From: Macrostomum hystrix
Lineage: Eukaryota > Animalia > Platyhelminthes
Length of the DNA: 64,000 bases
Assembly (NCBI GenBank): GCA_950097015.1
Contig: CATNEN010000010.1
Location: 992,001 to 1,056,000, forward strand
Reading direction: 5' to 3'
Position numbers and translations under genes: made by a program. Positions 1 through 64,000 of the stretch are shown here, in pieces; positions within the stretch are counted from its first letter, which is position 1; every line of letters starts with the position of its first letter. A model generated the notes under the pieces. It ran no database searches and was not told the origin of the DNA. It worked only from the letters and a program-made list of their open reading frames with translations.

Positions 1-372
1 CTCACGCTCTTCCCATCCCCCTTTTTATCCTTCCCCCACTCACGCTCTTCCCATCCCTTTTTATCCCTCCCCCACTCACGCTCTTCCCCTCCCTTTTTAT
101 CCTTTCCCCACTCACACTCTTCCCATCCCTTTTTATCCCTCCCCCATTCACGCTCTTCCCATCCCTTTTTATCCCTCCCCCACTCACGCTCTTCCCATCC
201 CTATTTATCCCTCCCCCACTCACGCTCTTCCCATCCTCTTTTATCCCTTCCCCACTCACGCTCTTCCCATTCCCTTTTTATCCCTTACCCACTCACGCTC
301 TTCCCATCCTCTGTCTCCCTCTCTCACTCACGCTATTCCCATCCTTTTTATCCCTCCCCCACTCACGCTCTT
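1..372. repeat. Minisatellite, ~36-bp unit (CCCACTCACGCTCTTCCCATCCCTTTTTATCCCTCC), truncated by window start
   Basis: Direct tandem repeats; the ORF track shows a 12-aa periodicity. Confidence 0.9.
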
Positions 373-518
373 CCCATCCCTGTCTCTCTCTAAAATACAA
401 ATATGCAAATTTAGGCGCATACCCTTGTATTTATGCTGTCAGTAGCAGTATCAGTAGAGTTCTTCGCAACAACAGTCAAATTATATTCATTTTGTACTTT
501 TAGTCAGCACTCTGCCAG

Positions 519-3500
519 ATGCGCAGCGCTTTTACAGCCATCAGCAACAGCTGCCGTCTTCAACAGCAGCAGCAGCAGCTTCTTCTGCTTCGCCGGCAGC
601 CGCCAGTAGCTGCGCGAGCCGCCCCTGTCCGCACAATGCTCATGATGGGGCCGTACGATCCGCGCACACCGGACGACCAGGAGCCCGGCGTCATTGTGCG
701 CCTGAAGCAGGAGGTGCCGGAGGAAGCCAAACAGAGCTTCAAGCAGCGCATGGCGGATTATCGGGCCAAGCACCATCCCGAGCCACCCGCCTGTGACATC
801 GGCCTGCCGCGGTCGCTTCTTACCACCAAGCAGGCACAGGAGCCGGACCAGGTCAGGCCTGCCTTGTCAGCCGATATGTATAGAAAACAGTTTTTCATTA
901 GAGTTAACTGTTTCTCGATATTACCCGCCTGGTCATTTTTGTCCGGAAAACAAAAAAAACAAAAAATGGCCTTTCATCCGGTTGAATGTCCGGTGTCGGT
1001 CCGGAATTTCATCCGGAGTAACAGTCCAGTCTGGCTTTGGTCTGACGATAACCGTAGCAAAATCCGGAAGAAAACAGTAAAACCGGATCAGTTGCCTGAC
1101 GAATGGTGCCAGAAATGTCATACTTATTCTAAGCAAGTTCCTGCAACGCATATATATAGGATATAAATATTGTACTTCATATCTGTTGTATGGAGAATAG
1201 TTGCCTCGTATTCCCAATTTTCTGGTACTTGCAGCCAATTTACAATGCATAAGAACATGGAAGATGTTCATGAGAACATCACTGTTTCGTCGTTAGCAAT
1301 GAGCAAAGTGCAAATTAGCACTCTCTGCGCACAAAATTTTTTTTCGTACCAACTGGTACGAACACTCAGGAATGAAAACGTGTTGTGTTTAAATACGATC
1401 GAAAGGTAGAGGCCTCCACATGGCCAGTGCTTTGATATTTATATTCTCCGATTGTCAAATAAGTTAGTTTAGGTACAGGGGTAGCGTGTTGTACATTATT
1501 GGTATTTTATTTCGTTATACATAAGGAGTGATGTACGTGTGCAGTGCATGAGCAATTAAGTTTGGGCGCCAGTGCACAAGGTCGGCACTACAACACGCAA
1601 AACGACTTTCCAGTCAGGGACTTCAGTGGTAATTAAGCTGCGAATAGGGTAGCAGCGCGATTTTAAAAGCCGTCAATACACATGAGCCGACAATATCACG
1701 CACAGGCACACGGGATGCGCTCCAGGTTGTCGCATAGCCGAACGGATTACCCAGAAGCCGGCGCACGTGAGCGAAGTGATAACCGCGCTCTTTTGTCATC
1801 GCACCCACTCGACAAAGCGACTCTAGCGGGTCGAAATAGTCCTCTTCTACGGGCAGTATGTTGACCGTCATCTCCACGTCCTCACCGCCGACATGATAGC
1901 AGCCATGCGTGCCAGTGCTTACTGCGCAGTCGTAGTTTGCGGATCAGGTCACACATTTATTTTTCTGGATTGGCCGAGCCTGTGCAGCTGTAGACTCCAG
2001 CCTCTTCAAGACATGTTGCTGCGGGACTCCGGCTGCAACCTGCTGCGCCCTGACTGGCCGGCTGCGTGCTGGTCTGGTAAACTGTATAAAGTCTTCGATA
2101 GTAGCCTCAGGAACTCCAGGAAGCAGAGAGACCCGCTGCAAGCTCGGTACACTACCCAGCCATTCCTGACTAGCACCAGTAAGAAATGTGCGCCAAGCTT
2201 AGCGAACAATTTCTGTTTGGGCTGTTGGGCTGCAAACCGGAGTCCAGCCTGTCAACCCATGAATTTGCTGTAGGAGGTCGCAGTCCGAGGCTTGAGCTCA
2301 ACCATCTCCAGGTGGCCACGCACAGTTGGCAGTTCGTTGCGCCTTCTTGGCAGGCATATACTGGCGAAACAATACGCGCCCTCTAAAGAGCCACAAGCTC
2401 TTCGTCTACACTGAGCTCCTTTCCAGGCATGTAAACACGCCGCCAAATTTCAGAAACGATCGTGATGAAGCGCCTCACCTTTGCGAGGGGGTCCGACGCA
2501 TCAAAGCTGTTGCCATCGTAGAAACGAAGCAAACCTGCTGATTTGTTGATACCTGTCTCTGGGCAAGCAAACGGGTTGTTGAAAGAGTGGTGTTGCATAA
2601 AACTCTTTTTTGACCAGTAGTGGGTCACCTCCGGCTTCTTGACGACTCCCATGTATAGTTACATGGCGATAAACTTTGTCATGTCGTTAGCGGTGACGTC
2701 TTTCCATGTCGGAATCGCGACGGCAAGGAATTCAGATCATCTTGCAGTTCCTGGAATTTTCGCCATGCACGCGCATTCGTCCATTCGCACAGGCTTTACA
2801 ACAACTCAGCAGTGACGAACATTCGACTAAAGGCCACTGGATCGTCGTCCGCATTGTCGGGTAGCACCAAGCTGGGGCAGGACCTGGCGTGCCCGAAAAC
2901 GCGGGATTTGGATCCGGCTTCTGGTCATGGCCTGGCTCGCAGTGAACCCACCCATCAGTTTCAGCAGCTTCTGGTAGAAGCTGCGCTTCGTCTTTAGCCA
3001 GGGGGCTGACATCAGATTCGCCCTCGTCCGAGGTCCCCCTGCGCCCGTCACCTAGAGGAGCCTGAGCGCGCTTACGTTTCATGTACCTGCGCATGTATAG
3101 GCAACGCGTAGAGACGGGTCTTCCATTTTATTTTCTTTGTTTTACTCTTAAACATGTAATTATACTCGTAGATTGATTTATACATGCGATACTAGGATGG
3201 AATACTAAAAAATTGTAAGTACCCTAGGTTTGGTACCCCAAAACTGTTGTATCTGTTCATACCCATGTCTTCATAGCCACAATTAGGAGATTGAGCCTAT
3301 ATCTAAGGGACAGAAAAACTAATGAAATACGAGAGACACGTCGAAATATAGCCTTTTAGCTATAATTATATTTTGCGGATCACCCCGGACGTCAGTTTGT
3401 GATTAAATAATTTCTGCTGTACATAATCTATTATGCACATAATATATGTTCGATCTGTTTCGAAACCATGACCATTTATTCGTTGCCATTGATAGAAGCG

Positions 3501-6500
3501 CCTTCAGGAGCTGGAGCGGCTGTCCAGAAATCAGCAGCTTCGCGTCAACCTAGAAGCCATCGAGCTAGCTTGGGAGGCTGAGGCCCGCCCGGAGCACGCC
3601 CTGGCCGCCGCTAGGCACTACGCCATCATGGAGCACCTGTTCGGCTCCGGCTGCTTCTTCCATCCAGTGGTGCCGCTGCGGGCTCTCTTCCAGGATCCGG
3701 ACTTGCCCGGCAAGGTGCGCCAGGCCGCTCTGGGAAATATTCTGAAGCCGAGACAGGTGAGACAGCTGCCCCACGCCACTATTGACTTATTGCATCTATA
3801 GATTGGCCTAGACAAAGATTCTGCTGCAGCCAGTTGATGACGTAATTTGCGCCTTAGCTAGCTCCGGCTGAGTCGGTCGTGTGAGCATCCCTGCTCCACA
3901 GGCTACAAAGCCGGAGCTGAAGGCTGCTGAGAACTCCGAAGTCTGATGGCTGCTTTACTTAATTAGACATTTACCGGCAGTTTTTGGGTTAGCCAGCAAA
4001 TGATGACGTAATTTGCGCCTTAGCCTCGCGTGACGGACGAGCGCCTAACTCGTTCATCGTAAACGTCCGCGCAGCGGCTGCTGACACTTCTTTGTCTGAC
4101 CATTGCTGACTAGAAAAGCTCTGCACATGTCTATAGTTTGGTCGGAATCGTCGCTCTTACAATAAGAAATATTTCTAGTAAAAGGGGCAGCGGGCACTGG
4201 CTCATTATTTAGCGATAGCCGACCAGCGAGGAGGCAATTCTGCCTGTTCCGCCTACCCCTGAGCACACATGCACACAATGCCCTGACTTTTTCAAGCTCC
4301 GTTTTGACTCTTGCAAGCCAGCTCATATTGTGTATGATGACGTAATTTGCGCCTTAGCCTCGCAGGACGGACGAGCGCCTAACTCGTTAATTGCAAACGT
4401 CTGCGTAGCGGCTGCTGACACTTAACCGTCTGACACTAACAGCTTTTATTACTGAAGCCGCTTTTGAGCTGTGATTAATTTTTCTTTAAATGCCGGTATT
4501 TGTGGTACTCGTACTTTTTTCAGCCATGCCTCTGAATGATGACGTAATTTGCGCCTTAGCCTCGCGTGACGGACGAGAGCCTAACTCGTTTCTCAGAATG
4601 CGTCCGCGATTGGCTTTGCTGACACTAGCGGTCTGACACTGGCTGATAGAATTAAAGTACATTTTAAACTACTGCCTTTTGGGATAACACAAAGAGCGTT
4701 TTATATATAATAGAAATAATTTATTAAACTGCCTGATTGAGTCAGATGTACAGTCGCAGCTATTGCGCGACGCATCGTACGGCTGTTCAGTCCATGGACT
4801 GGGGAGACGCCACACCCCCGCTCAATTACCCCAGCTTATGCTGATACAACCCATTCTACAAATTGAAAATAACAGCTGGGTAATCTGAAGCAATTAAATC
4901 GAATCGAACCCAAGACCTTCAAGTCGTATTTAAGAAAATCTAACCACTTGGGCTACAATCCCTCTTGTACTGGAAACTGTACTGGAGTGCTGGAATTCCA
5001 AAAAAAATTTAAATGTCTATGTGTAAATCCCATAATTCAGGCCAATGCGTGATGACGTAATTTGCGCCTTAGCCTCACAGGACGGACGAGCGCCTAACTC
5101 GTTAATTCCAAACGTCCGCGAAGCGACTGCTGACACTGTTTTGTCTGACATTGGCTACGGTTTTAATTACAACAACAATAACTACTACTACTACTCTACC
5201 ACTACTTTAAAAAACGTTCATTCTTGCCCTTAAGCAAAATACTTGAGTCATTCAGCTGTAATATGGGTACCAAATTGGCTGGGGAAGAAATAAATGTACA
5301 TCTTTCTTAAGTGGGTCACATGGATTTTCACTTCGATCTAATTTCAATTCCGAAACCCAGTGCTCAGAGGCGCCGGAGCTGCGCTGGCAGGAGCCCCAGG
5401 AACAACAACCCGACAGCAGCCAGCCGAAGTGGACGGTGCTGCTCACCTGTCCAGACGAGCACCTGCAGTCGGCAGAGCGCGAGTACGCTCACTGGTTGGT
5501 CACTGACATCCCCGGCAGCGGCCGCCTGGCCGAGGGAAGTACACACCTGCCCTACCTGCAGCCGATTCCCCCGCATGGCACCGGCCTCCACCGTTACGCC
5601 CTGATACTCTTCCTGCAGTCCGGCCCGCTAGACCTTCCGCAGCTGCAGAGCCCATCCGGACAGGTATCAACTCGACTTTTGTATCTATGCTTAATCCTTC
5701 TGCCTGCCTCACCCCTAATTCCTCCCTGCCTCATCCCTCACCCTCCACCCTCCCAGCCTCATCCTCCGCCCTCCCTTCCTCACCCTCACCCTCCACCCTC
5801 CTTGCCTCACTGTCCTTCCCTTCGCAATCCCGCAGGCAGCGGACTGTCTGTCGGATCGGGACTTCAGCACGGCCGAGTTCTACCGGCGACACGAGGAGCA
5901 GCTGACGCCCGCCGGGCTCTGCTTCTTCCAGGCCGCCTGGGACGAATCGGTGCGCAGCGTCTACCGCCACCGCCTGTCAGACGTGGGCGTGGAGCCCGCC
6001 TTCGAGTTCCGCTGGCCTGCGCCCTACCGGCCCAAGATGCAGGAGTTTGCCTTCTCAGAGCCATTCGACATGTGAGCAACTCGATTTGAGATTTCTGCAT
6101 CTTGGGTCTCTTCCACACATTCCCCACACTCACCTGATCCTCAGGGGCGTTCCCCACACTCACCTGATCCTCAGGTGCATTCCCCACACTCACCTGATCC
6201 TCAGGGGCGTTCCCCACACTCACCTGATCCTCAGGTGCATTCCCCACACTCACCTGATCCTCAGGGGCGTTCCCCACACTCACCTAATCCTCAGGTGCAT
6301 TCCCCACACTCACCTGATTCCCCACACTCCTTATCCCGAGTTGCATTCCCCACAGTCACCTAATCCTCAGGCTCAATCTCCTAATATTTGCTTCCCGCAT
6401 TCTAACCGGTCCTGCCCTCCGTTTCAGCTACCTGGACAAATACCGTGACGTGAAGGACATGGCGGAGGAGACGCTAAAGGAGAAGCTGAAGTCCGTGCAC

Positions 6501-6635
6501 CCGTTCCGCGGCCGGCTGAAGCCGGAGTCCAAGTACCCTCTGGCCGTGCCGGTGGAGGGCTACCAGCCGGCCTGGCTCAAGGAGCGGGAGAAGCAGAAGA
6601 TCCTGCGCAAGGGGCAGTGGAGCGAGCTCGACTGA
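519..6635 (+). CDS. MRPL38: Mitochondrial ribosomal protein L38 (PEBP fold), ~446 aa. Exons 519-851, 3496-3756, 5361-5663, 5836-6071, 6428-6635
   Basis: Spliced translation gives DIGLP, HYAIMEHLF, HWLVTDIPG, PYLQPIPPHGTGLHRY, TPAGLCFFQAAWD and YLDKYRD, matching mL38 motifs. All junctions are GT-AG with consistent phases. Confidence 0.9.
1510..3094 (-). pseudogene. Decayed piggyBac (PGBD4-like) transposase in MRPL38 intron 1
   Basis: Fragments WKDVTANDMTKFIAM*LYMGVVKKPEVTHYWSKK and PGKELSVDEELVAL (first catalytic Asp) plus a Cys-rich C-terminal remnant; many stops and frameshifts. TIRs and TTAA TSD not found. Confidence 0.75.
3826..3953 (+). ncRNA. SNORD16: Box C/D snoRNA, U16/SNORD16/snR87-like, copy 1
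   Basis: C box TTGATGA at 3834; guide CGTAATTTGCGC followed by D' CTTA; internal stem GCTCCGGCT/AGCCGGAGC; D box CTGA; terminal stem GCAGCCA/TGGCTGC. Confidence 0.8.
3990..4112 (+). ncRNA. SNORD16: Box C/D snoRNA, U16-like, copy 2
   Basis: ATGATGA at 4000, same guide and CTTA, C'-like CTGCTGA, D box near 4096, terminal stem TAGCCAGCAA/TTGCTGACTA. Confidence 0.8.
4187..4275 (-). mobile_element. 3' fragment of the tRNA-derived SINE family also seen at 57.9 and 63.0 kb
   Basis: Shares CAGCGAGGAGGCAATTCTGCC...CCTGAGCACAC with the two longer copies. Confidence 0.65.
4328..4440 (+). ncRNA. SNORD16: Box C/D snoRNA, U16-like, copy 3
   Basis: ATGATGA at 4334, invariant guide and CTTA, CTGA near 4430; terminal stem weak. 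Confidence 0.75.
4520..4646 (+). ncRNA. SNORD16: Box C/D snoRNA, U16-like, copy 4
   Basis: ATGATGA at 4536, invariant guide, CTGA at 4633, terminal stem TCAGCCA/TGGCTGA. Confidence 0.78.
4850..4965 (-). mobile_element. Degenerate tRNA-derived SINE head
   Basis: The minus strand has A-box-like TAGCCCAAGTGG and B-box GGTTCGATTC but no intact cloverleaf. Confidence 0.5.
5041..5156 (+). ncRNA. SNORD16: Box C/D snoRNA, U16-like, copy 5
   Basis: GTGATGA at 5049, invariant guide, CTGA at 5145, terminal stem GCCAATG/CATTGGC. Confidence 0.8.
6116..6365. repeat. 30-bp minisatellite in MRPL38 intron 4
   Basis: TTCCCCACACTCACCTGATCCTCAGG(GGCG/TGCA) tandem units. Confidence 0.9.
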
Positions 6636-7228
6636 GTTGCACTCTCGATCTACTTCTATGAGTAGTAGCAGTGAGATTTCGGCTAAATCTATTTTAGTTT
6701 GATTCATCACTCTCTCTCCGACTGCGGAATAGCATTTTTAGCTGTGCTTTTTATTTTCAAACTCGCAGTTGTTCCTCCCCTCACTACTTGCTAATCTACT
6801 GCTATTAGTAGTAATTAAAGGTAATTGCCCAAGTGAGTTCTGAGAAAGTTGCAGGGCCTAATCATTTCAGATTTTCGCTAATAAATACGTTTGTTCATTT
6901 ATGCTCATCTAATTATTATGAAAGTAATAGCTGAACTATATTTTGCACTTCTCAGCCTTGACTTTTGGCTGTTGCTTTGCGCGATCAATGCTACCTTTGT
7001 GACTTTTCATTTTGATATCTTAGGCGAATATTTGGTAAAGCATGAGATTTCGAATAGCTAGGACGAGGCCTCAGATATCTAGGTCAAGATTTGAAATGTT
7101 CTCGTAGTTTCACGCTCGGATTTATGCCAGAGTACAGTTCAGCTGTTGGAAACAGCTCCCTCGGGATTTTATTTCCCTGGTTTCAAAGCGCTGCTCCGAT
7201 TCCCGCAGCTCCACCGCCTCTAGCTCGC

Positions 7229-7999
7229 ATGGCCGACAACTGGGAGGACGAGGCTGACAGCCTGACAACCGGGGTGCCGCTGCCCGTGGCCCTGAAGACC
7301 GACCGCTGGGAGGGCGAGGATGAGGAGGACGTGCCCGACGCCTGGGACGCCGAGCCGGCCGCCCCGGCTGCCGCCGCCTCCGCGCCCGCCGCCGCCGCCG
7401 ACAAGAAGCCAGCCGCCACCACGAAGCCGAAGAAGGGCAAGAAGGCGCTGGCCGAGGCGCTGGAGAAGAAGAAGGCCGAAGCAGAGGAGCGGAAGAAGCA
7501 GCCGGCGGCCGACGCGATCTCTGACTCGGCGGGAGTGGCTCCCGGATTGTCGGCCGAGGAGCAGCGCAAAATCCAGGAGGAGTCCGACCTGCTCATTGCG
7601 AAGGACACTTTCGGGGTGAACGACACCGCGAAAGTTGCGGCCGCCGCTGGCCTCGACCCGGAGAAGTCCATCGACATGCAGCAGCCCAGCAGCAAGGAGG
7701 ACTTCGACCGGCTCAGCCGTCTGCTCAGCCAGAAGCTACGCGGCTTCGAGGCATCGCCGCACTACGCTGGCTTCATCGAGGGCGTCTACAGGGAGTGCGC
7801 GCTGGAGCTGGACCAGGAGTGCCTGCGCCGCCTCTCCACCATGTTCACCGCCCTGGCCGCCGAGAAGCAGAAGATGCAAAAAAGTGCCAAGGGCAAGCCG
7901 AAGAAGACCAAAGGCACCCTGAAGGTCGAGCGGGATCCCGCTGGCGCCATTGGCGGCGAGGACTACGATCAGTACGACGATTTCGACGATTTCATGTAA
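7229..7999 (+). CDS. EIF3J: Eukaryotic translation initiation factor 3 subunit J, intronless, 256 aa
   Basis: MADNWEDE...DRWEGEDEEDVPDAWD acidic N-terminus, QEESDLLIAKDTFG, PSSKEDF and the YDQYDDFDDFM C-terminus are typical of eIF3j. Confidence 0.92.
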   Translation: MADNWEDEADSLTTGVPLPVALKTDRWEGEDEEDVPDAWDAEPAAPAAAASAPAAAADKKPAATTKPKKGKKALAEALEKKKAEAEERKKQPAADAISDSAGVAPGLSAEEQRKIQEESDLLIAKDTFGVNDTAKVAAAAGLDPEKSIDMQQPSSKEDFDRLSRLLSQKLRGFEASPHYAGFIEGVYRECALELDQECLRRLSTMFTALAAEKQKMQKSAKGKPKKTKGTLKVERDPAGAIGGEDYDQYDDFDDFM

Positions 8000-8845
8000 C
8001 CCCGCCGCTTCCGCCCCTTCCCTGTGTGCTTGCTGTTTTTTGCGACCTGCTGTTTGTCTGGCTGTTGCTGGGGGGTATCTGTGTTGATTCCCGCCTCCGC
8101 AATATTGTTTGGCTGCAGTTGCGGCGCTGATTTCTGTTGCTTTTTACCTCTCCGATGACCAGAAGGTGTGAAAGCTGGGAATCAGCTAAACATAGGATCA
8201 GAGTGCTGGAGTCATTCGTCATTGTCCATAGAAACTGCGTGCAGCAAATGTGCTGTAGAGGGCCTATTCCTATGCTTAGTTGAATTATAATATTCACTAC
8301 TTCCATAACCCTCTGATACCCAGAGCAACCCTCTGCTTATCGTGGTTGATATATATATCTATACATACACAGCAGTCGAAAACGTCTAAACTTATTTATA
8401 TTTGCTATTTGAATGTTCGAAGAGCAGTAATTTTGAGCGGCTGTGCTCAGCCAAGCGGTCTACTGGCCGACTCGCCGCCGCACCTCTGTGACTCGATCTT
8501 GCTATTCTTTTCTGCGTGCTTGATGTATAACATTTTCGCTGTTGTGGTTATTTTTCTGTCACTGTCTTGCGGGTTCGTCTGTCTCTCATCTTACGCGCCA
8601 CGTCTGCTCCGTGTGAGTATTCTCAGCTTTGCTCTGTGTTCCCGCGTGGGTTGTTTTGCTGCAGACAAGAAAGCATTCATATAGAAACACTTGACTGTGT
8701 TCTTGCACTTCTGACTTCCGCCTTTGTCTGTTCTTTGACTGTAGAAGTGTTTGTAAGTAGATTAAGCAAAAATCAGTTCACAGCCTGTGAACAATAACAG
8801 AAGCTCCCCTGTACTCCATTAACTGTCAAACGCCTCACCTCCAAA

Positions 8846-9255
8846 TCCCTTCAGTGTGTACACGCCCCTCACCGTACTCCCTTCAGTGTACACACGTCCC
8901 TTACCGTACTCCCTTCAGTGTACACACGCCCTTACCGTACTCCCTTCAGTGTACACACGCCCTTACCGTACTCCCTTCAGTGTACACACGCCCTTACCGT
9001 ACTCCCTTCAGTGTACACACGCCCCTTACCGTACTCCCTTCAGTGTACACACGCCCCTTACCGTACTCCCTTCAGTGTACACACGCCCCTCACCGTACTC
9101 CCTTCAGTGTGCACACGCCCCTTACCGTACTCCCTTCAGTGTACGCACGCCCCTTACCGTACTCCCTTTAGTGTACACACGCCCTTACCGTACTCCCTTC
9201 AGTGTACACACGCCCTTACCGTACTCCCTTCAGTGTGCACACGCCCCTCACCGTA
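8846..9255. repeat. 31-32-bp minisatellite upstream of TIMM13
   Basis: CCCTTCAGTGTACACACGCCCTTACCGTACT tandem units. Confidence 0.9.
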
Positions 9256-9426
9256 ATCCCATCAGTTTGCTAACACCCCTCACCCACTACCTTACACACG
9301 CTTTACCGATTAGCACATGCTTGTCCCTCTACCATCTTCGGCACTTATGTGTACAGGGCAGTGAAGCGCAGTGGGCAAAAATCTCAGACTGAAGCCTACA
9401 GCCTTCCCACATTCCTTTTGCAGCCA

Positions 9427-9723
9427 ATGGACAGCCTTGGTTCCAGCGGCGGGTCAGATGCTGATAGGCGCCAGATCCTTGAACAGCTGCAACAGCAGGC
9501 GGCGCTAAACCTCATTCAGTCTCTGGTGAACACCTCCACTGAGAAGTGCTTCGAAAAGTGCGTGCCCAGCCCGGGCGGGGAGCTGGCCACATCGGAGCAG
9601 AAGTGCGTCAGCATGTGCCTGGACAGGTACGTTGAGACCTGGAACATTGTCAGCAAAGTCTACGGCAGCCGCATCGCCAGGGAGAGCGGCGGCGGTGGCG
9701 GCGGCGGCATCTCCTTTAACTGA
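9427..9723 (+). CDS. TIMM13: Mitochondrial small Tim chaperone Tim13, 98 aa
   Basis: Twin CX3C (CFEKC...CVSMC) and SEQKCVSMCLDRYVETWNIVSKVY, resembling Tim13 [24 protein letters not shown]. Confidence 0.88.
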   Translation: MDSLGSSGGSDADRRQILEQLQQQAALNLIQSLVNTSTEKCFEKCVPSPGGELATSEQKCVSMCLDRYVETWNIVSKVYGSRIARESGGGGGGGISFN

Positions 9724-10075
9724 CGCACCACCCCTCAGCCGAGAACAGTTATTTGTTCGAACTTTATGCTAGAATGGAAGGCCTGTTAGCTACTCGCAGT
9801 TAGTTACGCAAATTAGCTAAATTGATTTTTATCTATAACCATAGCTCCTTACATTTCGCATCATGATACCGCCACCGAGTGTTTAGTTCTCTGTTCTGTC
9901 TGCCAGTCGGCACTGCGCTTCTATGCGTTCGAGTGTGTACAATAATAGACTTCTGACCACCAGCCCAGTGGCAGATTGCAGCAGAATTTATATTTTTGCT
10001 TGTAACAGAAACAGCCCGGCGTTTTTGAGTTACTTATTTGTGACAAGTGACGAGATTCATAAGAATAAAAACAAC

Positions 10076-11052
10076 TGTGAAAGGGAACTGGCATTTTTGG
10101 AGTTCAATCTTGTGAAAGGGAACTGGCATTCATGGAGTTCAATCTTGTGAAAGGGAACTGGCATTCATGGAGTTCAATCTTGTGAAAGGGAACTGGTATT
10201 CTTGGAGTTCAATCTTGTGAAAGGGAACTGGCATTCATGGAGTTCAATCTTGTGAAAGGGAACTGGCATTCATGGAGTTCAATCTTGTGAAAGGGAACTG
10301 GCATTCTTGGAGTTCAATCTTGTGAAAGGGAACTGGTATTCTTGGAGTTCAATCTTGTGAAAGGGAACTGGCATTCATGGAGTTCAATCTTGTGAAAGGG
10401 AACTGGCATTCATGGAGTTCAATCTTGTGAAAGGGAACTGGCATTCTTGGAGTTCAATCTTGTGAAAGGGAACTGGTATTCTTGGAGTTCAATCTTGTGA
10501 AAGGGAACTGGCATTCTTGGAGTTCAATCTTGTGAAAGGGAACTGGCATTCATGGAGTTCAATCTTGTGAAAGGGAACTGGCATTCTTGGAGTTCAATCT
10601 TGTGAAAGGGAACTGGCATTCTTGGAGTTCAATCTTGTGAAAGGGAACTGGCATTCATGGAGTTCAATCTTGTGAAAGGGAACTGGCATTCATGGAGTTC
10701 AATCTTGTGAAAGGGAACTGGCATTCTTGGAGTTCAATCTTGTGAAAGGGAACTGGTATTCTTGGAGTTCAATCTTGTGAAAGGGAACTGGCATTCATGG
10801 AGTTCAATCTTGTGAAAGGGAACTGGCATTCTTGGAGTTCAATCTTGTGAAAGGGAACTGGCATTCTTGGAGTTCAATCTTGTGAAAGGGAACTGGTATT
10901 CTTGGAGTTCAATCTTGTGAAAGGGAACTGGCATTCTTGGAGTTCAATCTTGTGAAAGGGAACTGGCATTCTTGGAGTTCAATCTTGTGAAAGGGAACTG
11001 GCATTCTTGGAGTTCAATCTTGTGAAAGGGAACTGGTATTCTTGGAGTTCAA
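10076..11052. repeat. 35-bp minisatellite, ~28 copies
   Basis: GTGAAAGGGAACTGGCATTCTTGGAGTTCAATCTT, near-identical units. Confidence 0.95.
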
Positions 11053-12071
11053 TTCAGCACTGCGTCAAACTCATGAAGAATAAAGAGAACAAACTCATCG
11101 GTGTCAGTAGAAATATCTGCTTTACGAGAATGACCTTCCGACAAATAGCGACGTTGCTCCATTTGAGGTTGGACCTGACCGATTGGTGTGTTTATTTGTT
11201 GGAATAGATAAATAAAATCGAAGGACAATAACAGCAAATAAGCGTTCTCTTGTGCACGTACTCGGCTATACGAGTACACAGAATATACGGATTTTATCAT
11301 AATTGAATCCATTCTGATCGGCTGCCACTCTACCGTACCGCAACCAGCTTAATGATAATGAGTTAACAAAAAATAAAAAATCTAAAAATCCACACAGCTA
11401 CACAAAAGAGAGGCTTTGAGGCAAAAGTTATTAATTTTTTCGATCGAATAAAATGTGCATGCGAATTATGAATTCCACTGATAAAAGAGACAGTCGAACT
11501 AGCTCGCAATCGCGCATTTGTTCGTATTGTGTTTGTTTGTTATCGTAACACATCTGCAAGCACATTCACAGAAATGTAGCAGATGTATGAAAATAAAGTA
11601 AAAACATTTAGGATAAAGTATATTAGCTGTATAATTTGCTAAATAGAGACAGAACAAAGACTGGACGAGACGGAGATGAAAACTGCAAAAAATAGATAAA
11701 ACAAAAACTATAGGATGAGAAATGAAATTGTGTCAGAAAATCCAACAGCTTCGACTAAGCTTGCTGTCAGATGCAACTGCAATGAACACGAACAACAGAG
11801 ATTATTAAGAACATGGAATATATTCGGCTGAGTCGCAACCTTGCCTGAAATGTCTGACACAGACAGACAGTGAGTCCACACCAGTGCGCTTGCGCTGAGA
11901 ATGCTTTAGTGAAAAGGTTCAGAATGGACCTGGACTGACAAGGCGACACGCCGTGCTTAGCTCGTAGAAGAAAGGATGCAAACTCCAAAATCGGTGCATA
12001 ACAGACACACCAGCCTACTGTGAGTAGTGAGTAGTAGGCCCAGGTTGCCAGATGGCTGCCGAGAATTCAGC

Positions 12072-15000
12072 TCAGGCCTTCACCTTGCCGCTGGGGTCGC
12101 CCAGCGGCGGTGGTCCACCCACCGCGGAATCGCCGACCGAGCCGGACGCGGCGCCATCACCATCGTCGTCGCTATCTTCTTGAGTCAACGGCTGGAAGCC
12201 CTCTCGGTCACGAATTCCGCCGCCACCGACGGCGCCTAGAAGCGATTTCCGGTTGTGGCCATTTTTCTGGCGCAACTTCAGCAAGGCGACGGCCAGCACT
12301 AGGGCGGCTAGCGGCAGCAGCAGCAACAGGCCGATCAGTAGCGAGGCCTGGGAGTCGCGAACCAGCACCAGCGAATGCTCGTGCACCGTTCGCTGGCCCG
12401 CGAACCGGTCGGGCGAGTTAGCCTGGGCAGTCAGGCCGGACACGGAGAACTTCCACAGCCGGCCAGGCGACTGCGGCAAGAAAGAGAGAGAGAGTAGAAA
12501 AAATGTGAGAAATATGCACAGAGCAAAATACTCGTAGCTCCAGGCTTACTTGAATTTCGGCCACCAGCAGGGCTGCGCCACCGGCTGTCACAGTCATCGC
12601 ATGCGGCCTGGTGAAGCTGCCCCAGGCTTGGCGAACGGCCCCCGTGACCGGGTCGACAGTCAGGCCCCGGCCGCTGCCGCTGACTGCGTACAGCTGCCCG
12701 GCAGCCGGCGAAAAAGCCACCGCATAGACCGAGTCGCCGAACTCCTTTGAAGCGAATTGCCGCTCGGACCGGCCGGTGTCCCAGTTCCAGCACTCCACTC
12801 GGGCACGCTCCCTGTCCGCCACGCAGACCAGCCGGTCCGCCTCGATCAGAGCCAGGCTGTGCGGCACCACGAGGGCCCCGTCGGCGCTTTGAAATTCGCG
12901 CTTGTAGGCGCCGTCAGCGCCGAGCATCACCACCCGGTGGTTGCAGTAGCCGTCGGCGACAAAAGCGTCGCCAGCGGCGTTGGTGACGACGTCGGCCGGC
13001 TGGCAGAAGCCGCGCCGATCTTCAGCCGGTGTCAGACGGACTCCAACGGCTAGCAGCTGCTTGTGATCCGGCGAGAATTTCAGCACCTGGTCGAGGGGAA
13101 GCGGAGAGAAAGGCACCAGGTAACTCGTGAGAGCAGAATTAGAGCAGAGCCGAGAGGCTTACCTGGTGCAGTCCAACGTCGGTGATCCAAAAGTTGCCAG
13201 CGGCATCGATGTGCAGGCTGTGCGGCATGTAGAATATCCCGCGGCCCCAGCCGGAGACGACGCCGCCGCCTGCGTTCAGCTCCAGCACCGTGTCCTCGGC
13301 GATGGGACCCTCGCGCTGCAGAGCGTCAGACAGGCGATTGTCCGACCCGAAGGTGCCGGGGCCCCAGATCCGCTGGCCGCGATGGAACACAAAAACTCGA
13401 CCGTCAGGCCCGCTGTCGACTCCGCTAACCTGTTGGCGAAGGCCGGGTTGGTCGACACTGACATCCGTGTCACACAGAATCTCTCGTCAGACACCCTAGT
13501 CATAGGACAGACACCCCAGTCACAGGACAGACACCCCAGTCACAGGACAGACACCCCAGTCTCAGGACAGACACCCCAGTCTCAGGACAGACACCCCAGT
13601 CACAGGAAAGACACCCCAGTCACAGGACAGACACCCCAGTCACAGGACAGACACCCCAGTCTCAGGACAGACACCCCAGTCACAGGACAGACACCTCAGT
13701 TTCAGGAGAGACACCCCAGTCACAGGACAGACACCCCAGTCTCAGGACAGACACACCAGTCACAGGACAGACACCCCAGTCACAGGACAGACACCTCAGT
13801 TTCAGGAGAGACACCTCAGTTTCAGGAGAGACACCTCAGTTTCAGGACAGACAACTCATTTTCAGGAGAGACACCTCAGTTTCAGGAGAGACACCTCAGT
13901 TTCAGGACAGACACCTCAGTTTCAGGAGAGACACCTCAGTTTCAGGACATTTCAGGACAGACACCCAGTCCAGTCCAGCTGCCGGCTCGCACCTGTCCGA
14001 GCTTGCGGTCGCCGAGTCTCGGCCAGTCGGGCACGGCCGTGACGGTGTGCGCAACCGCTGGCGGAGGTGGATGCGGAACGCCCTTTCGCGGCGCCGAGGC
14101 AGACGGCGCAGAGGCGTAGGCGAATGCGTCTAGCGGCATCTCGTTAGGCAGGTAATCGAGTGAGTCCTGCGGTATCTTGCGCCACAATCGGCGGGCCTCC
14201 TCCGTGGCTTCGACTCCGCCGCTGCCGCAGCTGGCAACGTCGCCGAGTTTGGCAGCGGCCGGAGTGGCGAACATTATGTAAAAGTTGCACATCTCGTCGT
14301 GATGAGTGGACCCGATTTTGTGCGCCTGAGTCTCACCTGTGGCGTCGTAGACGCACCTAGCAGCCAGGAAGTCGCCGTTTCTGACGGTGATGCCCGAGCG
14401 GGTCGGGTAGAACGCCTGCGCCCATTGTGGACTGGCGCGGCCGATCTCCTGCACATCCTGCAGGTCGGCGCTCAGCCGGTAGCCGACGATGGCGCGGCTC
14501 AGCGAGTGCGCGTGCGTGCGGAAGGCGAACGGGCGAATCTCGGCGCTGCCGGAGAACCTGGTGGGCGCCGGGTTTTCGGGTAGGAGGTCGGGGGGTTTTC
14601 AGGCCAGGACCAAGCTGAGGCCACGAACAATAGGCTAGGGTGGGTGCAGAAATTTCTATGGACTTTTTGTTAATCCGATATAACGTTAAATTATTTCAAT
14701 TCGATAAGCATCATAGGGTTGCTGTGTTTTCCCGTCATGCTTTAGCCGGAAGCGACAATAAGCAACAGATATGAGGGGGAGAAAAAATGCACTACAATTG
14801 TTTATTGACTTATAGCATTTCAGATTTACAGGCCATTTCCAGTTATGCGCAGCTGAGCAGCGGGCCACGAGAAGGCGACAGACACGAGAAGGAAGAAGTG
14901 AAGCAGGAGTGTGTGTTTGTGGGGGGAGTGGGAAGACTGGGCCAGTTGGCATTGGGATATTGGGAAGTCTTTCCATTCCTTTCCTGTCTCTCTTTCTTCC

Positions 15001-18000
15001 TCAAATTTCTTTACCTCGGAAGCGGGTGAAATGCGGCGCACCAAGTACTAAAAGCGACGAGAGCTGACGGCAGGGATAAGCACCGCGGAGATGAAGGAAG
15101 CCACGTGACCCCCTCCCCTTGGAGTCTGCATGGTGAGAAAATATGAGCATTTGGGGCGGCAGCGGAGGCAGGGGAGGTGGGTGATGAGATGCCGGGTAGG
15201 CAGCCAGGCAGGAGTGCAGCGCGTACGTGCCACTGTGTTGATGGCCCAGTGCCGGACTAGGCTGTAGCTGGACTCAAACTTGGCCCGATTGCAGCATGAA
15301 TGTGTGTGTGTGTATGTGTGTGTATTCAGCAGTCATTACAGACTCGCCAAGCAGTCTAAGCACAATAACTGCACGAAGCTTTCCCCACACTTATTTAGAC
15401 CCTTCAGGACAGCGTTTTCAGGACATAATATATGCATTCTGTGTCGGCGCATTTTTATGACAGTTTACTCGGTTGAGACAGCATGTCAAAGCTGTGAAAC
15501 TGGTACCCACTGTGTGGCAAAACACTCATGGGACTGGAATGAGTGATTGTAAAATCCCCAAATCCAAGGGAATCCAAGGCTATAAAATGGGATGTCCACA
15601 TCTGGTCTAGGGAATGGGATATCCACATCTAGTCTAGGGAATGGGATTTCACCATCTAGTCTAGGGAATGGGATATCACCATCTAGTCAAGGGAATGGGA
15701 TATCCACATCTGGTCTAGGGAATGGGATTTCACCATCTAGTCTAGGGAATGGGATATCCCCATCTAGTCAAGGGAATGGGATATCCAAATCTAGTCCAGG
15801 GAATGGGATATCCACATCTGGTCTAGGGAATGGGATATCCACATCTGGTCTAGGGAATGGGATATCACCATCTAGTCAAGGGAATGGGATATCCACATCT
15901 GGTCTAGGGAATGGGATATCACCATCTAGTCAAGGGAATGGGATATCCCCATCTAGTCAAGGGAATGGGATATCCACATCTAGTCAAGGGAATGGGATAT
16001 CCACATCTGGTCTAGGGAATCGGATATCCCCATTTAGTCAAGGGAATGGGATATCCACATCTAGTCAAGGGAATGGGATATCCACATCTGGTCTAGGGAA
16101 TGGGATATCCACATCTGGTCTAGGGAATGGGATATCACCATCTAGTCAAGGGAATGGGATATCCACATCTGGTCTAGGGAATGGGATATCCACATAGTCT
16201 AGGGAATGGGATATCCACATCTGGTCTAGGGAATGGGATATCCACATCTGGTCTAGGGAATGGGATATCACCATCTAGTCAAGGGAATGGGATTTCACCA
16301 TCTAGTCAAGGGAATGGGATATCCACATCTGGTCTAGGGAATGGGATATCCACATCTGGTCTAGGGAATGGGATATCACCATCTAGTCAAGGGAATGGGA
16401 TATCCACATCTGGTCTAGGGAATGGGATATCACCATCTAGTCAAGGGAATGGGATATCCACATCTGGTCTAGGGAATGGGATATCACCATCTAGTCAAGG
16501 GAATGGGATATCCACATCTGGTCTAGGGAATGGGATATCACCATCTAGTCAAGGGAATGGGATATCCCCATCTAGTCAAGGGAATGGGATATCCACATCT
16601 AGTCAAGGGAATGGGATATCCACATCTGGTCTAGGGAATCGGATATCCCCATTTAGTCAAGGGAATGGGATATCCACATCTAGTCAAGGGAATGGGATAT
16701 CCACATCTGGTCTAGGGAATGGGATATCCACATCTGGTCTAGGGAATGGGATATCACCATCTAGTCAAGGGAATGGGATATCCACATCTGGTCTAGGGAA
16801 TGGGATATCCACATAGTCTAGGGAATGGGATATCCACATCTGGTCTAGGGAATGGGATATCCACATCTGGTCTAGGGAATGGGATATCACCATCTAGTCA
16901 AGGGAATGGGATTTCACCATCTAGTCAAGGGAATGGGATATCCACATCTGGTCTAGGGAATGGGATATCCACATCTGGTCTAGGGAATGGGATATCACCA
17001 TCTAGTCAAGGGAATGGGATATCCACATCTGGTCTAGGGAATGGGATATCACCATCTAGTCAAGGGAATGGGATATCCACATCTGGTCTAGGGAATGGGA
17101 TATCACCATCTAGTCAAGGGAATGGGATATCCACATCTGGTCTAGGGAATGGGATATCCACATATAGTCTAGGGAATGGGATATCCACATCTAGTCTAGG
17201 GAATGGGATATCCACACTTATTCTAGGGAGTGGTAAGTCCGTAGAGAATGCGGACTTATACTCAAGTACTCAAATTTTGGGAATTATTGATCCATAGGTA
17301 TCCAAAACAACTAGCCATATAACAGTGCCATGCCAGAACCAACCATTCTCTTCCCTATGAAGCCCAGCAGTCTCAACAGGCCGCCTAGGCTTGGCAGCAG
17401 CAGCGCAGAAGGGTGTAGGGGTGACGACTGACAGACAGGCAGTCCTGCTGGCATGAATTTCCCACGAACGGTTGGTTTTCTTGCTGAAAAGCATTTCTCA
17501 TCCACCTGTTTAAACATCTCTGCATCCCCATTAAGCGGCAGTTTTATGTTTATAGCCCAGCTATTTATGACTAGCAATAGGACAAGCCGCAGTATAATGA
17601 TTGAGCCCCTTCTGCTAAAAACTGAAACTGGGTTTAGGCATTAACATATTCCACCAAACAGTGGTATCTACACGAGGGACCTCCCACCGGTACTTTCACA
17701 ATGCCGTTTTCCCTTCCCACCGGTCCTTCCACAATGCAGCTCCCCCCCTTCAACAATGCCGCTCTCCCCCTTCAACAATGCCGCTCTCCCCTTCAACAAT
17801 GCCGCTCTCCTCCTTTAACAATGCCGCTCTCCCCATCCACAATGCCGCTCTCCCCCTTCAACAATGCCACTCTCCCCCTTCAACAATGTCGCTCTCCCCC
17901 TTCAACAATGCCGCTCTCCCCCTTCAACAATGGCGCTCTCCCCCCTTCATTAATGCCGCTCTCCCCCATCCACAATGCCGCTCTCCCCCTCCCACCCGTC

Positions 18001-18650
18001 GTGGGCGTAGTAGAGTAGCCTGCAAAAAGCCCGGCAGCTCACTTGCAGGAGACGTCGAGAGTGGCATGCTGGGCACCGGCCGGAATGGTGCCACTGTAGG
18101 CCAGCATGAGGAAGATTCCGGCGTTGAAGGGCTGCGGCCTGCTGGTCAGTCGCAGTTCAACGGCGGAGCGGTCCGGCTCGTTGCGGCTGTGTAGGTAATG
18201 CACCTGGATGACAATGTACTTTATGTTGCTGCCGCCGCCAATGACGAAGCCGGTGTCAGCTGGCAGGCGCAGCTCTGGCGCATTCCTGGCCCAAGCGTAG
18301 ACAATCTTGGCGCTGCCCTCGGCGCAGATGCTGCCGCAGCTGGCGACTCGGCCGGGCTCGCTGAATGGCCGCTGGCAGCCATAGAGCAGCACGTGGTGCG
18401 CCACGGACATGTCCGACAGGGCCTGGAACCCGACGATGTAAAGCTCCTTGCCGCCATTGTCCGGCACTTTAGTTGAAGCGCACAGGTAGGAATCGTCCTG
18501 GGTTGGCACCGCGCCTGGCATCTCCACTTTGAGCACTTGCTGCTGCTGCTGCCCAGCTGTATCAGCGGGCGCAGACCAGGCTGTGCAAGACAGCAGGAGC
18601 AGAAAGCAAATCACAAATGGCTGCCTCTGGCTGCCTGTACCAGCAGCCAT
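12072..18650 (-). CDS. PAM: Bifunctional peptidylglycine alpha-amidating monooxygenase (PHM+PAL+TM), ~791 aa. Exons 18650-18043, 14557-13993, 13429-13163, 13086-12550, 12470-12072
   Basis: Signal peptide; PHM copper motifs HHVLLY, QVHY, HAH and EMC; PAL NHL-repeat motifs DGYCN, VPHSL and ADRE; TM helix LLIGLLLLLPLAALVLAVALL; acidic tail EGFQPLTQEDSDDD. Junction phases are consistent. Confidence 0.92.
13495..13968. repeat. 20-bp minisatellite filling PAM intron 2
   Basis: CAGGACAGACACCCCAGTCA variants. Confidence 0.9.
15587..17218. repeat. 27-bp minisatellite in PAM intron 1, ~60 copies
   Basis: GGGAATGGGATATCCACATCTGGTCTA variants with a higher-order block duplication. Confidence 0.95.
17730..17992. 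repeat. 22-bp minisatellite in PAM intron 1
   Basis: CAATGCCGCTCTCCCCCTTCAA variants. Confidence 0.85.
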
Positions 18651-19921
18651 TTTTCTGAATGCAGGAGTTGCGTAACTCGTTTTTAAATCTAAAGCTACTA
18701 CAAAAAGCTCTAATTCATTTTAACCTGCATCTTAAAATCTTTTATTTTATTGAAACAGCTAAGGCAAAAAGCTTTTTTTGATTGAAATTGAAATTACTTT
18801 GCTCTCAAAATGTTATACTAGAACAAAGTCAAAGTTTTAAAAAACATCTTTACAAAACTATAGAGCCAGGCCTGAAGGAAATTAAATATTAAAATTTAAT
18901 ATTTTTCCCAAAAAGAGAGCTAGTTTTCTAACATACAGATACTTGTATATGTGAATTAAAAATAATGTTGCATTAACAGCAAAATAATATTATAAAGAAT
19001 ACTGAGATTGGTATTGGTGTAATTTTTATAAAGCCCAATAGAAAGGAATATTTTTAAGTAAAAACTTTTCTTACAATTTTCGTATAAAACTTAAAAAGTG
19101 ATTTTCAGATTAAATATGCACAAAAAGATTTATTTATTAAAACCATTCATGATAAAAAATTCAATCTCAAAATATTCTAGGATCCAAAAATAAAATAACC
19201 TAAGACAGAGACATTTCTAACACAAATGTTAGAAATGAGAGAGATCTAAAGATTTAAGCTTAGCTTAATGATGTAATGGAAGAAGAAAACCAATTTCATG
19301 AGCAACATTGCGAAAAAATTATTTGTTTTAGAAACTGATAATCTATGCAAAAACATGTAAGTCAAGCTGCTTATTGTTTTTTAGACTTTATCAGTGGTGG
19401 TTGAAAGTTAAAAGTAACATTTTAAATACAAATATTGTGGGCTATTATGCTACCGTCCTTAAGTACTTATTATACTTATTTTTTACTAGGACTAATTATA
19501 TATTTTTACTACAATTATACCAAATACTATAATATGATACTACCGTTATCAAGAATACACCTTTTACTACTAGAAAGAACAGTCAACAGCGCACTGCATA
19601 ATCATATTTACGAATAATTTTATTAAAACACATGATTTAGACCAAGTTAAACTTACGCTTCATTACTTTACTATGTTATAATAAACAAAGCAGTAGAAAC
19701 TTATATATTTTTAACATAAGTCTCATAAATATAGTATATCATAAATATAAATAAATATATTTCTGAATCTTGTTGAATCTAAAATACTCGGTATTTTATC
19801 TTTCGGAAATCGTTACTGTAAACATTTTTCTTGAACATCACGGAGCTTAATTCGTGTGATGTGGCTTTACCATAGATATCAGCAACGTTTTGTGCGTTTT
19901 AGCTACAATAATACATTGTAG

Positions 19922-20059
19922 TTAGCCTAGACGCGTGTTGAAACGAGGTTGAAACTAACGGCAGCCCGCCCTCTGCTGTTGCCTATGGTCGAATTCCATA
20001 TATATGCACAGCGGGCGGGCTGCCATTAGTTTCAACCTCGTTTCAACACGCTAGGCTAA
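19922..20059. mobile_element. MITE-like foldback element
   Basis: ~50-bp near-perfect inverted arms (TTAGCCTAG..GTGTTGAAACGAGGTTGAAACTAACGGCAGCCCGCC and its reverse complement) around a ~38-nt loop; TA flanks possible. Confidence 0.65.
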
Positions 20060-20335
20060 TTATAACACTAATATGGATAGGCTGCTCGGGCTGAAACGAG
20101 GTGAAATGCCTCGGCGCGTCAATATTGGTATATCGGCCTGACTTTTGGGGCCAAAATGAAATCGTCTATGGCGATGAATATCAGCCCGCCCGATGGTACA
20201 ATCATGTCATGCCCATAGTCATGGTACAATTGCAGTCGCATGGTAAAACGCAAATTAAATAAAAGAATAACAATTCGCTTATCGATCGTCAAATATACAT
20301 CTTTGCTTCGATCAGCTCTTGGCGCGGGAAACAGC

Positions 20336-20587
20336 ATGTGTAGCTGTCTGCCTGCACTGATTCTTTTATCTCACGTTTTGCTTGCCCAATCACTATACCT
20401 GTCAGGATCAAGGTATGATAAGCTGGACAAAAATGGAATCGCATCAATACAAAAAGATAATCTGCTTGTAAGAAACAAACGGTTCTATTGTTTTGAAAGA
20501 CATGAGCGCTGTGTAAGCAAAAATCAGTGTTGCAGCCAAAACTGCCTCATGCTGCTGGTCTTTGTCGGAATCTGCATCGCGCACTGA
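20336..20587 (+). CDS. Secreted knottin (ICK)/conotoxin-like prepropeptide, 83 aa
   Basis: Hydrophobic signal MCSCLPALILLSHVLLAQS, propeptide, RNKR furin site, then a 34-aa mature region with C-X6-C-X5-CC-X3-C-X9-C. Confidence 0.72.
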   Translation: MCSCLPALILLSHVLLAQSLYLSGSRYDKLDKNGIASIQKDNLLVRNKRFYCFERHERCVSKNQCCSQNCLMLLVFVGICIAH

Positions 20588-21569
20588 TATTGTTTTTGAC
20601 CATTATTTCGCTTTTTAGTATTAAGTAACATGCTCTGTTATCTTAGCTTAGTACTTTCGCTATCGCTTTTCTTTTATTTGACGTGAAATCCGCAGAAATT
20701 TGATTTCTGCACTGTCAAAAACTAGAATAGTATTTTTATGTCCTGGCCAATATTAATAACAAGATAGACAGCATCTTTAAATAAAAAATGAACAGCTAGG
20801 CATGTTTCTAGTTGGAAGATCAGATGCGGATGCAGGAAGTTGGACTGTGCAAAATATAAAAGTCCTCCATGCATGCAACTTTATGCAATTATTTCGAATG
20901 TGCAATTGTTCAGAGAGAGGTTAATTTTTTCGGAAAGCCAAAAAAGTTGCCTTACAAAAAGGAGTGACAAATTTAATCAGTAAGTTAAATGTTTGTGGCA
21001 GCGTACTCAATTGGTTTTTCATTTGCAGCTCATTATGTGTGCTGTTCGAGTTTTAAACAAGAGAATATAACAGTAAATGGTCCTGTATTAACAAATTAAG
21101 CTGAGGTTATATGGGCTGTAACATCAGATTCAAAGGAGAAAAAGAGCGTCTATAGATATAGGAGTTAAAGTTACAAAGTAGATTTATACTCAGCCAGTCA
21201 CAGCTGCTGCGATCTGAAGATTGAACAGTAAAAATACTTGTAGCAATGGAATTGAGACAGATTAGAATCTTCGGGACTGAACATTGGAGGCAGTGATAGA
21301 ATATTGCTGGAATACGGCTGGAGATCAAATGATGAAATGGATACGGAAGAAGAACAAGGCAAGGGGGTTGAGAACCATGGAAGAGAACATGGGATGGAAA
21401 CAGGAGAACAATGGAAGTGAGGGGAAAATAAGGGAAGGGGTTCGAGAGAACAAGGGGAAGGTTGGGGAGAACAAAGGAGGGGAGAACAGGCGAGGGGTGT
21501 GGGAGTAACGGGGGACAAGAGCGCGATGGGAAGTGCAGAATGGGAGCGAGGCGGGGAGCCTCGTGCGGG

Positions 21570-22948
21570 CTACAGCCCGATGGTGACGCTGTTCTGATGT
21601 CCCAGCGGGGCGGCGCGAAAGGCAAACCCGCCGCTATCATCGTCACTGCCGCCGACGCCGCTGCCGCCTGCGCCGCCGCGGCGGCCAGCACAGTGAAGGC
21701 AGGAGCAGCTGCAGCAGGCGCCGGCGAGCGAGCGGCCCAGCAGGCGGAGGGCGCGGCGGAAGTCGCTGAGGCAGGCGCAGTGCAGAAGGAATCGCCAGCT
21801 GCAGTTGCCCACGGCTGTCCAGAAGGTGAAAAAAATGGCCGCTGGCGGCACGGAGCCGGGAGAGCCGGCGTCGGCCACCTGCAAGGCGGCCCAGACCGTC
21901 CACGTGACCAGTTGGACTGCAGTGGCTGCAAACACGTCCCGGTAGAAGGACTCGCGCGTGTTCTCAAAATTTCCGCCACCGTCGCCGAAGTCGCCAAGTT
22001 CGGCTTCGAAACTCAGGAAGCGGAGGCGTTTCAGGCGAAAGTCCGGCGTCAGCAAGTAGCCATTGGTGACGATAGCGGCAAGCAGGGCGGGCAGCAGAAC
22101 CACGGAGCACACGGCCAGGTGATAGCCCGACTCCTGGGGTGACCAGCGGAATTTCATTGAGTCCTCACCTGCCCCCCAATAGGCTATGACCCTTTTAGGG
22201 TCATTGTGTATGATCCTGTTGGGGTCATTATGTATGATCCTGTTGGGTTCATTGTGTATGATCCTGTTGGGGTCATTATGTATGATCCTGTTGGGTTCAT
22301 TGTGTATGATCCTGTTGGGGTCATCGTGTATGATCCTGTTGGGGTCATAGGCGATCGTCTTGACAAAGAAGCCACATAACCAGACCTCACCTGTCCCCAG
22401 TTCACAAAGCAGGTTCCGGTGGCATTGGAGAACGAGGCGGCAGTGGCCGGGTCGCGGGACACGGCAGTCGGCAGGGCCACCAGCAGGGCGAGGCCGGTCA
22501 GGGCGGCCAGCCAGCAGGCGGAGCGGGTGCGAGACAGCAGCGTCGGGTAGCGGCCGGGCCAACGGAAGGCGGCGAAATGGTCACTGGCAGCGGCCAGCAG
22601 GAGGTAGGCGGCCAGCTGCAGCAGTAGGACGGCAGCATATGCGGCCAGCTCGCAGCCCCAGTGGCCGGACAGTCTGGCCGAGGCGCTGGCCGGGTCAAGG
22701 CTGTCCGCGGCGGCCAGGGGCAGGAGGGCGAGGCCGGTCAGCAGATCGACGGCCGCCTGGGCGGCGAAGAAGACACGATTGGTGTGGCGCAGCGCGGCGC
22801 GGCAGCGCGGCAAGGCAGCGACGGCGAGGACGGCCAAGTTGCCGCCGGTGCTGAGCAGGCACAGCAGCAGCAGGTAGGCGAACTCAACGCCGTTTAAAGG
22901 GCTCGGGAGTGCCATGGAGGGCCGACCGCAGAGTCGGCTGTCCGCCAA
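21570..22948 (-). CDS. Atypical rhodopsin-family (class A) orphan GPCR, ~373 aa. Exons 22948-22391, 22133-21570
   Basis: Seven hydrophobic segments; TM1 GN, TM2 AAVDLL, TM3 Cys (WGCE), ECL2 Cys (TCFVNW), Cys-rich tail. The DRY position reads SDH. Confidence 0.72.
22195..22348. repeat. 24-bp minisatellite in the GPCR intron
   Basis: GTGTATGATCCTGTTGGGGTCATT tandem. Confidence 0.85.
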
Positions 22949-22959
22949 CCTGCAGGTGT

Positions 22960-23180
22960 CAGTCCTTCGGGTGTCTGTCCTTCAGTTGTTTGTGCTTCGG
23001 TTGTCTGTCCTTCGGTTGTCTGTCCTTCGGATGTCTGTCCTTCGGGTGTCTGTCCTTCAGTTGTTTGTGCTTCGGTTGTCTGTCCTTCGGATGTCCGTCT
23101 TTCGGGTGTCTGTCCTTCAGTTGTTTGTGCTTCTGTTGTCTGTCCTTCGGGTGTCTGTCCTTCGGATGTCTGTCCTTCGT
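22960..23180. repeat. 15-bp minisatellite just upstream of the GPCR CDS
   Basis: GTCTGTCCTTCGGGT variants. Confidence 0.85.
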
Positions 23181-24865
23181 GCGTCTTCTCTTTAGGTGTC
23201 TCTCCTTCGGTTGTCTCTTTTTGGCGTCTATCTTTTGGGTGTCACTCCAATTCGGGTCTGTCCCTCTTGTAGTGAATCGAACGGCAGGTGCAGCTTCTGG
23301 GCTAAGGAAATCTGCAGGGATCAGCAATCGCAGCAGCAGAAAAGGCCGGATAAGTCGCGCTGATCGGACGGAATTTTCTGCGGCCCTCCCCACAGCCAGG
23401 GGATCAGCTCCGCACCGCACAGGGCATTTTCACCTCTCTCCAGCTCCTGCTCAAGCGGTGGGCGGTCCGCTGTCTCTCCGTCCGTCTTTCTCAACACCAA
23501 TGCCTGCACCGCCAGCGCAAGCAGCACTGGAGCCAGGGCCGCTCGTACAGGAAGTCAAATATTTAGTCAGGGGGGCACGGATCGGCTGGGGGGACTGGCT
23601 GACCTGCCTGAGTTGAAGGCAGGGAGGTGCGGCGCACTTAGGGAGCGCGTGCTGGGCTTCACTTAGCGAGCGAATCGACCTGCTGCACCTGCCATCACAG
23701 TGCTGGTTGCCATGGCAACGAGAGACAACAACAAAGCAGTCTGTGCATTCTTTGGAGACAAAAAATTATTTTCAATCAAAAGACTTGCAACTAGCATCAG
23801 AGAAAGATTAACTCTCACTGAAATCCATAACTTTCAAATCCCAAGATTTCTACCTTGGGTTTAACCGAAAGTTCCGCAGGTCAAACCTGCTTCGCAAAAA
23901 AACAAATACCTACCGCTTTAGTGTTCTGATTTCACAACAATTGAATTTCCTAGTCACTAAGCTGTTTGCTGTGAGTTTTAAAAAACATTACAAGCTAGAA
24001 TATTTCAGCTTGGATTCGAAAGGATTCGAAAAAAAGTTTTTATCTAGGCATAATGGGCCGATTGTTCTGCTCACTTATTTAGAAATTCCGAAGAGTGTGT
24101 TGGTACAACCAACCGATTTTCAACAATTGAACAAACGAGCAGCCCTATGCTATGCCGCAGGATTGGCAATAATAAGATGACGTCAGTCGTCAACGTAAAG
24201 ATGAGAATGCAGTGCGGACTGAGAACAATCTAATGATATCCTAATTCTAGTGGAATTGTGCCCGACACAATCCTGAAGTTGTGCAACCCAATTAAATCCC
24301 ATTATATTTAGCATCTCCCACACATCAAATATCGCGATCAAGTCCAAGGTCAATAGATTGAACGAAAATTCCTACATGACCCACTTCTTGGGTACCTAAA
24401 TATGAACTGCGCTACAATTTTTACCAGCCGACATGCCCGCGTACTGAGTCCAACCGCATGCAATAATATTACCTGAATATTAGCTTGATAAAACAGTTAT
24501 TTATTAATTACTGTGCTCATTGTGAAATCCCCAATATCTGCTTATATAGGCTTACCTGAACTCATTAATTGCCACAGCAACATTAAACTATAATTCGCAT
24601 CTTTTTCAGAAACCTATAGATGAGAATTTCGCAAATGGAGAGGAAACAAAAATGGGAAAGAGATCAAGAGGCTATGGTCCTGTATGGCCTTCTAAAGACT
24701 GAATAGTCGACTACCTTAGCGAACTCGGACGCATTTATTTATGAAACACAGGGTTTCAGTCGCACTGCAGGTTAATTAAAGAACTTTAGTCTTGTTCGTC
24801 GGCAAATTGTTCTTTATCGAAGAAGAGGGAAAGAGGCTTCCGTCGACTTCGATCGCCTTCTGCAG

Positions 24866-50300: not shown

Positions 50301-53300
50301 CCATTCAATCCAGATCCCATTCAATCCAGATCCCATTCAATCCAGATCCCATTCAATCCAGATCCCATTCAATCCAGATCCCATTCAATCCAGATCCCAT
50401 TCAATCCAGATACCATTCAATCCACATCCCATTCAATCCAGATCCCATTCAACCCACATCCCATTCAATCCATATCCCAATCAATCTATTATTAGATCCC
50501 ACTCAATCGAGATCCCACTCTATCCAGATCCCACTCAATCTCAATCTCAGGCATCAAGCTGACGGACGTGGACCAGCAGCTGTATCGCAATTTCCCCCTG
50601 GTGGTGTCTGAGCGCTGGCAGCTGGAAGTGGCTGAGACAGTCTTTAAGGTCGTCAATCAAGACGTCGACAAGGCCGAGCAGAAGCGCAAAGCCAAGCGAG
50701 ACGACAGCGGCGAGCTGACGGCGGACTCTGACTGCATTGTTGAAGGCGAGGTGCAGCGCCTGGGCGGGCCGTTCCTGCAGTCGTGGCAGAAAAAGCTGCT
50801 GAAGCTCTTCCCCAACCGCCTGGAGTTCCACAGCAAGTCTCGGGACAGCGTGCTGCTGAAAAGAAGCGCCGAGCTCATCAGCATGTTCGACATTCGCGAC
50901 ATCTGCCCGGAGTTCCAGAAGCTCGGCAAGGTTGAGAACTGCATAGTCATCAACATGAAATCCGACCAGAAGGTCTACATCACGTCTCCCGTAAGCTGCC
51001 GGCTTTGGGCTTTGAGCTGTTTTGGATTTGGTTGGGCAGCGTGTCTTCTCAATGACATTAAAATGGAGTGGGGAGGCGGGTCTTCTCAATGACATTAAAA
51101 TGGAGTGGGGATGCGGGTCTTCTCAATGTACATTAAAATGGAGTGGGGAGGCGGGTCTTCTCAATGACATTAAAATGGAGTGGGGAGGCGGGTCTTCTCA
51201 ATGTACATTAAAATGGAGTGGGGAGGCGGGTCTTCTCAATGACATTAAAATGGAGTGGGGAGGCGGGTCTTCTCAATGTACATTAAAATGGAGTGGGGAG
51301 GCGGGTCTTCTCAATGTACATTAAAATGGAGTGGGGAGGCGGGTCTTCTCAATGTACATTAAAATGGAGTGGGGAGGCGGGTCTTCTCAATGTACATTAA
51401 AATGGAGTGGGGAGGCGGGTCTTCTCAATGTACATTAAAATGGAGTGGGGAGGCGTGTCTTCTCAATGTACATTAAAATGGAGTGGGGAGGCGAGTCTTC
51501 TTAATGTACATTAAAATGGAGTGGGGAGGCGGGTCTTCTCAATGTACATTAAAATGGAGTGGGGAGGCGGGTCTTCTCAATGTACATTAAAATGGAGTGG
51601 GGAGGCGGGTCTTCTCAATGTACATTAAAATGGAGTGGGGAGGCGGGTCTTCTCAATGTACATTAAAATGGAGTGGGGAGGCGGGTCTTCTCAATGTACA
51701 TTAAAATGGAGTGGGGAGGCGGGTCTTCTCAATGTACATTAAAATGGAGTGGGGAGGCGGGTCTTCTCAATGTACATTAAAATGGAGTGGGGAGGCGGGT
51801 CTTCTCAATGTACATTAAAATGGAGTGGGGAGGCGAGTCTTCTCAATGTACATTAAAATGGAGTGGGGAGGCGGGTCTTCTCAATGTACATTAAAATGGA
51901 GTGGGGAGACGGGTCTAAATTTGAGAGCGGAAGTCTCAGTCTGTTTTAAGATGGAGGCGGATGCAGACTTCAGGGTAGATTGTTGCGAGAATGTTCAGTG
52001 CATTTCACAATACATCGCTAAAAAGCAAAAAAATTGTCGACTGTTTTAAATTAGAATTCAACAAACGCGAAAATGGGAGCTTACACTGTGAATCAATATC
52101 TCCATTGGGAATATTCTCAGGCGGGAAATGTTGGCCATCTGAAAATGCATGTCAGCTAAAAGTGCAGATTTCGGCCCGCGAGTCTCTTGTCCCCATTTTC
52201 AGTCCACGGCGGTCACAGCAGGGTGAGGGCCGCCCCTGGGGCCACTGCCACTTTCCAGTCCTTGCAGCCAAATGTCACGCTTGCACTTCTGCTCGGTTAG
52301 TTCGCGAACTAGCATCCGCGAGGTGGAGCGCCAGGTGCGCGTGCCGTGCCCGCTCCCAACTGCGCTGCCCTTTTTCAGTGCTTTCCACTGCCCCAGCAAC
52401 CAGCGGGACACTTGCACGGGTCCTGAGATTTTCCATGTTCTCAAGTTCGAGCCAGTGTAACATTGGGATAGTCTACGAGCGAGGGAAATGTTGAAGATTC
52501 GATAGTAGATAGGAGACAGGAGAGTAGATAGGAGACAGGACAGTAGATAGGAGACAGGACAGTAGATAGGAGGCAGGACAGTAGATAGGAGACAGGACAG
52601 TAGATAGGAGACAGGACAGTAGATAGGAGGCAGGACAGTAGATAGGAGACAGGACAGTAGATAGGAGACAGGAGAGTAGATAGGAGACAGGAGAGTAGAT
52701 AGGAGACAGGTGAGTAGGAGGCAGGAAAACTCCAAAGTTGCTAGATCTACCCAATGTAGCGCAGTAGCACTGGTAGACTTTGACCTGAACGGTGCCTGGA
52801 TGCACAGCCTGATGGGTGAAATCAGATTGTGGAATCCTTCATTAGGGGCCAGTGCAAGGCAATTTGCATTGCCCTATCCTCCATGTATAGCGGTCTGGGG
52901 AATGGAATCCCAGGTTCCGTGGTTCCAGGCTCCCAGTGGCCAGTGTGGCAGTCCCGGACACGCTGATGAAGCTAAACGTGATTCGGTTTTCTCTTCCTAG
53001 GTTTCGCAGCTTCTCCCTTCATTGTCGTACTTAATGAAATGCGCACCGCAGACCAAATTGACGGCCTGCGGGCCAGCCTTGGGGGCGGCGTGAAGTTGTT
53101 GCCAATATTGTACAGAGATGAGGAGCACAACTGGGGAAAGCAACAGGAATGAACTTTGGGAAGCGATTTTCGGATTCTCGACAACGTGATAACAAAAGGA
53201 CGAACCTGAAAATAATGAGGAGCAGAATTACGAAATTGAAAAGAAGTAGACCTTAGGTAAAGGCTTGCGTTGAAAAAGGCAAGTAGAGTGGAGTGAAATA

Positions 53301-54869
53301 TGAGGTCGGAGTGAGAATTTGAGTGGTAGAGTGGGAAGTAGAGTGGTGGAGTGGGAAGTAGAGTGGCGGAGTGGGAAGTAGAGTGGTGGAGTGGGAAGTA
53401 GAGTGGTGAAGTGAGAAGTAGAGTGGTGGAGTGGGAAGTAGAGTGGTGGAGTGGGAAGTAGAGTGGTGGAGTGGGAAGTAGAGTGGTGGAGTGGGAAGTA
53501 GAGTGGTGAAGTGGGAAGTAGAGTGGCAGAGTGGGAAGTAGAGTGGTGGAGTGGGAAGTAGAGTGGTGAAGTGGGAAGTAGAGTGGTGGAGTGGGAAGTA
53601 GAGTGGTGGAGTGGGAAGTAGAGTGGTGAAGTGGGAAGTAGAGTGGTGGAGTGGGAAGTAGAGTGGTGGAGTGGGAAGTAGAGTGGTGGAGTGGGAAGTA
53701 GAGTGGTGGAGTGGGAAGTAGAGTGGTGGAGTGGGAAGTAGAGTGGTGAAGTGGGAAGTAGAGTGGTGGAGTGGGAAGTAGAGTGGTGAAGTGGGAAGTA
53801 GAGTGGTGGAGTGGGAAGTAGAGTGGTGGAGTGGGAAGTAGAGTGGTGGAGTGGGAAGTAGAGTGGTGGAGTGGGAAGTAGAGTGGTGGAGTGGGAAGTA
53901 GAGTGGTGGAGTGGGAAGTAGAGTGGCGGAGTGGGAAGTAGAGTGGTGGAGTGAGAAGTAGAGTGGTGGAGTGGGAAGTAGAGTGGTGGAGTGGGAAGTA
54001 GAGTGGTGGAGTGGGAAGTAGAGTGGTGGAGTGGGAAGTAGAGTGGTGGAGTGGGAAGTAGAGTGGTGGAGTGGGAAGTAGAGTGGTGGAGTGGGAAGTA
54101 GAGTGGTGGAGTGGGAAGTAGAGTGGTGGAGTGGGAAGTAGAGTGGTGGAGTGGGAAGTAGAGTGGTGGAGTGGGAAGTAGAGTGGTGGAGTGGGAAGTA
54201 GAGTGGTGGAGTGGGAAGTAGAGTGGTGGAGTGGGAAGTAGAGTGGTGGAGTGGGAAGTAGAGTGGTGAAGTGGGAAGTAGAGTGGTGGAGTGAGAAGTA
54301 GAGTGGTGGAGTGGGAAGTAGAGTGGTGGAGTGGGAAGTAGAGTGGTGGAGTGGGAAGTAGAGTGGTGGAGTGGGAAGTAGAGTGGTGGAGTGGGAAGTA
54401 GAGTGGTGGAGTGGGAAGTAGAGTGGTGAAGTGAGAAGTAGAGTGGTGGAGTGGGAAGTAGAGTGGTGGATTGAGCAGTAGAATGGCAAAGAGTTTGAGT
54501 GCTGAGTTTTTTGGACTGAGGTACACAACAAACCGGTGGACCATGAAAGGTAGCAGAGGTGGGGAACAGGTGAGAGGTGGATCAATTGTTAGTCCAAGAC
54601 TTCCCCGCCCGCAGGACCGCGTGCTGATCGGTCAGTGGAAGGACGAGATCCTGGCAGCCTTCGAAGCTGGCAACGCCATTCTGTCGCGAATGAACGAGAA
54701 GGTCGGCAAGTGGTACGGCGCCAAGCTGTCCACCAGCTCCGCTGAGGGCGCCGCCGCCGCAGCCGCTTCTCACGGCCACCCCACAACCAGCGGGTCGCAG
54801 AGCTCTATTGATGGTGGCGGCGGAGGCGGCGGCTTGGGGCGGCGCAGCAGCCACAGCAGCTTCAGCTGA
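41389..54869 (+). CDS. GRK2: G protein-coupled receptor kinase of the GRK2/3 (beta-ARK) type, ~730 aa. Exons 41389-41501, 41834-42287, 46920-47324, 49351-49876, 50551-50990, 54615-54869
   Basis: [22 protein letters not shown]-terminus; RGS-homology domain; kinase motifs [20 protein letters not shown] and GTHGYMAPE; C-terminal PH domain. Junction phases are consistent. Confidence 0.95.
43354..44747. repeat. 44-bp minisatellite, GRK intron 2 (~31 copies)
   Basis: GGATGTCCTGTTTACAAAATGAAAGGGTTTAACTGAATTGCAAT tandem. Confidence 0.95.
45505..46838. repeat. 20-bp minisatellite, GRK intron 2 (~66 copies)
   Basis: TATGGCATTAGCAGGTGGGC tandem. Confidence 0.95.
47470..48160. repeat. 28-bp minisatellite, GRK intron 3
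   Basis: GTGGGATTTCAAGATTAGGATTGAGGGT variants. Confidence 0.9.
48960..49310. repeat. 21-bp minisatellite, GRK intron 3
   Basis: AGACAGCAGAGTCACATGGGG grading into AGACAGCTGAATGAACTGAGT. Confidence 0.9.
49920..50545. repeat. 16-bp minisatellite forming almost all of GRK intron 4
   Basis: CCCATTCAATCCAGAT tandem. Confidence 0.95.
51040..51910. repeat. 38-bp minisatellite, GRK intron 5
   Basis: CATTAAAATGGAGTGGGGAGGCGGGTCTTCTCAATGTA tandem. Confidence 0.95.
52503..52710. repeat. 19-bp minisatellite, GRK intron 5
   Basis: GTAGATAGGAGACAGGACA tandem. Confidence 0.9.
53325..54480. repeat. 20-bp purine-rich minisatellite, GRK intron 5
   Basis: GAGTGGTGGAGTGGGAAGTA tandem, with essentially no C on the + strand. 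Confidence 0.95.
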
Positions 54870-55215
54870 CTGAGCCGGTTGGGGCTGTAGTGTCTGCTCT
54901 GGCAGCCGCGGCACTGAATGAGCGGCTGAACTCCTCGGCATTCCTTCTTGTTCGGCTTGAATTCCCAGCTCAGACATTCGCGCCTTTTAGTCCGATTCGT
55001 TGTACAGTTCAGCTCACCCAATGCTGACCGTATCACGCATTGTATTGTCACTGAAGAATAGCAATTTGGTTATTGCATTCAGATTTTTGCAATATTACCT
55101 GTACTTTTGTATACTCTGACTGGCTCTTGTCACGTGCAATTTTTTATTCCACTCGGCAGACATTTACGCATTCTACTTTTTGTCACCAAACATTTTTTCT
55201 TTAAAGTTTAAAATT

Positions 55216-56165
55216 GTGGAATCCGCTCTCTAACAGCTGTGGAATCCGCTCTCTAACAGCTGTGGAATCCACTCTCTAACAGCTTTGAAATCCGCTCTCT
55301 AACAGCTGTGGAATCCGCTCTCTAACAGCTGTGGAATCCGCTCTCTAACAGCTGTGGAATCCGCTCTCTAACAGCTGTGGAATCCGCTCTCTAACAACTG
55401 TGGAATCCGCTCTCTAACAACTGTGGAATCCGCTCTTTAACAGCTGTGGAATCCGCTCTCTAACAGCTGTGGAATCCGCTCTCTAACAGCTGTGGAATCC
55501 GCTCTCTAACAGCTGTGGAATCCGCTCTCTAACAGCTGTGGAATCCGCTCTCTAACAGCTGTGGAATCCGCTCTCTAACAACTGTGGAATCCGCTCTCTA
55601 ACAGCTTTGAAATCCCCTCTCTAACAGCTGTGGAATCCGCTCTCTAACAACTGTGGAATCCGCTCTCTAACAACTGTGGAATCCGCTCTCTAACAGCTGT
55701 TGAATCCGCTCTCTAACAGCTGTGGAATCCGCTCTCTAACAGCTGTTGAATCCGCTCTCTAACAGCTGTGGAATCCGCTCTCTAACAGCTGTGGAATCCG
55801 CTCTCTAACAGCTGTTGAATCCGCTCTCTAACAGCTTTGAAATCCCCTCTTTAACAGCTGTGGAATCCGCTCTCTAACAGCTGTGGAATCCGCTCTCTAA
55901 CAACTGTGGAATCCGCTCTCTAACAGCTGTGGAATCCGCTCTTTAACAGCTGTGGAATCCGCTCTCTAACAGCTGTTGAATCCGCTCTCTAACAGCTTTG
56001 AAATCCCCTCTCTAACAGCTGTGGAATCCGCTCTCTAACAGCTGTGGAATCCGCTCTCTAACAGCTGTGGAATCCGCTCTCTAACAGCTGTGGAATCCGC
56101 TCTCTAACAGCTGTGGAATCCGCTCTCTAACAGCTGTGGAATCCGCTCTCTAACAGCTGTTGAAT
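55216..56165. repeat. 23-bp minisatellite downstream of GRK
   Basis: GTGGAATCCGCTCTCTAACAGCT tandem. Confidence 0.95.
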
Positions 56166-56931
56166 CATCGTTCTAAGAGTAGTGACTCGCAGGCGTCCCA
56201 CAATTTTCAGCTTGCATGCTGCAGTTAGAATATCACTCATTGTCTATGCTTTTGCCCATTGTGAGTCATTGTGAGAATCTTTCATTTCTATCTAATTTGA
56301 TGTTTTGCAAATGTCGTACAGTTCAACAATGCGAGGTATTTTCTATCCTCCATTGTCACGTCGCATTCGAGTCTATGAAAATCTTCATTTAATTATCGCA
56401 CTTGTCACATTTGTCACACCAACTGCCCTCTCAAATTTTCCTAACCCCTTCTTCTTTTTATATTATTCTTCCTTCTTCTCATTGCTTTTATCGCTTATCT
56501 CCGATCTCAATCTCCCTTGCCGATCTCCTGTCTCTGATATCCCAGCTTTAGTTTTAGTTTTAGATGTGTCACGAGTCTCTAGCCTCAGCACCCGCTGCTC
56601 ATTCTCATCATCAGCTTTCTGCATTATTGAAACGCCCCACCCCGCGACCTGTACATTGCTTGCTGCTCGTTCGGCAGGAACCAACACGTTTCAACTAATT
56701 TGTGTGGCAAATATTTTCCAAGTTAGTGTGCACCTGCAACAGCTGCCTGCCTGCATTGCTTGTTCATGTCGCGAAGAGGATTTTTTCTTAAAATTTAACA
56801 TTTTGTATGTTTGCTTGTTTTAAACAAATTGTAAAAAAAATTTGCGCAAACTATAGGACCAACCCGAAATTACAGGACTGCAAAAATCTGTGTTCATTAT
56901 CAGGGTTATTGTCATTGCCCTGCTCTGAACC

Positions 56932-57365
56932 GAACCCATCATTCTTTACCCTCTGACCCCAACCCTATCATTCCTAACCCTCTGACCCCAACCCTATCAT
57001 TCCTTACCCTCTGACCCCAACCCTATCATTCCTTACCCTCTGACCCCAACCCCATCATTCCTTACCCTCTGACCCCAACCCCATCATTCCTTATCCTCTG
57101 ACCCCAACTCCATCATTCCCTACCCTCTGACCCCAACCCCATCATTCCCTACCCTCTGACCCCAACCCCATCATTCCTTATCCTCTGACCCCAACCCCAT
57201 CATTCCCTACCCTCTGACCCCAACCCCATCATTCCTTATCCTCTGACCCCAACTCCATCATTCCTTATCCTCTGACCCCAACCCCATCATTCCTTACCCT
57301 CTGACCCCAACCCCATCATTCCTTATCCTCTGACCCCAACCCCATCATTCCAAACCCTGTGACGC
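56932..57365. repeat. 29-bp minisatellite
   Basis: CCCATCATTCCTTACCCTCTGACCCCAAC tandem. Confidence 0.9.
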
Positions 57366-57894
57366 CTACCCCATTATTGCCGACTTTCCGTACCCTATTT
57401 ATTCATTTTAGTGAACAAAAAACGTTTTTGGTGAGCCGTAGTGATGTTTTGCAGGGTTCGCCCCAGTATTAGCGGCAGATCAACTGTTATTTTGGTCACT
57501 ACCAGCTTTTCGTTGAGTTAGATTTTGTCAATATGCAAATTCTGAACAATTTTTTATCCAAATAAATTGCGCCCGCTTCTTTAGCGTATCTGTGCTCAGA
57601 GCACAGCTGTACACAAGGCTAAATATGCGAATTCGAAAATTGCTAATCGTTGAATTGTATTTGGGTAATACTTTTCTCAGTGCATTATAGGGCAATTTTT
57701 TACTCTTGTTTTCTATTATCGTATACCTGTCGTTAGGGTTCTCTCTACTCGATATGGTAGAGGTACGATACCTTTGAGTTAGTGTAAGGTACCTGTGTTT
57801 TGTGCCTGCTTTCAGTAATGATTACCAGCTGTCTGCAATTGGTTTCTGGTTTGATAATTGGTACCTGTAATAAATAAAAATGATACGAGTAATT

Positions 57895-58185
57895 GCTGTT
57901 GGGCTGCGGACAATGGCACATCATTTGGTGACACTAGACCCGCAGCCAGCGAGGAGGCAATTCTGCCCATTTCGCTGACTCCTGAGCACACGCACTCAGG
58001 CAGTGTACGTACACTCTCACTGTGCCTTGGAGGTTGACCCTCAAGGGTGTAAATAGCACGACAAGCCCCCAAGCCTTCTCTCCACGGCTGCGCCTCAAAT
58101 GAATGTGGCCTCGCCGCGGAATCGAACTCAGGGACCTTGGTGCGAGAAGCAAACGCTTTGTACTGCTCTGTCACTCACCCTCCTC
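57895..58185 (-). mobile_element. tRNA-derived SINE
   Basis: The minus strand has a degenerate A box and B box GAGTTCGATTCC; the body is homologous to the copy at 62980-63355. Confidence 0.75.
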
Positions 58186-59016
58186 GGGTAGTTATCATTG
58201 AGTTAGTTTTTTGAGTATATATTTTGAGTAGCTGCTACGAATTTTAGTGTAACTTTTGTTTGATATCTATTTCTTATTACGAGTTTTTGCGTACAGGTTA
58301 GTGTGGTTGGGTGCCTGTTAGATTACCTGTTGGATTAGGGACTAGCACCTTGGCTGTCAGGCATAGTTTTCCATCTGGGCCTGTTTGGGCCGCAGTCAGA
58401 GTCAGAAGGAGACCGGTGCCAGATGACACTGGCTGAGATCCATTGCTCAGAGCAGGCGGCTAAAATATTCAGCAAAATCAGCGCCCAGCATCTGAGGGCG
58501 GCCTGGCGCAGCTGCGGCCTGATGAGCTGGGCTCGGGAAAAAACTAATTTTGGCCATGATTTCGCGGAAACCGGATCGGCCGCATCGGCAGAGCTCGAAC
58601 AGGGGGTTGGAAGCCATCTGGGCCTTTGTAATCGGACACCCGCTGCTCTCGCTGACTCAATTTTTACCCTCCCCCTGCTCTCCCTCTCCCCCTGCTTATC
58701 CCCGGCCTGGGATTGAGTTGCTGGCGGGAAGGGCCGTGAGGGGGCGGATTTTCGGCTTTAAAGTGCACAGCGAATTCTGCAACTGGATCCGCCAGCAGCA
58801 GCTTTTGGACGGCGCTGCAATCCGGCTGAGCGAGTGGGTTAGAGCTCCGAGTGCGAGTACATTTTGCTGGAATAAATCATTTCACTTATTTGGTATTTGA
58901 AGCGGTCGTTCGAGAATTGCTGCCTTATGATACGAGCGCTACTACTGATCAGTAGGCGAATCAGTAGGCGAAATCTCAAATCGCTAGCATTAGGTGCGTA
59001 CAAAATTTTATCCGAG

Positions 59017-59690
59017 GCTTCTGCTGCGATTCTGGCTGAGACTTCTGCTGCGATTCTAACTCAGACTTCTGCTGCGATTCTGGCTGAGGCTTCTGCTGCG
59101 ATTCTAACTGAGACTTCTGCTGCGATTCTGGCTGAGACTTCTGCTGCGATTCTGGCTGAGACTTCTGCTGCGATTCTGGCTGAGACTTCTGCTGCGATTC
59201 TAACTGAGACTTCTGCTGCGATTCTAACTCAGACTTCTGCTGCGATTCTGGCTGAGGCTTCTGCTGCGATTCTAACTGAGACTTCTGCTGCGATTCTGGC
59301 TGAGACTTCTGCTGCGATTCTGGCTGAGACTTCTGCTGCGATTCTGGCTGAGACTTCTGCTGCGATTCTGCCTGAGACTTCTGCTGCGATTCTAACTGAG
59401 ACTTCTGCTGCGATTCTGGCTGAGACTTCTGCTGCGATTCTGGCTGAGACTTCTGCTGCGATTCTGGCTGAGACTTCTGCTGCGATTCTAACTGAGACTT
59501 CTGCTGCGATTCTAACTCAGACTTCTGCTGCGATTCTGGCTGAGGCTTCTGCTGCGATTCTAACTGAGACTTCTGCTGCGATTCTGGCTGAGACTTCTGC
59601 TGCGATTCTGGCTGAGACTTCTGCTGCGATTCTGGCTGAGACTTCAGCTGCGATTCTGCCTGAGACTTCTGCTGCGATTCTAACTGAGAC
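59017..59690. repeat. 24-bp tandem repeat, open in frame on both strands
   Basis: GAGACTTCTGCTGCGATTCTGGCT units; reads ETSAAILA on + and QPESQQKS on -. Confidence 0.9.
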
Positions 59691-60117
59691 TGCCATTTTA
59701 CAGTAGCTTCCAGCTTCCGTATCTCTATCTTTGCTGCTATTATTCTATTCTTATCTTGATTATTCTTATCAAGTGAGTTTGTTAATTGCTGATTCCAATG
59801 GCAAATTTTAGATTTTTGTTCATGATAAAAAAACTGTGCGTGAAATTTTAGGCACTCGCATTGTAGGTGCAGATATGCTGTGCATATCAATGATTTAAAA
59901 TGAAAGGTACAAGTTACATATTCAACGTTTAGAAAGCATGCATGTTCTCAAAAATATTTTTGTGTACTTAAATTGCTAAACTCATTGCCTGCAGCATTTG
60001 CCTGTAATATTGATGCGAGATAATTTTTGTGGAGTTTCGGTGCACTTAAGGTGACTTTCGATTTCAGGTTCCGATGTGTCACATCCATCAATGGGGTCTC
60101 AGGCAGCTGCGGGCGCA

Positions 60118-63100
60118 TCAATCTCGAGACACCCCGGAGTCGCTATCGCTCCGCCGGAGGTAGGACTCGTCAGTCTGCCGTCTGAGTCGCTGAGCAGCCG
60201 CGCCGGACTCAGCCGAGCACTCGACCAGGAAGTTGGCCAGGTCAGCAAACGAGTTGGGCTCGTCCGACTCTGCGCAGCTGAGAGTCAGCCGGTAGAAACC
60301 CGCCTGCCAGATCCGCACCGTGACAGTCAGGAGCCTGATGCTGGATTCAGTTATGCAAAGCTGCTGCTGCTGCTGCTGCTGCTGTTCCGGCCGCTCCTTG
60401 GCGGGCTTCAGCACTGCCATCGCTCGAACCGCTCTGACAGTCGGCAGCTTCAGCTCAAACCCGCCGACGTTCGTCTTCAGCCGAAATCCCTGCGCCGCAC
60501 CGAGGTCTTCGTCTGCGAAGCCGAACTTCTGCGGACTGCCGCAGACGCCGTAGAAACCGTTAAATTCGGGGAACGGACTGTCAGTTGATGTGTGCTGGGC
60601 CATGATCTGGTAGGAGGCGATCACATCCGATGATTGCCGCTCGTCATCGGTGCTCGCAAACACCTGCAGCTCCCAGAAGACACCGCTTGTTGGTGGTCGC
60701 GCCGTCACCGTCGCCTCATTTGTGCGATGGTCCAACACCGCCGCAATGTACGGCCCGCTTGTCCTCTGCCCGGTGCGCGGATGAACGAAGCGAGCAATGA
60801 GCAGCTTCAACCGAGGTCCCAGACCTTTGAACTTCAAGACGGCTTCCGTGTTCACCTGAATGGCCTCTTCAGTGTGAGACACTAGCTTCACCTGATGTCG
60901 GTGATGCCAGGTGCGCGGAAACGCAACTAGCTTGGCCAGCGGTTTGCTGCAGTAAATCAGGAAGTTGGCGAACTCTGGGTACTCGCTTGACACTGAGTAG
61001 ATGTCTTTGCAGCTCAGAGTGAGTCGGTAGAATCCAACCCGGCTCATCCTGATCCTCACAGTGAGCGTCAGGTAGTCCATCTCGAGCATACAGCTGCTGC
61101 TCTGCTTCTCCAGCGACTTGGCAAACTGCAGGGCGGCGCTGGCCCGCACCGGCATGTAGATTCGGAACTGGAGGCTCAGCTCACCCCCCTCCGCATCGAC
61201 CCTGAAGCCGGCATCGGAGCCGAATTCTTTCCTGAAACCGCAGGAATGCGGGCTCAGCTTGACGCCGTAGAAGCCGTCGAATTCCGGGAAAGGCTGCTCG
61301 TTCACCAGCCCGGTGGACTGAAGGAAGAAGGACGCCAGCCACTCGGCCTCTGCGGGACTCTGCTCCGTCGCAGCGCGCACCCTCAGCTCCCAAAAGGCGC
61401 CGCTGGTCGGCACCCTGGCGTAAACCGTGGCCTCCTGATTTCGCCAGTCGAGCACGGACGCGGCGAGGCTGCTGCGGCATTTCTCATTCGTCTCCGGGTT
61501 GAAGAGGCAGGCGCTGAACTGGCTCAGCGGTTGCCGAATGGCACGGAACTTCAGCTTGACCAGACCGTTGGTGCTGGCGTTCACTAGAACCCTAGCGTGA
61601 GAAGTCGGCCGCACGCCCAGTCGGTAGCTGGCCTCCCGACGCCGAACTCTGGCGTGGAAGGTGTCAAGATCGATCGGCGTCTCCATCAGTTGCCAGGGCA
61701 TGCTGGCTTCCAGGTTCGAATTCAACAGCGGAAAGTGGTCGTTCAGGAAGGTCTCCGGTGCGGGCAGGAAGTAGAAGTCTGTCTCGCGCCTCTCGAAGTC
61801 CCCGCTCTCGGAGCAGCAGCCAGTGCCCAGGACGCAGTCGACGAAGCCCCATTTGCCGTCGGCGCGCACCGCAAACCACTCGTGATTGGGCTGATCGCTC
61901 AGCGTCAGAGGCTGCAGCGGGCTGTAGCTGAAATCCTTGACGTGGCCGGTGAGCAGCATGCACTCAATGCCGAGCAGTCTGGAAAGTTGATCGCTAATTA
62001 GTTGCTAGCTCTTGCTGGCCTTCACAGGACGCCTCCGTGAGTTGTTCGTACGAATCTGGTATGTAAGCACTCACCTGAACAGGCAATACGCGACAATTGA
62101 GAAGCCGTCTCTTGCCGCTCTTTTGTTTTTGAGTGCAGAATCTGCGTCTGACGCACTCAATAGAGATTGCTTATCGTTCTGAAATGTTGTACTGGGGTCA
62201 AATCTGCAATTGAGACGGGATAAGTAATGTAAAAAATAGAACTGTTTGCTGTAAAAAAGCTGCTAACTGCTGTGACGTCTCACACTAGGTTTCTGGTGAT
62301 CCATTTGTAAACGGCTCGGATTTTATCTAGCTCCGTGATGCAGATCGAGCCCAGGTGCTCAGCCAGAGAGTGCACAGACTCTGTGGCCTCCGGCGGAGTC
62401 TGTTTGATTGGTGTTTAGGTTGGCTGTGTACTGAATAAGCCTGTCATGCTCCGCATACTCTTGCTCTGGAGTCCACTGTCAAAGTGGTCTAATAGTCTTA
62501 CCAGCAATACGCGCTCGTCAAGCTGGCGGAAGGAGTCCAAATTGGGCCGATTTCCGATTGGCACCAGAGTTTCCGCCTGTTGCTAAAGAGTAAGCGAGTC
62601 TAGACATGCACCAGTGTGTTAGACATTAATAGGTGGGTTAGACATGCACCAGTGTGTTAGACATTAATAGGTGGGTTAGACATGCACCAGTGTGTTAGAC
62701 ATTAATAGGTGGGTTAGACATGCACCAATGTGTTAGACATTAATAGGTGGGTTAGACATGCACCAATGTGTTAGACATTAATAGGTGGGTTAGACATGCA
62801 CCAGTGTGTTAGACATTAATAGGTGGGTTAGACATGCACCAGTGTGTTAGACATTAATAGGTGGGTTAGACCGACCGGCATCCGTCCATGTAACCCGTGC
62901 TAGACATGTCCAGCTAGTTCAGCAGGTTCAGGTCACTCTACACTTGGTTCTGAATCTATCAGTTACCATCACTCTGACTGAGGGGTGGGTGGCCGAGCGG
63001 TTGACACGTTTGCCTCTCGCACCGAGCTCCCTGAGCTCGATTCCGCGGCGAGGCCACATTCATTTGGGGCGCAGCCGCGGAGAGAAGGCTTGGGGGCTGG

Positions 63101-63406
63101 TCGTGCAATTTACGCCCTTAAGGGCCAACCTCCAAGGCATCGTGAAATGTACTCTGCCTGACGATGAGAAAGTCAGAGCAGATGTACACACCTGTGTGAG
63201 CGTGTGCCTGCGTACGGTATCTGTGTGCGTGTGTGCTCAGGAGTCCGCGAAATGGGCAGAATTGCCTCCTCGCTGGCTGCGTGTCTAGTGTCACCAAATG
63301 ATGAGCCATTGTCCGCAGCGCTCCTGCAATTATTATTATTATTATTATTATTATCATCCTGACTTACCACGGGTGAACGCCTCGCAGAACTGGCTCCGCA
63401 GCCCAT
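60118..63406 (-). CDS. KY (kyphoscoliosis peptidase)/hillarin-like transglutaminase-fold protein, ~739 aa. Exons 63406-63368, 62576-62502, 62399-62284, 62203-62075, 61978-60118
   Basis: Spliced model: MGCGASS start, FRQLDERV, ELDKIRAVYKWITRNLVFD, NHEWFAV..GKWGFVD, DFYFLPAPETFLNDHFP, WQLM; then a duplicated ~220-aa C-terminal module. Confidence 0.8.
62600..62870. repeat. 38-bp minisatellite in intron 1 of the KY-like gene
   Basis: TAGACATGCACCAGTGTGTTAGACATTAATAGGTGGGT tandem. Confidence 0.9.
62980..63355 (+). mobile_element. tRNA-derived SINE with (ATT)n tail
   Basis: A box GGTGGCCGAGCGG, B box GAGCTCGATTCC, body shared with the 57.9-kb copy, 3' ATT microsatellite tail. Confidence 0.8.
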
Positions 63407-64000
63407 TTTTTGCTCTCTTGAGCATAGAGCTCTTAAGAAAATCTGTTAGCTAAGAGCCTTTTGAGTATTGTATCGAATCGTTTAAAAACGGCGCGTTAAA
63501 GATTCAAGATCAGTTTTATCTGATCGAGCACTGTGATATGAGGCTGCTCAACTCATTCAGCGGGCCGTCTGAATTTGCTCGCCGATAAGAAGGCGCAGTA
63601 ATTTCAGTGAGGTCCCAGAGTTCTGGTGTGCAACTCGTACTTACAGCTCTTATCGTAGAGCAGAATCTGCAGTTTACAATCCTTAGCCATGACAAGCAGT
63701 CGCCAATGAGCTTTTATTAACGAAATTCCTTAGTTAACGCAGGTCGAAAATAGTCAGAAAATTCAGTGGTGATAATTTAGTACAGATTTTTACTAGTGGT
63801 AGATAGGGCACTTTTGCGTGGCCAGTCCGAACAAGCAGCAGAAAGCTCTGTCAGCTGCACTGACTACTATCGCCCATTCGTCGGTGCGCAGACACCTGGA
63901 CGCGTCAGAGGCATCGGAAACTTTTTGTTGCGAGAAATTCCAGGTGATCAGGCGGTTTATGAAAAGCGCGCGGACGAGTCGATTCCTGACGGGAGTGCCG

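Follow-up and report, generated by a model that had tools for sequence, protein, structure and literature searches.

This locus raises the question of which RNA is encoded by five related elements that follow one another within a single intron of Macrostomum hystrix, and of how an animal might obtain separate RNAs from such an arrangement. The window, i.e., the whole stretch of 64,000 nucleotides that was analysed, had been described in an earlier note as carrying five diverged U16/snR87-like box C/D snoRNAs in an intron of a mitoribosomal protein gene. Judged from the sequence, the elements are very probably five paralogous U16/SNORD16/snR87-type box C/D snoRNA genes that arose by tandem duplication in intron 2 of MRPL38 and have been kept by selection. 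They constitute an ordinary RNA in a less common but already known gene layout.

By homology of its exons, the host is a five-exon mL38/MRPL38 gene, and all five snoRNA units lie inside its intron 2, as the earlier assignment to a mitoribosomal protein gene had it. Homology searches, carried out with each exon individually and not with the spliced protein, yielded the following gene model:

519-851, plus strand: MRPL38 exon 1; 79% identity to M. lignano L010 3575-3820; donor GT at 852; the start codon is not settled.
3496-3756, plus strand: MRPL38 exon 2; acceptor AG at 3494-3495; translation aligned to PDB mL38 residues 119-177, ending in ...KPRQ at a phase-0 donor (GTGAGA from 3757); 79% identity to M. 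lignano L010 4247-4515, with the same donor in both species.
3757-5360, plus strand: MRPL38 intron 2; 1604 nt, with GT...AG borders at 3757 and 5360, homology-supported exons on either side and the whole array within.
5361-5663, plus strand: MRPL38 exon 3 (PEBP domain); phmmer match to mL38 in the PDB (E 2e-19, residues 181/207-288); Pfam PBP match (E 1e-8); 81% identity to L010 6738-7015; donor GTATCA at 5664.
5836-6071, plus strand: MRPL38 exon 4; 83% identity to L010 7057-7293; frame and splice sites read.
6428-6635, plus strand: MRPL38 exon 5 including the stop codon; 84% identity to L010 9035-9241; frame and stop read.

As in an intronic cluster, the five snoRNA genes share one spliceosomal intron, all of them on the plus strand and in the sense of the host. 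The distance from the donor site to the first unit is 69 nt in M. hystrix and about 31 nt in M. lignano. The M. lignano MRPL38 gene model comprises 433 aa.

Each of the five units displays the same order of elements: a TGATGA C box, the guide CGTAATTTGCGC, a CTTA D' box, an internal hairpin, a TGCTGA C' box, 10-12 variable nucleotides and a CTGA D box. Exact matches to the guide 12-mer number five in the window (at 3841, 4007, 4341, 4543 and 5056, always on the plus strand), against a chance expectation of about 0.1. The units and the one repeat between them are arranged as follows:

3826-3953, plus strand: u1 (type A); 7-bp terminal stem 3826-3832/3947-3953; C box 3835-3840; guide 3841-3852; D' 3853-3856; 68-nt internal hairpin region; C' 3925-3930; D-guide 3931-3942; D box 3943-3946.
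3990-4112, plus strand: u2 (type B); stem 3990-3999/4103-4112 (6+3 bp); C box 4001-4006; guide 4007-4018; D' 4019-4022; C' 4079-4084; D box 4096-4099.
4320-4444, plus strand: u3 (type B); weak two-part stem 4320-4323/4441-4444 and 4330-4332/4434-4436 (3+4 bp); C box 4335-4340; guide 4341-4352; D' 4353-4356; C' 4413-4418; D box 4430-4433.
4520-4646, plus strand: u4 (type B, the most diverged); 7-bp external stem 4520-4526/4640-4646; C box 4537-4542; guide 4543-4554; D' 4555-4558; C' 4617-4622; D box 4633-4636.
4706-4970, no strand: dispersed repeat that enlarges the u4-u5 spacer; not part of the snoRNA genes.
5041-5155, plus strand: u5 (type B); 7-bp stem 5041-5047/5149-5155; C box 5050-5055; guide 5056-5067; D' 5068-5071; C' 5128-5133; D box 5145-5148.

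The earlier description thus holds for the full box set and for the terminal pairing, both found in 5/5 units, so that C and D boxes are joined throughout by a terminal or external stem. It also holds for the stems, whose sequences differ while pairing is mostly kept (6-9 bp in u1, u2, u4 and u5, only the weak 3+4 bp in u3), and for the spacers and D-guides, which diverge from unit to unit. In the predicted fold of u1 the terminal stem is closed; the base preceding its C box is T (U in the RNA) and not a purine. Flank duplex energies amount to -13.0 kcal/mol for u4 and -11.8 kcal/mol for u5. Outside the boxes, u4 shows 62-75% identity to the remaining type B units. A tRNA or SINE origin was considered for the u4-u5 spacer and rejected: ARAGORN finds no tRNA there, and the stretch is a dispersed repeat: when positions 4700-5000 were compared with the species' own genome, about 1459 candidates turned up, spread over many contigs, and the 40 matches that were scored showed 72-84% identity.

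A search of the whole window at Rfam gathering thresholds gave no match. In permissive mode, SNORD16 (RF00138) was the only plausible family match in the window, with 30 bits for u1 (E 0.0034, the best in the window), 21.6 for u3, 19 for u4 and 17 for u5, all against a gathering score of 45; u2 was absent from the matches at E up to 10. The M. lignano units likewise remain below 45, at 33.9, 30.4, 26.9 and 23.7 bits. The SNORD16 alignment spans the C box, the guide, the CUUA D' box, the internal stems, C' and D, and the CTTA that directly follows the guide in 9/9 units of both species matches the Rfam SNORD16 consensus column. Since all scores fall below the gathering threshold and no other plausible family presents itself, the units are probably a functional and evolutionary equivalent of U16/SNORD16/snR87 and not a formal Rfam member.

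Against the 18S rRNA of the same genome, the guide forms an unbroken run of 11 Watson-Crick pairs (439-449), in which A443 faces the fifth nucleotide counted from D'. When guides were shuffled, only about 1% matched 18S equally well. This agrees with the target proposed earlier by the +5 rule, the A equivalent to human Am484 and to yeast Am436, and the 18S flanks of A443 are the same as at the human site. With this match, the CUUA box and SNORD16 as the sole plausible family, the U16/snR87-like identity proposed in the earlier note stands, except that no unit reaches the gathering score. Human SNORD16 guides 18S A484 (PMC6124571), and snR87 and U16 are orthologues sharing a non-consensus D' box and a conserved extra pairing next to the target (PMC3116282).

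A candidate for such an accessory element can be discerned in the internal hairpin. In five of six type B units the loop and closing base, GCGCCU, are complementary to 18S 435-440. This hexamer is absent from u4, where the loop reads AGCCUAA, with its GCCU opposite 18S 435-438, and u1 carries CCUGCU, complementary to 18S 432-437. Taken singly, the matches of u1 and of these five type B units are not significant (shuffle P 0.13-0.23). In the first M. lignano unit, m1, CUUCCUUA is complementary to 18S 422-429 with a shuffle P of 0.003. The GCCU loop also occurs in the Rfam SNORD16 consensus and in the RPSA-hosted units discussed below. Accessory pairing was scored by a contiguous-match test, as RNAduplex, applied to the complete internal regions and the 18S sequence on either side of the site, allows long looped pairings and was uninformative. 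The earlier suggestion that the variable D-guides might have new targets was not borne out: the five M. hystrix and four M. lignano D-guides, compared with the 18S, 5.8S and 28S rRNAs of the M. hystrix genome, gave no match above chance (best 7-10 pairs, several with G-U; P 0.2-0.98 against shuffled guides).

Comparison of the host gene between flatworms, as the earlier note had advised, bears on the conservation of the array. M. lignano retains the MRPL38-eIF3j-Tim10 synteny, and four units are found in the corresponding intron of its MRPL38, which starts at the same donor site; the array is thus real and conserved, being common to M. hystrix and M. lignano. Within this intron, alignment of the two species is confined to the units, at 84-88% identity, as compared with 79-83% for exons, and no spacer sequence is conserved that might represent a candidate promoter. 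The positional orthologue of u1 is m1, with an unchanged stem sequence; m2 is 86% identical to u2 over 101 nt and 88% identical to u5 over 89 nt; and the fourth unit, m4, at the M. lignano L014 locus has CTGG as its D box. Constraint is also visible between copies. Boxes and guide are invariant, the copies having diverged by 17-38% elsewhere, and a 26-nt block is unchanged in six type B copies while 43% of the other columns vary (P ~4e-7). Terminal flanks pair better with their cognate partners (mean -13.7 kcal/mol) than with non-cognate ones (-9.0 kcal/mol; permutation p ~1e-4), and the internal hairpin contains two compensatory pairs, among them a G-C to A-U change in u3. These patterns support purifying selection on the units.

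The proposal that the array is a snoRNA-resembling repeat or mobile element without function, to which the tandem structure and the dispersed repeat in one spacer might lend some colour, is close to refuted. Pattern, covariance-model and BLAST searches across the 220-Mb genome found five U16-type sequences, all in this intron, and no second U16 locus; covariance-model matches on contig 39 proved to be a 19-bp minisatellite. A corresponding search for SNORD18 gave no match in this genome at E 0.01 or below. The array is therefore not a transposon, and the hundreds of dispersed, transposon-like copies that the earlier note had envisaged as a counter-argument do not exist. In addition, the same intron position is occupied in M. 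lignano while the spacers have been replaced, and the guide exactly fits a universally conserved methylation site. It is unlikely, if a more serious proposition, that only one or two units, e.g., the conserved first unit u1, are functional and the others are decaying duplicates contributing nothing. Not every copy need be active, given that the terminal stem of u3 is weak (flank duplex only -4.7 kcal/mol), that the stem of u4 is set back 10 nt from its C box and one of its loop bases changed, that the internal hairpin of u5 has two pairs broken by A-C mismatches, and that the mutated D box of m4 indicates that copies can be lost. Yet C, guide, D', C' and D are unchanged in 5/5 units even though type B copies differ by 16-35% elsewhere, neutral copies of that age would be expected to carry several changes in those 36 nt, and cognate stem pairing has been maintained via different sequences.

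A further alternative concerns release of the RNAs. The units might be made without being individually released, exonucleases halting at the outermost particles and leaving snoRNA-ended long RNAs (sno-lncRNAs) or multi-unit precursors, or unannotated small exons might give each unit an intron of its own. Two snoRNAs per intron yield sno-lncRNAs in mammals, and the one-per-intron rule is dominant in animals (PMC11028025), which speaks for either version. Nonetheless, every unit possesses its own closing stem, as expected of independently matured particles, the absence of conserved spacer sequence between the two species makes conserved internal exons unlikely, and the u1-u2 spacer measures only 36 nt. 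We regard this alternative, in both its versions, as rather improbable.

For five separately matured U16-type snoRNAs, the following pathway can be envisaged. The host pre-mRNA would be transcribed first, and the terminal stem of each unit would juxtapose its C and D boxes to give a kink-turn, nucleating a particle of Snu13, Nop56, Nop58 and fibrillarin. The long terminal or external stems of 6-9 bp probably permit assembly independently of splicing, since the spacing to the 3' splice site that is optimal in vertebrates is found for none of the units. Splicing and debranching would be followed by cuts in the spacers that separate the units and by exonuclease trimming to the protected particles, leaving RNAs of roughly 105-128 nt. 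The D' guide of each RNA would then pair with 18S 439-449 and direct fibrillarin to 2'-O-methylate A443, the counterpart of human Am484. The short conserved hairpin element may add pairing to 18S just upstream of the target, through the GCCU-containing apical loop in type B units and CCUGCU in u1, and the D-guides are probably targetless spacers.

A bolder reading, which we put forward tentatively and consider possible but somewhat doubtful, is that splicing-independent, endonuclease-dependent maturation of several box C/D snoRNAs per intron is routine in Macrostomum and that the five-copy amplification compensates for a host switch. The amplification to five may offset a move in which the only U16 gene left a host with high expression, encoding a cytoplasmic ribosomal protein, for the more weakly expressed MRPL38. 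If so, the endonuclease route would resemble that of plant and yeast polycistrons and would be unusual for an animal, the long external stems would serve as an assembly signal, and the freely drifting D-guides would be raw material for new guides.

In vertebrates, U16/SNORD16 is hosted by an intron of RPL4, and human RPL4 contains a single copy. The Macrostomum units share with vertebrate U16 (RF00138) the C box, the guide core GUAAUUUGCG, CUUA as an unusual D' box, the nucleotide targeted in 18S, the internal hairpin between D' and C' with its GCCU-containing element, and a D-guide without known target. They differ from it in their non-guide sequence (17-30 bits against a cut-off of 45), in length (about 105-128 nt versus about 100), in the C' box UGCUGA, in the presence of five copies per intron and in having MRPL38, not RPL4, as host. 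The yeast counterpart, snR87, is an independently transcribed single gene with no detectable sequence similarity beyond the guide. It resembles the Macrostomum units in its orthologous rRNA site, non-consensus D' box and short guide, and probably also in its short extra pairing near the target (PMC3116282).

With regard to gene organization, the array resembles the Drosophila H/ACA, rice and Chlamydomonas clusters, in which several genes, often tandem-duplicate isoforms, lie in one spliceosomal intron on the host strand. It departs from them in that it consists purely of like box C/D units, belongs to a flatworm and is housed by a gene for a mitochondrial ribosomal protein. Work by Huang et al. 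from 2004/2005 reportedly deals, as its titles have it, with intronic snoRNA gene clusters. The rarity claimed earlier was overstated: a single snoRNA per intron is the prevailing arrangement in animals, but clusters within introns are already acknowledged as a category (PMC11028025), and U16 hosts vary. On two metagenome contigs, L017 and L020, U16-like units scoring 37 bits against SNORD16 occur in introns of uS2/RPSA in two paralogous copies; the L020 host exons were recognised as uS2 by a PDB sequence search, a Pfam search of the exon fragments giving no match. These units possess the same C box-guide-CUUA module and GCCU hairpin loop. Unlike the M. hystrix array, they are distributed singly over two different introns, their host encodes a cytoplasmic ribosomal protein, and their Rfam scores are slightly higher. 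The host gene of U16 therefore changes, from RPL4 in vertebrates and uS2/RPSA in the metagenome contigs to MRPL38 here.

From yeast and vertebrates through to flatworms, the guide of U16/snR87 has been retained along with its odd D' box and probably the accessory element, and a missing, well-supported rRNA-modification guide is added to the annotation of two Macrostomum genomes. Neither the RNA nor its target is out of the ordinary, so the find is of value for annotation and comparative work and not as a new concept. A literature search found no paper on Macrostomum snoRNA genes, none of the eight that mention both terms carrying snoRNA in the title. The array furthermore offers a compact natural substrate for studying how multiple snoRNAs of a single intron are parted from each other in an animal, a question that can be tested, Macrostomum being amenable to RNAi. 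A further contig, L016, contains two SNORD16 and three SNORD18 matches and looks vertebrate-like.

The guide 12-mer CGTAATTTGCGC occurs five times in the window, always on the + strand (at 3841, 4007, 4341, 4543 and 5056), against 0.1 copies expected by chance. Each copy belongs to a unit (u1–u5) of common plan, in which TGATGA (C box), the 12-nt guide and CTTA (D′) precede an internal region of 56–68 nt that folds into a hairpin, followed by TGCTGA (C′), a variable stretch of 10–12 nt and CTGA (D). With the full box plan in all five and an invariant guide, the five-unit array described in an earlier note is confirmed. All five units also have complementary flanks.

Terminal pairings of the five units (window coordinates)
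3826-3832 / 3947-3953, + strand: u1, 7 bp
3990-3999 / 4103-4112, + strand: u2, 6+3 bp
4320-4323 / 4441-4444 and 4330-4332 / 4434-4436, + strand: u3, weak 4+3 bp
4520-4526 / 4640-4646, + strand: u4, 7 bp, away from the boxes
5041-5047 / 5149-5155, + strand: u5, 7 bp

The stem sequences vary while pairing is kept, the first pair being G-C in u1 and U-A in u4. Across nine units of two species (M. hystrix and M. lignano), mean pairing of cognate 5′ and 3′ flanks is −13.7 kcal/mol versus −9.0 kcal/mol for non-cognate ones (permutation p about 1e-4), which agrees with the proposal that each unit has its own, mostly preserved terminal stem, u3 being the weak case.

Homology searches, run exon by exon, aligned exon 3496–3756 with PDB mL38 residues 119–177 and exon 5361–5663 with residues 181/207–288 (E 2e-19; PEBP domain present), so that the host is indeed a mitoribosomal protein gene, mL38/MRPL38. 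Splice sites and frames define five exons (519–851, 3496–3756, 5361–5663, 5836–6071 and 6428–6635) and thereby place the array in intron 2 (3757–5360), on the sense strand. Downstream lie eIF3j (7229–7999), whose closest relative is that of Macrostomum lignano (70% identity; the next ones about 40%), and a small Tim protein (9349–9723). The other introns have features of their own. Intron 1 (852–3495, 2.6 kb) contains several ORFs of 60–120 aa on both strands, without Rfam match; introns 3 (5664–5835) and 4 (6072–6427) are C-rich with strongly negative GC skew, and repeated peptide-like ORFs (HTHLILRGVP...) in intron 4 and the sequence beyond suggest a short tandem repeat there.

Rfam at gathering thresholds reported no match. 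Under permissive settings SNORD16 (RF00138) is the sole plausible family, its alignment covering C box, guide, CUUA D′ box, internal stems, C′ and D. The family named in the earlier note was recovered, but every score lies below the cut-off of 45 bits (u1 30, u3 21.6, u4 19, u5 17; u2 unlisted), and the units fail the formal score test. Target tests were run on the genome's own rDNA. The guide forms 11 contiguous Watson–Crick pairs with 18S 439–449, a match that about 1% of shuffled guides equal, and A443 stands opposite the fifth nucleotide upstream of D′. The 18S sequence around A443 is that of the human Am484 site, and the proposed Am484-equivalent target is upheld. Human SNORD16 guides 18S A484 (PMC6124571), and snR87 and U16 count as orthologues whose D′ box departs from the consensus (PMC3116282). 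Together with the SNORD16 alignment and the 18S pairing, these published facts argue that the units are functional equivalents of U16/snR87 and, very probably, its diverged homologues.

The D-guides differ from copy to copy and from species to species, and against the 18S, 5.8S and 28S of this genome even their best matches do not surpass those of shuffled guides; the search for new targets recommended earlier therefore yielded none above that level. Most likely the D-guides are spacers, as is likewise assumed for the D-guide of vertebrate U16. The rDNA repeat also contains a full-length U1 snRNA gene (Rfam U1, 151.7 bits; L008, a locus of contig 15, 4713–4875, minus; contig position about 21712–21874). 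It lies in the spacer that separates the 18S of one unit from the next unit's 28S, on the strand of the rRNA genes.

The MRPL38–eIF3j–Tim10 order is shared with four M. lignano contigs (L010, L012, L013 and L014), the orthologous exon ending at the same junction (...PRQ followed by GTGAGA). The cross-flatworm comparison of the host gene that had been advised, run on M. lignano, revealed four units (m1–m4) in the same intron: m1 is orthologous to u1 (type A) by position, with a nearly identical terminal stem, m2 and m3 resemble u2–u5 (type B), and m4 differs in its internal region. Exon identity between the species is 79–83%, and the introns align at the units only (type B, 84–88% over about 100 nt; u1 versus m1, 90% over the first 39 nt). 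No alignment was obtained for the M. hystrix and M. lignano spacers, whose minisatellites or repeats differ, and the divergence claimed for spacers and D-guides holds. Two minisatellites of the M. lignano intron, between m1 and m2 (L010 about 4650–5215) and past m4 (about 5745 to beyond 6100), have no counterpart in that of M. hystrix. The M. hystrix u4–u5 spacer has received a dispersed repeat (about 4706–4970; roughly 1459 candidate copies genome-wide, 72–84% identity), in which ARAGORN called no tRNA and which has no counterpart in the M. lignano intron.

The units are under selection. In the six type B copies no change occurs in the first 26 columns, which take in the C box, guide and D′ plus the four bases that follow, while 43% of the columns beyond vary (P about 4e-7); same-species copies are just 65–84% identical outside the boxes, and the internal hairpin has two compensatory pair changes. 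This conservation across species and between copies indicates that the common ancestor already had two or more unit types in its MRPL38 intron, and that all M. hystrix copies have retained intact boxes, although neutral copies so diverged would have lost theirs.

In the type B units a portion of the internal region, with the apical loop CGCCUAA in it, is near-identical in both species. Loop and closing base (GCGCCU) are complementary to 18S 435–440, with GCCU opposite 435–438, right against the guide duplex; u4 lacks this 6-nt match. CCUGCU of u1 lies opposite 432–437 and CUUCCUUA of m1 opposite 422–429. A GCCU-containing loop recurs in the Rfam SNORD16 consensus and in U16-like units of metagenome contigs, and extra pairing beside the target comprises 4 bp in snR87 and 10–11 bp in U16 (PMC3116282, PMC6124571). 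In shuffle tests P was 0.13–0.23 for u1 and for every type B unit except u4, and 0.003 for m1; on these figures the matches are no more than suggestive of a hairpin element that may pair with 18S beside the target.

The units are unique to this intron. Throughout the genome (220,453,370 bases, 42 contigs) a 22-nt pattern, two mismatches being allowed, found just these five copies, BLAST with u1 and u2 matched the array only, and a covariance-model search returned u1 and a 19-bp minisatellite on contig 39. A brief Rfam search of this genome for SNORD18 gave no match at E 0.01 or below. The hundreds of dispersed copies against which the earlier note had cautioned were thus looked for and five, in one intron, were found in 220 Mb, which rules out dispersed repeats. 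The apparent second SNORD16-like locus was rejected as a run of false weak matches to the minisatellite (93 copies of AGACTACAGCATCAGTGAC; L011 457–2225, equal to contig 39 about 5172256–5174024).

The units would be transcribed together with MRPL38, each assembling its own particle on a kink-turn closed by its stem; cuts in the spacers, followed by exonuclease trimming, would part them, and the products would direct methylation of 18S A443. The u5 D box ends 212 nt upstream of the 3′ splice site, and no unit lies near that site. According to Hirose and Steitz, mammalian box C/D units distant from the branch point reportedly depend on extended stems at their flanks, and their assembly does not require splicing, a model that the long stems here fit. 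Rated below this separate release are the production of snoRNA-ended long RNAs from the intron and the existence of hidden small exons that would give each unit an intron of its own. Activity of only some copies is likewise rated lower. Copies can still be lost, as the D box of m4 in L014 (5937–6030) is CTGG instead of CTGA, with an altered 3′ flank; in the other three M. lignano loci the first guide base of m4, which does not pair, is T instead of C.

Animals mostly have one snoRNA per intron, as the earlier note said, but intronic snoRNA clusters are already a named class (PMC11028025). The array is real and conserved and belongs to a well-known RNA family, in which it had not been described before; its gene layout is known but is that of a minority. 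A literature search for snoRNA genes in Macrostomum turned up no paper. Drosophila is said to have intronic snoRNA clusters, going by the titles of cited papers. U16 does not keep to one host gene: in a metagenome scan for the C box–guide–CUUA module, U16-like pairs turned up in separate uS2/RPSA introns on two contigs, L020 (459–561 and 1453–1554, 37 bits each) and, on the minus strand, L017. These have one unit in each of two introns, whereas M. hystrix has five in a single MRPL38 intron. The same scan found two SNORD16 and three SNORD18 matches on a vertebrate-type contig (L016).
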